From Anaeromyxobacteraceae bacterium (GTDB taxonomy: Bacteria > Myxococcota > Myxococcia > Myxococcales > Anaeromyxobacteraceae): a stretch of 64,000 nt of DNA. The notes beneath the pieces were generated by a model. It searched no databases, had not been told where the DNA came from, and saw only the letters and a list, made by a program, of their open reading frames with translations. The translations under genes were made by a program, and so were the position numbers. The stretch is taken from positions 128,001-192,000 of the forward strand of contig JASGHJ010000002.1 in NCBI GenBank assembly GCA_047602405.1, given 5' to 3'. The first letter of the stretch is position 1, and each line of letters opens with the position of its first letter. Positions 1-64,000 of this stretch are shown piece by piece.

Positions 1-348
1 GTGCTGAAGCGCAGCTGGGACTACGGCGGCAAGAGCGTGCACCTCGGCGCCGAGCTCGAGCCCGCGGCCTGGGCCCAGGCGGTGGACGCGGCGCTCGCCG
101 ACCCGCGCGGCGGCGGGTTCGTGGCGCAGGAGCGGATCTTCGCGCGGCGCGGGCCCGCCACCCGCATCACGCCCGACGGCGCCCACCCGGGCGTCCTCTA
201 CCGGGACCTCTCGACCTACTGCGGCCTCGGCCCGTCGCGGCCGGACGGCTCGGTCGTGCGCGCCGCGGCGTCGCCCATCGTGAACATCCTCGGCGGCGGC
301 GGCCTCGCCGCGCTCGTGCCCGCGGACGTCCTCGCCGCCCTCGCGTGA
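1..348 (+). CDS. C-terminal part of a circularly permuted ATP-grasp-like ligase (5' end outside window)
   Basis: LKRSWDYGGKSVHLG, FVAQE and terminal VNILGGGG motifs resemble the ATP-grasp ligase C-terminus; TGA overlaps the next ATG. Confidence 0.55.
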   Translation: MLKRSWDYGGKSVHLGAELEPAAWAQAVDAALADPRGGGFVAQERIFARRGPATRITPDGAHPGVLYRDLSTYCGLGPSRPDGSVVRAAASPIVNILGGGGLAALVPADVLAALA

Positions 349-1529
349 TGTCCCCGCTCGACCGCCTCGGCCGCGCGGCCCTGCCTGCGGCCACGGCCGC
401 CCTCGCGCTGCTCCTCGTCCTGCCGCGCGCCGACGCCCCCTTCAGCGGGCCGAAGCGCACCGCGCTCGTCGTCGCGGCGGCCCTCTCGCTCGCGCTCCTG
501 CCCTGGACGCGCCGGCGCCCGGCCGCGCTCCTGGCCCTGCCGGTCGCCTCGGTCGCGCTCTCGGCGTTCCTCGGCCCGCACACGGCCCCGGCCGCCGCCT
601 GGACCGCGCTCGGCGGCGCGGTGCTCGCCTTCGCGTGGACCGCGAGCGGGGTCTCCCGCGCGGCGGTCGTGCCGGCGGCGGCCGGGGCGGGGGCGATCGC
701 GGCGCTCGTCGCGCTCGCGCAGTGGGCCGGGCTCGACCCGTTCGCCGCGTGGGCCCCGGCCGCCGGGGGCGCGCGCCTCGGGGTCTACGGCACGCTCGGC
801 AACCCGGACTTCGTCGCCTCGGCGCTGGCGGTGCCGTTCGCGCTCGCGCTCGGGGAGGTGCCCGGCGCGCGGCGGCGCTGGCCGTGGGCCCTCGCCGCGG
901 CGGCGATGGCGCTCGCGCTCGCGGCGACGCGCTCCTTCGCGACGGTCGTCGCGCTCGGGGCCGGCCTCGCCGCCGCGCTCCTCCACGGCGCGCTCCACGG
1001 CGGGCGGATCCCGCGGCGGGCCGCCGTCGCGCTCGCGGTGGGCGCGGTGCTCCTCGCGCTGCCGCTCGCGGGGCGCTCGGCCTCGGCGGCGGCGGGCGGG
1101 CGGATCTACCTCGTGCGCGTCGCGGCGCCCCACGCGCTCGCCGCACCCGCCGCCGGGCTCGGCCCGGGCGCGGTCGAGCGGCTCTGGCCGGCCTGGGAGC
1201 TCGAGCTCTGGAAGGACCGCTGCGGCGAGGACCGCGCCTGCGTCGAGGCCCACCGGGAGGGCGTGTTCACCGGCCGCCAGGATCACCTGCACGCCGACTG
1301 GCTGGAGCTCCTCGTGGAGCGGGGCGTGCCGGGGGTGGTCTCGCTCCTCGTGCTCCTCGGGGTGGGGCTCGCCGGCGCGGCGTCGCGCCCGGGGCCGCGA
1401 GACGCCGCCCTCGGCGGTGCCTTGACGGCCGTGGCGGCGCGGGCGAGCTTCGACTTCCCCATGGCGCGCCCCGCCGACCTCGTGCTGCTCGCGCTCGCCG
1501 TCGCCCTCGCCGTCGACCCGGAGGACTGA
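348..1529 (+). CDS. O-antigen ligase (Wzy_C) family membrane protein
   Basis: Multi-TM; GTLGNPDF and HLHADWLELLVERG motifs typical of WaaL/O-oligosaccharyltransferase family. Confidence 0.8.
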   Translation: MSPLDRLGRAALPAATAALALLLVLPRADAPFSGPKRTALVVAAALSLALLPWTRRRPAALLALPVASVALSAFLGPHTAPAAAWTALGGAVLAFAWTASGVSRAAVVPAAAGAGAIAALVALAQWAGLDPFAAWAPAAGGARLGVYGTLGNPDFVASALAVPFALALGEVPGARRRWPWALAAAAMALALAATRSFATVVALGAGLAAALLHGALHGGRIPRRAAVALAVGAVLLALPLAGRSASAAAGGRIYLVRVAAPHALAAPAAGLGPGAVERLWPAWELELWKDRCGEDRACVEAHREGVFTGRQDHLHADWLELLVERGVPGVVSLLVLLGVGLAGAASRPGPRDAALGGALTAVAARASFDFPMARPADLVLLALAVALAVDPED

Positions 1530-2504
1530 ATGAACCGCCGGAACCTCGCGCTCCTCGCCGCCCTCGCCCTGCCGCTCGCGCTCGCCGCCGCGGCCGACGC
1601 CGTGCCCGCCTGGCAGGCGAAGCTCGACGCCTTCGAGAAGACCGGCGAGGCCGAGCGGAAGAAGCTCGGCCTCGACCGGAACCGCGACGCGCTCCGCCAG
1701 CGCTACCCGACGCCGGAGGTGACGTTCGGGGAGCCGCGCGTGCTCTGCCCCGGCGCGGTCGCCGACGTGAAGCTCGACGGGAAGATCCAGGAGGGCTCGC
1801 TGGTCGTCGCGCGCACCGACGCCGCCGAGGTGGCCTCCGGGGCGCGGACGAAGGACGGCGGGTGGGCGGGCAAGGTCCGGGCGGTCCCCGGGGCCGCGCC
1901 CGGCCCGGTGAACCTCGTGGTCGTCGCGCCGGTCTCGCTCATCGAGGGGTACGCGACCCCGGTCTTCGTCGGCTGCCGGTACACGTTCACGCTCGACGCC
2001 GGCGGCGACGCGCTCGTCGTCCACGCGGACCTCTCGGGAGACGACGCGCGCGGGGAGGGCGAGTGGCGCCGCGCCGGGAAGGTGCTCGGCAAGGTGCCGT
2101 ACCGCCTCTCGATCTCGGAGGGCTCGGTGTCGCTCCAGCAGGACCAGAGCCCCGAGGAGATGCAGGCCCAGGTCGGCGGCTTCACCGGGATGATGGAGTC
2201 GAAGGCGTGGAAGGACCTCGACGCGCGCACGAACGTCGAGATGAAGAAGATCGAGGCCTGCGCGAAGCTCCCGCCGGAGAAGATGGCGGCCTGCTTCGCG
2301 GCCCCGCAGAAGGCGCTCGAGAAGCTGAACGAGGAGCGCCAGAAGCTCGTCGCGGGCGCCGAGGTCGCGGGCGCGCCCGCGTTCGGCTGCCGCCAGCTCG
2401 CGCTCACCCTCCGCGGCGGGAAGGTCGAGGGCGACGCCGAGCAGTGCGCGGGCAAGCGCACGAACGACCGGGTCGCGGTGAAGGGGACCTACGCGTCGCC
2501 CTGA
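1530..2504 (+). CDS. Secreted hypothetical protein
   Basis: N-terminal signal peptide, RBS GGAGG, strong GC3 codon bias, several Cys. Confidence 0.8.
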   Translation: MNRRNLALLAALALPLALAAAADAVPAWQAKLDAFEKTGEAERKKLGLDRNRDALRQRYPTPEVTFGEPRVLCPGAVADVKLDGKIQEGSLVVARTDAAEVASGARTKDGGWAGKVRAVPGAAPGPVNLVVVAPVSLIEGYATPVFVGCRYTFTLDAGGDALVVHADLSGDDARGEGEWRRAGKVLGKVPYRLSISEGSVSLQQDQSPEEMQAQVGGFTGMMESKAWKDLDARTNVEMKKIEACAKLPPEKMAACFAAPQKALEKLNEERQKLVAGAEVAGAPAFGCRQLALTLRGGKVEGDAEQCAGKRTNDRVAVKGTYASP

Positions 2505-2527
2505 GCTGCCGTGCCGCCCGTGGGCCG

Positions 2528-3274
2528 TCAGGGCGCCGCGAGCTCGGCGGGCGCGCCCTCGGACGGCCTGAAGTCGCGGATCGACGGCACCGAGGCGAGC
2601 ACCTGCTCCGGGCGGCCGCTGTGGTCGGTGTCGAGGTGGATGGCGAGCACACCCGGGAACGCGCGCGCGTAGAGGTTCACGTGCGCGGGCTCGTTGTCGA
2701 ACGCCGCGACGACCTCGCCCATCCGCTCGACCTCGAGGCACGCCTCCTCCTTCCAGGCGTCGTCGCCGAGCTCGGGATCCGGCTTCATGAGGAGCTCGAC
2801 GCGGTCGCCCGGGAGGGGGAACCCGTGGCGCGCGAGGCAATCCACCGTGCCCTCGCGCATGCCCCGGTGACGCCCGGTGACGTAGGCGATCCGCGCCCTC
2901 GCCCGGGCGAGCGCCGCCACGAAGGCGGGGGCCCCGGGGATCGGGACGTCGAGGCGGCAGTAGGCGCTCGTGAAGAAGCGCTCGCGCCAGAACGCCCGCA
3001 CCGGCCCGAGGTGTGCCTTCAGGCCCGCCGGGCCGAGGCCGGCGTTCGAGAGGGCGACGGCGAGGTCCCAGCCCTGCCAGTGCTCGGGCCGGGCGTCGAG
3101 GAGCGCCGGCACACCCGCGAGCGACGCGTAGTCCCGGACGATGCGGGCCTGGCGCGGGCGGTTGTCGAGGAGCGTGGAGTCGAGGTCGAAGACCACGACC
3201 GCCCCCGGCGTGCCACGGACGCGGGACAGCACCGCGGTGAGGAGGACGGCCTGATCGCCGGGTCGGGCGCGCAC
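2528..3274 (-). CDS. HAD-superfamily hydrolase
   Basis: VVFDLDSTL (motif I), YVTGR (motif II), LLMKP, AAFDNE. Confidence 0.85.
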   Translation of the reverse strand: MRARPGDQAVLLTAVLSRVRGTPGAVVVFDLDSTLLDNRPRQARIVRDYASLAGVPALLDARPEHWQGWDLAVALSNAGLGPAGLKAHLGPVRAFWRERFFTSAYCRLDVPIPGAPAFVAALARARARIAYVTGRHRGMREGTVDCLARHGFPLPGDRVELLMKPDPELGDDAWKEEACLEVERMGEVVAAFDNEPAHVNLYARAFPGVLAIHLDTDHSGRPEQVLASVPSIRDFRPSEGAPAELAAP

Positions 3275-3368
3275 CAGGGAGAGTTAGCGGCCGGGGGGCC
3301 GCCGCGCATCCTGGTATCGGCGCCGCCTCACCTTGGGACGGGCCGGGATTGCCTGTATCCTCCGGACC

Positions 3369-4337
3369 GTGGCGGAGGCGAAGCGCAAGATCCTCGTCGT
3401 CGACGACGCGAAGACCCAGGCCGACTGGCTCGTGGGGGTCCTCGAGCGCGAGGGCTACGACGTGCGCACGGCCGCGACCGGCGAGGACGCGATCAAGCAG
3501 GTGCGGCTCGATCCGCCGGACCTCGTGCTCCTCGACATGGTGCTGCCGGGCCTCGGCGGGCTCGAGGTGCTGCGCATCGTGAAGGCGCGCCCCGACGAGC
3601 ACTTCATCCCGGTGATCATCACCTCGCAGAAGACCGACACCGAGTCGAAGGTGAAGGGGCTGCGCATCGGGGCCGACGACTACGTCGCGAAGCCGCTCGA
3701 GGAGACCGAGATCCTGGCGCGCTGCAACGCGATGCTGCGCATCAAGACGCTCCAGGACCAGCTCCGCTCGAAGGAGAAGCTCCTCGAGGAGATGTCGGCG
3801 ACCGACGGCCTCACCCGCCTGAAGAACCGGCGCTTCTTCGACGAGCGGCTCTCCGAGGAGTTCCGGCGCGCCTCGCGCTACTCCGATCCGCTGTCGCTCA
3901 TCATGGTCGACCTCGACCACTTCAAGGAGATCAACGACCACTTCGGCCACCCGAACGGCGACGCCGTCCTCCGCGAGGCGGGCGACGTGATCCGCGCCTC
4001 CACCCGCGAGCCCGACATCTGCGCGCGGTACGGCGGCGAGGAGTTCGCGGTCATCCTGCCGAAGACGCACCTCACCGGCGCGCTCGCGGTGGCGGAGCGC
4101 ATCTGGAAGGAGCTCGGGTCGAAGGTCTACCGGCTGAAGCCGCCCGGCGGCGGCGACGCGATGGAGCGGCGGGTGACGGCCTCGCTCGGCGTCGCCGCGT
4201 TCCCGTACGTGGACATCACGAACGCCGAGCTCCTCCTGAAGTACGCCGACGCCGCGCTCTACCAGGCGAAGGAGTCGGGCCGGAACACCATCTGCCTCTA
4301 CCAGCGCCAGCCGTACCGGTACGACGCGGCCCGGTAG
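3369..4337 (+). CDS. Response-regulator diguanylate cyclase (REC + GGEEF)
   Basis: ILVVDD...LLD...KP receiver; DLDHFKEINDHFGH; I-site REPD upstream of RYGGEEF; GTG start 7 nt after TATCCT. Confidence 0.93.
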   Translation: MAEAKRKILVVDDAKTQADWLVGVLEREGYDVRTAATGEDAIKQVRLDPPDLVLLDMVLPGLGGLEVLRIVKARPDEHFIPVIITSQKTDTESKVKGLRIGADDYVAKPLEETEILARCNAMLRIKTLQDQLRSKEKLLEEMSATDGLTRLKNRRFFDERLSEEFRRASRYSDPLSLIMVDLDHFKEINDHFGHPNGDAVLREAGDVIRASTREPDICARYGGEEFAVILPKTHLTGALAVAERIWKELGSKVYRLKPPGGGDAMERRVTASLGVAAFPYVDITNAELLLKYADAALYQAKESGRNTICLYQRQPYRYDAAR

Positions 4338-4499
4338 CTTGGGGGGCGAGGTCGTATCCCGACCCACCCCGGCGCCGCCCTGCCGGTGGGTCCTCGCGGC
4401 CGGTCGATCCGCGTAACCCCGTGTGAAGACGGGCCTGGTGCGATCTCGACGGTGGGTTTCGGACCCGCGGAGAGGCCTCCGGCACTCGTCAGGTTGAGT

Positions 4500-4572
4500 G
4501 GACCCAGGGTGCAGGGGTACCCTGGGGCCCAGGCTCCCAAAGCTCCGGAAACACAGGACCCCGGGTGCAGGG
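4500..4572 (+). repeat. 17-bp direct repeat pair GGACCC(A/C)GGGTGCAGGG upstream of kinase/sigma54-activator operon
   Basis: Copies at 4500-4516 and 4556-4572, 16/17 identical. Confidence 0.7.
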
Positions 4573-4611
4573 AGCCATGGATCGGGCCGTGCACCCGCCG
4601 GAGGCGCCAAG

Positions 4612-6210
<1,599 letters not shown>

Positions 6211-6240
6211 CGCCGCCGCACCGAGAAGCGAGGAGACACC

Positions 6241-7701
<1,461 letters not shown>

Positions 7702-7899
7702 GGCTCGCACCCGTTCGCCCGAGCCCGTCGGAGGGCGGAGGCACGGTTCCCCGGGGAGGGGTGCCACGCGGCCCGTTCCGGCCCACGCCGGGGCGGGCCG
7801 TCCTGCGTCCGCCGCCCGGCGGGGCTGCACCCCGGGTGAGGCGTCGCGCCCCGGTGTCGGGCGCGTCCCGGCGCGCTAGAGTGGGCCGAGGGGCCCGCC

Positions 7900-8706
7900 A
7901 TGCCTGCCACGTCGATCCTCGAGCGCCTTGCGGTCCGCGTGGTGGGCGAGGGCCCGCGCGTGGTCGTCCTCGCCCACGGCTTCGGGTCCACCCAGACGGC
8001 CTGGGACGGCCAGGTCGCGGCCCTCGCGCCGCGCTGCCGCCTCGTCCTCTTCGATCACCTCGGGTGCGGCAAGGCCGCGGACGGCTACGACCCGGACCGC
8101 TACGACGCCCTCGACGCGTACGCCCGGGACCTGCTCGCGATCCACGCCGCGCTCGGCCTCGAGTGGGACGTCTACGTCGGTCACTCCGCCGCGGGGATGA
8201 TCGGCGTGCTCGCGTCGCTCGCGCGGCCGGACCTGTTCGATCGCCTGGTCCTCCTCGGGGCGTCGCCGCGCTACCTCGACGACACGGGGTACGTGGGGGG
8301 CTTCACCCGCGGCGACCTCGACGCCCTCTACCGGGCGATGGCGCGCGACTACCTCGGCTGGGCGAACGGGTTCGGTCCGGTCGCCATGGGCAACCCCGGC
8401 CGCCCCAGCCTGGGCGCCGCGTTCGCGCAGTCGCTGGGCGGGATGCGGCCCGACGTGGCGCAGTCGGTGGCGCGCGCGATCTTCGAGTCGGACTTCAGGA
8501 GCCGCCTCGGCGAGGTGCAGGTGCCGACGCTCGTGCTCCAGTCGAGGAACGACGTGGCGGTGCCGATGGAGGTGGGGACGTACCTCGCGCGCCACATCCC
8601 GCGCAGCCGGCTGCGGGTCCTGGACGCGGAGGGGCACTTCCCGCACGTGAGCGCGCCCGAGCAGGTGAACGGGGCGCTCGTCGAGGAGCTCGCGCTTGTC
8701 GCCTGA
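7900..8706 (+). CDS. RsbQ/KAI2-like alpha/beta hydrolase
   Basis: LAHGFG, YVGHSAAG nucleophile elbow, SPRYLDD..YVGGF, QSRNDVAVP, EGHFPHVSAP. Confidence 0.9.
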   Translation: MPATSILERLAVRVVGEGPRVVVLAHGFGSTQTAWDGQVAALAPRCRLVLFDHLGCGKAADGYDPDRYDALDAYARDLLAIHAALGLEWDVYVGHSAAGMIGVLASLARPDLFDRLVLLGASPRYLDDTGYVGGFTRGDLDALYRAMARDYLGWANGFGPVAMGNPGRPSLGAAFAQSLGGMRPDVAQSVARAIFESDFRSRLGEVQVPTLVLQSRNDVAVPMEVGTYLARHIPRSRLRVLDAEGHFPHVSAPEQVNGALVEELALVA

Positions 8707-10333
8707 GCGCACGCCGGGCGAGCCGGAGCCGGGCGCGCTCCGCTTCGGGGAGCTCATCGAGGGCTTCGCCGATCCGCTCGTCGCCGTGGACGCCGACGGG
8801 CGGATCCGCTACGCGAACGCCGCGACGAGCGCCGTGCTCGGGCACGGCCCGGCGGGCGTGATCGCCCGGCCGCTGTCGTCGCTCCTCCACCCCTCCGAGA
8901 GCCAGGCGCTGCTGGTCCGCCTGCACGACGTGCTCGCCGGCGGGAGCACCGCGGTCCTCGAGCACCGGATCCTGCGTGGAGACGGGCACTGGGAGCTCGT
9001 GGAGACCCTCCCGAACCGGCTGGTCGATCCGGCGGGCCGCAGCTCGCTCCTGCTCCACGTCCGCAGCATCGCCCGGCGCCGCGAGGCCGAGGAGGCGCTG
9101 CGCGCGAGCGAGCGGGAGCAGCGGGCGCTCGCCGAGCAGCTCCACCAGGCCCAGAAGCTCGAGAGCATCGGGCGCCTCGCCGGCGGCGTCGCGCACGACT
9201 TCAACAACCTCCTCACCGTCATGCTCGCCTGCGGCACCGAGCTCCGCGCCGCGGTGCCACGCGTCGACCCGGACCTCGTGGAGGCGTGCGACGATCTCCT
9301 CGGCGCGGCGCGCCGGGGCACCGAGCTGACCCAGCAGCTCCTCGCGTTCGCGCGCAAGCACCCGGGCGCCCCCGTGCGGACCGATCTCACCGAGGTGGTC
9401 CGGCAGACCGAGCGGCTCGTGGGCAGGGTCATCGGGGAGGACGTCCAGGTCCGCGAGGCGCTCACCGACGCACCGTGGCCGGTGCGGTGCGACCCGGGCC
9501 TGATGAGCCAGGTGCTCATGAACCTCGCGGTGAACGCCCGGGACGCCATGCCCCAGGGCGGCACGCTGACGCTCTCGACCGAGAACGTGGTGCTCGGTCC
9601 GGAGGCCGCGGCGGAGCGGGCGGTGGCGCCCGGGCGCTACGTGCGGCTCGGGGTGGAGGACGACGGGAAGGGGATGTCGGCCGAGGTGCTGCAGCACGTC
9701 TTCGAGCCCTTCTTCACCACGAAGGCCCCCGGCGCCGGCACCGGCCTCGGGCTCGCGACCGTCTACGGCATCGTGAAGCAGAGCGGGGGGCACGTGAACG
9801 TCCGCTCCGCGCCCGGCGCGGGCACGCGCTTCGAGCTGCTCTTCCCGGCCGCCGAGGCCGCGGCCGCCCCGGCGCCCCCCGAGGAGGGCCCCATGCCCGG
9901 CGGGACGGAGCGGGTGCTGCTCGTGGAGGACGACGAGGCGATCCGCAAGATCGCCGCCCGGGTGCTCCGGCGCGCGGGCTACGACCTCGCGGTCGCCGAC
10001 GGTGGCGAGGCCGCCATCGAGCTCCTGCGGCTCGGCCCGCCGTTCGACCTCGTGGTGACCGACGTCGTGATGCCCGGCGTGGGGGGGCGCGAGCTCGCCC
10101 TGTTCGCGGAGGCGCTGGGCCCCCGGCCGAGGGTGCTCTTCATGTCGGGCTTCCCGGACGCCGCGGCCACGCGGCTCGGGCCCCTCGCCGACGAGCTGCA
10201 CCTGCTCGCGAAGCCCTTCTCGGGCTCCGCGCTCCTCACGCGGGTGCGGGCGGTGCTGGGCGGGCCGCGGCCGTCCGCTACGGGAACAGCGTCTCCGGCA
10301 GCCGCGGGTTCGCCTGGGCCTTCTCGGTCGTGA
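8696..10333 (+). CDS. PAS-domain hybrid histidine kinase with C-terminal receiver
   Basis: PAS, VAHDFNNLL, NLAVNARDAM, GTGLGL, VLLVEDD; TTG start overlaps hydrolase end, RBS GAGGAG. Confidence 0.92.
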   Translation: MSPERTPGEPEPGALRFGELIEGFADPLVAVDADGRIRYANAATSAVLGHGPAGVIARPLSSLLHPSESQALLVRLHDVLAGGSTAVLEHRILRGDGHWELVETLPNRLVDPAGRSSLLLHVRSIARRREAEEALRASEREQRALAEQLHQAQKLESIGRLAGGVAHDFNNLLTVMLACGTELRAAVPRVDPDLVEACDDLLGAARRGTELTQQLLAFARKHPGAPVRTDLTEVVRQTERLVGRVIGEDVQVREALTDAPWPVRCDPGLMSQVLMNLAVNARDAMPQGGTLTLSTENVVLGPEAAAERAVAPGRYVRLGVEDDGKGMSAEVLQHVFEPFFTTKAPGAGTGLGLATVYGIVKQSGGHVNVRSAPGAGTRFELLFPAAEAAAAPAPPEEGPMPGGTERVLLVEDDEAIRKIAARVLRRAGYDLAVADGGEAAIELLRLGPPFDLVVTDVVMPGVGGRELALFAEALGPRPRVLFMSGFPDAAATRLGPLADELHLLAKPFSGSALLTRVRAVLGGPRPSATGTASPAAAGSPGPSRS

Positions 10334-11039
10334 GCCGGAGCCGGAGCTCCTCGCCCTGCCAGACCTCGATGGCGCGGGGGAACCAGTCGCCGCCGGTGGG
10401 GCTGCCCCAGCCGAGGAGCCGCACGTCGTAGAGCGTCCCGCCCTCCTGCGCGACGAGGCGCGCGGGCTGGAAGGTGTCCTTCTCGACCATCGCGAGCGGC
10501 CTCGCGTCCTTCGCGCGCGCCCCGAGGACGTAGACCACCTTGCCCTCGAAGCGTCCGAGCGAGGCGTCGGCGAGGCCGACGCCGCGGCGGCCGAGCGCGG
10601 CGGCGTAGTTGCCCGGCGCGTCGCCGGACACCGTCGTCGCGAGGAGCGTGCAGACCGCGCGCACGAGCGCGGCGGCGGGCGCGGAGTCGGCGAGCGCGCC
10701 CTTGCCGGTGACCTTGCCGTCGCGCAGCGAGGCGAAGGTGCGGTCGGCCTCGGCCACCTCGGGCCCGCCGGCCTCGAGCCGGCAGCGGCCGGGGATCTTG
10801 AGGTCGAGCCGGGCGGGGAGGGCGACGCGCTGCGCGCCGGCGCGGCCGGCGGTGGCCGCGAGCTTCTCGGCCCCGGGCCCCTCGGCGCGGAGCGTCCCGG
10901 TGACCTCGAGCGCCTCGAGGTTGAGCGCGGCGCGCTTCTCGCCCATGCGCTTCAGGATCCCGGAGACCGGCAGGACGTACGCGAGCGCCGGGACCGCCGC
11001 GGCGAGCGCGACGGCGGCGGCGAGGCGGCGGGCCCTCAC
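10278..11039 (-). CDS. Exported hypothetical protein (possibly LolA/MucB-like fold)
   Basis: Signal peptide; GTG overlaps galU TGA; beta-rich C-terminus ending LPETLFP; fold is a guess. Confidence 0.7.
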   Translation of the reverse strand: MRARRLAAAVALAAAVPALAYVLPVSGILKRMGEKRAALNLEALEVTGTLRAEGPGAEKLAATAGRAGAQRVALPARLDLKIPGRCRLEAGGPEVAEADRTFASLRDGKVTGKGALADSAPAAALVRAVCTLLATTVSGDAPGNYAAALGRRGVGLADASLGRFEGKVVYVLGARAKDARPLAMVEKDTFQPARLVAQEGGTLYDVRLLGWGSPTGGDWFPRAIEVWQGEELRLRLTTEKAQANPRLPETLFP

Positions 11040-11902
11040 TTCGAGAGCTCCCGCAGCCACTCCCGGAGCGGGCCGGCGAGCTCGGGCCGCTTCAGCGCGT
11101 AGGCGACGTTGGCCTTCAGGTAGCCGAACCGGTCGCCCGCGTCGTAGCGGTCGCCCTCGAAGCGGTAGCCGAGGAGACCCTCCTCGCGCGCCAGCACCGC
11201 GAGCGCGTCGGTGAGCTGGATCTCGCCGCCCACGCCGGGCCGGACCTGCTCGAGCACCTCGAAGATGCGCGGCGGGAGCACGTAGCGGCCGATCACCGCG
11301 AGGTTCGAGGGCGGGTCCTTCTTCGGCTTCTCGACCAGCCGCTCGATCTTCATCGTGCGCTCGTCGACCGGCTTGCCGGCGGCGATGCCGTACATGCCGG
11401 TGTCCTCGCGCGGGACCTCCATGAGCGCGATGGTCCCGAGCCCGTGCCGGTCCCAGCAGTCGGCGAGCTGCTTCGTGCCCGGCACCGCGGCGTCGATGAT
11501 GTCGTCCCCCAGCATGACCACGAACGGCTCGTCGCCGACGAGGTCCTTCGCGCAGAGCACCGCGTGGCCCAGGCCGAGCGGCTCCTGCTGGCGGACCGTC
11601 ACGACGTTCGCCATCTGCGCGATCGCCCGCATCTGCTTCTTGAGCTCGGCCTTGCCGGTCCGCTCGAGGTTCGCCTCGAGCTCGCCCGCGATGTCGAAGT
11701 GATCGGCGATGGAGTCCTTGCCGCGCGCGACCACCAGGATCACGTCCCGCACGCCGGCCGCGACGGCCTCCGCGACGATGTACTGGATCGTCGGGGTGTC
11801 GACGATGGGCAGCATCTCCTTCGGGACGGCCTTCGTCGCCGGCAGGAAGCGGGTGCCCAGCCCGGCGGCGGGGATGACGGCCTTGCGGATCTTCTTCGCC
11901 AT
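11036..11902 (-). CDS. galU: UTP--glucose-1-phosphate uridylyltransferase
   Basis: KAVIPAAGLGTRFLPATKAVPKEMLPIVD, GLGHAV, LVEKP, GEIQLTDA. Confidence 0.97.
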   Translation of the reverse strand: MAKKIRKAVIPAAGLGTRFLPATKAVPKEMLPIVDTPTIQYIVAEAVAAGVRDVILVVARGKDSIADHFDIAGELEANLERTGKAELKKQMRAIAQMANVVTVRQQEPLGLGHAVLCAKDLVGDEPFVVMLGDDIIDAAVPGTKQLADCWDRHGLGTIALMEVPREDTGMYGIAAGKPVDERTMKIERLVEKPKKDPPSNLAVIGRYVLPPRIFEVLEQVRPGVGGEIQLTDALAVLAREEGLLGYRFEGDRYDAGDRFGYLKANVAYALKRPELAGPLREWLRELSK

Positions 11903-11992
11903 AGGTGGCGGCAATCTACCGCCCCTCCGGGCGGGCAGGTACCCCGTACCCGCGGGGCTGTGTCGCGCGGGGGGCTCGGCGCCCTGTGCTTC

Positions 11993-12072
11993 GAGGGGGC
12001 GTAGCCCCCTCCCCGTGGAGCGGAGCTCCACGGGGCCCCTCCCCGGAGCTGCTCCGCTGCGCTTCGCAGGGG
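11993..12072 (+). repeat. REP-like multi-hairpin dispersed repeat, family A copy 1
   Basis: Highly similar to the reverse complement of 40598-40680; hairpins GAGGGGGC-GTA-GCCCCCTC and CCCCGTGGAGC-GGA-GCTCCACGGGG. Confidence 0.85.
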
Positions 12073-12110
12073 GCCTGTCCGGGATCACGGGCGGTCCGCG
12101 TGCCCGGGGC

Positions 12111-12476
12111 TCAGGCCCGGGCGACGTGCTCCCGCTGCTCTGCCTCGGCCTTGCAGGTCACGCAGAGGTCGGTGATCGGCCGCGCCCGGAGCCGCTCGGG
12201 CGGGATCGGCCCGCCGCACGCCGTGCACCGCCCGAACGTGCCGGCCTCGAGCCGGGCGAGGGCGCCCCGGACCTTCTCCTCGAGCCTGAGCTCGCGATCG
12301 TGCAGCCGCACGCTGCGCGCGCGGACCTCCTCGGCCGTGGCGCGGTCGGCGGGATCGGGCAGCTCCTCCGCGCCCGGCCCCGCGAGGTCGCCCGCGACGC
12401 GGCGCTCCTCCTCGACGACCGCGGCGAGCAGCGCCTCCAGCCTGTGACGGTACCGCTCCACCTCGCGCTTCCGCAT
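12111..12476 (-). CDS. DksA/TraR family C4 zinc-finger protein
   Basis: Coiled-coil tip DPADRA (DxxDxA), CTACG...IPPERLRARP..LCVTC. Confidence 0.9.
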   Translation of the reverse strand: MRKREVERYRHRLEALLAAVVEEERRVAGDLAGPGAEELPDPADRATAEEVRARSVRLHDRELRLEEKVRGALARLEAGTFGRCTACGGPIPPERLRARPITDLCVTCKAEAEQREHVARA

Positions 12477-12568
12477 GGCGTGCCTCCGTCGTCCATGACG
12501 TTAACGCCTCCGCCGGTGCGCGGGCCAGCATCCTTGCCGGGGGCCCCGAGCGACCGTATCCTCGCCCG

Positions 12569-13441
12569 GTGACCTCGCGAATCCCGAGTGCCCTCGCGGC
12601 CTTCGTGGCCTGCCTCGCCGCCGCCCTCTGCGCGCCTGCGCGCGCGGCGGATTCACCCCCCGTCCCGCCCCTCCCGATCCTCGCCGGCGCGCGGACGGTC
12701 GGCCTGTCGGCGAGCGTGGGCACGTTCTCGGGCAACGACGGCATCTTCGTGAACCCGGCCGCCATCGCGGCCCGGCGCCGGTACTCGATCGAGCTCGGCG
12801 GCCTGCTCGAGCGGCGGGGCGCGGAGTCCCCGGCGCAGGTGCTCCAGGGCTCGGTGGTGGACGCCATCAGCTCGCCCATCGCGGCGGGGCTCGCCTGGGA
12901 CAAGGTGCTGAAGGGCCCCTACGAGGGCTCGGTCATCGACCTCGCGCTCGCGGGCGCAGCCTCCACCGGCGTCTACCTCGGCGCGTCGGCGAAGTATCTC
13001 TCGGTGGACGGCCCCAGGAAGGCGAAGGCGGCGACCGTCGACGCGGGCCTCTTCTGGCAGGTGACCGAGTTCGTCGCCATCGGCGGCGCCGGCTACAACC
13101 TCGTGCCCATCGGCAACGAGGAGCTCGCGCCGCGCATGGCGGGCGCCGGCCTGACCCTCGGCACCGACCGGTTCGCGCAGGTGAGCGCGGAGTGGACCGG
13201 CAACCTCGACGCCCCGAAGACGCTCAACCGGTACGCGGTCGGCGTGGAGGCGCTGCTCGGCAACATGTTCCCGGTCCGCGCCGGGTTCGTGAAGGACGAG
13301 TTCCTCGACACGCGCTGGTGGTCGGCGGGCGTCGGCGTCGTGCAGGGCCGGGTGGGCATCGACCTCGGCTACCGGCAGTCGCTCGACGCGAGCTCCGCGC
13401 GCACCCTCTCGGTGAGCTTCAAGAGCTACTTCACCGAGTGA
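12569..13441 (+). CDS. Putative outer-membrane beta-barrel protein
   Basis: Signal peptide; GARTVGL and FVNPAAI N-terminal motifs (FadL/PorV-like); alternating beta-strand pattern; aromatic C-terminus. Confidence 0.65.
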   Translation: MTSRIPSALAAFVACLAAALCAPARAADSPPVPPLPILAGARTVGLSASVGTFSGNDGIFVNPAAIAARRRYSIELGGLLERRGAESPAQVLQGSVVDAISSPIAAGLAWDKVLKGPYEGSVIDLALAGAASTGVYLGASAKYLSVDGPRKAKAATVDAGLFWQVTEFVAIGGAGYNLVPIGNEELAPRMAGAGLTLGTDRFAQVSAEWTGNLDAPKTLNRYAVGVEALLGNMFPVRAGFVKDEFLDTRWWSAGVGVVQGRVGIDLGYRQSLDASSARTLSVSFKSYFTE

Positions 13442-14259
13442 CCGCCGCCGGCCGGGCCCACGCCCGGCCGCGGCAGCTCGGGCAGCACCACCGGCGCGCC
13501 GGAGGCGGCGTTCTCGCCCCGCCACACCGGGACCCCCCACACCTCGCGGATGAGGTCGCCGCGGAGCACGTCGCGGGGGCGGCCCTCGGCCACCACCCGG
13601 CCACCGTGCACGACCACGATCCGGTCGCACGCCGCGCCGGCGAGGTTGAGGTCGTGCAGCACCGCGATCACCGAGAGGCCGCCCTCGGCCGCCACGCGCG
13701 CCATCCTCATGGCCGCGACCTGGTGGGCGAGGTCGAGGAAGGCGGTGGGCTCGTCGAGGAGCAGCACCCGCGGCTCCTGCGCCAGCGCCCGCGCGAAGAA
13801 GACGCGCCGGCGCTCGCCGCCGGAGAGCGCGTCGAGGCGGCGGTCGGCGAGGCCGACGAGGTCGCAGGCGGCGAGCGCGCCCTCCACCGCGCCGCGGTCG
13901 AACCGGTCCGCGACCGCGAGGAGCCCCTGCCGCGCCGAGCGGCCCATCATCACCGCCTCGCGGACGGTGAACGGCCAGGCCACCTTCGGCTCCTGCGGGA
14001 CGAGCGCGCAGACCTGGGCGACCTCCCGGCGCGGGGCCGCGTGGGGATCGAGCCCGGCGAGGCGCACGGTGCCCGCCCGCGGCGCCGCGAGCCCGGCCAC
14101 GAGCCGGACGAGCGTGGACTTCCCGGCGCCGTTCGGGCCCACGAGCCCCACGAACTCGCCCTCGCGCGCCTGGAAGGAGACCCCCGCGAGCGCCGCCGCG
14201 CAGCCGTAGGCGAAGTGGACGTCCCGGACGTCCACGATGGGAGGGGCGCCGTCGCTCAC
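13426..14259 (-). CDS. Cobalamin/iron-siderophore ABC transporter ATPase (BtuD-like)
   Basis: GPNGAGKST, LSGGERRR, LLLDEPT, VLHDLN; GTG overlaps permease stop. Confidence 0.92.
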   Translation of the reverse strand: MSDGAPPIVDVRDVHFAYGCAAALAGVSFQAREGEFVGLVGPNGAGKSTLVRLVAGLAAPRAGTVRLAGLDPHAAPRREVAQVCALVPQEPKVAWPFTVREAVMMGRSARQGLLAVADRFDRGAVEGALAACDLVGLADRRLDALSGGERRRVFFARALAQEPRVLLLDEPTAFLDLAHQVAAMRMARVAAEGGLSVIAVLHDLNLAGAACDRIVVVHGGRVVAEGRPRDVLRGDLIREVWGVPVWRGENAASGAPVVLPELPRPGVGPAGGGHSVK

Positions 14260-15287
14260 GTCCCCTCCGACCGCTCCTGGTTGCGCAGGAGCCAGAGGAA
14301 GAACGGCCCGCCGAGGAACGCGGTCACGGCGCCCACCGGGGGCTCGGTGCCGAGCGGCAGGAACGCGAGGCGCGCGCCGGCGTCGGCGAGCACGAGGAAC
14401 GCGGCGCCGAAGAGCGCGGACGCGGGCACGAGCCGCCGGTGATCCGGGCCGGTCACCCGCCGCACGAGATGCGGGACGATGAGCCCGACGAAGCCGACCA
14501 TGCCGGCGAGCGCGACCGCCGCGCCGGTGGCGGCGCTCGCGGCGAAGAAGACGAGCGCGCGGGAGCGCGGCACGTCGACGCCCAGCGACGCCGCCTCGTC
14601 GTCGGCGAGGGTCAGGAGGTTGAGGCGCGCCGAGAGCGCGACGAGCGCGCCCACCGAGAGGAGCACGAGCGCCGCGCCGGCGGCGATGGTGGCGGGCGTC
14701 TCGTAGCCGACCGCGCCGAGGAGCCAGTAGAGGAGCCGGCTCGCCTGCTCGGGCGGGACGAGCATCTTGATGAGCGTGATGACGCCCGCGACGAAGGCGT
14801 TGAAGACGATGCCGACGAGGAGCGCCGCCTCCGGGACGAGCCGCCCGCCGACCCGCCCGAGGCCGAACACCAGGAACGTCGAGGCGACCGCGCCCGCCAC
14901 CGCGCCGAGCGCGACCGGCGGCGCCGAGAGGAGCGCGTCCGCTCCGCCGGCGACGAGCCGCGAGACGCCGGCCGCCGCGACGACCACGAGCGTGCCGCCG
15001 AGCGCCGCGCCACCCGAGACGCCGAGCACGAACGGCTCCGCGAGCGGGTTGCGGAGCAGCGCCTGGAGCGCCGCGCCCGCGGCGGCGAGGGCGCAGCCGA
15101 CGAGCGCGGCCACGAGCGCGCGCGGGAGCCTGAGGCCGATCACGATTGACGCGTCGGGGTCGGCCCCGGCGAGCGCGGCCCGGAGCGACACCGGCTGCGG
15201 CCCGAGCGCGACCGAGGCGGCCACGGCGAGGGCGATCGCGAGGAGGCCCGCGGCGGCGAGCAGGGCGATGGGCGGTGACCGGTTCAT
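14256..15287 (-). CDS. FecCD/BtuC family ABC permease
   Basis: LRLPR, QALLRNPLAEPFVLGVSGGA, EAASLGV, GFVGLIVPH. Confidence 0.93.
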   Translation of the reverse strand: MNRSPPIALLAAAGLLAIALAVAASVALGPQPVSLRAALAGADPDASIVIGLRLPRALVAALVGCALAAAGAALQALLRNPLAEPFVLGVSGGAALGGTLVVVAAAGVSRLVAGGADALLSAPPVALGAVAGAVASTFLVFGLGRVGGRLVPEAALLVGIVFNAFVAGVITLIKMLVPPEQASRLLYWLLGAVGYETPATIAAGAALVLLSVGALVALSARLNLLTLADDEAASLGVDVPRSRALVFFAASAATGAAVALAGMVGFVGLIVPHLVRRVTGPDHRRLVPASALFGAAFLVLADAGARLAFLPLGTEPPVGAVTAFLGGPFFLWLLRNQERSEGT

Positions 15288-15472
15288 GCGACGCGGGCCC
15301 CGCGGCCGCCGCGGCGCCACGGCCGGGGGGCGAAGGGGGCCGCATCATGCGCGGGGTGGCCCGGACGGGCAAGGCGCCCGGCGGCTGCGCCCCGGGTCCG
15401 TCCCGCTGCGCCGGACGTCACGTCCCCCCGCGCCGGCCCTCCCGGTTCCGTCCACCGCTCCCTGGAGGCCGC

Positions 15473-16946
15473 ATGCCGACCCCGATCCGACCCGTCCACG
15501 CCCTGGCCCTCTCGCTCGCGCTGGCCGTCCCCGCGGCGCGCGCCGCCGAGGCCGATCGCATCCCCATCACCACCCCGTCCGCCGAGGCGCGGGCGCTCTA
15601 CGTCGAGGGGCGCGCCTTCGCCGAGGCGCTCCGCGCGAACGACGCGCGCCCGCGGTTCGAGGCGGCGATCGCGAAGGACCCCGACTTCGCGCTCGCGCAC
15701 TTCGGCCTCGCCGGCGTCGCCTTCGGCGGGCAGGCGTTCTTCGACAGCTTGAAGCGCGCGGTCGAGCTCGCGCCGAAGGTCTCGTCCGGCGAGCGCCACC
15801 TCATCCTCGCGCTCGCCGCCGGCGCGCGCGGCGATCGCGAGGCGCAGGAGAGGGAGCTCGCCGCGCTGCGGGCGGAGTACCCGAAGGATTCCGCGCGCGC
15901 TCGTGCCGACCGCGAACCTCCGCTTCGGCCAGCAGCGCTACGAGGAGACGGTGAAGCTCTACGAGGAGGTCATCGCGCTCGAGCCGACCTGGGCGTTCCC
16001 CTACAACCAGCTCGGCTACGCGAACCGGTTCCTCGGGCGCTACGACGCCGCCGAGCAGGCCTTCGCGCGCTACGTCGCGCTCGTGCCGAACGACCCGAAC
16101 CCGCACGACTCCCTCGGCGAGCTCTACCTGAAGGCCGGGAAGTTCGAGCAGGGCATCGCCTCGTACCACAAGGCGCTCGAGGTCGAGCCGAGCTTCATCC
16201 CCTCCTACGTCGGCATCGCGAACTGCGAGCTCGGCCTCGGCCGCCCCGCCGCCGCACGCGCGACGCTCGCGAAGCTCCGCGCGCTCGCCCGGAACCCGGG
16301 CGACGTCCGCACGAGCGTGTTCTGGACCGCCGTCGCCTGGCTCCACGAGGGGAAGCCGGACCAGGCGCTCCAGGCGTTCGAGGAGAACCTGAGGCAGTCG
16401 CGCGGCGCCGGCGACCTCGCCAACCACTCGGCCGACCTCGTCGTCGCCGCCAACATCCAGCTCCTCTGGGGCCGGCCGGCGGCCGCCCAGAAGAGCTTCG
16501 AGGCGGCGGTGAAGGCGATGGAGGGCGCCAAGGTGGAGGAGCCCGTGAAGGAGGGCGTGCGGCGGAACCACCGCTTCTTCGCGGGCTGGGTCGCCGCGGT
16601 GAAGGGGGACCTCGCGGCGGCGAGGAAGCACGCCGACGCCTACCGCGCGGCCGCGACCGCGAAGGGGCTGCCCTTCGAGCTCCGCCGCGTGCACGAGCTC
16701 GACGGCCACCTCGCGCTCCTCGGGAAGGACCCCGCGCGCGCGGCCGCCGAGCTCCGGCAGGCCAACCAGAACGACCCGTACGTCCTCGCCCTGCTCGCCC
16801 GGGCCCTCGAGGGAGCGGGCAAGCCCGCCGAGGCGCGCGCCGCCTGGCGGGAGGCCGCCGCGTACAACGAGATCGGGTTCCCGATCTCGTGGGCCTTCGT
16901 CCGCGCCGAGGCGGCGCGGCGCGAGAAGGCGCTCCCGCCGAGCTGA
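15473..16946 (+). CDS. Secreted TPR-repeat protein, one frameshift at ~15889 (probably a sequencing error)
   Basis: RBS GGAGG, signal peptide, IPITT.S.EAR, TPR motifs in two frames; removing one T from GATTC restores PKDPRALVPTANL. Confidence 0.8.
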
Positions 16947-16963
16947 GGGGCGGCCCGCCACCA

Positions 16964-17902
16964 TCACCCGGGGTGGATCATCCGGAACATCCGCTCGAGC
17001 CCGCGCACCATGCGCGGGCCCGCGCGGAGCACGTCGTCGTCCGGGAGGCGCGCGACGGCGCCCTTCCGGACCGCGGGGATGGCGCGCAGCCGGCCGATGC
17101 CCTCGGCCGGCTCGAGCGCCGCGGCGTCGACCACGAGGGCCGGGTCGTCGGCGACCGCCTTCTCGAGCGGGTAGACCGGCCAGGGCCGCTCGCCCTTGAC
17201 GACGTTCTCGGCGCCGGCGATCCGCAACAGCTCGTCCGGGAAGGAGCCCGGCCCCGCCACGACGAGCGGCTCCCGGCCGACGACGAAGAGCACCCGCGGC
17301 CGCGCGAGGCCGGCGGAGGCTCTGCGCACCGCCTCCACCCGCGCCGAGAGCTCGGCCGCGAGCTGCTCGCCTGCCGCCGGCGCGCCGAGCGCGTCGCCCA
17401 CGATGCGCGGCAGCGCGAGCACGTCGGCGACGCTGATGACCGGGATCGCGAGGACGGCGAACGGCCGCCGGGAGGAGAGGGCGAGCTCCGCGATGCGGCG
17501 CACCGCGGGCAGCGCGCCGCCGTCGGTCACCCAGAGCACGAGGTCCGGCGCGAGGCCCACCACGGCCTCCGGGCTCGGGTCGATGAAGCCGCCGACGCGC
17601 GGGAGATCCTTCACCTCCGGCGCGTCGTCGAGCCGGGTCACGCCGACGAGCCGGTCGCGCAGGCCGAGGGCGAGCACGACGTCGGTGAGGCTCGGCGCGA
17701 GCACGACCACCCGGCGCGGCGCGGCGGGCCGCTGGCCGACCCAGAGGCTGCCGCCGTCGGCGGCGCCCTTGCCGGTGGGCTTGAGGAGGTCGCCCCGCGA
17801 CTCCGCGCCCCTCGACTCCGCGGCGCTGCGCGCCGCTACGCTCGGGGTGAGCGGGGCTTGAGCGAAGGCGACGAGCGCCGCGACCGCGAGCGCGCGGATC
17901 AC
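16964..17902 (-). CDS. Periplasmic cobalamin-binding protein (BtuF-like)
   Basis: RVVVLAPSLTDVVLALG, VGGFIDPSPEAVVGLAPDLV, LRAGPR. Confidence 0.9.
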   Translation of the reverse strand: MIRALAVAALVAFAQAPLTPSVAARSAAESRGAESRGDLLKPTGKGAADGGSLWVGQRPAAPRRVVVLAPSLTDVVLALGLRDRLVGVTRLDDAPEVKDLPRVGGFIDPSPEAVVGLAPDLVLWVTDGGALPAVRRIAELALSSRRPFAVLAIPVISVADVLALPRIVGDALGAPAAGEQLAAELSARVEAVRRASAGLARPRVLFVVGREPLVVAGPGSFPDELLRIAGAENVVKGERPWPVYPLEKAVADDPALVVDAAALEPAEGIGRLRAIPAVRKGAVARLPDDDVLRAGPRMVRGLERMFRMIHPG

Positions 17903-19194
17903 GGCGCGGCCCCGCAGGCGAGCGCCGCGGCCCAGTCGAAGAACTGGCCGCCGGTGCAGACGGTCGCCGCGACGGGCGTGCCGCCGGAGGCCGCCACGCG
18001 CGCGACCTGGCCGGAGTACTGGTCGGCCGCGTAGAGCACGCCGCCGCAGAAGGCGAGCGCGCCCGGGACGATCGGGAAGTCGATCGCCGCGCCCACGGCC
18101 GGCGCGGCGCCCCCGACGTCCACCGGGACCACGGTCATCGATCCGCCGCAGGAGACCCAGAGCGTCGCGCCGTCGGCCACGATGGCGCCGGGGTTCGTGC
18201 AGGACGCGCCGAGGTCGACGAACGCCGGCTCCGCCGCGAGCGAGGTCGTGTCGACGACCGCGAGGCGACCGTGCCCGGCCGGGGTCCCGTAGAAGCCGCC
18301 GGCCTCCTTCAGGTTCGCGAGCGTCACGTAGGCCTTCGTGCCGTGCACGGCGACGTCGGCGGGGAAGGGGAGCCCGGGCGCGTCGTAGGCGCCCACCACG
18401 CCGGTCTCCGCCGGCACATTGAGCGCGACGCGGCGGACGATCGCACCGCACGGCGCCGCCGCGCAGGTGGGCGAGCCCGCGACGTCGACGATGGCGATCG
18501 ACTGCCCCTCGTCCCAGGTCGGGGTGATCGCGTCGCCGTAGAGGGCGACGACCGCGCGGTGGTTGGCCGTCACCACGCCGACACCCCGGGGGTTCACCTC
18601 GACGCCGGGCGCGCCGAGCGCGATCTCGTCCACGACGCCCTGGTCCGGGTTCACGACGACGAGCGTGCCGGCGTGGGCGGTCGTGAAGAGCGTCCCCTCG
18701 GACGAGGTGACCGCGTTCAGGTAGTCGCCGCCGAGGGTGTGGCGCAGCTGGCCGGAGACGCCAGGCGTGAAGCCGACGAGCGTCGGCACCGAGAAGCCGT
18801 GCGCCGCCCAGAGCCGGTCGCCGGCCCACGCGAGCGAGACCGGGCCGTCGTCGACGTCGCGCGCCGGCCCCGCGGCCGCGAGCTCGCCGTTCACGCCCAC
18901 CACGCTGTCGGTGGAGAAGCACGCCACGTACAGCGCCGCCTTGCACACGCCGCCCTCGCAGGTCTGGCCCGCGCCGCAGGCCGAGGCGCAGTCGGTGCAC
19001 GCGCCGGCCCGGCAGGCCTCGCCGGCGTTGCAGGTCTTCCCGCACGCGCCGCAGTTCGCGGCGTCGAGCGCCACGTCCACGCAGGCCCCGCCGCAGTCGC
19101 GCTGCCCGGCCGGGCACACGATCTCCTCGTTGCACCCGGCGAGCCCCGCCGCCACCAGCGCCGCCACCATCACGCCCATCACCCCAGCACGCAT
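17899..19194 (-). CDS. Lipoprotein with Cys-rich N-terminal domain and beta-propeller (MXAN_6577-like)
   Basis: Lipobox LAGC; CGGACVD...NCGACG.TC repeats; YncE-like blades (KAYVTLANL, LAVVD, CTNPG). Confidence 0.8.
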   Translation of the reverse strand: MRAGVMGVMVAALVAAGLAGCNEEIVCPAGQRDCGGACVDVALDAANCGACGKTCNAGEACRAGACTDCASACGAGQTCEGGVCKAALYVACFSTDSVVGVNGELAAAGPARDVDDGPVSLAWAGDRLWAAHGFSVPTLVGFTPGVSGQLRHTLGGDYLNAVTSSEGTLFTTAHAGTLVVVNPDQGVVDEIALGAPGVEVNPRGVGVVTANHRAVVALYGDAITPTWDEGQSIAIVDVAGSPTCAAAPCGAIVRRVALNVPAETGVVGAYDAPGLPFPADVAVHGTKAYVTLANLKEAGGFYGTPAGHGRLAVVDTTSLAAEPAFVDLGASCTNPGAIVADGATLWVSCGGSMTVVPVDVGGAAPAVGAAIDFPIVPGALAFCGGVLYAADQYSGQVARVAASGGTPVAATVCTGGQFFDWAAALACGAAP

Positions 19195-19205
19195 CGAAGG
19201 TTCCC

Positions 19206-21200
19206 TCACCGTGTCGTGCCGCCCGCCCGGAGGGTGATCATCACCGTCCGGCCGGGCAGCGGGTTTGCGAAGCCGTCCTGCACGTCCTGCGCGTCCGCCA
19301 CGTTCCGCACCTCGAGGTGCAGGCGGAGCTCCGGGCGGCGCGCGAGCCGCGCCGAGAGCCCCACGTTCGCGGTGGTCGAGGCGCCGATCGACGTGCGCGC
19401 CTCCGCGTCCTTCCACTGCCGGCCGAGGTGCTGCACCTCGGCGTGCGCCTCGAACGCGCCGCGCTCCCCGCCCACCCGGCCGAAGAGCCGGACCCGGGGC
19501 TTGCGCGGCAGGTCGTGGCCGACCTCCTCGGGCTTGCCGCGGAGCGTGCGGCTCGCGAGGAGCGTCGCCGCGCCCTGCGCCGAGAGCCCGAGCGGCCCCA
19601 CCGGCGCGACCGCGGCCTCCGCCTCGAGGCCGCGCACGAGCGCGCGGGCGTCGTTCACCGGGCCGAAGGTGTCGAGGCTGAGCGGCACGTAGACGATCAG
19701 GTCCTCGTAGCGGCTCACGAAGGCGGTGACGCTCGCGAGCGCGAGGCGCCCCTCGGCGACGAGCCCGGCGTCCGCGGAGAGCGCGCGCTCCGGGGTCAGG
19801 TCCGGGTTCGGGCGCAGCGCGGCCTGGGTCAGGTGGAGCTCCGAGAAGCTCGGCGCCCGGAAGGTGCGCCCCGCGCTCGCGCGCAGCGCGAGGGGGCCGC
19901 CGAGCGCGACCGAGGTGCCGAGCTTCGCCGAGAGCCCGTGGAACGGCCCGGCCGCCTCGGCGCGCAGCGCGGGCGCGAGCCGCACGCGGCCGCCCGCCGC
20001 GGTGACCTCGCCCGCCGCCCACGCCGCGAGCTCGGCGCGGGTGCGCGCGTCGCCGAGGCCGGTGCCGGCGAGCCGCTCGCCGCCGGCCGTCGCGCCCGCC
20101 TCGAGCGAGGCCGGGCCGAGCTCGCCGGTCGCCTTCAGCTCGAGCGAGGCGGCCTGGCCGCGCTGCGTGCTCCGGAAGAGCGTGGAGCCGGCGTGGAGGT
20201 CGAGGCCGTCGCCGCGCAGGGCGAGCGTCGCCGCGAGGAGCGCGCCGGCGGGGCCGGGCCGGGCGTGGCGGACGGCGAGCGCGACGCGCCCATCGCGCTG
20301 CAGGTCGATGAGCGGGTCGGAGGCGGTGAGCGGGTTGCCGGGGATCTCGCGCTCCCCGCCGGACGCCTGCAGGAGCACGTCCCAGCGGGCGTCACCCCGG
20401 CGGAGGAACGCCTTCGCGAGGAGGCCGCCGGAGCCGGAGGCGTCGGGGCGGCGGATCACGGTCTCCTCGCCCCCGGGCGTGGACGGCCTCCTGTCATAGG
20501 TGAACGGGAAGTCGCCGCGCGTGCCGGAGAGCGAGAGCGCGGCCGCGAGCCCCCAGCCATTGCCGCCGGTGGACACGTCCGCGCCGGCGGTCCACGTGCG
20601 GAACGAGCCCACGCCGAGCTCGGTCGACCAGGCGTCGCCGCCCGCGGCGCGGGTCACCACGTTCACGACCCCGCCGAGCGCGCCCGCCCCGAAGCGCGCG
20701 CCCTCGGCGCCGCGCACGATCTCCATCGAGGAGACCCAGCCGCGCGGGATGCGGGAGAGGTCCACGCCGCCGCCCGCCGCGGTGTTGAGCGGCATCCCGT
20801 CGAGGAGGACCCGCACGCCGTCGGCGCTCGCGCCGCGGATGGAGACCGTCGCGAGCTGCCCGGGGCCCTGCTCGCGCACCGCGACGCCGGGCGCGGTCGC
20901 GACGAGCTCCGCGACCGCCTTCGCCTCGCCGGCGTAGGCCTCGGCCCGGACCACCGTCGCCGACGAGGTCGGATCGGAGGCCTTCGCGCGCGGGAGCCGC
21001 ACGACCTGCTCCGGCAGCTCGACGGGCGCGTCCCCATCCGTCCCCCCTTCTCCCGGGCTCGTCGGGGGGGGAGGGCGAACGGGTGCCGGGTCGGCGCTCG
21101 GCGGACGCGGCTCGTCGCCGGCGGCCGCGAGCGGGACCGGGAGCAGGGACGAAAGGACGAGGGCGCAGGCGCCCCGCCGGAAGGCGGAATACAGGCTCAA
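19206..21200 (-). CDS. TonB-dependent receptor, cobalamin (BtuB-like)
   Basis: Plug VSIRG...VLLDG...MEIVRG...FGAGALGGVVNVVT; FRAPSFSEL, NPDLTPE, PGRT; downstream of B12 riboswitch; TTG start uncertain. Confidence 0.88.
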   Translation of the reverse strand: MSLYSAFRRGACALVLSSLLPVPLAAAGDEPRPPSADPAPVRPPPPTSPGEGGTDGDAPVELPEQVVRLPRAKASDPTSSATVVRAEAYAGEAKAVAELVATAPGVAVREQGPGQLATVSIRGASADGVRVLLDGMPLNTAAGGGVDLSRIPRGWVSSMEIVRGAEGARFGAGALGGVVNVVTRAAGGDAWSTELGVGSFRTWTAGADVSTGGNGWGLAAALSLSGTRGDFPFTYDRRPSTPGGEETVIRRPDASGSGGLLAKAFLRRGDARWDVLLQASGGEREIPGNPLTASDPLIDLQRDGRVALAVRHARPGPAGALLAATLALRGDGLDLHAGSTLFRSTQRGQAASLELKATGELGPASLEAGATAGGERLAGTGLGDARTRAELAAWAAGEVTAAGGRVRLAPALRAEAAGPFHGLSAKLGTSVALGGPLALRASAGRTFRAPSFSELHLTQAALRPNPDLTPERALSADAGLVAEGRLALASVTAFVSRYEDLIVYVPLSLDTFGPVNDARALVRGLEAEAAVAPVGPLGLSAQGAATLLASRTLRGKPEEVGHDLPRKPRVRLFGRVGGERGAFEAHAEVQHLGRQWKDAEARTSIGASTTANVGLSARLARRPELRLHLEVRNVADAQDVQDGFANPLPGRTVMITLRAGGTTR

Positions 21201-21257
21201 GATTCGCGGGTCTCCTCCGGACCCGGAACGTCCGCCCCGCACCATGCGAGGCTGCTC

Positions 21258-21445
21258 GGAGGGAGGTCTCCTGGCTTCCGGGGCTGCGGAGCGTGCGACC
21301 GCTCCGCGCTCACCCTCCGCCTTCCCACCGCGCGTCGACTTCCGCGCGGCAGTGGCACCGATGGAGGGCGCTTCACCCCGGCTACAGTGGCGGGACCGCG
21401 CCGGACTTGGACCGGCTTCCCTGTTCCTCCGAGCCTTGCTTCGAG
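21258..21445 (-). promoter_or_regulatory. Cobalamin (B12) riboswitch
   Basis: Minus strand reads AGGGAAGCCGGTCCAAGTCCGGCGCGGTCCCGCCACTGTA...GCCACTG...GGGAAGG...AAGCCAGGAGACC; boundaries approximate. Confidence 0.95.
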
Positions 21446-21587
21446 TGCACGAGTATCCCTCGCGCTCCATGTCGTCAAGCGAGGACGCGCGTGCGCCCCG
21501 CAAGCGAGCGGCGCGAGGCCCGAAACCGCGGCCGCCGGAGGTCGCCCGTCGAGGAGGACGCGACGGCCCGGCGGCCGCTGCTCTGAC

Positions 21588-21929
21588 TCAGCGTCGCTGA
21601 GACGCCGAGGCCTGGGACCCCTGCGCCGGGGCGGCGGGGGCGCCGACCACCACGTTGCCCCGCACCTTCGCGAGCCACTTCGGCCCGAGCCCCTTCACCG
21701 AGGTGACCTCCTCGAGCGTCCGGAACGGCGCCTTCGAGCGCCGCTCCACGATGGCCTTCGCCTTCCTCTCGCCGACGCCGGGCAGGCGCATGAGCTCGGC
21801 CACCGGCGCGCGGTTGAGGTCGATGCGCTCGCCCGGCGGCAGCGACTTCTTCGCGGCGGCGGGCGAGGCGACTGCGAGCGCGGCGGCGGCCGCGAGCGCG
21901 CCGAGCGCGCGGAGCGCGGCGCGGGTCAC
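21588..21929 (-). CDS. comEA: ComEA-family helix-hairpin-helix DNA-binding protein
   Basis: Signal peptide; IDLNRA..ELMRLPGVGERKAKAIVERR..PF..LEEV..VKGLGPK; GTGA overlap with upstream gene. Confidence 0.88.
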   Translation of the reverse strand: MTRAALRALGALAAAAALAVASPAAAKKSLPPGERIDLNRAPVAELMRLPGVGERKAKAIVERRSKAPFRTLEEVTSVKGLGPKWLAKVRGNVVVGAPAAPAQGSQASASQRR

Positions 21930-22192
21930 GTGCGCACCTCCTCGAACGGCTCCTCCTGCCGGGCCCGGGCGCCGGGCACGCCGCGCGCCGCGTCCTCCTT
22001 GATCTCCCGGACCTGGAGCTTGTTCGTCCCGAGCGGCAGAGAGTCCAGCAGGATGGAGAGGCTGCCGTCGCGGTTGGTGAAGGCGACCCCGATGCGGGTC
22101 CAGAAGCCCTTCCCGTTCGTCTTGTCCTCGTCCTTCGGGATCGCCCACACGCCCAGCCGGCGCCCGGGGTTCCTCGCCATGATGTCGTCCAT
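21926..22192 (-). CDS. Small conserved hypothetical protein (WxRIGxAFxNRDGS motif)
   Basis: 88 aa, RBS GAGG, biased codons, FWTRIGVAFTNRDGSLSILLDSLP. Confidence 0.8.
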   Translation of the reverse strand: MDDIMARNPGRRLGVWAIPKDEDKTNGKGFWTRIGVAFTNRDGSLSILLDSLPLGTNKLQVREIKEDAARGVPGARARQEEPFEEVRT

Positions 22193-22297
22193 CGGGTCCT
22201 CTCTTCCGTGCTTCCGTTCTCGTTCCGTGGGTTCGCTGCGGCCGGGGTTCGCCCCGGTGCGGCGGCGGCGCACGTTGCGCCGCCGGAGAATCCGCAT

Positions 22298-22313
22298 AGC
22301 AGCGGGCGTGCCG
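22298..22313 (-). promoter_or_regulatory. Putative sigma54 (-24/-12) promoter
   Basis: Minus strand CGGCACG-CCCG-CTGCT, GG-N10-GC spacing, vs consensus TGGCACG-N4-TTGCW. Confidence 0.6.
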
Positions 22314-22433
22314 ACGCCAAGCGCCCGGAATCACGAGGGGTGGAATCCGAACAGGGGTTCAGGCGCGGACCATGGTCCGCGCCGCGGACCACGAGCGAGG
22401 GCGCGGGCGCCGCGGGGACGCTAGAACGGGGAC

Positions 22434-23714
22434 GTGCCGAAGGCCTCGGAACGGACGCTCCTCTTCCTCGTGGGGGCGGTCCAGTTCGTCAACGTCCTCG
22501 ACTTCATGATGGTGATGCCGCTCGGGCCGGACTTCGCGGTCCACCTCGGCATTCCGCTCTCGCAGATCGGGCTCGTCGGCGGCTCGTACACCGCCTCGGC
22601 CGCCGTGGTCGGCCTCCTCGGCGCGGGCTTCCTCGACCGCTTCGACCGGCGGCGCGCGCTCGCGGTGACCATGGGCGGCCTCGTCGTCGCGACGGCGCTC
22701 GGCGGCCTCGCGACCGGGCTCCACTCGATGATGGCCGCCCGCGTCCTCGCGGGCGCGTTCGGCGGCCCGGCGACTGCGCTCTCCCTCTCGGTCGTCGCGG
22801 ACGTCGTGCCGGCCGAGCGGCGCGGCAAGGCCATCGGGGCCGTGATGGGCGCGTTCTCGGTCGCCTCGGTGCTGGGGGTGCCGGCCGGGCTCGAGCTCGC
22901 GCGGCTCGGCGGTTGGCGCGCGCCGTTCTTCGCGGTGGCGGCGCTCGGGCTCGTCGTCGCCGGCAGCGCGCTCGCGATCATGCCGCCACTCCGCGGTCAC
23001 CTCGATCGCGTGGCGGCCGGCCCCGCCCGCGCGGCGGTGAGCGGCCTCGACGGGCTCGTCGCCATCCTGCGCCGCCCGGCGGCGGTGGTCGCGCTCGGGG
23101 CCGTCGCCCTCTCGATGATGTCGAACTTCGCCATCGTGCCGAACATCGCCTCGCACCTGCAGCTCGACCTCGGCTTCCCGCGCGAGCACCTCGGGCTCAT
23201 GTACATGCTCGGCGGCGGCGTGGCGTTCTTCGCGATGCGGTTCGCCGGGCGCGCCGTGGACCGCTTCGGCGAGTGGCCCGTGTCGGCGTTCGGCACCGCG
23301 CTCTTCCTGGTCGTCCTCGCGGTCGGCTTCGCCTACCCGCAGCCGTGGTTCCCGGTGCCGGCCCTCTTCGTCCTCTTCATGGGCGGCAACTCGGTGCGCA
23401 TGGTCGCGATGCAGAACGTGACCTCGCGCGTGCCGGCGCCCGACGAGCGGGCGCGGTACATGTCGACGCAGTCGGCGGTGCAGCACCTCTCGAGCGCGGT
23501 GGGCGCCGCCCTCTCGACGCAGCTCCTGTGGGTGCAGCCCGACGGCCAGCTCGGCGGCATGCCGCGGCTCGCCGCCTTCTCGGGCGCGCTCGCGATCACC
23601 CTGCCGTTCCTCATCCGCGCCGCGGCGCGGAAGGTGCCGCGCTACGCGGCGGCGCCGCCGGTCGGGAACGCCGGGCCCTCGCCGATCTCGACCGCGCCGA
23701 AGCGGGCCTCGTAG
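22434..23714 (+). CDS. MFS transporter
   Basis: About 12 TM; FLDRFDRRRAL motif A; DVVPAERRGKAIG. Confidence 0.92.
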   Translation: MPKASERTLLFLVGAVQFVNVLDFMMVMPLGPDFAVHLGIPLSQIGLVGGSYTASAAVVGLLGAGFLDRFDRRRALAVTMGGLVVATALGGLATGLHSMMAARVLAGAFGGPATALSLSVVADVVPAERRGKAIGAVMGAFSVASVLGVPAGLELARLGGWRAPFFAVAALGLVVAGSALAIMPPLRGHLDRVAAGPARAAVSGLDGLVAILRRPAAVVALGAVALSMMSNFAIVPNIASHLQLDLGFPREHLGLMYMLGGGVAFFAMRFAGRAVDRFGEWPVSAFGTALFLVVLAVGFAYPQPWFPVPALFVLFMGGNSVRMVAMQNVTSRVPAPDERARYMSTQSAVQHLSSAVGAALSTQLLWVQPDGQLGGMPRLAAFSGALAITLPFLIRAAARKVPRYAAAPPVGNAGPSPISTAPKRAS

Positions 23715-23959
23715 CGGCCGAGGTTCTCCTCGAGCGCGGCCACGAGCCGCTTCAGGTGGCGCGGGGTCAGGATGGCCCGGGCCCGCACCGTCGCCTTCGG
23801 CGCCTGCGGCTGCACGTAGATGAGGTCGAGCGTGAACTCGGAGTCGGTGTGGTTCACCATCGCCATGTTCACGAAGACCCCGTTCGCGACGGCCGGATCG
23901 AGCTCGATCTGGAGCTGCACGGCACCGGGCGGCGGCGGGGGGGTGGGCTTGTCGGCCAT
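23642..23959 (-). CDS. DUF3467 family protein
   Basis: IELD..VANGVFVN...NHTDSEFTLD...TPRHLKRL..ALEENL..YE.RFG. Confidence 0.85.
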   Translation of the reverse strand: MADKPTPPPPPGAVQLQIELDPAVANGVFVNMAMVNHTDSEFTLDLIYVQPQAPKATVRARAILTPRHLKRLVAALEENLGRYEARFGAVEIGEGPAFPTGGAAA

Positions 23960-24048
23960 GGCCGTCCTTACCACGCCGGGGCCGTTCGGGGGTGTCCGCA
24001 GGTTCGGCGTTGAAAGCCGGCCCGGACAGGGGTAACCGATCACTCACC

Positions 24049-24909
24049 GTGTCGCGCCTGCCCGACATCGAGCACGGACGGGAGTTCGAGCTGCCGGGGG
24101 GACCCGACGCGGTGCTCCTCCTGCACGGCCTCACCGGCTCGACCTGGGAGATGACGCACGTCGCTCGCCGCCTGCACGCCGACGGCATGCGTTGCCTCGC
24201 CCCGGTGATGGCCGGCCACGGTGGGCCGGCGAGCGGGCTCGTCGGCGTCGGCTGGGAGGAGTGGGTCGCGAAGGCGCGCGGCGACCTCGCCCGCCTGCAG
24301 GGGGCGCGGCGCACGTTCGTGGTGGGCTGCTCGATGGGCGCCCTCGTCGCCTGCGCGCTCGCGCACGACGTGCCGGAGCGGGTGGACGGCCTCGTGCTGC
24401 TCGCGCCCGCGCTCGAGCTCCAGCTCGGCGGGAAGCTCGGCGGCCTCCTCGGCCGGGTCCCGGCGCTGCGCGAGGCGGTCATCCCGAAGCGCGCGGGCTC
24501 CGACGTGGCCGACCCGGCGGCGCGCGCCAGCAACAAGTGCATGGACGGCGTGCCGCTCGCGGCGGTCGCCGAGCTCGAGGCGCTGCAGGCGGAGGTCGAC
24601 CGGCAGCTGCCCGGCGTCGCCGCGCCCGCGCTCGTCATCGCCGGCGCGCACGACCACACCATCACGATGCGCGGCGCGCGGCGGGTCGCGCGCCGGATCG
24701 GCGGCGGGCCGGCCCGGCTCGTCGTGCTCGAGAACAGCTGGCACCTCGTCGGCGTCGACGTGGAGCGCGATCGCTGCGCCGAGGAGGTCGCGACGTTCCT
24801 CGAGGGGCTGCCGGTGCCCGGGCGGCCGGCGGCGGCGACCCGCCGGCCCAGGAAGACGAAGGCGCCGCCCAGGAAGCGGAAGGCGGCTCCGGCGCGCAGG
24901 CGCAAGTAG
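24049..24909 (+). CDS. Carboxylesterase / monoacylglycerol lipase-like alpha/beta hydrolase
   Basis: LLLHGLTGS, GCSMG, HDHTI, NSWHLV. Confidence 0.88.
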   Translation: MSRLPDIEHGREFELPGGPDAVLLLHGLTGSTWEMTHVARRLHADGMRCLAPVMAGHGGPASGLVGVGWEEWVAKARGDLARLQGARRTFVVGCSMGALVACALAHDVPERVDGLVLLAPALELQLGGKLGGLLGRVPALREAVIPKRAGSDVADPAARASNKCMDGVPLAAVAELEALQAEVDRQLPGVAAPALVIAGAHDHTITMRGARRVARRIGGGPARLVVLENSWHLVGVDVERDRCAEEVATFLEGLPVPGRPAAATRRPRKTKAPPRKRKAAPARRRK

Positions 24910-24931
24910 CGGTCCAGGGGGAGGGAGTCAC

Positions 24932-26410
24932 ATGGCGTCGTACGTGATGTCGATCGACCAGGGCACGACCGGCACGACCGTGCTCATCCTCGACAGGCGC
25001 CTGGGCCTGCGGGCCAAGGTGAACCAGGAGTACCGCCAGATCTTCCCGCGGCCGGGCTGGGTGGAGCACGACCTCGAGGACATCTGGAACTCGACGGCCG
25101 CGATGGTGCGGAAGGCGCTCGCGCAGGCGGGCGTGAAGGGGAAGGACCTCGCCGCGATCGGCATCACGAACCAGCGCGAGACGGTGGGCATGTGGAGCCG
25201 GAAGACCGGCAAGCCCCTGCACCACGCGATCGTCTGGCAGGACCGCCGCACCACCGACGCCTGCGCCGCCATGAAGGCGGCCGGCCACGAGCCGCGCATC
25301 CGGGAGCAGACCGGCCTCGTCCTCGACCCGTACTTCTCGGCGACGAAGATCCGCTGGCTCCTCGATCACGCGAAGGGCGTGAGGGAGAAGGCCGCCTCCG
25401 GCGAGGCCGCGTTCGGCACCATCGACACGTTCCTCGCCTGGCGGCTCACCGGCGGCGCCGCACACGTCACCGACGTCTCGAACGCCTCGCGCACGCTCCT
25501 CATGGACCTGCGCTCGCGCGCGTGGGATCCGGGGCTGCTCGACCTCTTCGGCGTGCCCGCGGGCATCCTCCCGGAGATCCGGCCGTCCTCGCAGGTGTAC
25601 GGCACGACGAAGGGCGTGCGGGTGCTGCCCGACGGCATCCCGGTCGCCGGCATCGCGGGCGACCAGCAGGCGGCGCTCTTCGGGCAGGCCTGCTTCGATC
25701 CGGGCGCCGCGAAGTGCACGTACGGCACCGGCGCGTTCCTCCTGCAGAACGTCGGCCCCGAGCCGGTCGCGTCGTCGCGCGGCCTCCTCGCCACGGTCGC
25801 CTGGCAGGTGGGCGACGAGGTCGCGTACGCGCTCGAGGGCTCGGCCTTCATCGCGGGCGCCGCCGTGCAGTGGCTGCGCGACGGGCTCGGGATCATCAAG
25901 CGGTCCTCCGACGTGGAGGCGCTCGCCCGCACGGTGAAGGACTCGGCCGGCGTGGTGTTCGTGCCCGCCCTCGCGGGCCTGGGCGCGCCGCACTGGCGCC
26001 CGGAGGCGCGGGGCCTCGTGCGCGGCATCGACCGCGGCACGACCGCGGCGCACCTCGCGCGCGCGACGCTCGAGGGCATCGCGTTCGAGACCTTCGAGCT
26101 CGCCGAGGCGATGCGCGTCGAGGCCGGGAAGCCCTTCCCGGTGTTCAAGGTCGACGGCGGCGCCTCGATGAACGACCTCCTCATGCAGTTCCAGGCCGAC
26201 CTCCTCGACGTGCCCGTCGAGCGGCCGCGGATGATCGAGACCACCGCGCTCGGCGCGGCGTTCCTCGCCGGCCTCGGCGTCGGCTTCTGGAAGGACCGCA
26301 GCGAGATCCGCAAGGCCTGGAAGGCCGGGAAGCGCTTCACGCCGAGGATGAAGGCGACCGAGCGCGAGGCCCACCTCGCCCGCTGGCGGAAGGCCGTGCA
26401 GGGGGCCTGA
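24932..26410 (+). CDS. glpK: Glycerol kinase
   Basis: [53 protein letters not shown]. Confidence 0.97.
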
Positions 26411-26847
26411 TGAAGGCCCACACCCGCTACCTGACCTTCGACCTCCCGCGCCGCCGCGGCCTCGTGCGCATCACCGACGAGGTCGAGAAGACGTGCCGGG
26501 AGAGCGGCATCCAGGAGGGCATGGTCCTCGTGTCGGCGATGCACATCACCGCGGCCGTGTTCGTGAACGACGACGAGCCCGGGCTGCACGCCGACATCGA
26601 GCGGTGGGTGCAGGAGCTCGCGCCCGGCCCGGCGGCCGACGACTCGGCGCCCGGCCCCGACTACGAGCACCACGCGAGCGGCGAGGACAACGGGGACGCC
26701 CACCTGAAGAACCTGCTCATCGGGCACCAGGTGATCGTGCCGATCACGAAGGGCAAGCTCGACCTCGGCCCGTGGCAGCAGGTCTTCTACTTCGAGTTCG
26801 ACGGGCGGCGCCGGAAGCGGCTCGTCATGAAGGCGATGGGGGAGTGA
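26410..26847 (+). CDS. YjbQ / UPF0047 family protein
   Basis: [35 protein letters not shown]. Confidence 0.92.
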
Positions 26848-27305
26848 TGCGCGCCGAGGTCGCGCTCGTCGCAGCGCTCGTGGCGTCGGGCCCGCCTTCG
26901 GAGCTCGTCGAGGAGCCTCGCCGCGCCTCCTGCGGCGCCGAGCAGGCCTCACGGTGCGAGCCAGGCGGCGGCTGCGCACGGGTCGATCCCGCGGCGCTCC
27001 AGGCCGAGCGCTTCGAGCTCGACCTGCGTGCGCGCACCTTGACCGCGTGCCTCTACACCGACTGCCTCGAGGGCCGCGCCACGCTGGTGCGGGAGCCCGG
27101 CCGCCGCTGGGTGGTCACCGCCTTCGCGCTCGTGCGCTCCGGCCGCAAGGCGGGCGCCGCGCCGCCGCCGGGGAGCGGGCCGATGCCGGTGACGCTCACC
27201 GTGGACCTCCGCACCGGCCGCTTCGCCGCCACCTGGGGGCACTCGCCGGAGGGTGTGCAGACCGACTTCGGTGCGTGCACGTTCGGGGCGACCCCGGGCC
27301 GCTGA
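26847..27305 (+). CDS. Hypothetical Cys-containing protein, possibly exported
   Basis: ATG overlaps yjbQ-like stop; hydrophobic N-terminus; six Cys. Confidence 0.6.
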   Translation: MRAEVALVAALVASGPPSELVEEPRRASCGAEQASRCEPGGGCARVDPAALQAERFELDLRARTLTACLYTDCLEGRATLVREPGRRWVVTAFALVRSGRKAGAAPPPGSGPMPVTLTVDLRTGRFAATWGHSPEGVQTDFGACTFGATPGR

Positions 27306-27349
27306 GCGCGCGCGGGTCCCCGTGTCCCGAGACGGGGTGGCCCGGTCCG

Positions 27350-27949
27350 TCAGCCCAGAAACGCGCGCACGAGCGCCGCGACCTCGTCCGCACGCGCCTC
27401 GCCGAAGCCGTGGTCGCCCCCGCGGATCACCTCGAGCCGGGCGTGCGGCAGCGTCGCGCGCAGCTTCTCGCCGACCGCGAGCGGGCTCACCGGATCGGCG
27501 TCGCTCCAGAGGAGCAGGGTGGGGGCGCGCAGGGTGGGCAGCCGCGCCGAGAGGTCGGTGCGGTCGACGAGGAACCACGGCGGCACGTCCGGCAGCGCCG
27601 CGCGGTAGTCGGGGCGCCAGTCGGCGGCGCCGAGCGAGGCCACGTCGAGGCCGCCGGAGGTCGCGGCGAGGACGAGGCGGCGCACGCGGCCGGGCTCGTC
27701 GAGCGCGAGGCGCGCCGCGAGCACGCCGCCCATCGACTGCGCCACGACGTCGAATGGCCCCGCGGGCAGGCGCGCGACGACCCAGCGGTAGAGGTCGTCG
27801 AGCGAGGCGAGGGCGGGATTCGGCGGGAGCCCCGCGAAGCCGGGGTAGCCGAGGAGGTGCGTGGGGCCGAGGTCCGCGAGGTGCTCCGCGACCGGCCGCC
27901 AGAAGCCCGGCCGGCCGGCCGCGCCGGGGAGGAACACGATGGGGGTCAC
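27350..27949 (-). CDS. Alpha/beta hydrolase
   Basis: VFLPGA, VAQSMGG, DPVSP, GGDH. Confidence 0.88.
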   Translation of the reverse strand: MTPIVFLPGAAGRPGFWRPVAEHLADLGPTHLLGYPGFAGLPPNPALASLDDLYRWVVARLPAGPFDVVAQSMGGVLAARLALDEPGRVRRLVLAATSGGLDVASLGAADWRPDYRAALPDVPPWFLVDRTDLSARLPTLRAPTLLLWSDADPVSPLAVGEKLRATLPHARLEVIRGGDHGFGEARADEVAALVRAFLG

Positions 27950-28002
27950 GCGCGAGAGCCTACCGCGGCGCCGGCGGTGCGGCGCCGTGGTAACAAGGTG
28001 GG

Positions 28003-29049
28003 GTGACCGCCGCCCCCTCCGCCGTCCCCGCGAAGGTGCTCGCCGCCTGGGGGCTCGAGGCCTTCCTCGCCACGCCCGTCGATGCCGGGCTCATCAACCG
28101 CACGTTCGTCGTGAGTGCACCGGGTGGGCGATGGATCCTGCAGTGGGTGAACCCGATCTTCGGGCCCGAGGTGAACGAGGACATCGAGGCGGTGAGCGCC
28201 CACCTCGCGGCGCAGGGCTTCCCGGTGCCGCGCCTCGTGCGGACGCGCGTGGGGGCGCTCTCGGTCGCGGACGCCGCGGGTGGCCACTGGCGCCTCATGA
28301 CCTTCGTCGCCGGGCTCACCTTCCACAAGGCGACCGGCCCCGCGCTCTGCGAGAGCGCGGGCAGGCTGGTCGGGCGGTTCCACCGCACCGTCGCCGACCT
28401 CGGCCACGTGTTCGCGCACCGCCGCCCCCACGTGCACGACACGCCCCGGCACCTCGCGCACCTCGCGGAGGTGCTCGCGCGGCGGGCCGACCACCGGAAC
28501 CACGCGCTCGTCGCGCCGGTGGCCCCGGAGATCCTCGCGCGCGGCGCGGACCTCCCGCGGGTCGAGGGCCTGCCTCAGCGGGTCGTGCACGGCGACCTCA
28601 AGCTCTCGAACGTGCTCTTCTCGCCGGAGGGCGAGGCGATCGCGCTCATCGACCTCGACACGCTCGCGCGCATGAGCGTCGTGCTCGAGCTCGGCGACGC
28701 GTGGCGCTCCTGGTGCAACCCGGCCGGCGAGGACGACCCCGCGGCCGCGCGGCTCGACCTCGGGCTCTTCGAGGCCTCGGTGCGCGGCTACGCGGAGGGC
28801 GCGGCGGGGCTGCTCGAGCCCGCCGAGGTCGCGGCGCTGCCGAGGGCGGTCGAGCTCATCGCGCTCGAGCTGTCCGCGCGCTTCTGCGCGGACGCGCTCG
28901 ACGAGAGCTACTTCGGCTGGGACCGCAGCCGGTTCCCGAGCGCGAGCGAGCACAACCTGCTCCGCGCGCGCGGCCAGCTCGCCCTCGCGCGGTCGGCGGC
29001 CGACCAGCGCGCGGCGCAGGAGCGGGTGGTGGCGGGGGCGTTCGGGTAG
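28003..29049 (+). CDS. Aminoglycoside phosphotransferase / sugar kinase-like protein
   Basis: GLINRTF, LQWVN, HGDLKLSNVLF, IDLDT, ELGDAWRSWC. Confidence 0.88.
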   Translation: MTAAPSAVPAKVLAAWGLEAFLATPVDAGLINRTFVVSAPGGRWILQWVNPIFGPEVNEDIEAVSAHLAAQGFPVPRLVRTRVGALSVADAAGGHWRLMTFVAGLTFHKATGPALCESAGRLVGRFHRTVADLGHVFAHRRPHVHDTPRHLAHLAEVLARRADHRNHALVAPVAPEILARGADLPRVEGLPQRVVHGDLKLSNVLFSPEGEAIALIDLDTLARMSVVLELGDAWRSWCNPAGEDDPAAARLDLGLFEASVRGYAEGAAGLLEPAEVAALPRAVELIALELSARFCADALDESYFGWDRSRFPSASEHNLLRARGQLALARSAADQRAAQERVVAGAFG

Positions 29050-29170
29050 CGATCGGCGGCTGCGGGGTGCGCCGGCGGCGGGGTGCGCCAGGTCCTGTTG
29101 CGACTCGTTCGCAAACACTTCCGCGGAGGAAGTCCCGGGGCTCCGGCGACCCAACCCCTGAGTGAGCCGG

Positions 29171-29362
29171 TCAGCTTCTCGCTATCAAGATTGATAGCGG
29201 CTCCCGCCGACCGCGGAGGCGTGGGGTCGTCGCCACCAGGTCCTCGATGCCCGCAAAGCCGTACCCGTGCTCCACGAGCATCCAGAAAAAGAGGGCCAGC
29301 GAGGCGAGGGCCGTGGCGACCCGCGCCACCCACCGCCACGCTCCGAGCGCTCCCGTGCCCAT
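29171..29362 (-). CDS. Small single-pass membrane protein (63 aa)
   Basis: RBS GGGAGG before ATG; hydrophobic ATALASLALFFWMLV. Confidence 0.5.
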   Translation of the reverse strand: MGTGALGAWRWVARVATALASLALFFWMLVEHGYGFAGIEDLVATTPRLRGRREPLSILIARS

Positions 29363-29458
29363 GCCTCCCAGCGTACCGCGTCGCCGGGCAAGACCGCGGT
29401 CGAGCCCGCGCCGACCGTGCTCAGGCGCACCACGAGCGTGGTCCGCCTTAGGGGTCTG

Positions 29459-29474
29459 GTTCAAGCGCTTGAAC
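29459..29474. promoter_or_regulatory. Perfect 16-bp palindrome GTTCAAGCGCTTGAAC, candidate operator
   Basis: Self-complementary; about 100 bp upstream of the small ORF in an AT-richer intergenic tract. Confidence 0.5.
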
Positions 29475-29594
29475 TCGCGAATTAAGTCGCGCAACCGCCC
29501 GCGACGACTCGGATTGTCGGTTTGTCATCAAGCGGCCGGCCCCCAACGTCGGCCCGGCCACGCCCTTCACCCTCCGTCACCGCCAGCCTTCCGC

Positions 29595-30992
29595 CTACTC
29601 CAGCGCCTCCAGCGCGGCCTGCACGGAGTCCACCCCCACGAGCTCGATCCCCTTCGGCGCCTCGGCGTGGCGGGCGTTCGCGGCGGGGAGGAGCGCGCGC
29701 TCGAAGCCGAGGCGGGCGGCCTCGGCGAGGCGGACCTCGGGCTGGCTGACGGCGCGGACCTCGCCGGCGAGGCCGATCTCGCCGAGGAGCAGCGTGCGGG
29801 CGGGGACGGGGCGGTTGCGGAACGAGGACGACAGCGCGGCGGCGCAGGCGAGATCGGCGGCGGGGTCGTCGATGCTGAGGCCGCCGGCGACGTTCACGAA
29901 GATGTCGCAGCCGGAGATCTCGAGGTCGAGCTTCTTCTTGAGCACCGCGGCGAGCATCGCGACGCGGGCGGAGTCGAGGCCGAGCGAGGTGCGGCGCGGC
30001 GTGCCGCCCTGGTAGGCGGCGTCGGAGACGAGCGCCTGGATCTCGCAGAGGATGGTGCGGGTGCCGTTGAGGACCGCGGTGACCGCGGAGCCGGACGCGC
30101 CCTCGGGGCGCTCGGCGAGGAAGAGCGCGGAGGGGTTCGGGACCTCGGCGAGGCCGCCGGCCTTCATCTCGAAGACGCCGATCTCGCTCGCCGAGCCGAA
30201 GCGGTTCTTGTGCGCGCGCAGCACGCGGTACGGGTGGGCGCCGCCGCCCTCGAAGTAGAGGACGGTGTCGACCATGTGCTCGAGCACGCGCGGGCCGGCG
30301 ATGGAGCCGTCCTTCGTCACGTGCCCGACGAGGAACACCGGCGTCTCGGTGGTCTTCGCGTACGCCATGAGGCGCGCGGCGACCTCGCGGATCTGGGTGA
30401 CGGTGCCGGGCGCGCTCTGGAGCTCCGGCAGGTACTGCGTCTGGATCGAGTCGACCGCGACCGCGGCGGGCGTGAGCGCGTCGGCGGCGTGCAGCACCTT
30501 GCCGGCGTCGGTCTCGGCGAGCACCTGCAGGTTCGGGGCGGAGACCTGCAGGCGGTCGGCCCGGAGCTTCACCTGGCGCGCCGACTCCTCGCCGGAGACG
30601 TAGAGCACGGGCTTGTCGGGCGTGGTGCGGGCGAGCCGGTCGAGCGCGGCGAGCAGCAGCGTCGACTTCCCGATGCCGGGGTCGCCGCCGAGGAGCACGA
30701 GCGAGCCGGGCACGACCCCGCCGCCGAGCACGCGGTCGAGCTCGGCGATGCCGGTGTGGCAGCGCAATTCGACGTCGGCGGTGACCTCGCGGAGCGGAAC
30801 GGGCTTCGTGGAGCCCGAGGTGCCCCAGCCGCGCACGAGCGCGCCGGCCTTCGGCTCCGGCGCGGCGACCTCCTCCTGCAGCGTGTTCCACTGCTTGCAG
30901 GAGGGGCACTGGCCGAGCCACTTCGGGCTCGAGTGGCCGCACTCGGCGCAGGCGTAGACGGTCTTCGTGCGCGAGGCGCCGGGGCGGGACAT
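29595..30992 (-). CDS. radA: DNA repair protein RadA/Sms
   Basis: CAECG..SPKWLGQCPSC, GGDPGIGKST, KNRFG, GEIGLAGEVR. Confidence 0.97.
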   Translation of the reverse strand: MSRPGASRTKTVYACAECGHSSPKWLGQCPSCKQWNTLQEEVAAPEPKAGALVRGWGTSGSTKPVPLREVTADVELRCHTGIAELDRVLGGGVVPGSLVLLGGDPGIGKSTLLLAALDRLARTTPDKPVLYVSGEESARQVKLRADRLQVSAPNLQVLAETDAGKVLHAADALTPAAVAVDSIQTQYLPELQSAPGTVTQIREVAARLMAYAKTTETPVFLVGHVTKDGSIAGPRVLEHMVDTVLYFEGGGAHPYRVLRAHKNRFGSASEIGVFEMKAGGLAEVPNPSALFLAERPEGASGSAVTAVLNGTRTILCEIQALVSDAAYQGGTPRRTSLGLDSARVAMLAAVLKKKLDLEISGCDIFVNVAGGLSIDDPAADLACAAALSSSFRNRPVPARTLLLGEIGLAGEVRAVSQPEVRLAEAARLGFERALLPAANARHAEAPKGIELVGVDSVQAALEALE

Positions 30993-31028
30993 CCGTGCAG
31001 GGTAGCGCGGGGGTCCGACAGGCCCGGC

Positions 31029-31079
31029 TCCTTCGACTTCGCCTGCCCTGCGCCTGTCGAAGGGCTCAGGATGAGCGGA
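31029..31079 (+). repeat. REP-like repeat, family B copy 1
   Basis: TCCTTCGACTTCG...GCTCAGGATGAGCGGA shared with 56500-56557. Confidence 0.75.
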
Positions 31080-31081
31080 GC

Positions 31082-32038
31082 CTACTGCCCCCCGCCCGCG
31101 AACTCCGGCCGGCAGAGCACGTGCCCGAGCTGCCGCTCCTCGCGGCCGCGCACCTTGCAGCCGTAACCGGGGCCGTCCATCGAGGCGCCGCCCGCGAGCC
31201 AGGCGACGTCCCAGCGGTCGAGCCGCCCGCAGACCGCGTCGCGGTGCGCGTCGACCTCGCCGATGGTGACCGGGAGGTAGCCGCCCGGGCAGGCCGGGCC
31301 GGCGACCTTCACCACGCTGCGCGGGTCGAAGGGCGCGGGGGCGCGGGGCGGATCGCGGTACGCAGGATCGCGCTCCGGCGGCGGGTCGCGGTAGACGGGC
31401 GGCTCGCGCCGTGGGGCGTGCGGGTTGGCCGCCCCCACGAGGCACTGCCCGGAGTCCCCGCCGGCGCCGCGCACCGGCGCGCCCGTGAAGATCCGCACCT
31501 CGAAGCGGCCGCGGCGCGGGCGGTCGAGGTCGAACCCGGTGCAGCCCGGGGTCCGCGCGCAGAGCGCGATCGCCTCGTTGAGCGTCCGCTCGCCGGCGCG
31601 CCGCGGGCCCCGGTCCCGGCGGCGCTCGCCGGGTCGCCGCTCGCCGGGGCCCTCGCAGCGCCCGGCCTCCGGGACGAGCGCGAGGCGCACCGCCGGGTCG
31701 AGGGCCATCCAGGTGAAGCAGGTGTCGCCGCCGCCCTCGGCCTCGAACGGCGCGTGGCCGAACAGGTTGCAGTCGAAGCGGCCGCGGTCCGGCCGGGCGA
31801 GGTCGAAGCCATTGCAGCCGGGCGTGTCGTCGCAGAGGACGCGGCACTCGGCGGGCGTGCGCTGGCCCTCGAAGCGCGGCCAGCCGTGCTCGTCCCAGCC
31901 CGGGCCGCGGCAGGAGCCGGCGAGGGGCACGTAGCCGGTCCCGGGCGGCGGCGGATCGGCGAGGGCCGCCCCCGGCGCGGCGGCGAGGAGCAGCGCCGCC
32001 ATGCCGCCGAGGCAGCCCGGCGCGAGCGGGCGCGTCAC
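31082..32038 (-). CDS. Secreted protein: two PAN/apple-like domains, Pro-rich linker, APT (aerolysin small-lobe)-like domain
   Basis: Signal peptide; CRVLCDDTPGCNGFD and LCARTPGCTGFD; C-terminal CPGGYLPVT..E....VCGRL..W.VAWLAGG.SMDGPGY; GTGA overlap. Confidence 0.7.
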   Translation of the reverse strand: MTRPLAPGCLGGMAALLLAAAPGAALADPPPPGTGYVPLAGSCRGPGWDEHGWPRFEGQRTPAECRVLCDDTPGCNGFDLARPDRGRFDCNLFGHAPFEAEGGGDTCFTWMALDPAVRLALVPEAGRCEGPGERRPGERRRDRGPRRAGERTLNEAIALCARTPGCTGFDLDRPRRGRFEVRIFTGAPVRGAGGDSGQCLVGAANPHAPRREPPVYRDPPPERDPAYRDPPRAPAPFDPRSVVKVAGPACPGGYLPVTIGEVDAHRDAVCGRLDRWDVAWLAGGASMDGPGYGCKVRGREERQLGHVLCRPEFAGGGQ

Positions 32039-33621
32039 TTGGTCTTCCAGTTCGCGTAGGTGACGATCGGGAAGTCCCAGCCCCCGGCCGCCGAGGCCGC
32101 GAGCAGCGCCTTGCCCTTCGCGGGGGTGGCGACGAGGCCCTTCGAGAACCCGAGCGTCGGGAGCGTCTTCGGATCCCAGTTCCAGCCGACGTCGATGGAG
32201 TCCACGAGGGCCGTGGCCTGCGCGAGCCCGGGGATCTTCTCGGCCGCCTTGTCGAAGCCGGGGCCCTTGCCGAGGCTCACGGTCAGCCCGGGCGCCGGGG
32301 AGAGCGCGAAGTCGGAGAGCTTCGTCTTCGGGAAGAACATCGCCCCGACGCCTGCGGACGCAAGCTCGGTCGAGGAGGTCGCGCCGAGGCCGACGGACGC
32401 GTACAGCCCGCCCTCGCCGTTGAGGTTGGTCACCCAGGTCAGCCCGACGTCCATGCTCGTGTGGTAGGTCGGGTGGATGAAGGTGCTGCTCACGCCGATG
32501 GCGATGAAGTTCTGGGAGATGGCCTCGGTGAGGTCGAGCTCCTTGATGCGCGCCTCGACCTCCCGGGGGCCGCTGTCGCACATGAGCTTCTCGTCGAGGA
32601 GCATGGCCTTCAGCTTCGACTGGGCTGCGCCGACCCGCCCCGCGAACGTCTTCGCGTCTTCCATCACCTTGCCGTCGAGGCGGCCCACGGTCTGGTCGAG
32701 CAGCTTCTGGACCTCGTCGAGGTCGGTGACGAGGTCGGTGAGGTCGTCCATCCTCGCCTCGACCGGCTTCTTGACCGCGTCGATGTAGGGGGTGACGAGC
32801 TTCTGGAGGTCGTCGTAGCCCTTGTCGCCCTTCGCGAGCGCGCCCACGAGCTGACGGCAGAAGACCTTCGTGTCCGCGGCGAAGATGTCGAGCACCCGGT
32901 CGGTGCAGGCGCGGGGCCCGTCCACCGGGTTCACGGTGCGGAACTGGCCCTTCGGGCAGCTCCAGCACTCGCCGCCGTTGCGCGGGTCCCAGAACTCGTT
33001 CGCCTCGCAGCCGTACTTCGAGACGCGGGTCGCCGGCTTCAGCGCCTCCGCCGCCGGCTTCGCGCACGCCTTCCCATCGGTCACCGCGTGGGCCGTGCGC
33101 GTGAAGCCCTTCGGGCAGGTCCAGCACTGCCCGCCCTTGCGCGGGTCGTAGAAGGACCGCCCGCCGCAGCCCTTGAACTCGTGCTCGAACTTCGCGGGGC
33201 CGAGCTTCTCCCCGATGAGCTCCTTCGTCGCGCACGCCCTGTCGCTCGTGACCTTGTAGGCGGTGCGCCGCGGCTTCGACCTCGGGCAGCTCCAGCACTC
33301 GCCGCCCTTGCGCGGGTCGAAGAACTCGCCGGCGTCCTCGTCGCAGCCCCAGGAGTGCTTGAAGTCGGCCTCCTTGAAGGTCTCGCCGCCTGCCTTCGAG
33401 CACGCGTCGTCCTCGGTCACGCCGTAGGCGGTCCGCGCGAAGCCGTCCGGGCACTTCCAGCACTCCGAGCCGGCCGAGAGGTCGTCGAGGCGCAGGTCGA
33501 GGAAGCTGCCCTTCGGACAGTCCTTGGGCTTCTCGCCCTGCCTCGCCTTCGAGAAGTCGGCGCGGGCGGGCGGCGCGAGGAGCGTGGTGGCCGCCAGGGC
33601 GGCGAGGAGGGAGAGGCGCAT
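32035..33621 (-). CDS. Secreted protein with four Cys-rich repeats and an uncharacterised C-terminal domain
   Basis: Signal peptide MRLSLLAALAA...ARA; 4x C..F.D....(E/Q)CW.CP....RT...V....AC. Confidence 0.85.
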   Translation of the reverse strand: MRLSLLAALAATTLLAPPARADFSKARQGEKPKDCPKGSFLDLRLDDLSAGSECWKCPDGFARTAYGVTEDDACSKAGGETFKEADFKHSWGCDEDAGEFFDPRKGGECWSCPRSKPRRTAYKVTSDRACATKELIGEKLGPAKFEHEFKGCGGRSFYDPRKGGQCWTCPKGFTRTAHAVTDGKACAKPAAEALKPATRVSKYGCEANEFWDPRNGGECWSCPKGQFRTVNPVDGPRACTDRVLDIFAADTKVFCRQLVGALAKGDKGYDDLQKLVTPYIDAVKKPVEARMDDLTDLVTDLDEVQKLLDQTVGRLDGKVMEDAKTFAGRVGAAQSKLKAMLLDEKLMCDSGPREVEARIKELDLTEAISQNFIAIGVSSTFIHPTYHTSMDVGLTWVTNLNGEGGLYASVGLGATSSTELASAGVGAMFFPKTKLSDFALSPAPGLTVSLGKGPGFDKAAEKIPGLAQATALVDSIDVGWNWDPKTLPTLGFSKGLVATPAKGKALLAASAAGGWDFPIVTYANWKTK

Positions 33622-33741
33622 TTTACGGACCGTCGCAGAGCGGCGAAGCTCCACACAAGTCCGGGCGCGTCGGGGAGGCAATCCCTCGCGGGGCGTCATC
33701 CACTTTTGGTGAATGAGCGTCCCCGCCCCGGGGGACGCGGG

Positions 33742-36649
33742 CTACTTCCGCCCCTCGAACTGCACCTGCAGGATCCGCGCGGCGCGCAGCAGGCCGTCGT
33801 CGGGGTCCGCCTTCTGGAGGGTCCCCAGGAGCCGGCCGAGCTCCTCGCCCGCTTCGACGCGCCGGCCGGCGCCGACCAGGGCCGTCGCGAGCTGGAGCCG
33901 GCTGCGGGGCAGCGCCCAGGGCCGGATGCCGCCGTGCTCGTAGAGCGCCTGCGCGGCGTGGAGCGCGTCCATCGCGGCCTTGTGGTCGCCGGCGTCCTCC
34001 AGCGCGAAGCCGAGGAGGTACGGCGCCGCCTCGACCGGCACGCCGAGGTCCTTCCGGCGTTCCTTCACGAGATCGCGCAGCGCCGAGGCGCCCGCGGCCG
34101 CGTCGCCGCCGCGCCACACCGCCACGGCGGCGTGGAGCCTCGCCGGGGCCGAGCCCGCGGGGAGTCGCGCCGCCAGCGGGGCCGCGCCGGCGAGGTCGCC
34201 GGCCTGGGCGAGGAGGACGGCGTACGCGGCGGCGCGGGCCGGCGCGAGCGGCTCGAGCGCGGCGAGCTCCCTGCGGAGCAGGACCTCGTCGCGCTTGCCT
34301 GCGAGGAGCTCCACCCGGCGGGCGTGGACCCACGCGTCGGCGGCCCCGGCCTCGACGAGCGCCGCGTCGAGCTCCTTCTGCGCCTCCCTCCAGCGCCCCT
34401 GCTCGACGAGCGTCTCGGCGAGGAGGACGCGCCGCGAGGGGCGGCGGGCGGGCGGCGCGGCGGCGAGCTCGTCGCGCGCGGCGCGTTCGGCGGCCTCGGA
34501 GATCGCCGGAGGACGCGAGCGCGTGGACGAGGTCGTCGGCCGCGAGCGGAGAGCCGGCCTTCCTGCCGGTGTCGGCCGCGGCGGCGGCGGCGCGGGCGTC
34601 GCCGAGCCAGCCGCGCGTGAGGGAGAGGACGTGCAGGGCGCCCGGTGTGCGCCCGCCGGCCGCGAGCGCGCCGGCGAGCGACTCGAGGCGGCGCCGGTCG
34701 GCGAGGTGGCCGAGCACGCGGGCGAGGCGCGCCTGCACCCACGGATCGGCCGGCGACGCACGCTGGGCGCGCTCGAGCAGGGTGGCCGCGTCCTCGAGGC
34801 GGCCGCGCTGCCAGGCGAGGTCCGCGGCGAGGAGCGGCGCGTCGCGGTCGCCGAGGTCGCCCTCCATGAGCCGCTCGTACGCGGCGGTCGCGGCGCGGTC
34901 GTCGCCCGCGAGCGCCGAGCGCCACGCGGCGGCGAGCGCGGCGGCGCGCTCGGGCAGGCGCGCGCCGGCGGCCGTCACCGGCGCGAGCGCGGCCCGCTGC
35001 CCCTCCACGTCGGCGCCGGCCTCGAGGGAGAGCAGGGCGAGCGCGAGCTGCGCCGCGCCGAAGCCCGGGTCCTTCGCCACCGCCTCCCGGAAGGGCCCGT
35101 CGCAGGGCCGCTCCGGCGCGCGGGGTGCGGCGAGGCACGCGGTGCCGGCCTGGTACCAGCGCCAGGCCTCGAGGTCGGGCGTGTAGCTCGCGGCGAGGCG
35201 CGCCGGCCGGCCGTCCACCTCGGCGGGCGGCTCGCCGAGCGCGAGGCGCGCCCGGCGCGCGAGGCGGTCGATCATCTCGACCGCGTCGGAGAGGTCGGCG
35301 CAGCGCTCGGCGACCGTGAAGGCGCGGTCGCCGGTGCGCGGGTTCAGGGCGGTGAGCTCGCCGACGTAGCCCGCCGAGAGCCGGCGGAGCGTGAGCTCGA
35401 GCGCCCAGCGCGCCTTGAGGTCGTCCCAGGCCGGCTTGACCGCGGCGACGTCGAGCCGCCCGGTGCCGCCCGCCCGCGCCGCGCCCGCGAGGTCGCCCTT
35501 CGGCATCGCGCGCACGCGCCCCGAGGGCTCGAGCGCCCGCGCGAGGAGCTCCGCAACGCCGGCGAAGGCCTCGGTGCGGGTGGTGTCGACCTCGTCGAGC
35601 ACGATCACCGGCAGCGTCGCCTCGCCGCCGCGCCCGCGGACCCAGAGCCCGCCGGCCACGATGGCGGCCACAGCCGCCACCGCCGCGGCGACGGCCACCG
35701 CGCGCCGCGCCGGGCGCGGGAGGCGCCCGCCGCGTTCGTACGCCGCGAGGGCGTGGGCGACCTCGGCGCCGTCCCGGAACCGGCGCCGCGGGTCGCGGTG
35801 CAGGCACCTGCTGATGACGTCGGCGAGCTCCCAGTGCACGCCGACCGGGCGCGGGGTCGCGCCGCGCTCGAGCGCGTCGGTGTGGCTGCCGGCCACGGCG
35901 TACGGGATGTTGCCCGTCAGCGCCTGGAACATGATGACGCCGAGCGCGAAGACGTCGGAGCGCGCGTCGCCCGGCTCGCCGCGCCACTGCTCGGGCGCGA
36001 GGAAGGGCGGGGCGCCGCCGGCGGAGAGGTTCCTGCCGCTCGGGCGCGAGAGCCCGAGGCCGGTCACCTTCACGCGGCCGTCGGGGAGGAGGAGCACGTT
36101 GCCCGGCTCGAGGTCGCGGTGCGCGATGCCGGAGGCGTGCGCGGCCTCGAGCGCGGCGGCGATCTGCCGGGAGAAGGCCAGCACCTCCGCCTCGGGCAGC
36201 GGGCGCTCGCGCAGCCGCTCCTGCAGCGTGCGGCCGTCGAGCCAGTCGGAGACGACGAACGGCCCGCCCGCCCAGGTGCCCGCGTCGAAGTAGCCGACGA
36301 CGTTCGGGTGCTCGACGCGGGCGCCGGCGTCGGCCTCGGCGCGCAGCGCCTCCTCCGACACGAGCGCGCGCAGGCGCGGCCCGGGGCGGAAGAGCTTCAG
36401 CGCGACCATGCGGCCGCTCGCGCGCTCGCGCGCGAGGTGCACGTCGGCGAGGCCGCCCCGGCCGGCCACCCGCACGACCTCGTACGGACCGACGAACGCG
36501 CCGGGTGTCAGCGCGACCGACCACGCGGGCTCGGTCGCGCCGGCCGGGAGCTTTGCGACGTCCTCGAGCAGCTCCGCGAGCCGGCCGGGCGCGATGAGGT
36601 GCTCGTCGGGCGCCGGGTCGGGCGCCGGGCTGTGGGGGAGGGGTTCGAT
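33742..36649 (-). CDS. Membrane Ser/Thr protein kinase-like (probable pseudokinase) with TPR-like ectodomain; frameshift ~34498; start uncertain
   Basis: VALK, HPNVV, HRDLEPGN, APEQW, SDVFALG; TM; helical repeats continue in a second frame to 33742; frame open upstream of GTG 36475 to ATC 36649. Confidence 0.8.
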
Positions 36650-36790
36650 GGCAGGAGAGTACGCGACGGCCGCTCGCCCGCACAGTGAGCCCGGTCACCC
36701 CCGGGCGAGCGACCACCCGTCCGGGGAGCGTCCAGCGCTGCGAGCGCGGGTGGGGCGGTGCGTAGCTTTCGGTGCAGGGAGGAGAGTCGG

Positions 36791-36943
36791 ATGCTCTGGA
36801 CGATCACGATCCTGCTCGTCGTGCTGTGGGCCATCGGGATGGTGTCGGGTGCGACGCTCGGGTGGTGGGTTCACATCCTGCTCGTGCTGGCGCTCGTCTC
36901 GCTCATCTTCGCGGTGATGCGGCGGGGCACGGCGGCGGTATGA
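36791..36943 (+). CDS. lmo0937 / DUF5670 family small membrane protein
   Basis: MLWTI.ILLVVLW.IG.V....LG..VHILLVLA; RBS GGAGGAG. Confidence 0.88.
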   Translation: MLWTITILLVVLWAIGMVSGATLGWWVHILLVLALVSLIFAVMRRGTAAV

Positions 36944-37011
36944 GGGGGGCGGGGCCGGCCGCGTGGCCGGGCCGGTCCCGCCAGATTCCTCAGGCGTCAT
37001 GGCAGGTTGAG

Positions 37012-37044
37012 TCGTCAACCTGTACCCGGGTCACCGGTTGACGA
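37012..37044. promoter_or_regulatory. BirA-type biotin operator overlapping the bioB -35 box
   Basis: TCGTCAACC-N15-GGTTGACGA perfect inverted repeat, matching GTcAACC-N14..16-GGTTgAC; TTGACG 37038-37043, TAGGGT 37062-37067. Confidence 0.85.
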
Positions 37045-37075
37045 GCGCGGGGTCGGGCCGGTAGGGTGCCGGCCC

Positions 37076-38167
37076 ATGCACGAAACCGCCCGCGCCGCCC
37101 CGGTCCTGCCCGAGGGCATCGAGCCCATCACCGTGGAGGAGGCGCTGCGCCTCATCCGCCACACCGAGGGGCCGGCGCTCGAGGCGCTCCTCGACCGCGC
37201 CGACGAGGTCCGGCGCGCGGTGCACGGCGACGGCGTCTCCCTGTGCGGCATCACGAACGCGAAGTCGGGCCGCTGCGCGGAGAACTGCGGCTTCTGCGCC
37301 CAGTCGGCGCACTTCCCGGAGGCGGAGTCCCCGGTCTACCCGCTCATCCCGGCGGAGGACATCGTCGCCCAGGCGAAGGCCGCCGAGCGGGCGGGCGCCC
37401 GCGAGTTCTCGATCGTCACCTCCGGCACCCGCCTCGCGAAGGAGTCCGAGCTCGCGACGCTCGAGGACGCCGTGCGGCGGCTGCGCAGCGAGACCGGCAT
37501 CGAGCCGTGCGCCTCGCTCGGTCTCATGCGGGAGCCCGAGCTCGCGCGCCTGAAGGCGGCCGGCCTCATCCACTTCCACCACAACCTCGAGACGGCGCGC
37601 AGCCACTTCGGAGAGGTCTGCACCTCGCACACCTACGACGAGCAGCTCGAGACCATCCGCGCCGCGAAGAGGCTCGGCCTCGAGCTCTGCACCGGCGGGA
37701 TCCTCGGCATGGGCGAGACGCCGGAGCAGCGGGTCGAGCTCGCCGAGACGCTGCGCGACCTCGAGGTCGAGCACATCCCGCTCAACTTCCTGAACCCGCG
37801 CCCCGGCACGCCGATGGAGGGGGTGAAGGCGATCACGCCCGGTGAGTGCCTCGCCGCGATCGCGGTGTTCCGGCTGATGATGCCGGCGGTCCACATCTTC
37901 GTGATGGGCGGGCGCGAGGTGAACCTCGGCGACCGGCAGGTGGACATCTTCCGCGCCGGGGCCGACGGGACGATGGTCGGCAACTACCTCACGAGCGCGG
38001 GGCGCGCGCCCGACGCCACGGTCGGCATGGTCGAGGCGCAGGGGCTCCGGCTGCGCCCGCCGTCCACCGGCAAGCCCTGGGCGTTCGAGCACCGCCCGCC
38101 CGCGGAGGCCGACTGGAACGTCGCCGCCGCCGGGCCCGACCGGCGCTCGCTGCCGGTCGTGCGGTGA
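37076..38167 (+). CDS. bioB: Biotin synthase
   Basis: [11 protein letters not shown] radical-SAM motif, [30 protein letters not shown]. Confidence 0.96.
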
Positions 38168-39361
38168 GCGCCGGGACCCCGCCCGGCCCGCCGCGCCTCG
38201 GCTGGCTCGACGCCGCGCTCGAGGAGCTCGAGGAGGCGGGGCTTCGCCGCACGCTCGAGCCGCTCGGCTCGCCGCAGGGGCCGGTGGTGGAGGTCGGCGG
38301 CCGGCGCCTCGTCAACCTCTGCTCGAACGACTACCTCGGCCTCGCCGCCGACCCGCGCCTGCGCCGGGCGGCCGCCGACGCGGCCCTCGCCGAGGGCGCG
38401 GGGAGCGGCGCCTCCCGCCTCGTGGCGGGGGACCTCGCCATCCACGGCCGCCTCGAGCGGGCGCTCGCCGCCCTCGAGGGCACCGAGGCGGCGCTCTTGT
38501 TCAACTCCGGCTACCACGCGAACGCCGGCGTCCCGCCCGCGCTCGTCGGCCGCGACGACGCGATCTTCTCCGACCAGCTCAACCACGCCTCGATCATCGA
38601 CGGTGCGCTGCTCTCCCGCGCCGACCTCGTCCGCTACCGGCACGCCGACGCCGAGGACCTCGCGGGGCGGCTCGCCCGCTCGACCGCCAGGCGGAAGCTC
38701 GTCGTCACCGACGCGGTCTTCTCGATGGACGGCGACGCCGCCCCGCTCGCCGCGATCGCGGAGGCGTGCGCGCGGCACGGGGCGATGCTCTACGTCGACG
38801 AGGCGCACGCCACCGGGGTGCTCGGCCCCACCGGGGCGGGGCTCGCCGAGGCGCTCGGCGTCGCGGACCGGGTGGACGTGCGGATGGGCACGCTCGGGAA
38901 GGCGCTCGGCGCCTTCGGGGCGTACGTCGGCGGCGAGCGCCGGCTCGTCGACTGGCTCGTGAGCCGCGCGCGGTCGTTCGTGTTCACGACCGCGCTGCCG
39001 CCGGCGGCGTGCGGGGCAGCGCTCGAGGCGCTGCGCCTCGTGCGCGAGGAGCCGGCGCGACGGGAGCGGGTGAACGCGCTCGCGGCGCGCGCGAAGGCGG
39101 GGCTCGCCCGGCTCGGCTTCCCGTGCGAGGGCGTGGTGGCGCCGAATCCTGCCCGTGGTGCTCGGGTCCGAGGCGCGCGCGGTGGCGGCGTCGCGGGCGC
39201 TGCGCGAGCGGGGCTTCTTCGTGCGGGCGATCCGCCCGCCCACCGTGCCGCGCGGCACGAGCCGCCTGCGCGTCACGCTCACCGCCGCGCACGACGAGGG
39301 GCAGGTGGATGCGTTCCTCGGCGCGCTCGCCGAGGTGCTGCCGCTCCTGCCCCCCGCGTAG
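38164..39361 (+). CDS. bioF: 8-amino-7-oxononanoate synthase; frameshift at ~39145 (probably a sequencing error)
   Basis: [53 protein letters not shown] in second frame; removing one A restores APILPV. Confidence 0.93.
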
Positions 39362-39379
39362 AATCCCGCCGGGTGTTCC

Positions 39380-39637
39380 TCAGTTGGCGCGTTCGGCGCC
39401 GTGGCGGAGCTGCGCGAGCGTCTGGGGCCGGGACTCCCGGGCCGAGAGCTGCTGCGCCCACGCCGCGCGCCGCGCCTCGACCTTGTAGAGCCAGTCCTCG
39501 CTCGTGGAGCTGGGCACGGCGTCCGTGACGAACGCCAGCACGAGGAAGATCCAGACCAGGACCGTGACCGCCCCCGCGAGCCCCCACGGCCTCGGGACGT
39601 TCTCGAACATCTGGCCAGCGATCTTCGCGCTCCTCAT
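39380..39637 (-). CDS. Small single-pass membrane protein (85 aa)
   Basis: [30 protein letters not shown]; biased codons. Confidence 0.7.
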
Positions 39638-39936
39638 GACCTTCTCCTCTTTCGGGCTCCGAACCTCGAACCTCACCGCCCATTCTACAGGAGCAGGTCC
39701 AGCATATTTCGTGACGCGTTGACTCAGCGTGCAGACCCGACATGTCCGTTTCGGGTGTACGCCTCGTTGGGGCTACCCGCGCTCCCCGTGAGGGCGTGGT
39801 CACGCGGGCTGCCGGGCGTCCCCCCGCTCGCCCGCCTGCCTGTGGGGGCCGGTCCCACGCGGGTCAACCCACCCGAAGGGCCGGGTCGCGCGGCTGGCGC
39901 GGCGTCGAGCGGCGGCCCGGGGCAGGCGCGCCGGCC

Positions 39937-40515
39937 CTACTCCAGCAGCCCCTCGGCGCGCGCCATCTCGGTCAGCTTCGACTTCAGCCGCTCGAAGCGC
40001 TTGCGGAGCGCGACCTCGTCGACCGGCTCGCCGTCCTCCGCGAGCACGATCGCGACCTCGCGCCAGGCGAGGTTCCGGTCGAGCCGGAGCACGAGCAGCG
40101 TCTGCTCCTCGGGCGTGAGCTGGGCGCGCAGCCGGTCGATGCCCTGCTGGCGCGCCTCGCCGCGGCCGAGCAGCACGCTCGAGCGGACCTCGTCGGCGAT
40201 GCGGGAGAGCTCGGTGGTCTCGAGCCGGCGGCCGCGCTGCCGGTAGGGATCGCGCAGGTGCCGCGCCGCCGCGTGCCACGCGACGCGGTAGGCCCACACG
40301 CGCACGGGGCACTCGCCGCGGAAGCCGGGCAGGCCGCGCCAGAGGTCCTCGGTGAACTGGGAGAACACGTCGGCGGCGTCGGCGTCGTTGCGCAGCACCG
40401 AGGCGAGGTAGCCGAGGATGCTCGGCCCGTGGTCGCGCACGATCGCCTCGGCGGCGCCGCGGAGGTCGCCTCCGGCGATGAGCTCGTTCGCGCGATCCTC
40501 GATCGGGTTCGACAA
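39937..40515 (-). CDS. ECF RNA polymerase sigma factor
   Basis: DAADVFSQF...LWRGLPGFRGEC.VR.WAYRVA (region 2); LTPEEQTLLVLR....WREVA (region 4). Confidence 0.9.
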   Translation of the reverse strand: MSNPIEDRANELIAGGDLRGAAEAIVRDHGPSILGYLASVLRNDADAADVFSQFTEDLWRGLPGFRGECPVRVWAYRVAWHAAARHLRDPYRQRGRRLETTELSRIADEVRSSVLLGRGEARQQGIDRLRAQLTPEEQTLLVLRLDRNLAWREVAIVLAEDGEPVDEVALRKRFERLKSKLTEMARAEGLLE

Positions 40516-40597
40516 GGGGTCCCCTCCGGCGCCTGCGCGGCGGCCGGATCATGGCCGAAGGGCGGAGGGCCCGCAACGTGGGAGGCCGTGAGCTACG

Positions 40598-40680
40598 CCC
40601 CTGCGAAGCGCAGCGGAGCAGATCCGGGGAGGGGCCCCGGCGGAGCTTTGCTCCGCCAGGGGAGGGGGCTATGCCCCCTC
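40598..40680 (-). repeat. REP-like multi-hairpin dispersed repeat, family A copy 2
   Basis: Reverse complement aligns with 11993-12072. Confidence 0.85.
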
Positions 40681-40685
40681 CAGAA

Positions 40686-41213
40686 TCACAGCTGGGTCAG
40701 CCGCCGGGCGAGCTCGACGCGGTTCCGCACGCCGAGCTTGTCGAAGATGGTCTTCAGGTGGCTCTTGACCGTCTGGGACGCGATGCCGAGCCGCTCGGCG
40801 ACCTCGCGGGACCGCAGGCCGTCGGCGACGAGCAGGGCGACCTCGCGCTCGCGCTGGGTCAGGCCATCGGAGGGGGCGGAGGCGACCGGCTCGGGACCCA
40901 TCGTCATCGCCTCGGGCAGGGGCTCGCGCCAGAGGTGGAGCTGGGTGCGACCCTTGCCTACCGCGGTGACCTCGATGCGCAGCCGCTCGCCGTGCCCCTC
41001 CATGACGAGCGTGCGGCGGATCCCCGGTACGCCGTTCTGGGCAGCCTCGGAGAGGCCACGGAGCTCAGCCGGCACCATGCCGCCGTCGACGGCGTCGCCG
41101 AAGAAGACCTTCAGCATCTCCTCGGCCTGGCGGTCGCAGCGAAGAAGCCCGGACGCATCGGCGTGTGCAGCGGCGCCGCGCGGAGCGGGCACGCGAACGT
41201 TCGCGCGCATCAT
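40686..41213 (-). CDS. LuxR-family HTH transcriptional regulator
   Basis: LTQREREVALLVADGL.SREVAERLGIA.QTVKSHL..IFDKLGVRNR; no receiver domain seen. Confidence 0.9.
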   Translation of the reverse strand: MMRANVRVPAPRGAAAHADASGLLRCDRQAEEMLKVFFGDAVDGGMVPAELRGLSEAAQNGVPGIRRTLVMEGHGERLRIEVTAVGKGRTQLHLWREPLPEAMTMGPEPVASAPSDGLTQREREVALLVADGLRSREVAERLGIASQTVKSHLKTIFDKLGVRNRVELARRLTQL

Positions 41214-41517
41214 GACCAGAACACCCCCCTCAAGTGTGTGCCGGTGTAGCTGTCCGTATACTAACCGGGTTACGGGCGCCTGGTCACCCGCTACGGGGGA
41301 CCCCAAGTACCTTTTTCGGGTTGGGAGCGGCAGGTGCTGGCCCGCGACAATCGGCCCAATCGGAGGGTCCCCGAGGGCCCCTCGGGCATCCGGGAGAAGC
41401 GCAGGCGCAGGCAGGGGTCGCGCGGCCGACGCGCGACGCCCGGTGGGTGCCGAGCCGTACCAAACGGAACACTTTGGCGCCTGACCCTGCGGCCCGCCCG
41501 GCCGACGGCGCGGCGCG

Positions 41518-45174
<3,657 letters not shown>

Positions 45175-45376
45175 CGGAGCACCCTGTCTAGCAGGCGCCC
45201 CTGACGCCTGCCATCGGGCGCCATCACCCGAAAACGCCCGTTTTCACCGGGATCTCCGCCGGGGCGCGGGCGGGGCACCTTCGGGGGGGACGGGCGCCCG
45301 GTCGAGCGAACCCCGGGGAGGAAAAAAGGTCGGGAGCTTGACCTTGCAGGGGGTTCCCCTCTATCCGTGCCGGGCA

Positions 45377-48073
45377 ATGGGGTCCTACGCCCTCGTCATC
45401 GTCGAGTCCCCGGCCAAGGGGAAGACCATCGAGCGCTACCTCGGGTCGGGGTACCGGGTCATGCCGTCGGTGGGCCACATCGTGGACCTGCCCGAGGGCG
45501 GCGGCCTGCAGATCGACGTCGAGAACGGGTTCGAGCCGACCTACGTCGTCACGAAGCCCGACGTGGTGAAGGGGCTCAAGGCCGCGCTCAAGGAGGCGAA
45601 GGAGCTCTACCTCGCGACCGACGAAGATCGCGAGGGGGAGGCCATCTCCTATCACCTCCACCAGCAGCTGAAGCCCCGGGTGCCCGTGCACCGGATGGTC
45701 TTCCACGAGATCACGAAGAAGGCCATCCAGGAGGCGCTCGAGCACACCCGCGAGATCGACGGCGGGCTCGTCGCGGCGCAGGAGACCCGGCGCGTGCTCG
45801 ACCGGCTGTACGGGTACGAGCTCTCGCCGCTCCTGTGGAAGAAGGTGAAGCCGCGGCTCTCGGCCGGCCGGGTGCAGTCGCCCGCGCTCCGGCTGGTGGT
45901 GGAGCGCGAGCGGGAGCGCATGGCGTTCCGCTCGGTCGCCTACTGGGACGTCGTGGCGAAGCACCCCACCGCCCCCGAGTTCCAGTCCACCCTGGCCGCC
46001 CTCGACGGGAAGCGCGTCGCCGCCGGCAAGGACTTCGACGCCCAGGGCAAGCTGCAGGGCGACGCCCGCCCCGTGGACGAGGCGACCGCCCGCGCCCTCG
46101 CCGGGGCCCTCGAGGGGAAGTCCTTCACGGTGAAGCGCGTCGAGCGGAAGCCCTACCGCTCTTCCCCGCGCCCGCCGTTCATCACCTCCACCCTGCAGCA
46201 GGAGGCGGGCCGCAAGCTCCGCCTCGGCGCGCGCGAGGTCATGCGCACCGCCCAGGGGCTCTACGAGCGCGGCTTCATCACCTACATGCGCACGGACTCG
46301 GTGACGCTCTCCGAGACCGCGCTCGCCGCCGCGCGCGGGCAGATCGCCGAGCTGTTCGGGCAGGCCTTCGTCGCGAAGGAGCCGCGCCGCTACACCTCGA
46401 AGTCGAAGAACGCCCAGGAGGCCCACGAGGCCATCCGCCCGGCCGGCGACACGTTCCGCACGCCCGACGAGGTCAAGCGCGAGCTCTCGCCGCTCGAGCT
46501 GAGGCTCTACGAGCTCATCTGGAAGCGCACGCTCGCCTCCCAGATGGCCGACGCCGAGGGCGAGTCGGTGAACGTCCGCCTCGACGCCCCCCGGGCCGCA
46601 GGGCTGCACGCCGAGTTCAACGCCTCCGGCCGCACCATCTCCTTCCCCGGGTACCTCCGCGCCTACGTCGAGGGCGAGGACGACCCCGACGCGAAGCTCG
46701 AGGACCGCGAGGCGCCGCTGCCGAAGCTCGAGGAGGGCCAGGTCGTCCCGGTCTCCGCGCTCGAGCCGCTCTCGCACACGACCTCGCCGCCGGCGCGCTA
46801 CACCGAGGCGTCGCTCGTGAAGAAGCTCGAGGAGCTCGGCATCGGCCGGCCCTCGACCTACGCCAGCATCATGGCGACCCTGCAGGAGCGCCGGTACATC
46901 CGCAAGAAGGGCCAGGCGCTCGTGCCGGAGTGGGTGAGCTTCCCGGTGGTGCGCCTCCTCGAGGAGCACTTCGGCGACCTCGTCGAGTACGCCTTCACGG
47001 CCGAGCTCGAGGAGGACCTCGACAAGATTGCCGGCAAGGAGATGGCGAAGCTCGAGTTCCTGAAGGAGTTCTACTTCGGGACGAAGCGGCGCCCCGGCCT
47101 CAAGGGCCGCTCCGAGCGCGAGCTCGGCAAGATTGACGCCGCGCTCATGAGCACCATCCCGGTCGGCAAGGCCGACGACGGGGAGGAGATCGTGGTACGG
47201 GTCGGGCGCTACGGCCCGTACCTCAAGAAGGGCGAGCAGACCGCGACGGTGCCGGAGTCGCTCGCCCCGGACGAGCTCTCGGTCGCGAAGGCGGTCGAGA
47301 TCCTCGCGACGCCGCAGGGCGGCAAGACGCTCGGCGTCGATCCGGCGAGCGGCCAGCCCGTCATCGTGCGCACCGGCCGCTTCGGCCCCTACGTGCAGCT
47401 CGGCGAGCCGCCGAAGGGCGAGAAGCCGGAGAAGACCCGCTCGCTCCTGTCGCACATGAAGCCCGAGACGCTGACGCTCGAGGAGGCGCTCTCGCTCCTC
47501 ACGCTCCCGCGCGTGCTCGGCCACGTGGACGGCGAGGACGTGGTGGTCGACCACGGCCGCTACGGCGCCTACGTCCGCCACGGCAAGGAGACCCGGAACC
47601 TCGGCGGCGACCGCGAGGCCGAGGTGCTCACGCTGACGCTCGAGCAGGCGCAGGCCCTCCTCGCGCAGCCCAAGACCTTCCGCGGCCGCGGGACGCCGAA
47701 GCCGCCGCTCGCGTCCTTCGAGAAGGACCCGACCTCCGGCAAGCCCATCGTCCTCAAGGAGGGGCGCTTCGGCCCGTACGTCACCGACGGCGAGACGAAC
47801 GCATCGCTCCGCCGCGGCGAGGATCCCTCCGAGCTCACCTGGGAGCGCGCGGTCGAGCTCCTCGTGGAGCGCCGCGCCGCGCTGGCGTCGCCCGACGCCG
47901 GCCGCCGGGCCGCGCGCGGGAAGCCGAAGCGCCGCGGCGCGAAGGCCGACCTCGGCGTCGCGCCCGCGCCGAAGGCCGTGGCCGCCGGCGCCGAGAAGCC
48001 CGCCGCGAAGGCGCCGAAGGCCGCGGGCGGCAAGAAGGCCGCCGCCCCGAAGAAGAAGGCGAAGAAGGGCTAG
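45377..48073 (+). CDS. topA: Type IA DNA topoisomerase I with Topo_C repeats and Lys/Ala-rich tail
   Basis: VIVESPAK, ATDEDREGE, SAGRVQS, ITYMRTDS, GIGRPSTYA; four GR(Y/F)G.Y repeats. Confidence 0.96.
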   Translation: MGSYALVIVESPAKGKTIERYLGSGYRVMPSVGHIVDLPEGGGLQIDVENGFEPTYVVTKPDVVKGLKAALKEAKELYLATDEDREGEAISYHLHQQLKPRVPVHRMVFHEITKKAIQEALEHTREIDGGLVAAQETRRVLDRLYGYELSPLLWKKVKPRLSAGRVQSPALRLVVERERERMAFRSVAYWDVVAKHPTAPEFQSTLAALDGKRVAAGKDFDAQGKLQGDARPVDEATARALAGALEGKSFTVKRVERKPYRSSPRPPFITSTLQQEAGRKLRLGAREVMRTAQGLYERGFITYMRTDSVTLSETALAAARGQIAELFGQAFVAKEPRRYTSKSKNAQEAHEAIRPAGDTFRTPDEVKRELSPLELRLYELIWKRTLASQMADAEGESVNVRLDAPRAAGLHAEFNASGRTISFPGYLRAYVEGEDDPDAKLEDREAPLPKLEEGQVVPVSALEPLSHTTSPPARYTEASLVKKLEELGIGRPSTYASIMATLQERRYIRKKGQALVPEWVSFPVVRLLEEHFGDLVEYAFTAELEEDLDKIAGKEMAKLEFLKEFYFGTKRRPGLKGRSERELGKIDAALMSTIPVGKADDGEEIVVRVGRYGPYLKKGEQTATVPESLAPDELSVAKAVEILATPQGGKTLGVDPASGQPVIVRTGRFGPYVQLGEPPKGEKPEKTRSLLSHMKPETLTLEEALSLLTLPRVLGHVDGEDVVVDHGRYGAYVRHGKETRNLGGDREAEVLTLTLEQAQALLAQPKTFRGRGTPKPPLASFEKDPTSGKPIVLKEGRFGPYVTDGETNASLRRGEDPSELTWERAVELLVERRAALASPDAGRRAARGKPKRRGAKADLGVAPAPKAVAAGAEKPAAKAPKAAGGKKAAAPKKKAKKG

Positions 48074-48094
48074 CGTCCCCCGGAGGTCCGTCCC

Positions 48095-48466
48095 ATGGCC
48101 GCCTCGACGAAGGACCTCCTGCTGAAGCTGTTCGCCGGAGGGGACGCGAGGCCGGTCCGCACGTCGCAGACGCTCTTCCGCGAGGGCGAGCAGGGCAACT
48201 CGGCCTTCGTGGTGCTCGAGGGCGAGCTCGAGATCACGATCCGCGGCATCACCATGGAGCGCGTCGGCCCGGGCGGCATCGTCGGCGAGATGGCGTTCGT
48301 GGACGACTCGCCGCGCGCGGCGAGCGTGTCGGCGCTCGTCGACTCGAAGGTGGTCGAGGTGCCGGCCGCGCGCTTCGACGAGATTGTGCGGAGGGACCCC
48401 GCGTTCGCGCGCGTGCTGCTCTCGATCGTCTCCGAGCGGCTCCGGAAGATGAACCGGTACCTGTAG
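48095..48466 (+). CDS. Stand-alone cyclic-nucleotide-binding domain protein
   Basis: LFREGEQG..AFVVLEG, GEMAFVD..PRAASV; RBS GGAGG. Confidence 0.88.
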   Translation: MAASTKDLLLKLFAGGDARPVRTSQTLFREGEQGNSAFVVLEGELEITIRGITMERVGPGGIVGEMAFVDDSPRAASVSALVDSKVVEVPAARFDEIVRRDPAFARVLLSIVSERLRKMNRYL

Positions 48467-48492
48467 GACGGCCTCCCTGCGGGGGCGGGGGC

Positions 48493-48529
48493 TTGACGCC
48501 GACAGGCCTGTGCTGAAAAATCAGCACAG
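48493..48529 (+). promoter_or_regulatory. Promoter (-35 TTGACG) and palindromic operator CTGTGCTGA-AAAA-TCAGCACAG directly before the blaI-like ATG
   Basis: Perfect 9-4-9 inverted repeat 48508-48529; 17-bp core recurs at 50934-50950. Confidence 0.85.
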
Positions 48530-48919
48530 ATGCCACGCAAGGTCGCCGAGTCCCTCAGCCGCCGCGAGCGGCAGGTCATGAACGTCCTCTTCCGCCGCGG
48601 CGAGGCCACGGTCGCCGAGGTGCTCGGCGACCTCGCGGACCCGCCCACCTACTCCGCCGTGCGCTCGGTGCTGCGCATCCTCGCGGAGAAGGGGCTCGTC
48701 ACGCACCGGGAGGACGGGCCTCGGTACGTGTACCTGCCCGCGGTCGAGACGGGCCGGGCCGGGACGGAGGCGCTGCAGCACGTGGTGAAGACGTTCTTCG
48801 AGGGCTCCGCCGAGCAGGCGGTGACGGCGCTCCTCGAGCTGAGCGACGCCGGCCTCACCGACGCGGAGCTCGAACGGCTGCGCGAGCGCATCCGCGCCGC
48901 GAAGAAGGCGGGGAGGTGA
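48530..48919 (+). CDS. BlaI/MecI/CopY family repressor
   Basis: LSRRERQVM.VL...GEATV.EV...PTYSAVR..LRIL.EKG, TFFEGS. Confidence 0.93.
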   Translation: MPRKVAESLSRRERQVMNVLFRRGEATVAEVLGDLADPPTYSAVRSVLRILAEKGLVTHREDGPRYVYLPAVETGRAGTEALQHVVKTFFEGSAEQAVTALLELSDAGLTDAELERLRERIRAAKKAGR

Positions 48920-48923
48920 CGTG

Positions 48924-50887
48924 ATGGCCCTCGAGCTCGCGCTCCTCGTGGCGAAGGCGACCGCGCTCCTCGGCGCGGGCGCGCTCGTGGCCCTCGCGCT
49001 CCGCGGCGCCTCCGCGGGCGCCCGGCACCTCGCGTGGGCGCTGACGCTCGGCGCCGCGCTGGTGCTCCCGGCGGCCGCCCGCCTGAGCCCGTGGCGGCTC
49101 GAGGTGCTGCCGGCGCCGGCGGCCGTCGAGGCACCGCCGGCCGCGCTCGCCCCCGCCGACGGGGTCCCGGAGCCGTCCGCCGCGCCGGTCCGCCCCCTCC
49201 CATCCCGCGCGCACGGCCAGGTCACGCCGGCGCGCGCCGTACCGTCGCCGTCGCCGTCTCGGGCGGAGGCGATCACGTTCGCGCCCGATCCGGCGGCGCT
49301 CGCCGTGATCCTCTGGGCCGCGGGCGCCGTCCTGCTCGCGCTCCGCGCCCTCGACGGCCAGCGCGCCGCCCGGCGGCTCGTGCGCGCCGCCCGGCCCTGC
49401 GCGGACCCCCGGCGGCTCGACCTCCTCATCGATTCCTCTCCGACCGGCTCGGCCTCGAGGAGCCGCCCCGCCTGCTCGTGAGCGACGCCGTGGCGATGCC
49501 GTTCGCGTACGGGCTCCTCCGCCCCGTGCTGGTCCTGCCCGCGCAGGCGGCGCGGTGGGACGACGCCCGGCTCGCCGTGGTGCTCCTGCACGAGCTCGCG
49601 CACGTGCGGCGGCGCGATCCCGCCGTGCACGCGCTCGCCGGCCTCGCGCGGGCGGCGTGGTGGTTCCACCCGCTCGCGTGGTGGGGTGCGGCGCGCCTGC
49701 GGGCGGAGGCCGAGCGCGCGGCCGACGATCACGTGCTGGCGTGCGGCGCCCGGCCCAGCGACTACGCGACCCACCTCGTCGAGATCCTCGCCGCGGCGCG
49801 GAGGCCCGGGGTGCCCGCGGCCGCGCTCGCGATGGCGCGCGTGCGCGAGCTCGAGGGCCGCCTCGTCGCGCTGCTCGATCCCGCCGTCCGCCGGGGCGCG
49901 CCGGGCCTCGCCGCCCGGGCCGGGCTCTCGCTCGTGCTGGCGGCGGCGCTCGTCACGGTGTCCGCGGCGGCGACGACCGCACCGGCGCCGGCCGCCGCGC
50001 CTCCGAAGGCCTCCCCGGCGGAGGCCTCGGCGCCGGCGACCGCGGCGGCACCCGCGGAGCCCGCGCGCCCGGTCACCGCGCCCCGCCGCACGGTGAGCGC
50101 GGCGCAGCCCGCGAAGGCGGCGGCGCCGGCCCTCGCCGCGCCCGTGACCGCGCCGGCCGCTCCCGGAGCGGGCGCCCGCACGGCGCTGCTCTCGAAGGTG
50201 CTGGCCACCAATCCCGACGCGGAGGTCCGCAGGGCTGCGGCCTGGGCGCTCGCGCAGGACCGCGGCGCCGCCTCCGCGGCGGAGCCGCTCGTGGGCGCGG
50301 TTCGCGGAGACGCCGACCCCGAGGTGCGCGAGATGGCCGCCTGGGCGCTCGCCGACGCACCCGGCGCCTCCATCGGCGCCGCCCTGGCCGCGGCGCTCCG
50401 CTCCGACCGGGAGGCCGAGGTGCGGCGGACCGCCGCCTGGGCGCTCGGTCACCGCGAGGACGGCGACGCCGCCGCGCTCGCCGCCGCCGCGAAGGACCGG
50501 GACGCCGAGGTCCGCGAGGTGGCGCTCTGGGCGCTCGGCCAGCGGCGGGCCGCGGAGGCCCAGGCCGCGGCGGCGGGCGCGCTCCGGGATCCCGAGCGCG
50601 ACGTGCGGCTGGCGGCGGCGTGGGTGCTCGGCGAGCTGCCGGACGCCTCGGCCGCGAAGGCCCTCGAGGCCGCCTTCCAGTCCGAGCAGGACGGCGAGGT
50701 GCGCGAGGCGCAGCTCCGGGCGCTCGCCTTCCTGGGCGACGCCGAGGGCGCGTGGCTCGAGAAGGCGCTCACCTCGCGCGACGCGGAGCTCCGCGCCCGC
50801 GTGGTGGCCATGCTCGCGGGGAAGGGGCCGGGCCCGTGGCCGTGGCCGTGGCCGTGGCCATGGCCGGATCCGAGGCCGATGCCCTGA
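48924..50887 (+). CDS. M56 (BlaR1-type) metallopeptidase with C-terminal HEAT repeats and (PW)n tail; frameshift ~49432
   Basis: TM N-terminus; PFAYGLLRPVLVLP, HELAHVRRRD, WWFHPL, ERAADD; about 7 EVR..AAWALG-type repeats. Confidence 0.88.
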
Positions 50888-50933
50888 GGGGGAGCGGGGG
50901 AGCACGGGGGGCAAGGAACTTGCGCGTGGAGAG

Positions 50934-50950
50934 GTGCTGAAAAATCAGCA
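50934..50950. promoter_or_regulatory. Second copy of the BlaI-like operator GTGCTGAAAAATCAGCA
   Basis: 17/17 identical to 48510-48526; upstream of the HEAT-repeat gene. Confidence 0.85.
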
Positions 50951-50961
50951 GCGGCGCGGGA

Positions 50962-51007
50962 CCTTCCCCGACCCGAAGCGGCGGGGGAGAGGGCCAGGGT
51001 GAGGGGG
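50962..51007 (+). repeat. REP-like element (GGGGAGAGGGCCAGGGTGAGGGG type)
   Basis: Resembles the widespread CCCCTCACCC..CCCTCTCCCC intergenic repeats; single copy here. Confidence 0.5.
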
Positions 51008-51010
51008 CGC

Positions 51011-51112
51011 CGGAGCGGGAGCGGGAGCGGGAGCGGGAACGGGAACGGAAGCGGGAACGGGAGCGGGAACGGGAGCGGGAACGGGAGCGGGAGCGGGATC
51101 AGAAGCAGAAGC
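51011..51112 (+). repeat. Hexanucleotide tandem array, mostly GGGA(G/A)C, 17 units
   Basis: 15 GGGARC-like units plus 2 AGAAGC, ending at the RBS AGGAGGG. Confidence 0.95.
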
Positions 51113-51123
51113 AGGAGGGAACA

Positions 51124-52438
51124 ATGGCCATGTGTTCGGCGATCTTGTCGGCGATGCTGGGGTTCACCACGGCGGTGGCGGCGCCGCAGGGAGGGGATTC
51201 GAGGGACCTGCTCAGCGCGGCGCGGGGGGCGGCGCCGGCGCTGTGCGCGCTCGCGATCGACGGCGTGGGGAGAGGCGGCGGGCACGGGTTCGATGCGCCG
51301 TCGCTGCCCGTGACGACCGCGGTGCGCGAGCGGCTCCGCGGGAGGGGGGCGGCGCCTTCGGCCGAGGAGGCGAAGGCCCTCGTCGGCGCGCTCGGCGCGG
51401 GGGACCCGTGCGAGCGCCACATGGCGGCGACGCTGCTCGGGCGGAGCGGCTCGGCGCCGCTCGCGGCGGAGGTCGCCGGGCGGCTCGGCGCGGCGGCCGC
51501 GCCGGAGCGCGCGGCGGTGCTCCTCGCGCTCGGGACGATGGAGGCCTCGGCCCAGGCGGCGCCGGTGGCGAGGGCGCTCGGCGACGGCGTCAGGGAGGTC
51601 CGCGCCAACGCGGCCTGGGCGCTCGGGCGCATGGAGGCGAAGGGGCAGGTGCCGGCGCTGCAGGCGGCGCTGAAGGACCGGGAGCCGATGGTGCGCGCGG
51701 CGAGCGCGACCGCCCTCGGGCGGATGGAGGCGAAGGCGGCGGTGGAGGCGCTCGGCAAGGTGCTCCGCGCGGACGAGGACGCCGAGGTCCGCCGCACCGC
51801 CGCCTGGGCGCTCGGCGAGCTCGAGGACCGCGCGGGCGCCGGCGCGCTCGCGGCGGCGCTCGCCGGTGACAAGGCGGTGCCGGTGCGCGAGATGGCCGCG
51901 TGGGCGCTCGGGAACCTCGAGGCGAAGGACCAGGTGGAGGCGCTCTCCCGCGCGCTCTCCGACGACGCGATCGAGGTGCGCGAGACGGCGGCCTGGGCGC
52001 TCGGCGAGCTCGAGGCGCGCGGCGCGGAGCCGGCGCTCGCGAAGGCGCTCGCGGACAAGGCGCCGGAGGTCCGCGAGACCGCGGCCTGGGCGCTCGGGCA
52101 GCTCGAGCTCCGGACGGCGCCGCCGGGGCTGGTCGCCGCGCTCAAGGATCCCGAGGCGGACGTCCGCCTCGCCGCGGCCTGGGCGCTCTCGGAGAATCGC
52201 GGACCGCGGGGTGGCCGCCGCGATCGCGGGCGCGCTCCAGGCCGAGAAGGACGACAAGGTGCGCAAGGCCGAGATCCGCGCGCTCGTCGAGCTCGACGAG
52301 CCGCCCGCGGAGGTGCTGAAGGGGCTGCTCGAGGCGAAGGACCCCGAGACGCGCGCGCTCGCGGTGCGTGCGCTCGCGGGCCGGGGGCACCCGTGGCCGT
52401 GGCCCTGGCCGCGCCCGCAGCCCCGGCCGTCGCCTTGA
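51124..52438 (+). CDS. Exported HEAT-repeat protein with (PW)n tail; frameshift ~52195
   Basis: Signal-like N-terminus; about 11 HEAT repeats; removing one A from GAATC restores LSEIADRG and joins the frame ending PWPWPWPRPQPRPSP. Confidence 0.85.
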
Positions 52439-52490
52439 GAGGAGCGGCGGAGGGTGTCCGGGGGTAGGATGCGCGCGGAGGAACCACCCC

Positions 52491-53120
52491 ATGCGCCCAG
52501 CCATCCTCGCCGTCGTCGCCTCCGCCGCGCTCGCCTGCGGCACGTCCACTCCGCCCCCGGCGCCGTCGCCCGCCCCGGTGCCGGCCCAGCCCGCGGCGCA
52601 GCCCGCCCCCGCGCCGGTCGCGGCGCCCGCGCCCGCTCCCGCACCGGAGCCCGCGCCCACGCCGGCCCCGAAGCTGGAGGAGAAGGTCGTGGCGCAGGCT
52701 CCGGCCCCCGCGCCGAAGCCGGAGGTGAAGCCCGAGCCGAAGCCGGCGGCGCCCGCGCCCGCTCCGGCCCCCGCGCCGAAGCCGGAGGTGAAGCCCGAGC
52801 CGAAGCCTGCGGCGCCCACCCCCGCTCCCGCCCCCGCCGAGCCCGCGTCCACGCACGCCAAGGTCGGCGCCGCGAAGTGCAAGATGTGCCACAAGGTCCA
52901 GTACGCCTCGTGGGAGGCCTCGAAGCACCCGGCCGCGAACGTCGACTGCGAGGCCTGCCACGGCAACGGCGGCGAGTACTGGATGGCGTCCGTGATGAGG
53001 GATCGCGCGAAGGCGACGGCGGCCGGGCTCGTGATGCCCACGGTCGCGAGCTGCAAGAAGTGCCACCCGGGCGCGGACGCCGCGCTCCTCGGGAAGGCCC
53101 ACGCGCACAAGGGCGGGTAG
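52491..53120 (+). CDS. Triheme cytochrome c lipoprotein with Pro-rich linker
   Basis: Lipobox ALAC; CKMCH, CEACH, CKKCH; duplicated APAPAPKPEVKPEPKPAAP. Confidence 0.88.
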   Translation: MRPAILAVVASAALACGTSTPPPAPSPAPVPAQPAAQPAPAPVAAPAPAPAPEPAPTPAPKLEEKVVAQAPAPAPKPEVKPEPKPAAPAPAPAPAPKPEVKPEPKPAAPTPAPAPAEPASTHAKVGAAKCKMCHKVQYASWEASKHPAANVDCEACHGNGGEYWMASVMRDRAKATAAGLVMPTVASCKKCHPGADAALLGKAHAHKGG

Positions 53121-53121
53121 C

Positions 53122-53586
53122 TTGCCGGCTCCCGCTCCCGAGACGTTCCGCCTGCGCGCCGAGGCCATGCAGGGCGTGGCGCGCAGGCTCAACCTGCGCT
53201 TCCTCCTCACCGTGGCCGCGGTCGCGCTCATCGTGGTCGCGCTCTTCTCGGCGGGGCTGCGCGACCAGGAGGGCGGCTACCGCGCGCTCGCGGTGGGCTT
53301 CGTGGTCCTCGCCGTCTTCGCGTACTGGGGCTGGCGGCGGCGCCTCACGCGCTTCCGCGAGCGGTGGGCCTCGTTCACCGTCGTGCTCGAGCCCGACGCG
53401 CTCGTCCGCAGCGTCGTGGGCTACCCGGAGGTGCGGATCCCGCGCGCCGAGGTGGCGTCGGTCGGCGAGGCGCCGGCGGGCGTCGTGGTCCGGGCGAAGG
53501 GCGGGCAGGCCATCGTGCTGCCGCGCGAGCTCGAGGGGTACGAGCGGCTCCGCGCGGCCGTCGCGGCCTGGAAGCCGGAGGGCTGA
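53122..53586 (+). CDS. Hypothetical membrane protein
   Basis: Two TM segments then a soluble beta-rich domain; start uncertain. Confidence 0.7.
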   Translation: MPAPAPETFRLRAEAMQGVARRLNLRFLLTVAAVALIVVALFSAGLRDQEGGYRALAVGFVVLAVFAYWGWRRRLTRFRERWASFTVVLEPDALVRSVVGYPEVRIPRAEVASVGEAPAGVVVRAKGGQAIVLPRELEGYERLRAAVAAWKPEG

Positions 53587-53588
53587 GC

Positions 53589-53963
53589 GTGCGGTGGGCG
53601 TTCGTCGCGCTCGCCGCGTTCGTGGCACTCGGCGCGGTGCCGGTGGGCGCGCAGTGGGTGCTCCACCCGGACGGCGGGACCATCGGCATGCCGCTCGCCG
53701 TGCTCGCGCCGACGCCGTTCCGGGACTTCCTCGTCCCGGGCGCGCTGCTGCTCGGGGCCGTCGGCGGGAGCCAGCTCGCCGCGGGGGCGCTGGTGCTCCT
53801 CGGCCGTCCGCAGGGCCGCCTCGCAGCGCTCGGCGCCGGCGCGATCCTCGCCGGCTGGATCGCGGTGCAGGTGCTGCTGATCGGCTACGCGAGCTTCTGG
53901 CAGCCGCTCATGGGCGGCGTCGCGCTCGCGGAGCTCGCGGTGGGGTGGCGGGTCGGGCGCTGA
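53589..53963 (+). CDS. Hypothetical 4-TM membrane protein
   Basis: PDG..IGMP..L..TPF.DFLVPG.LL, GWI.VQ. Confidence 0.7.
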   Translation: MRWAFVALAAFVALGAVPVGAQWVLHPDGGTIGMPLAVLAPTPFRDFLVPGALLLGAVGGSQLAAGALVLLGRPQGRLAALGAGAILAGWIAVQVLLIGYASFWQPLMGGVALAELAVGWRVGR

Positions 53964-53974
53964 AGCGCTGCCCG

Positions 53975-55582
53975 TCACCGCCGCTCGGGCCACCCGCGGC
54001 GGCGGTCGCGCAGCATCTCGCGCGCGGCGTTGTAGCCGCAGATGCCCATCACGCCGCCGCCGGGGTGCGTGGCGGCGCCGCACAGGTAGAGGTTGCGGAT
54101 CGGCGTGCGGTAGTCGGAGAGGCCTGGCAGCGGGCGCATGAAGAGGAGCTGCGGGATCGTCATCGCACCCTGGAAGATGTTGCCGCCGGTGAGGCCGAAG
54201 CGCGCCTCGAGGTCCGGCGGCGCGAGCACCTCGCGGTGCAGCACGGAGGCCTTGAAGCCCGGGGCGTACTCCTCGAGCACGTCGAAGCAGCGGTCTGCGA
54301 AGCGGTCGCGCTCGGTGTCCCAGCTCCCTTGCGCGAGCTTGTAAGGCGCGTACTGCACGAACATCGACATGACGTGCTTGCCGGGCGGGGCGACGGTGGG
54401 GTCGACGACCGACGGGATGGTGCACTCGAGGATCGGGTCGGACGACGGCCGCCCGGCGCGCGCGTCGTCGAAGGCCTTCTCGAGGTAGTCCATCGTCGGC
54501 GACACGTGGATGGTGCCGCGGTGCCAGGGCTGCGGGCCCGCGCCGGGGCGCGCCCGGAAGTTCGGGACCGCGTCCAGCGCGACGTTGATCTTCACCGTGC
54601 CCGACGAGTAGTCGATCGCCTTCGCGCCGTCGGCGATCTCGGTTGGGAGATGCTTCTCCCCGACGAGCCCGAGGAGCGTGCGCGTCGCGTCGGCGTTCGA
54701 GGCGACCCGCTTCGCCCGGAGCTCGGTGCCGTCGCCGAGCACGACCCCGATGGCGGTCCCGCCCTCGACGAGGATCCGCGCGACGGGCGCGTTCACCCGG
54801 ATCTCCGCGCCCGCGGCGCGCGCCGCGGAGGCGATGGCCTCGGAGAGCCTGCCCATCCCGCCCTTCACGTAGCCCCACACGCCGCGGACGCCGTCGGTCT
54901 CGCCCATGACGTGGTGGAACAGCACGTAGGCGGTGCCCGGCGTCGAGGGGGACGCCCACGCGCCGATGATCGCGTCGGTCGCGAGCGTGGCCTTGAGCCC
55001 GTCGGACTCGAACCAGCGATCGAGGATCTGCCGCGCCGAGCCGGTCAGGACCTCGAGCGCGGCCGGGCCGTCCTTCCCGAGCGCGAGGAAGCGCCAGCCG
55101 GTGCGCCCGAGCCGGACGAGGTCGCCGAGGCGGCGGGCGAACGGGTCGGGCGGCGTCTCCACCAGGGTCGGCTCGATCGCGGCGGCGATCCGCTCGAGCA
55201 TGGCCTCGTAGCGCGGTAGACGCTCCGCGTCGCGAGGGGAGAGCTTCGACACCTCGGAGAGGGTCATCGCCCGGTCGGGGCCCATGAGCAGCGACCGGCC
55301 GTCGGGGAAGGGCGTGAAGGATGAGGGGTCCCGCTTCAGCACCTGGTAGCCGTGCCGGGCGAGCTCGAGGTCCCGGACGATCTCGGGACGGAAGAGGCTG
55401 ACCACGTAAGCGGCCGTGGACACGTGGAAGCCGGGCCAGCGCTCCTCGGTCGTGCAGGCGCCGCCGACCCGGTCGCGGCCCTCGAGGACCAGCACCTTCT
55501 CGCCGGCCTTCGCGAGGTACGCCGCGAGCACGAGGCCGTTGTGGCCGGCGCCGACCACGATGGTGTCGAAGGAGGTGGACAT
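53975..55582 (-). CDS. Phytoene-dehydrogenase-like NAD(P)/FAD oxidoreductase
   Basis: IVVGAGHNGL, GGMG, GGNIFQG, YLCGAATHPGGGVMG. Confidence 0.92.
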   Translation of the reverse strand: MSTSFDTIVVGAGHNGLVLAAYLAKAGEKVLVLEGRDRVGGACTTEERWPGFHVSTAAYVVSLFRPEIVRDLELARHGYQVLKRDPSSFTPFPDGRSLLMGPDRAMTLSEVSKLSPRDAERLPRYEAMLERIAAAIEPTLVETPPDPFARRLGDLVRLGRTGWRFLALGKDGPAALEVLTGSARQILDRWFESDGLKATLATDAIIGAWASPSTPGTAYVLFHHVMGETDGVRGVWGYVKGGMGRLSEAIASAARAAGAEIRVNAPVARILVEGGTAIGVVLGDGTELRAKRVASNADATRTLLGLVGEKHLPTEIADGAKAIDYSSGTVKINVALDAVPNFRARPGAGPQPWHRGTIHVSPTMDYLEKAFDDARAGRPSSDPILECTIPSVVDPTVAPPGKHVMSMFVQYAPYKLAQGSWDTERDRFADRCFDVLEEYAPGFKASVLHREVLAPPDLEARFGLTGGNIFQGAMTIPQLLFMRPLPGLSDYRTPIRNLYLCGAATHPGGGVMGICGYNAAREMLRDRRRGWPERR

Positions 55583-55746
55583 GCGGGGACCCTTCGTCAG
55601 GCGCTGCGCGGTGAGGTGCGGTGGGGAGCTCACGCTAACACGCCTACCCCTGGCGGGATCCGATAGCGCCCGGCACCGGGCGGGGGCTGTGAGGGTGGTC
55701 ACAGTCTTGGACGAGGGGCTCGTTTAGAACGAATCTAACGAACCGC

Positions 55747-56493
55747 ATGGGCCTCTCGTACATCGCGCTCGGCGTCGGAGACGCCTTCTCGGCCCGGCAC
55801 TACTCGGCGTGCCTCGCCGTGGAGTCCGGGGGGCGCTGGCTGCTCATCGACTGCCCGCACCCGATCAGGAAGGTGCTCCGCGAGGGCTCGCTCGAGTCGC
55901 AGGCGGGGCTCGACGTCGGGAGCTTCGAAGCGGTCGTCATCACGCACATCCACGGCGACCACTGCTCGGGCCTCGAGGGCTTCGGCCTCTACGCGTACTT
56001 CGCGCTCCACCGCCGGGTGATGCTCGCGATGCACCCCGAGTCGTCGAGGCGCCTGTGGGACGGGCGGCTCGCCGGCGGCATGGAGTCGATCGCCGACAAC
56101 CAGACCTGGGGCCCGGTGCCGCGGTCGTTCGCCGACTACTTCGACCTCACCGCGCTCGACGACACGAGGCCCGTCCAGATCGGGCCGTTCCGGGTCGAGG
56201 CCCGCCGGACGCTGCACCACGTGCCGACCTACGCGCTCCGGATCCACGCCGGCGGCAAGACGCTCGGCGTCTCCGCCGACACGGCCTACGACCCCGGCCT
56301 CATCGACTGGCTCTCCGGCTGCGACGCGATCGTCCACGAGACCGGGCACGGCATCCACACGCCCTACGCGAAGCTCGCGGCGCTCCCGGCGGAGCTCCGC
56401 CGGAAGATGCGGCTCACGCACATGCCGGACGATCTCGACCTCTCCGACGGGAAGGTCGAGCCGCTCGTGCAGGGCAGGAGATACGGGGTGTAG
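55747..56493 (+). CDS. MBL-fold metallohydrolase (RNase Z-like)
   Basis: LIDCP, THIHGDHC, HHVP, SADT, HET, LTH. Confidence 0.88.
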   Translation: MGLSYIALGVGDAFSARHYSACLAVESGGRWLLIDCPHPIRKVLREGSLESQAGLDVGSFEAVVITHIHGDHCSGLEGFGLYAYFALHRRVMLAMHPESSRRLWDGRLAGGMESIADNQTWGPVPRSFADYFDLTALDDTRPVQIGPFRVEARRTLHHVPTYALRIHAGGKTLGVSADTAYDPGLIDWLSGCDAIVHETGHGIHTPYAKLAALPAELRRKMRLTHMPDDLDLSDGKVEPLVQGRRYGV

Positions 56494-56499
56494 CCCGGG

Positions 56500-56557
56500 C
56501 CCGCTCGTCCTTCGACTTCGGGCCCGCTTCGCGGGCCCTACGCTCAGGATGAGCGGA
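56500..56557 (+). repeat. REP-like repeat, family B copy 2, between convergent genes
   Basis: Outer stem CCGCTCGTCCT/AGGATGAGCGG; inner hairpin GGGCCCGC-TTC-GCGGGCCC; shares flanks with 31029-31079. Confidence 0.78.
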
Positions 56558-56567
56558 CTCTCGGAAG

Positions 56568-58205
56568 CTATGCCCTGCCCGACAGGTGTCTGAGGCCCGG
56601 GCCCTCGCGGCCGGTGCTCGCGACGTACTCCCGGTAGCCGCCGCCGTACGGCACCGCGCCCTCCGGCGCGAGCTCGAGCACCCGGTTCGAGAGCGCGGCC
56701 AGGAAGCGCCGGTCGTGCGAGACGAAGATCATCGTGCCCTCGTAACCCGAGAGCGCGCGGACCAGCATCTCCTTCGTCCCGACGTCGAGGTGGTTCGTGG
56801 GCTCGTCGAGGACGAGCAGGTTGGGCGGATCGTAGAGGAGCGTGGCGAGCACGAGCCGCGCCCGCTCGCCGCCGGAGAGCACCCGGCACTTCTTCTCGAT
56901 GGCGTCCCCGGAGAAGCCGAAGCAGCCGGCGAGCGTGCGGAGCGAGCCGATCGAGGCGCGCGGGAACCGGTCCTGGAGCGTGTCCCAGACGGTCTTCTCG
57001 CCCTCGAGGAGCTCCATCGCGTGCTGGGCGAAGTAGCCCATCTTCACGCTGCCCCCCACGGTGACCTCGCCCTGGTCCGCCTTCGACTCGCCGGCCACGA
57101 GCTTGAGGAGCGTGGTCTTCCCGGCGCCGTTCGCGCCGAGGATGCACCAGCGCTCGCCGCGGCGGACCAGGAGGTCCAGGCCGTCGTAGACCTTCCGCTG
57201 GCCGTAGGCCTTCTTGATGCCGGCGAGCCGCACCACGTCCTCGCCGGAGCGGGGCGGGGCGCGGAACTCGAACTCGACGGTCTTGCGGGTCGGCGGCGGC
57301 TCGACCTTCTCGATCTTGTCGAGCTTCTTCACCCGGGACTGGACCTGGGCGGCGTGCGAGGCGCGCGCCTTGAAGCGCTCGATGAAGGCGAGCTCCTTCT
57401 TGAGCATCGCCTGCTGGCGCTCGTACTGGGCCTGCTGGTGGGACTCGGCGATGGCCCGCTCGCGCTCGTAGAAGTCGTAGTCGCCCGAGTAGGTGGTGAG
57501 CTCGCCGCCGTCGATCTCGATGATCTTCGTGATGACCCGGTTCATGAACTCGCGGTCGTGCGAGGTCATGAGCACCGCGCCCTCGTAGGCGTGCAGGAAC
57601 TCCTCGAGCCAGATGATCGACTCGAGGTCGAGGTGGTTGGTGGGCTCGTCGAGGAGCAGCGCGTCGGGCCGCATGAGCAGGATGCGCGCGAGCGCGACCC
57701 GCATCTTCCAGCCGCCGGAGAGCGCGCCGACGTCGCCGTCCTGCATCTCGGGCGAGAACCCGAGCCCGGCGAGGACCTCGCGGGCCCTCGCCTCGAGCGC
57801 GTACCCGCCGAGCTCGTCGAAGCGGGCCTGCACCTGCCCGAAGCGCTCGACGAGCGCCTCCAGCTCGTCGGCCCGGTCCGGGTCGGCGAGCGCGTGCTCG
57901 AGCCGGTGCAGCTCGGCCGCGACCTCGGAGACCGGGCCGGCGCCGTCCATCGTCTCCTCGACGGCGGAGCGGCCCTTCATCTCGCCCACGTCCTGGCCGA
58001 AGTGGCCGACGGTGACGCCGCGGTCGACGGAGACGGAGCCCTCGTCGGGCGCCTCGTCGCGGGTGACGAGGCGGAAGAGGGTGGACTTGCCGGCGCCGTT
58101 CGGGCCGACGAGGCCCACCTTCTCGCCCCGGTGGACGACGGCAGAGGCCTCGATGAAGAGGACCTGCTTGCCGTGCTGCATGGAGATGCCGTCGAAGCGG
58201 ATCAC
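56568..58205 (-). CDS. ABC-F family ATPase
   Basis: Two ABC domains (GPNGAGKST, LSGGW, DEPTNHLD; GANGAGKTT, LSGGE), no TM. Confidence 0.95.
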   Translation of the reverse strand: MIRFDGISMQHGKQVLFIEASAVVHRGEKVGLVGPNGAGKSTLFRLVTRDEAPDEGSVSVDRGVTVGHFGQDVGEMKGRSAVEETMDGAGPVSEVAAELHRLEHALADPDRADELEALVERFGQVQARFDELGGYALEARAREVLAGLGFSPEMQDGDVGALSGGWKMRVALARILLMRPDALLLDEPTNHLDLESIIWLEEFLHAYEGAVLMTSHDREFMNRVITKIIEIDGGELTTYSGDYDFYERERAIAESHQQAQYERQQAMLKKELAFIERFKARASHAAQVQSRVKKLDKIEKVEPPPTRKTVEFEFRAPPRSGEDVVRLAGIKKAYGQRKVYDGLDLLVRRGERWCILGANGAGKTTLLKLVAGESKADQGEVTVGGSVKMGYFAQHAMELLEGEKTVWDTLQDRFPRASIGSLRTLAGCFGFSGDAIEKKCRVLSGGERARLVLATLLYDPPNLLVLDEPTNHLDVGTKEMLVRALSGYEGTMIFVSHDRRFLAALSNRVLELAPEGAVPYGGGYREYVASTGREGPGLRHLSGRA

Positions 58206-58206
58206 G

Positions 58207-61200
58207 TTACTTGGCCACCGAGTGCAGTGCGCCGGCCGCGGCGGAGTCCTCGTCCTTGCCCTCGATCTTCGCCGGGTGCCAGAACCGCTGGCGGAGCCCG
58301 TCGAGGAGCGAGTAGACGACCGGCACGATGCCGAGCGTGAGCACCGTGGAGGTGAGGAGGCCGCCGATGACGGTGACCGCCATCGGGACGCGGATCTCTG
58401 CGCCGTCGCCCGTCGCGAGCGCGACCGGGATCATGCCGGCGATCATCGCGACCGAGGTCATGAGGATCGGGCGCAGGCGGATCGGGCCGGCCTCGAGGAG
58501 GGCCTCCTTCGTGGACTTCCCGGCCTCCTTGAGCTGGTTCGTGAACTCGACGAGGAGGATGCCGTTCTTCGTCACGAGCCCCATCAGCATGATGAAGCCG
58601 ATCATGGCCATCATCGACATGTACTGCCCGGCGATGAGCAGGCCGCCGAGCCCGCCGATGACGGCGAAGGGCAGCGACATCATGATCGTGAACGGGTGCA
58701 CGAGGCTCTCGAACTGCGCCGCGAGCACGATGTAGACGAGCACGATGCCGAGGAGCAGCGCCATGCCGAAGGCCTTGCCGGCCTTGCCGAGCTCCCGGGC
58801 CTGGCCCTCGAAGTCGTAGGTGACGCCGAGGGGCTTCAGCTCCTTGTCCGCGAAGGCCGTGAGGTCGGCGGTGGCCTGACCCATCGCGTAACCCTTCAGC
58901 TCGGCGAGCATCGTCACCTGGCGGATCTGCGCCTGGTGCTCGATCTGCGACGGGCCGAGCGCCGGCACGACGCTCGCGACCGCGCGGAGCTCCACGAGCT
59001 GGCCGGACGGCGCGCGCACCGGGACCGAGCCGAGCGCGCCGGGGTCGGCGAGCACGGCGGGCGGCAAGCGGACCTTGATGTCGTAGGTCTCGCCGCGGCT
59101 GCGGAAGTCGGCGACCTTGTCGCCGCCCATCAGCGCGCGGACGTTCTGGCCCAGCATGGCGGCCGGGATGCCGACCGAGGCGGCGCGCTCGCGGTCCACC
59201 TCGACCTCGAGCTGCGGCTTGCCGGTGCGCCAGGTGGTGTCGACGTCCACGTAGCCCTTGTTCGCGAGCATGTGCGCGCGGGTCTTCTCGACGGCCTGGA
59301 GGAGCTTCTCCTGATCGTAGGTGCGCAGGTTGAACTGCACCGGCTGCGAGCGGTTGCCGCCGCCCGCCATCGGGTTGTAGTCCTGCACCGAGACGATCGC
59401 GGTCGGGCTGGAGCGGAGCGTGGCGCGCAGGTGGCTCTTCAGCTGGTCCTGCCCGTAGGTGCGCTGCTTGCGCGGGACGAAGTCCACCAGGATCTCGCCC
59501 TTGTTGACCTCCTCGAGCGCGCCGCCGCCGACCGTTGCGAAGGTCTCCCTCACGCCGGGGACGGCGAGCGCCTGGCGCGAGAGGTCGTCGAGCTGGCGGC
59601 GGGTCTCCTCGAGCGTGGTGCCGGACGGCAGCTCGAGGGTGACCTTCACGAGCGACATGTCCTGCGTCGGGATGAAGGTCGTCTTGAGGAAGCGGGCCAT
59701 GCCGAACGTCGCGAGGAGCACGACCGTGGCCACGGCCATGGTGACGGCGCGGTGGTCGAGCACCCACCCGAGCGCACGGCGGTAGATCCGCTCGATCCGG
59801 GTGAGGAAGCCCTCGATGGCGGCGAAGACCGGGCCGTGCGCCTCGTGGGTGCGGAGCACGCGGGCGGAGAACATCGGCGTGAGCGTCATCGAGACCGCGT
59901 ACGAGATGAGCACCGCGACCGCGACGGTGACGCCGAACTGGTAGAAGAACCGGCCCATCATGCCCTCCATGAAGGCGACGGGCACGAACACGGCCACGAC
60001 CGACAGCGTCACCGCGAGCACGGCGAGGGCGATCTCGCTCGTGCCCTTGCGGGCGGCCTCCCAGGGCGACTCGCCGTGCTCGATGTGGCGGACGATGTTC
60101 TCGATCACGACGATCGCGTCGTCGATGAGGAGGCCGATCGAGAGGGTGAGCGCCAGCATCGTCACGACGTTGAAGGTGAAGTCGAGCGCGTGCATCACCG
60201 CGAAGGTGCCGACGATGGAGGTCGGCAGCGCGACCGCGGAGACGAGGGTCGAGCGCCAGTTGCGCAGGAAGATGAGGACGACGAGCACGGCGAGGATGCC
60301 GCCGATGACCATGTCCTCCTTCACCGAGTCGATGGACCCCTTGATGAACTTCGCGCCGTCGAAGACGAGCTTGACCTCGCCGCCCTTCGGGAGCTGGGCC
60401 TGGAGCCGCGGGAGCGCCTGCTTGATCACCTCCGCGACCTCGACGGTGTTGGCGCCCGACTGCTTCTTGATGACGAGGCCGAGGGCGGCGCGGTCGCCGA
60501 GGCGGGCCGAGGAGCGGGCCTCGGCGGGGCCGTCGATGACCTGGGCGACGTCGCCGAGCCGGACGGGCACGCCGCCCGGGCTCGCCACCACGATGGACCG
60601 GAGCTCCTCGACGGTGTGGGCCTCGCCGGCGAGCTTCACCGTGCGCTCCACGCCCGCCTCGAGCGTGCGGCCGCCGGGGACGTCGACGTTCTGCGCCTTC
60701 AGCGCGTTCACGACGTCGGAGGGGGCGAGCCCGACGCCCTTCAGCGCGGAGGGGTCCACCACCACGTTGATCTCGCGCTTCTGCCCGCCGAGCACGTCCA
60801 CCGACCCCACCCCCGCGACCTGCTGGAGGCTCGGCTTCAGCACGTCGTCGGCGAGCCGGGTCAGCTCCTCGATCGGCACCGGCGCCGAGAAGGCGAGGGT
60901 GACGATGGGGAGCGAGCCGAGGTCGAGCTTCTGGACGATGGGGGTCTGGATCTCGCGGGGGAGCTTCGAGAGCGTCGCCTGGACCTTGTCGCGCACGTCC
61001 TGGGCGGCGACGTCCGCGTTGCGCTCGAGCTCGAACCGCACGATGACCTGCGAGACGTTCTCGACGTTGACCGAGCGGAGCGTGTCGAGGCCGGTGACGG
61101 TGTTGAGGGCCTCCTCGAGGGGCTTCGTGACCTGCTCCTCGATGGTCTCCGGATCGGCGCCGGGGAGCACGGTGACGACGGTGACGAACGGGAACTCGAC

Positions 61201-61311
61201 CTTGGGGTACTGGTCGACGCCGATTTTCGGGTAGGCGGACAGGCCGAACACGACGACGGCGAGGACGAGCATCCCGGTGAAGACCGGGCGGCTGATGAAG
61301 GTCTTGATCAC
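58207..61311 (-). CDS. RND efflux permease (AcrB/AcrD/AcrF family)
   Basis: FISRPV, GLLIDDAIVVIENI, GLVTKNGILLVEF, RLRPILMTS. Confidence 0.96.
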   Translation of the reverse strand: MIKTFISRPVFTGMLVLAVVVFGLSAYPKIGVDQYPKVEFPFVTVVTVLPGADPETIEEQVTKPLEEALNTVTGLDTLRSVNVENVSQVIVRFELERNADVAAQDVRDKVQATLSKLPREIQTPIVQKLDLGSLPIVTLAFSAPVPIEELTRLADDVLKPSLQQVAGVGSVDVLGGQKREINVVVDPSALKGVGLAPSDVVNALKAQNVDVPGGRTLEAGVERTVKLAGEAHTVEELRSIVVASPGGVPVRLGDVAQVIDGPAEARSSARLGDRAALGLVIKKQSGANTVEVAEVIKQALPRLQAQLPKGGEVKLVFDGAKFIKGSIDSVKEDMVIGGILAVLVVLIFLRNWRSTLVSAVALPTSIVGTFAVMHALDFTFNVVTMLALTLSIGLLIDDAIVVIENIVRHIEHGESPWEAARKGTSEIALAVLAVTLSVVAVFVPVAFMEGMMGRFFYQFGVTVAVAVLISYAVSMTLTPMFSARVLRTHEAHGPVFAAIEGFLTRIERIYRRALGWVLDHRAVTMAVATVVLLATFGMARFLKTTFIPTQDMSLVKVTLELPSGTTLEETRRQLDDLSRQALAVPGVRETFATVGGGALEEVNKGEILVDFVPRKQRTYGQDQLKSHLRATLRSSPTAIVSVQDYNPMAGGGNRSQPVQFNLRTYDQEKLLQAVEKTRAHMLANKGYVDVDTTWRTGKPQLEVEVDRERAASVGIPAAMLGQNVRALMGGDKVADFRSRGETYDIKVRLPPAVLADPGALGSVPVRAPSGQLVELRAVASVVPALGPSQIEHQAQIRQVTMLAELKGYAMGQATADLTAFADKELKPLGVTYDFEGQARELGKAGKAFGMALLLGIVLVYIVLAAQFESLVHPFTIMMSLPFAVIGGLGGLLIAGQYMSMMAMIGFIMLMGLVTKNGILLVEFTNQLKEAGKSTKEALLEAGPIRLRPILMTSVAMIAGMIPVALATGDGAEIRVPMAVTVIGGLLTSTVLTLGIVPVVYSLLDGLRQRFWHPAKIEGKDEDSAAAGALHSVAK

Positions 61312-61329
61312 GGCGGGCTCCTGTTCCTG

Positions 61330-62409
61330 CTAGTCGGCGAGCGGGACGATGGCGTCGCCCGCAGCGAGGGTGCCGGGGTCGAGCACCACCTGCGCGTCGG
61401 GCGCGAGGCCGGACACCGCGACGGTGCCGGGGTTCACGCCGGACGACTTCACGTCGCGGCGCGCGGCCTTGCCGCCGTCCACCACGAGCACGTAGGCGGC
61501 CTGGCCCTCGGTGCGCACCGCGGAGGTGGGGAGGAAGAGGTCACCCTTCACGGCGAAGGCGCCGAGGTCGACGGTGGCGATGGTGCCGGGCTTCAGGCCT
61601 GCGCCCGGGTCCACGTCGGCGAGCACCTCGAGGGTGCGGTTCTGGGGGTCGATCGACGGCCCCTTCGCGCGGACCTTCGCGCCGAACTTCTGGCCGTTGA
61701 GGGTCGCGACGCCGGTGATGGCGGTGCCCGGGTTCGCGAAGGCGGCGAGCGCCTCGGGGACCATCAGGCGGAGCTCCAGGTGGTCGACGTCGGTGATGCC
61801 GACGAGCGGGGTGACCGGGACGGCGCTCACGGTGTCGCCGGCCGCGTGGAAGCGGGCGGTGATGACGCCGTCGAACGGCGCGCGGATGTAGGTGTCGGAG
61901 AGGTTCTGCTCGGCGAGGGCGAGGCCGGCCCGGGCCTGGTCGAGCTGGGCCGCGGCGACGTCGCGCATCGTCTGGGCCTTCTCGAACGCGGCCTGGGCCA
62001 TGCCGTCCTCGCTGCGGAGCGTCTTCGCGCGGGCGAGGTCGCGCTCGGCGTTCGCGAGGTTGGCCTCGGCGAGCTTCACCGCCGCGGTGCCGTTCGCGAC
62101 CTGGATGCGGGCCATCGCGTCGTCCATCTCGACGAGCGTCTGGCCCTTCCTCACCTTGTCGCCGACCTGCACGCGGACCGCCTTCACCTGCCCGGTGCCC
62201 TTCGCGGCGAGGGTCGCCTCGTTGAGCGAGCGGACGGTGCCGGTCGCCTTCGAGAGGCCGGTCTCGACGCGGGCGGACGGCTTCGCCACGCGGACGGCGC
62301 GGGCGGGGGCCTCGCCGGCGGCGGGGAGGGAGGCCTTGTCGCCGTGGCCGGCGCAGGCGGAGAGGGCGAGGGCGGCGGCGGCGACTGCTGCGAGCTGGGT
62401 GCGGGTCAT
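61330..62409 (-). CDS. RND periplasmic adaptor (membrane fusion protein)
   Basis: Lipobox LSAC; GDKVRKGQ.L, IRAPFDGVI. Confidence 0.93.
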   Translation of the reverse strand: MTRTQLAAVAAAALALSACAGHGDKASLPAAGEAPARAVRVAKPSARVETGLSKATGTVRSLNEATLAAKGTGQVKAVRVQVGDKVRKGQTLVEMDDAMARIQVANGTAAVKLAEANLANAERDLARAKTLRSEDGMAQAAFEKAQTMRDVAAAQLDQARAGLALAEQNLSDTYIRAPFDGVITARFHAAGDTVSAVPVTPLVGITDVDHLELRLMVPEALAAFANPGTAITGVATLNGQKFGAKVRAKGPSIDPQNRTLEVLADVDPGAGLKPGTIATVDLGAFAVKGDLFLPTSAVRTEGQAAYVLVVDGGKAARRDVKSSGVNPGTVAVSGLAPDAQVVLDPGTLAAGDAIVPLAD

Positions 62410-62415
62410 GGTCGT

Positions 62416-63069
62416 TCAGGCTCCACGCCGGCCGTCGATCGGCGCGGCGATTCCGTTGAGGACGAGGTCCGCGAGCTGGCGCGGGAGGTCGGGGTCGGGG
62501 GCGGCCCCGTCCTCGGGGCAGCCCAGGAAGGCGAAGGCGAGGCCGGCGATGGCGCGGGCGGCCATCGGGGTGGGCAGGCGGAGCTCGCCCTTCTTCACGT
62601 GGCGGTGCAGCCAGCCGGCCATGTGCCGCTCGTAGAAGGCGAGGCCGGTGTGGCGGCTGCCGAGCTTCTTCCCGAGCGCGGCGAGCGCCTCGGAGGCGTC
62701 CGGCAGGCGGATGAGGGCGATCATGTGCCGGTGGTGCTCGCGGGTCGCGAGCTTCGCCTGCTCGGCGAAGAGCGCCTGCAGCCGGACCGTGAGCGGGAGG
62801 GACGGGTCGGCCGGCGTCGTGAACGTCGCGCCGAAGTCCTCCGCGAGGAGCTCGAGGAGGCTCTGGAAGATCTCCTCCTTGCTCCCGAAGTAGCGGTAGA
62901 GGGAGGGCGCGGCGAAGCCGGCGGCCTCGGCGAGCTCCTGGAGCGTCGCGGCGGCGTAGCCGCGGCGCGAGAACACCTCCGCGGCCGCGAGGAGGATGTC
63001 GCGCCGGGCGTGCTCCCGCGCGCGCTCGCGGCGGGAAGGAACGGAGGGTTCGGTACTGCGAATCGCCAT
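62416..63069 (-). CDS. TetR/AcrR family regulator
   Basis: ILLAAAEVF.RRGY..ATLQELAEAAG....SLYRYF.SKEEIF. Confidence 0.93.
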   Translation of the reverse strand: MAIRSTEPSVPSRRERAREHARRDILLAAAEVFSRRGYAAATLQELAEAAGFAAPSLYRYFGSKEEIFQSLLELLAEDFGATFTTPADPSLPLTVRLQALFAEQAKLATREHHRHMIALIRLPDASEALAALGKKLGSRHTGLAFYERHMAGWLHRHVKKGELRLPTPMAARAIAGLAFAFLGCPEDGAAPDPDLPRQLADLVLNGIAAPIDGRRGA

Positions 63070-63073
63070 TCGC
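63058..63073. promoter_or_regulatory. Candidate TetR operator GCGAAT-CGCC-ATTCGC over the tetR start codon
   Basis: 6-4-6 inverted repeat at a typical autoregulatory position. Confidence 0.45.
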
Positions 63074-63200
63074 GTCCGTTTAACACCCGTTCCCCGGGCG
63101 TGCAAGGGGGTTCGCGCGACCCCATCCAGGTTCCGGATCGCGAATACTCCGTCACACGCGGGAAATCAGCGCTTCCGGGAGGGGGCCTACGGTCGGGGGC

Positions 63201-64000
63201 ATGAAGCGCTGCGCACCCGTGGTCCTCGTCCTCCTCCTCTCCGCCGCCTGCGCCGTCGGGCCCCAGTACGTGCGCCCCGAGGGCACCTCCCGGGCGGCCT
63301 GGGCCGGGAGGTCCACCGCCGTCGCCGGCCCCGTCCCGCACGATGGGACCTCGCCCGGCGAGGCCTCGCTCGCCCGCTGGTGGGAGGGGCTCGGCGACCC
63401 GACCCTCACCGCCCTCGTCGAGCGCGCCCGCGCGGGCGGCCTCACGGTCCAGGCGGCCGCCGCGCGGCTCCAGGAGGCCCGCGCCCGGCGCGGCGGCGCC
63501 GCGGCCGACCTCGCCCCGTCCGTCTCGGCCTCCGCGCAGGCGGCGCGGCAGGGCACCCGGGCCGCCTCCGGCGGCGCCTGGCAGGCGCAGTCGACCTGGC
63601 AGGCCGGCCTCGACGCGAGCTGGGAGCTCGATTCTCTTCGGCGGGAAGCGCCGCGCGCTCGAGGCCGCGGGTGCCACCCTTCAGGCCGCGGAGGCGGACG
63701 TCCGCGACGCCGAGGTCAGCCTCGCCGCCGAGGTGGGGCTCGCCTACGTCTCCCTGCGCACCGGGGAGGCGCGCCTCGCGCTCGCGCGCCGCAACCTCGC
63801 GGCGCTCCAGGAGACGGCCGACCTCACCCGCTGGCGCGCCGAAGCCGGCCTCACCACCGCGCTCGACGCCGAGCAGGCGAGGGCGAACCTGGAGCAGGAG
63901 CGCGCCGCGCTCCCGCCGCTCGAGGCGGCCATCGCCTCCGACCGGAATGCGCTCGCGGTGCTCGCGGGCGAGGAGCCGGGCGCGCTCGACGCGCTGCTCG
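63201..64000 (+). CDS. RND outer-membrane factor lipoprotein (NodT/TolC family), partial; frameshift ~63632
   Basis: Lipobox SAAC, VGPQY.RP, WWE.LGDPTL..LV; removing one T from GATTC restores SWELDLFGG; absent from the ORF track. Confidence 0.88.
   Translation, partial: MKRCAPVVLVLLLSAACAVGPQYVRPEGTSRAAWAGRSTAVAGPVPHDGTSPGEASLARWWEGLGDPTLTALVERARAGGLTVQAAAARLQEARARRGGAAADLAPSVSASAQAARQGTRAASGGAWQAQSTWQAGLDASWELDSLRREAPRARGRGCHPSGRGGGRPRRRGQPRRRGGARLRLPAHRGGAPRARAPQPRGAPGDGRPHPLARRSRPHHRARRRAGEGEPGAGARRAPAARGGHRLRPECARGARGRGAGRARRAA

Follow-up and report, generated by a model that had tools for sequence, protein, structure and literature searches.

Many BlaR1-like proteases beyond Staphylococcus and Bacillus have no known signal, and the locus analyzed here raises the question of what such a sensor detects when its outer domain is made of HEAT repeats and its putative output is a HEAT paralogue. 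The locus lies in the window, a 64,000-nucleotide stretch of an Anaeromyxobacteraceae genome (contig JASGHJ010000002.1, positions 128,001 to 192,000). It comprises three codirectional genes, encoding a BlaI repressor, an M56 protease-HEAT sensor, and a HEAT paralogue with a predicted signal peptide, and is adjoined by intact dnaE and topA genes. Judging from sequence, these genes appear to form a BlaI/BlaR1-type system with a HEAT sensor and a HEAT output. A literature search found no paper on a system of BlaI, M56-HEAT, and a HEAT paralogue; most subscription papers and all supplements fell outside that search, so a mention in a comparative table is possible. The features of the locus are as follows.

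48493..48498, + strand: −35 box (TTGACG) of the blaI promoter
48511..48526, no strand: operator 1, TGCTGA-AAAA-TCAGCA, over the predicted −10 box (48516-48521)
48530..48919, + strand: blaI-family repressor gene, 129 aa, PF03965 above cutoff
48924..50887, + strand: sensor gene for an M56 protease joined to HEAT-like repeats (BlaR1-type membrane part, then a Pro/Ala linker, 7 repeats, and the tail); the assembly has a frameshift near 49430
49589..49603, + strand: HELAH zinc motif; an EXXXD motif (EAERAADD) lies downstream
50171..50833, + strand: sensor ectodomain with 7 HEAT repeats of the alphaRep type, five of which, in a row, have Trp at repeat position 26
50834..50884, + strand: C-terminal (Pro-X)n tail of the sensor, PWPWPWPWPWPDPRPMP
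50935..50950, no strand: operator 2, same sequence as operator 1, between the sensor and output genes
51001..51098, no strand: simple GGGAGC/GGGAAC tandem repeat, in the gap separating operator 2 from the output gene
51124..52438, + strand: output HEAT gene (predicted signal peptide, a cap with Cys41 and Cys96, 11 repeats, and a tail); the assembly has a frameshift at 52195
52391..52435, + strand: C-terminal (Pro-X)n tail of the output, PWPWPWPRPQPRPSP

A BlaI repressor, an M56-HEAT sensor, and a putatively exported HEAT paralogue

The repressor matches PF03965 (E value, 8.7e-25; 87.7 bits versus a curated cutoff of 22.6) and, at an E value of 7.8e-05, the Bacillus licheniformis repressor 1p6r; it is 60 to 68% identical to its Gemmatimonadota partners, and its message is predicted to be nearly leaderless. 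The protease domain of the sensor matches PF05569 (E value, 4.3e-25; 88.9 bits versus a cutoff of 31), and the H, E, and H of the zinc motif, together with the later E and D, are invariant among 99 relatives. Four hydrophobic segments were found in the intact relative L027, and three exceeded the threshold in the two sensor pieces of the window. With sidedness taken from BlaR1, the C-terminal domain would lie outside the membrane. AlphaFold2 predicted this ectodomain as 14 helices, equivalent to 7 repeats, with pLDDT values of 83 to 98 across the repeats. These matches and this model agree with the original prediction, made from the sequence alone, of a blaI gene beside an M56 (HELAH) protease with about 7 HEAT repeats. 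The best fold matches of the ectodomain are alphaRep proteins (TM score, 0.76 to 0.81; in a second search, Z score of 24.5, rmsd of 2.9, and 211 aligned), and its two-helix solenoid of ~31-residue repeats in the VRxxAAxAL register is of the alphaRep HEAT-like type; the ESM Atlas returned nothing beyond automatic HEAT names.

The output had likewise been foreseen as an exported protein of about 11 HEAT repeats. Consistent with this, its counterpart in L027 has 11 repeats plus an N-terminal cap, and the predicted signal peptide is hydrophobic with an AxA site, lacking a basic residue in the window copy. The Cys pair is invariant in 121 rows. Among enzymatic HEAT-like families, the CpcE model (61 versus a cutoff of 330) and the NblB model (48.8 versus 300) scored far below their thresholds, and deoxyhypusine hydroxylase gave a weak sequence and fold match only. 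The colinearity first noticed in the last three repeats is real but extends further, as the complete set of 7 sensor repeats can be aligned to the final 7 of the output (44% over 227 aa, with the L027 output). Rather than the copy of the sensor's ectodomain that had been proposed, the output is a paralogue, with 44 to 46% identity, four additional repeats, and the Cys-pair cap. A sink or decoy role for it is plausible, while nothing specific favored the suggested role as an envelope chaperone. A free copy of the sensor domain is not a general rule for M56 systems: an ectodomain copy was nearby in 0 of 10 non-HEAT M56 loci, some of which had short flanks and one of which (L034) was not parsed.

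Two identical operators and a small putative regulon

As had been seen at the outset, an identical 17-mer with a palindromic core, GTGCTGAAAAATCAGCA, precedes both blaI (48510-48526) and the HEAT gene (50934-50950); the dyad within it spans 16 bp (6-4-6). A search of the whole genome (6,156,721 bases) for TGCTGA-N4-TCAGCA returned exactly these two copies. With an operator profile built from 79 sites in relatives, both window sites scored 31.4 bits and the next genome site scored 15.3, compared to maxima of 11.7 to 15.2 bits for column-shuffled profiles in this genome. The two copies therefore exceed what chance would give. A wider regulon in this genome was rejected, since a third site was never above the shuffled controls in the profile scan. 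No beta-lactamase or PBP gene lies at either operator in this genome; in 9 of 41 metagenome loci, the output is followed by a predicted PF00144 serine-hydrolase cluster. A palindrome count restricted to the window, with two mismatches allowed, fell short of significance when taken alone, as 29 of 100 shuffles reached 2.

The synteny of the three genes is conserved: the triplet occurs in 27 of 201 Gemmatimonadota genomes, versus 2 of 351 genomes of Myxococcota, the window's phylum. The operator lies upstream of blaI in 31 of 31 related loci and upstream of the output HEAT gene in all 30 testable loci, while a match was found in 40 of 2,322 control windows. Upstream of the blaI operator, TTGAC stands at a distance of 18 to 19 nt in 27 of the 31 loci and of 30 nt in the other 4; operator 2 of the window showed no conserved −35 box ahead of it. 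Metagenome loci collected independently had the operator after 21 of 21 sensor tails versus 3 of 94 output tails. Operator 2 is retained in G010, a second genome with these genes, despite diverged flanks; the tandem repeat downstream of it, absent from G010, is probably outside the mechanism. Comparative data give the regulon reading good support: both operator positions persist throughout a deep branch, one of them lies over the blaI −10 box, and this genome offers no third strong site. Acting at the two identical operators, BlaI likely represses its own gene along with the genes for the sensor and the HEAT paralogue. The operator is not an exclusive mark of the module, as TGCTR-type dyads precede blaI in loci with other ectodomains too.

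The module is rare in the window's genus (2 of 37). A combined BlaI and M56 tree, from which seven long-branch or near-duplicate loci were left out, placed the window pair as sister to all 27 Gemmatimonadota rows (85), overruling a hint in the BlaI tree (92/79) that the pair is nested within Gemmatimonadota. Since the combined tree puts the pair outside those rows, we claim no donor.

A shared proline-rich tail and a tryptophan ladder

Both HEAT proteins end in an almost invariant (Pro-X)n tail that includes a conserved Arg, and the window sensor has two PW units beyond the family consensus, PWPWPRPEPRPFP. The tails scored 0.94 and 0.93 for conservation, versus 0.90 for the catalytic core and 0.70 and 0.68 for the solenoids, although the tail values are inflated because tail-containing queries were used to collect the proteins. 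When DNA was searched with the tail alone, 122 of 123 ORFs were the HEAT C terminus of this sensor/output family. A representative-library search with a C-terminal profile retrieved mostly long generic HEAT proteins, along with at least 40 new matches bearing a Pro-rich tail, all of this type. In this genome, a search for tail-like candidate ligands gave, besides the two tails themselves, matches that on visual inspection did not seem to be credible coding frames.

At repeat position 26, Trp is present in 99 to 100% of rows in five sensor repeats (110 rows) and six output repeats, compared to 22% of position-26 sites in 20 non-M56 HEAT proteins; position 22 is often Glu. The concave binding face of alphaReps is made up of positions 18, 19, 22, 23, 26, and 30 (PMC3754942, in part). 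For the identity of the ligand, the tail and the Trp ladder offer the strongest leads. The original prediction mentioned neither of these and also omitted the frameshifts in the two HEAT genes.

Of 100 longer M56-HEAT sensors, 85 have a Trp ladder, and 46 of these carry a tail; none of the other 15 does. Ladders of 7 to 10 Trp pair with 8 to 11 Pro, and ladders of ~5 Trp pair with 7 Pro, a length match that amounts to one independent contrast on supported branches; the window sensor departs from it, with 5 Trp but a 10-Pro run. As 39 of the 85 Trp-ladder sensors and the output of the sister system in G943 have no tail, the tail is dispensable for some such systems. Sensors with Phe ladders exist too. 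AlphaFold2 placed both tails at low confidence (pLDDT, 55 to 57). A complex prediction of the tail-less output solenoid with the sensor tail peptide scored 0.02 versus a mark of 0.32, but the controls did not fold, so this score weighs neither for nor against docking. Fold searches returned no natural HEAT receptor with a bound tail.

A proposed mechanism and its alternatives

BlaR1 of Staphylococcus aureus cleaves itself and its cognate BlaI, and BlaR1 is switched by displacement of a tethered loop from the sensor site (PMC9834060, in part). The reading we prefer, which we rate somewhat short of an even chance, is that the groove binds a proline-rich peptide for which the tail is a tethered stand-in. 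At rest, the (Pro-X)n tail of the sensor would lie in its own Trp-lined HEAT groove, from which an incoming extended Pro-rich peptide would displace it. With the outer domain occupied, the M56 domain would cleave BlaI, a step assumed here from knowledge of the family. Loss of BlaI would induce the secreted paralogue, which has the same groove and tail and may capture the ligand, either neutralizing or carrying it, and thereby turn the signal down. If true, this model would extend the tethered-loop displacement switch of BlaR1 to noncovalent peptide sensing and would provide a natural modular binder for proline-rich peptides. A broader version, which we regard as doubtful, is that Trp-ladder HEAT grooves constitute a receptor class reading polyproline-type (Pro-X)n; a tethered mimic matched to groove length would hold the receptor off, and a secreted sponge would be induced against proline-rich antimicrobial peptides or for harvesting protease-resistant ones. 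Such a class would be large and undescribed, with the ligand pattern written in the receptor's own C terminus. Because the operator, target gene, binding face, and candidate ligand mimic are all readable from the sequence, a synthetic 13-residue peptide, combined with a reporter, could be used to test the signal.

The tail might instead dock between proteins, with the induced output binding the sensor, or re-attaching to the membrane domain once the ectodomain has been shed, to switch the signal off. CpxP is an induced periplasmic feedback protein that binds and inhibits its own sensor; by analogy, the system would respond when the output is lost or titrated away during envelope stress. The same tail is indeed kept on both proteins, 104 of 120 sensors have a signal-peptidase-like G-A-A-x-P after their last membrane helix, and signal peptidase sheds the BlaR1 sensor domain (PMC9834060, in part). 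Nonetheless, we consider docking rather unlikely, as the output of the sister system has no tail, the first outer loop of the sensor is poorly conserved apart from a short motif, and tail-less sensors still carry the Trp ladder, which points to an outside ligand.

It is unlikely, too, that the groove reads the surface of a folded protein, foreign or self (from a competitor, a phage, or a mis-sorted envelope protein), and that the tail serves folding, stability, or sorting rather than mimicking a ligand. AlphaRep scaffolds do bind folded proteins on the same face (PMC3754942, in part), and the low-confidence tails in both models and the existence of Phe-ladder and tail-less sensors are in keeping with this idea. 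However, in binders of folded targets the repeats differ from one another (PMC3754942, in part), whereas here a single residue recurs along the groove, an arrangement suited to a periodic ligand; moreover, the tail was not found on unrelated proteins.

Foraging differs from the preferred model in purpose alone: the system would sense proline-rich peptides or a periodic polymer and induce a carrier in the periplasm, joined in some lineages by a CBM9-DUF5916 importer of the outer membrane. A CBM9-DUF5916 gene follows the output in 16 to 17 of 30 Gemmatimonadota genome loci, in which the regulon is not self-contained as originally proposed; at the window that description holds. Hydrolases or peptidases lie downstream at several other loci. 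Against this purpose, which we hold to be quite improbable, DUF5916 follows the output in 1 of 41 metagenome loci and was rejected as a core member, no such gene adjoins the window locus, its two homologues elsewhere in the genome have no operator, and the peptidase neighbors belong to differing families, with no control set. Our literature search found nothing on DUF5916.

Frameshifts in the two HEAT genes

Each HEAT gene carries one frameshift, near 49430 in the sensor and at 52195 in the output. G010 is in frame at the sensor site, and the extra base at 52195 is absent from G010 and from contigs of a close relative in three runs. Over 333 kb aligned with G010, this assembly shows at least 30 coding shifts, 20 of which read GAATC or GATTC (background, 0.44%); both locus frameshifts are among these cases, and G010 reads GATC there. 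The sequence comparison thus suggests that both are probably long-read sequencing errors at GATC. That the copy in this genome is a decaying acquired cassette with two true pseudogenes, a reading that concerns this copy alone, is very unlikely. In its favor, both HEAT genes are frameshifted, G010 has frameshifts of its own at other places, the module is rare in the genus, and dnaE and topA beside it are intact, but the GATC-associated shifts, the contigs lacking the extra base, and an M56 core 98% identical to that of G010 argue against decay.

Comparison with known systems

Like BlaI/BlaR1 and MecI/MecR1 of S. aureus and B. licheniformis, the module pairs a PF03965-family repressor with a sensor whose C-terminal domain is predicted to lie outside, and it shares with BlaR1/MecR1 the HEXXH...EXXXD M56 domain and four membrane segments. 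A dyad operator over the promoter and a possible signal-peptidase site before the sensor are further common features, and an output related to the sensor domain recalls the resemblance of BlaR1's sensor to class D beta-lactamases (PMC9834060, in part). In contrast to BlaR1/MecR1, the sensing part here is built as a HEAT solenoid that bears a Trp ladder and ends in a Pro-rich tail, with neither a penicillin-binding domain nor a class D beta-lactamase-like one of the kind that beta-lactams acylate; NCBIfam blaR1_generic gave 50.6 bits versus a cutoff of 400, with the match confined to the protease part. Also unlike BlaI/BlaR1, the output has no recognized enzyme domain, the genes are codirectional, and the operator is TGCTGA-N4-TCAGCA.

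M56/BlaI pairs outside the control of beta-lactam resistance are exemplified by PvmSR of Pseudomonas aeruginosa and mycobacterial BlaIR (bioRxiv 10.64898/2026.08.03.742534, in part) and by BlaI_0696 and BlaI_1845 of Clostridium thermocellum (PMC8457756, in part). In the available text of both sources, these atypical systems likewise have small autoregulated regulons and inverted-repeat operators, and no HEAT sensor, paralogous output, or tail is described for them. PvmS and mycobacterial BlaR have no sensor domain at all (bioRxiv 10.64898/2026.08.03.742534, in part), and the C. thermocellum motifs, GTCTAT/GACTAT (PMC8457756, in part), are unlike the operator here. The ectodomain shares its fold and register with alphaRep/HEAT-like (PBS lyase) repeats (PDB 4xl5, 6gwc, and 7p0h), at 30 to 37% identity. 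AlphaReps are artificial binders with varied binding faces (PMC3754942, in part), whereas the proteins described here are natural, have a predicted periplasmic location, and combine an unvarying Trp ladder with a tail of their own.

Organization of the module and quality of its sequence

The original prediction described a blaI gene, an M56 protease gene with a HEAT ectodomain and a gene for an exported HEAT protein in succession, and the coordinates bear this placement out:

48530-48919, blaI (PF03965)
48924-50887, M56 protease sensor gene (HELAH and EXXXD motifs, then HEAT repeats)
51124-52438, output HEAT protein gene with a predicted signal peptide

The G+C content of 74% and the gene set would fit an Anaeromyxobacter-like myxobacterium. 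The repeat numbers proposed, about 7 and 11, agree with structural models, which gave 7 repeats for the sensor ectodomain of the window; an intact Gemmatimonadota output was modelled with a cap and 11 repeats. Colinearity between the two proteins, first noted for the last three repeats, proved wider: the sensor's seven repeats can all be aligned to the last seven of the output.

Each HEAT gene carries one frame change, near 49430 in the sensor and at 52195 in the output. G010, the only other module carrier in the genus, keeps its frame at both positions, but has its own shifts elsewhere. Over 332,740 aligned bases, comparison of this genome (G000) with G010 gave 122 one- or two-base indels, comprising 30 coding-frame shifts in this assembly, 4 in G010, 78 unclear or intergenic and 10 other. 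GAATC or GATTC occurred at 20 of the 30 shifts, compared to 0.44% of random 15-mers. The two shifts of the locus likewise read GAATC/GATTC where G010 has GATC. Moreover, the extra base at 52195 was absent from a close relative's contigs in three runs. Nanopore errors at methylated GATC are on record, while most methylated motifs give none, according to the available part of PMC12392509. Both frameshifts are very probably sequencing errors, and it is highly unlikely that the HEAT genes of this copy are true pseudogenes. Across the 333 kb aligned to G010, the G000 assembly shows at least one coding frameshift every 11 kb. Two thirds read GAATC/GATTC, and several of the remainder fall at words like GAAGA/TCTTC; apparent gene disruptions elsewhere in this genome warrant caution.

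The operator

The identical 17-mer reported before blaI and before the output gene lies at 48510-48526 and 50934-50950, and the suggested genome scan for TGCTGA-N4-TCAGCA returned these dyads as the only two in the whole genome. A profile scan of this genome found no third site above shuffled profiles. The predicted −10 box that copy 1 overlaps lies 17 nt downstream of TTGACG. In a set of 31 loci (the window, G010, and 29 Gemmatimonadota), the operator preceded blaI in all 31, with TTGAC 18 to 19 nt upstream of it in 27 loci and 30 nt upstream in 4. Copy 2 lay between sensor and output in 30/30 testable loci (25 by script, 5 by eye; one locus ended with its contig), compared to 40/2322 control windows. 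Among the matches listed for metagenome loci identified solely through the tail, an operator followed 21/21 sensors and 3/94 outputs. As the carrier genomes are related, these counts are not independent of one another. Many relatives have a G+C hairpin together with a pyrimidine run upstream of copy 2. This layout would suit a terminator coupled to an internal promoter, and equally a roadblock formed by the repressor; in the window, copy 2 lacks both a strong hairpin and a good −35 box.

Dyads of similar type also lie 5′ of blaI where the M56 protein carries a TPR, TonB, or other ectodomain; the motif thus characterizes a BlaI subfamily. Three Myxococcota-labelled loci (L026, L028, and L029) encode M56 sensors with TPR-like ectodomains and have TGCTAG-type tandem dyads. 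The remaining blaI of this genome goes with a dyad of another type, TACA..TGTA, which would agree with an absence of cross-talk; this second BlaI/M56 pair (G000:C2:488948-490576) has two such dyads, and its ectodomain is partly helical and not of the HEAT type. Altogether, we regard a three-gene regulon under BlaI as highly probable.

Distribution and neighboring genes

The module was found in 2/37 genomes of the genus and 2/351 of the phylum. Among 201 Gemmatimonadota genomes, 31 matched; 29 of these had two matches, which were neighbors on a single contig in 27. In a tree, HEAT-type modules formed one clade (99), with the window pair sister to the Gemmatimonadota rows (85). Because the range is patchy, horizontal transfer is likely; the tree does not identify the donor.

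The module core is three genes. Among the matches listed for 41 metagenome loci, the neighbors seen most often were a family without a name (12 loci), PF00144 serine hydrolases (9), and TPR proteins (6); the first (L142:556-1080 and 11 similar loci) has no Pfam match and is the commonest post-output gene. In L058 (genome G111), a small TPR gene separates sensor and output, and tandem operators still lie directly 5′ of the output. The 16 kb analyzed at L061 (G229) contain an output with tail and two operator-like sites but neither blaI nor a sensor. In the window, a lone cNMP-binding-domain gene (48095-48466) lies just 5′ of blaI; it matches only the same 2/37 genus genomes (E 1e-15) and was not seen adjoining the module in Gemmatimonadota loci. 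Here and in G010, the output is followed by a c-type cytochrome (52491-53120) with a lipoprotein-like start and a long Pro-alternating linker that contains a 63-nt duplication.

The tail and the Trp groove

Sensor and output both end in a Gly-rich linker and a tail in which every other residue is Pro. The strict pattern occurred in 115/120 sensors and 115/120 outputs, the misses being variants or truncated. Tail conservation equals that of the catalytic core, in proteins gathered with queries that included the tail, a choice that inflates the figure. A tail-only DNA search fell on the HEAT C terminus of the module family in 122/123 ORFs among the matches listed; the remaining ORF was cut by a contig start. 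AlphaFold2 modelled both tails with low confidence (pLDDT 55-57).

The sensor ectodomain is alphaRep-like, and the alphaRep concave binding face comprises positions 18, 19, 22, 23, 26, and 30 (PMC3754942, in part). In five repeats of the sensor and six of the output, 99-100% of rows have Trp at position 26, and Glu is frequent at position 22. Aromatic ladders can bind polyproline helices, and Glu can pair with Arg. Presumably, the tail resembles proline-rich antimicrobial peptides; the accessible portion of a review (PMC9629497) describes no such system.

Among 100 longer M56-HEAT sensors, 85 had a Trp ladder (46 with the tail, 39 without), 10 a Phe ladder, and 5 few Trp; the tail occurred in 0/15 of the last two groups. 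Twenty non-M56 HEAT proteins had no tail and 22% Trp. Tail length rose with ladder length (rho 0.67, 59 rows), with only one supported independent contrast, and tail presence needs three changes on the tree. The larger family (P0241-P0360) includes long Trp-ladder sensors, a Phe-ladder clade, and tail-less clades, with named members in Longimicrobiales and Vicinamibacterales. P0331 (1244 aa) fuses sensor, tail, signal-like stretch, and output into one reading frame and may be a read-through or assembly artefact. One of 351 Acidobacteriota genomes (G943, L226:5062-9035) contains a sister system. It comprises BlaI, a sensor with about 8 to 9 Trp repeats that ends in a 10-Pro tail, and a short tail-less output sharing the Cys cap; tandem TGCTAG-type dyads lie 5′ of its blaI.

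Proposed mechanism

BlaR1 of S. aureus has its sensor site occupied by a tethered outer loop until the drug displaces this loop; the protease itself cuts BlaI, and the sensor can be released by signal peptidase (PMC9834060, in part). A G-A-A-x-P site lies just after the last membrane helix in 104/120 module sensors. The module may follow the same logic, but with a noncovalent ligand: a Pro-rich peptide would push the tail out of the Trp groove, BlaI would then be cut, and the output would be made and bind the ligand. The existence of tail-less Trp-ladder sensors implies an outside ligand and a tail that is an optional threshold device. We propose this whole sequence, from tail displacement to ligand capture, tentatively, as plausible though short of probable. 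Docking of the output on the sensor is unlikely, and a folded protein as groove ligand we rate lower still. Less likely than either is a role in foraging together with the CBM9-DUF5916 gene, which lies 3′ of the output in 16/30 Gemmatimonadota loci with downstream DNA (17 counting a partial one) and in only 1/41 metagenome loci among the matches listed.

Comparison with known systems

Automatic annotations already name the M56/HEAT fusion; we found no paper on the module in open full texts. The module shares its predicted mode of working and the families PF03965 and M56 with BlaI/BlaR1, whereas its sensor did not score as a beta-lactam sensor. The atypical BlaIR pairs in the accessible part of bioRxiv 10.64898/2026.08.03.742534 have no sensor domain, and those in the available text of PMC8457756 have operators that differ from the module's.

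Follow-up and report, generated by a model that had tools for sequence, protein, structure and literature searches.

A C-terminal tail of alternating prolines as candidate self-ligand of a HEAT-repeat sensor in a BlaI/M56 operon

Introduction

Why do two neighbouring bacterial genes, one for an M56 membrane metalloprotease with a HEAT domain and one for a secreted HEAT protein, end in the same run of alternating prolines? Both lie in a 64,000-nucleotide stretch of an Anaeromyxobacteraceae genome (the window; contig JASGHJ010000002.1, positions 128,001 to 192,000). A first-pass annotation had suggested that the tail is a polyproline-II ligand of the Trp-lined HEAT groove, within one protein or between the two, or else a membrane-interface anchor or a sorting signal. 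From alignments, the tail probably docks in the groove of its own protein, in cis or between copies. Our main reading, to which we give a probability of roughly 0.55, is that the tail is a built-in pseudo-ligand, a lid on the protein's own Trp-lined groove, in a non-beta-lactam sensor of the BlaI/BlaR type.

Results

Gene order and reading frames

The gene order is blaI, the M56-HEAT gene, a copy of the common palindromic operator and the secreted HEAT paralogue (Table 1). The Penicillinase_R repressor gene directly adjoins the protease gene on its upstream side, an order that is conserved. The M56 domain of the window protein scores 84 bits against a PF05569 cut-off of 31, and Pfam finds HEAT families alone after it. 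By hydropathy only, four membrane helices are predicted in the homologue P0125 and three in the two pieces of the window M56 protein. The secreted protein has a predicted signal peptide, and a hydrophobic stretch stands at the N-terminus of 104 of 108 homologues. Many database N-termini among P0005-P0124 start too early, with the operator itself translated as MLKNQ- or SADFS-like stretches.

Just 5' of operator 1 lies a gene for a stand-alone cNMP-binding domain (48095-48466), and directly after the HEAT gene one for a predicted secreted multihaem cytochrome c (52491-53120); both also occur in the relative G010. The cytochrome has a long X-Pro-rich linker of Pro-Ala, Pro-Glu and Pro-Lys and is not conserved beside the operon elsewhere. 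The spacer from operator 2 to the secreted gene contains a run of GGGAGC/GGGAAC hexamers (50999-51110), which is not present in the aligned G010 stretch.

Both HEAT genes of the window carry frameshifts. Compared with G010, the M56 gene has two additional nucleotides near 49434 and the secreted HEAT gene one at 52195, each a frame change against the homologues; because of the frameshift in the assembly, the ORF from 51124 ends out of frame with its own tail. Short-read contigs of relatives (three records) are 1-2 bases shorter over both stretches, consistent with intact frames in those relatives. G010 has frame breaks of its own, at other places. At least four breaks fall in about 3.9 kb of the two assemblies, more than expected from 21 breaks over 100,405 aligned bases, which makes assembly error plausible for both genomes; real decay of the locus in both is possible. 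The locus is present in one of 60 relatives of the window's genome, which suggests that it was acquired by transfer. A search of sequencing runs returned no RNA holder among those listed (shares 0.05-0.06).

Table 1. Features of the operon, in window coordinates.
Feature	Positions	Strand	Evidence or remark
Palindromic operator 1, TGCTGA-N4-TCAGCA	48511..48526	.	Upstream of blaI; likely BlaI site (inferred)
BlaI/MecI-type repressor	48530..48919	+	PF03965 E 8.7e-25
M56 membrane metalloprotease with C-terminal 7-repeat HEAT domain	48924..50887	+	PF05569 E 1.7e-23, PF13646
HExxH zinc motif (HELAH) of the M56 protein	49589..49603	+	
HEAT sensor domain, predicted to be periplasmic, with five Trp at alphaRep position 26	50177..50821	+	tblastn, column conservation
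Groove-site Arg, column 299, predicted partner of tail position -5	50426..50428	+	
M56 X-Pro tail plus stop	50828..50887	+	Asp at -5 = 50867-50869; kept in 117/120 homologues
Palindromic operator 2	50935..50950	.	Precedes the secreted HEAT gene
Predicted secreted HEAT paralogue	51124..52438	+	Pfam HEAT; Cys-bearing N-cap, ten repeats
X-Pro tail of the secreted protein plus stop	52391..52438	+	110/120 homologues of the tail-less query

The tail is a conserved peptide

Both X-Pro runs, with their stops, lie where the first-pass annotation had read them, and the helices that end in LAG close just upstream of them. Its claim of a shared (Pro-Trp)n tail holds for the sharing and not for the unit, since what is conserved is the fixed 13-mer P-W-P-x-P-x-P-x-P-R-P-x-P. 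The 13-mer starts 5-6 residues past the last helix in both paralogues, with length and register fixed. When M56-HEAT proteins were scored without the tail, 117 of the 120 listed (of 2085, query included) had the 13-mer and the remaining three had near variants of it. A query for the secreted protein, likewise without its tail, listed 120 of 1731 homologues, of which 110 had PWPW or WPWP within 60 residues of the C-terminus; the ten others were truncated or frameshifted records, other subfamilies or carriers of a variant tail.

Synonymous codon use had been cited as a sign of selection on the peptide. Inside the window the argument is thin, with CCG four times and CCA once before TGG in the M56 tail. 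It holds across 118 homologous tails, where each of the seven Pro positions is found with all four Pro codons, Arg is written with all six of its codons and PWPWP has 29 DNA spellings. This diversity rules out pure DNA slippage as the origin of the tail; the window M56 tail is one unit longer than that of G010, which indicates some slippage on top of the motif.

A DNA pattern for the tail only, run over GTDB genomes, matched at least 146 stretches with at least 124 distinct stop-terminated matches. Among the 124 listed, 119 belong to the present HEAT family (118 by rule, one by eye), and most record titles name Gemmatimonadota; Eisenbacteria, Verrucomicrobiia, Polyangiales and Anaeromyxobacter have one record each. 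Of 201 genomes in the phylum to which G061 belongs, 35 have an M56-HEAT match at E<=1e-100, with or without a tail. Across the window's genome (6.16 Mb), none of the other hits among 45 six-frame matches to WPWP/(PW)nP ends a HEAT-type frame, as judged by eye.

The groove of an alphaRep-like solenoid

The model of the homologue P0007 (pLDDT 86.6) has alphaReps as its best fold matches (Foldseek, phmmer). It resembles alphaRep-7 with a TM-score of 0.91-0.92 and an rmsd of about 2 Å and has the same scaffold of 31-residue two-helix repeats. Positions 18, 19, 22, 23, 26 and 30 are the variable ones in alphaReps and lie on the concave binding face (available text of PMC3754942). Position 26 is Trp in five successive repeats in nearly all of 108 secreted and 118 M56 rows, and mostly Arg in the two repeats after this ladder in both paralogues.

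AlphaFold confidence over the last ten residues was 79 for the full model, while an 80-residue model without the ladder had 67 there; the queries differ, the control model is generally weaker and the confidence values come without coordinates, so the support for docking from this comparison is weak. For the 80-residue control, no fold match reached E<=0.001. When repeats 1-8 were modelled in complex with the last helix and tail, the score was 0.02, which we counted neither for nor against docking.

Charge pairing between tail and groove

Column 299 (position 22 of the third Trp repeat) was named beforehand as the partner of tail position -5. In the combined alignment, columns 299 and 332, which correspond to alphaRep positions 22 and 23, rank first and second for this tail position; in the M56 proteins alone, several non-groove columns rank above them. 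After 51 of 333 rows with an uncharged -5 were set aside, the groove-site charge was opposite to that of the tail in 261 of 282 rows, neutral in 21 and of the same sign in none. The correlation (r=-0.95) was the best of 156 column pairs. In the window, the M56 protein combines tail Asp with groove Arg299 and the secreted protein Gln with Glu299.

On a tree from which the tested columns had been excluded, all five charge changes were concordant, and P0225/P0242 show a nested triple reversal. Three of the five lie on well-supported branches, and with these three pairs the phylogenetic test of the charge swap is not significant (p=0.25).

The same charges bear on the idea that tails bind across partners, each in the other protein's groove, with the secreted protein as ligand or inhibitor of the sensor. 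Most tail positions are common to both proteins and both genes share the operator, as such binding would have it. Of 28 operon pairs, which are kin and not independent, 21 could be parsed on both sides. Charged tails matched their own groove in 33 of 35 cases with no clash, whereas tails swapped between partners in the same register clashed in 28 of 35 and matched in four. Within operons, moreover, tail length tracks the protein's own ladder length (see below). We consider the cross-binding of sensor and secreted protein, which the first-pass annotation had raised, highly improbable.

Covariation fits docking in cis and docking in another copy of the same protein alike. In the latter case tails would link copies by domain swap or as a chain, and a ligand would shift the oligomeric state; BlaR1 is itself a domain-swapped dimer (available text of PMC9834060). 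The short conserved Gly-rich turn and the antiparallel order of charges suit a fold-back of the tail on its own chain, and we regard homotypic binding as improbable.

Length, loss and relocation of the tail

The wider family was represented by 150 sequences at 50% identity, from which 28 without a usable HExxH or longer than 1200 residues were dropped. An X-Pro tail ends 50 of the remaining 122 M56-HEAT representatives. The first-pass annotation had made its case depend on orthologues keeping the tail; close orthologues do, while 72 of these 122 more distant sensors are without it. Ladder length was taken from Trp counts and spans, since the automatic repeat parser misses divergent repeats. 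Tails mostly have seven prolines with five Trp in the ladder, 7-9 with seven and 7-11 with eight to ten (rho 0.63 over the 50 tailed representatives). The scaling rests on three changes on the tree (p=0.5) and has exceptions in P0318, P0377 and P0420. In the operons L178, L180 and L215, a short-ladder sensor with a short tail is joined to a long-ladder partner with a long tail. Long tails are rich in Arg and Gln, and 13 of the 50, all on long ladders, have no Trp, which leaves the alternating Pro as the constant feature.

These tails bear on the remaining roles that the first-pass annotation had offered. Trp and Arg are typical membrane-interface residues, and the Trp/Arg content of the tail and its position at the extreme C-terminus would suit an anchor or a sorting signal. 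The 13 Trp-less tails and the Glu, Asp, Asn or Gln at -5 of most M56 tails argue against an anchor. No hydrophobic segment follows the tail (no hydrophobic 19-mer was found in tail piece P0003), and its confinement to one family among the matches listed speaks against a sorting signal as well. Both roles are disfavoured, and we see a very slim chance for either.

An X-Pro tract also occurs elsewhere in the chain. It lies in the linker of 13 of the 72 tail-less sensors and of three of the 50 tailed ones (Fisher p=0.06), including four of the five members of the sister group to the main tailed clade. The extracellular loop of M56 was considered as the X-Pro ligand of tail-less sensors and is not supported, as a 7-residue tract occurs in seven of 49 (six of them close kin) and a 9-residue tract in none. 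A homologous secreted family (that of P0109; 32 ORFs in 77 metagenome loci, including L184, L189 and L195) bears a fixed X-Pro tract, rich in Met, in its N-cap loop and has no C-terminal X-Pro tail. Its C-terminus is mostly alternating Val, Arg and Lys instead. Neither blaI nor M56 was found in the fetched flanks of these 77 loci.

Relocation to the N-cap and the groove covariation are left unexplained if the tail acts in translation, by slowed termination or arrest after the C-terminal proline. Pro/Arg-rich arrest peptides exist, and Pro is the final residue of 103 of 108 secreted proteins; 37 of 117 M56 tails extend beyond their last Pro. An effect on translation seems to us barely credible.

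A further possibility is that the tail is a permanent structural cap, which would shield the Trp ladder and resist proteases, with signalling through another surface, for example the extracellular loop of M56 or the N-cap with its Cys. All of the docking evidence fits a cap equally well, the very high invariance of the tail suits a fixed structural element, and three Trp may bind too tightly for displacement. The 72 tail-less sensors keep Trp-bearing repeats, so no cap is needed for folding, and binding in the alphaRep fold is known to take place at the groove (available text of PMC3754942). We judge a permanent cap unlikely.

Operator and regulon

Exactly two perfect copies of TGCTGA-N4-TCAGCA occur in the window's genome, one before blaI and one before the secreted gene. 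With up to two mismatches allowed, the stretch that separates the two genes contains an operator in all 28 pairs; of 2000 shuffled windows, 6 contain one. The palindrome is the predicted binding site of BlaI. Exact matches to a degenerate operator occur in 44 of 201 genomes of the phylum, against two with a reversed control; some sites in these 44 genomes are part of other BlaI systems.

In 18 of 43 loci, the gene next after the secreted one is DUF5916/CBM9-like, and DUF5916 was the sole name returned by an ESM Atlas search. Unlinked DUF5916-like genes have their own operator in four genomes, identified by Pfam in G061, G165 and G132 and by likeness in G135. Such DUF5916/CBM9-like genes, each behind an operator, lie at L279:1713-4307, L311:351-2951, L315:468-3026 and L336:3135-5786. 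No operator stands in front of the two DUF5916-like genes of the window's genome. Other genes after the secreted gene encode TPR proteins and an amidohydrolase-TPR-S41 fusion.

Short lipoprotein-like ORFs after the HEAT gene in L017, L018, L019, L050 and L079 cluster with the S41-bearing fusion and, by eye, resemble a truncated S41 peptidase domain. L314:3040-4515 (G099) is an M1-peptidase-like gene behind an operator, and L280:5521-6654 (G064) encodes a secreted alpha/beta hydrolase behind a double operator, with weak prolyl-iminopeptidase hits. This hydrolase and a best hit to Xaa-Pro dipeptidase in L014 are hints of proline peptidases that fall below curated cut-offs. A 239-residue protein with no Pfam family stands behind a double operator in L312:3108-3824 and L313:3088-3804, and both genomes hold the system. 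Genes like S9/X-Pro dipeptidyl-peptidases at similar operators (G229, G259) were discarded, as they adjoin other BlaI genes and the fetched stretch has no HEAT-bearing M56.

Discussion

Fixed register, charge complementarity and length tracking argue, indirectly, for the polyproline-II-like docking in the Trp groove that had been proposed at first pass, in the sense of self-docking only. A Gly-rich turn of 5-6 residues after the last helix would lay the tail antiparallel along the last seven repeats, with about one X-Pro pair per repeat and the prolines stacked on the Trp ladder. Tail position -5 would then pair with columns 299 and 332, and the C-terminus would reach the Arg-Arg repeat.

In the self-ligand reading, a Pro-rich peptide from outside would displace the lid, the M56 protease would cut BlaI and the operon would be induced. 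These steps are modelled on BlaR1, with importin-alpha as a further analogy for release by an outside peptide. The secreted paralogue would be a periplasmic binding protein or sponge with a lid of its own, often co-induced with the DUF5916 protein, a predicted outer-membrane barrel. Candidate ligands may be antimicrobial peptides rich in Pro, the X-Pro linkers that damage would expose in TonB and other periplasmic proteins, and fragments of plant or algal wall glycoproteins.

More tentatively, these solenoids may be natural modular readers of X-Pro, in which each HEAT repeat takes one dipeptide by a simple code, Trp stacking on Pro and positions 22 and 23 picking the charge of X. The matched self-ligand would evolve with the solenoid, changing in length and position (C-terminal tail, linker or N-cap loop), and the BlaI regulon with its DUF5916 barrel would sense, take up or neutralise Pro-rich peptides. 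This combined picture is possible, and we hold it with clear reserve.

An envelope sensor whose tail would serve as decoy ligand for its own groove is likely an undescribed kind in bacteria. Literature searches of open-access papers on M56-HEAT-BlaI sensors, PWPWP tails, Gemmatimonad BlaR1/HEAT proteins and polyproline-autoinhibited repeats, judged by titles and listings, found no description, and one on DUF5916, also of open-access papers, found none. Most BlaR-like sensors bind no beta-lactams and their signals are largely unknown (available text of PMC13492132). The present sensor seems to contain a version of its own type of ligand, which makes X-Pro peptides the candidate signals. If true, the system would show what the alphaRep scaffold does in nature and by what sequence code it binds a peptide repeat by repeat, of use in protein engineering, and would provide the first regulatory link for DUF5916, an unstudied family.

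Among known systems, PEP-CTERM-like sorting signals combine a motif, a membrane helix and a basic cluster and are common to many unrelated proteins, whereas the present tail has no membrane helix and, among the matches listed, is confined to one HEAT family. Engineered alphaReps vary position 26; here this position is a fixed Trp ladder for which we propose a natural peptide partner. Importin-alpha resembles the proposed sensor in that a ligand mimic from within the protein fills a helical-repeat groove until it meets competition from cargo, but importin-alpha is a eukaryotic armadillo protein with an N-terminal basic mimic (available text of PMC7583046). At 12-17% identity, this is an analogy of working and not membership.

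Beta-lactamases, which BlaR1-type systems induce, are related in kind to the sensor domain, and here too such kinship exists between the sensor domain and the secreted protein that would be induced. In Staphylococcus aureus BlaR1/BlaI, as here, a BlaI repressor is joined to an M56 zinc protease with a C-terminal sensor domain, which lies outside the cell in BlaR1 and is predicted to do so here; in the S. aureus system BlaI is cut directly, and a loop of BlaR1 itself occupies the sensor site in competition with ligand, which excludes it (available text of PMC9834060). The sensor here is a HEAT solenoid in place of a penicillin-binding domain, and the proposed self-ligand is the C-terminal tail. 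Pfam and NCBIfam found no penicillin-binding transpeptidase sensor domain in the window M56 protein, which scores 47 bits against a cut-off of 400 for NCBIfam BlaR1 (NF000326).

In the non-canonical BlaIR system CenIR, too, M56 is paired with BlaI without a transpeptidase domain. In the available text of PMC13492132, a beta-lactam domain is found in only about 6% of M56 proteins, systems of the CenIR type control envelope genes in response to an unknown signal, HEAT is not among the domains of the figure legend, and the word 'heat' occurs once, for a methods step. The outside part of CenR is predicted to be disordered there, whereas the present sensor domain, predicted to be periplasmic, is a HEAT solenoid. 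With its repressor, protease and operator, but no beta-lactam sensor, the locus is a variant of BlaIR signalling.
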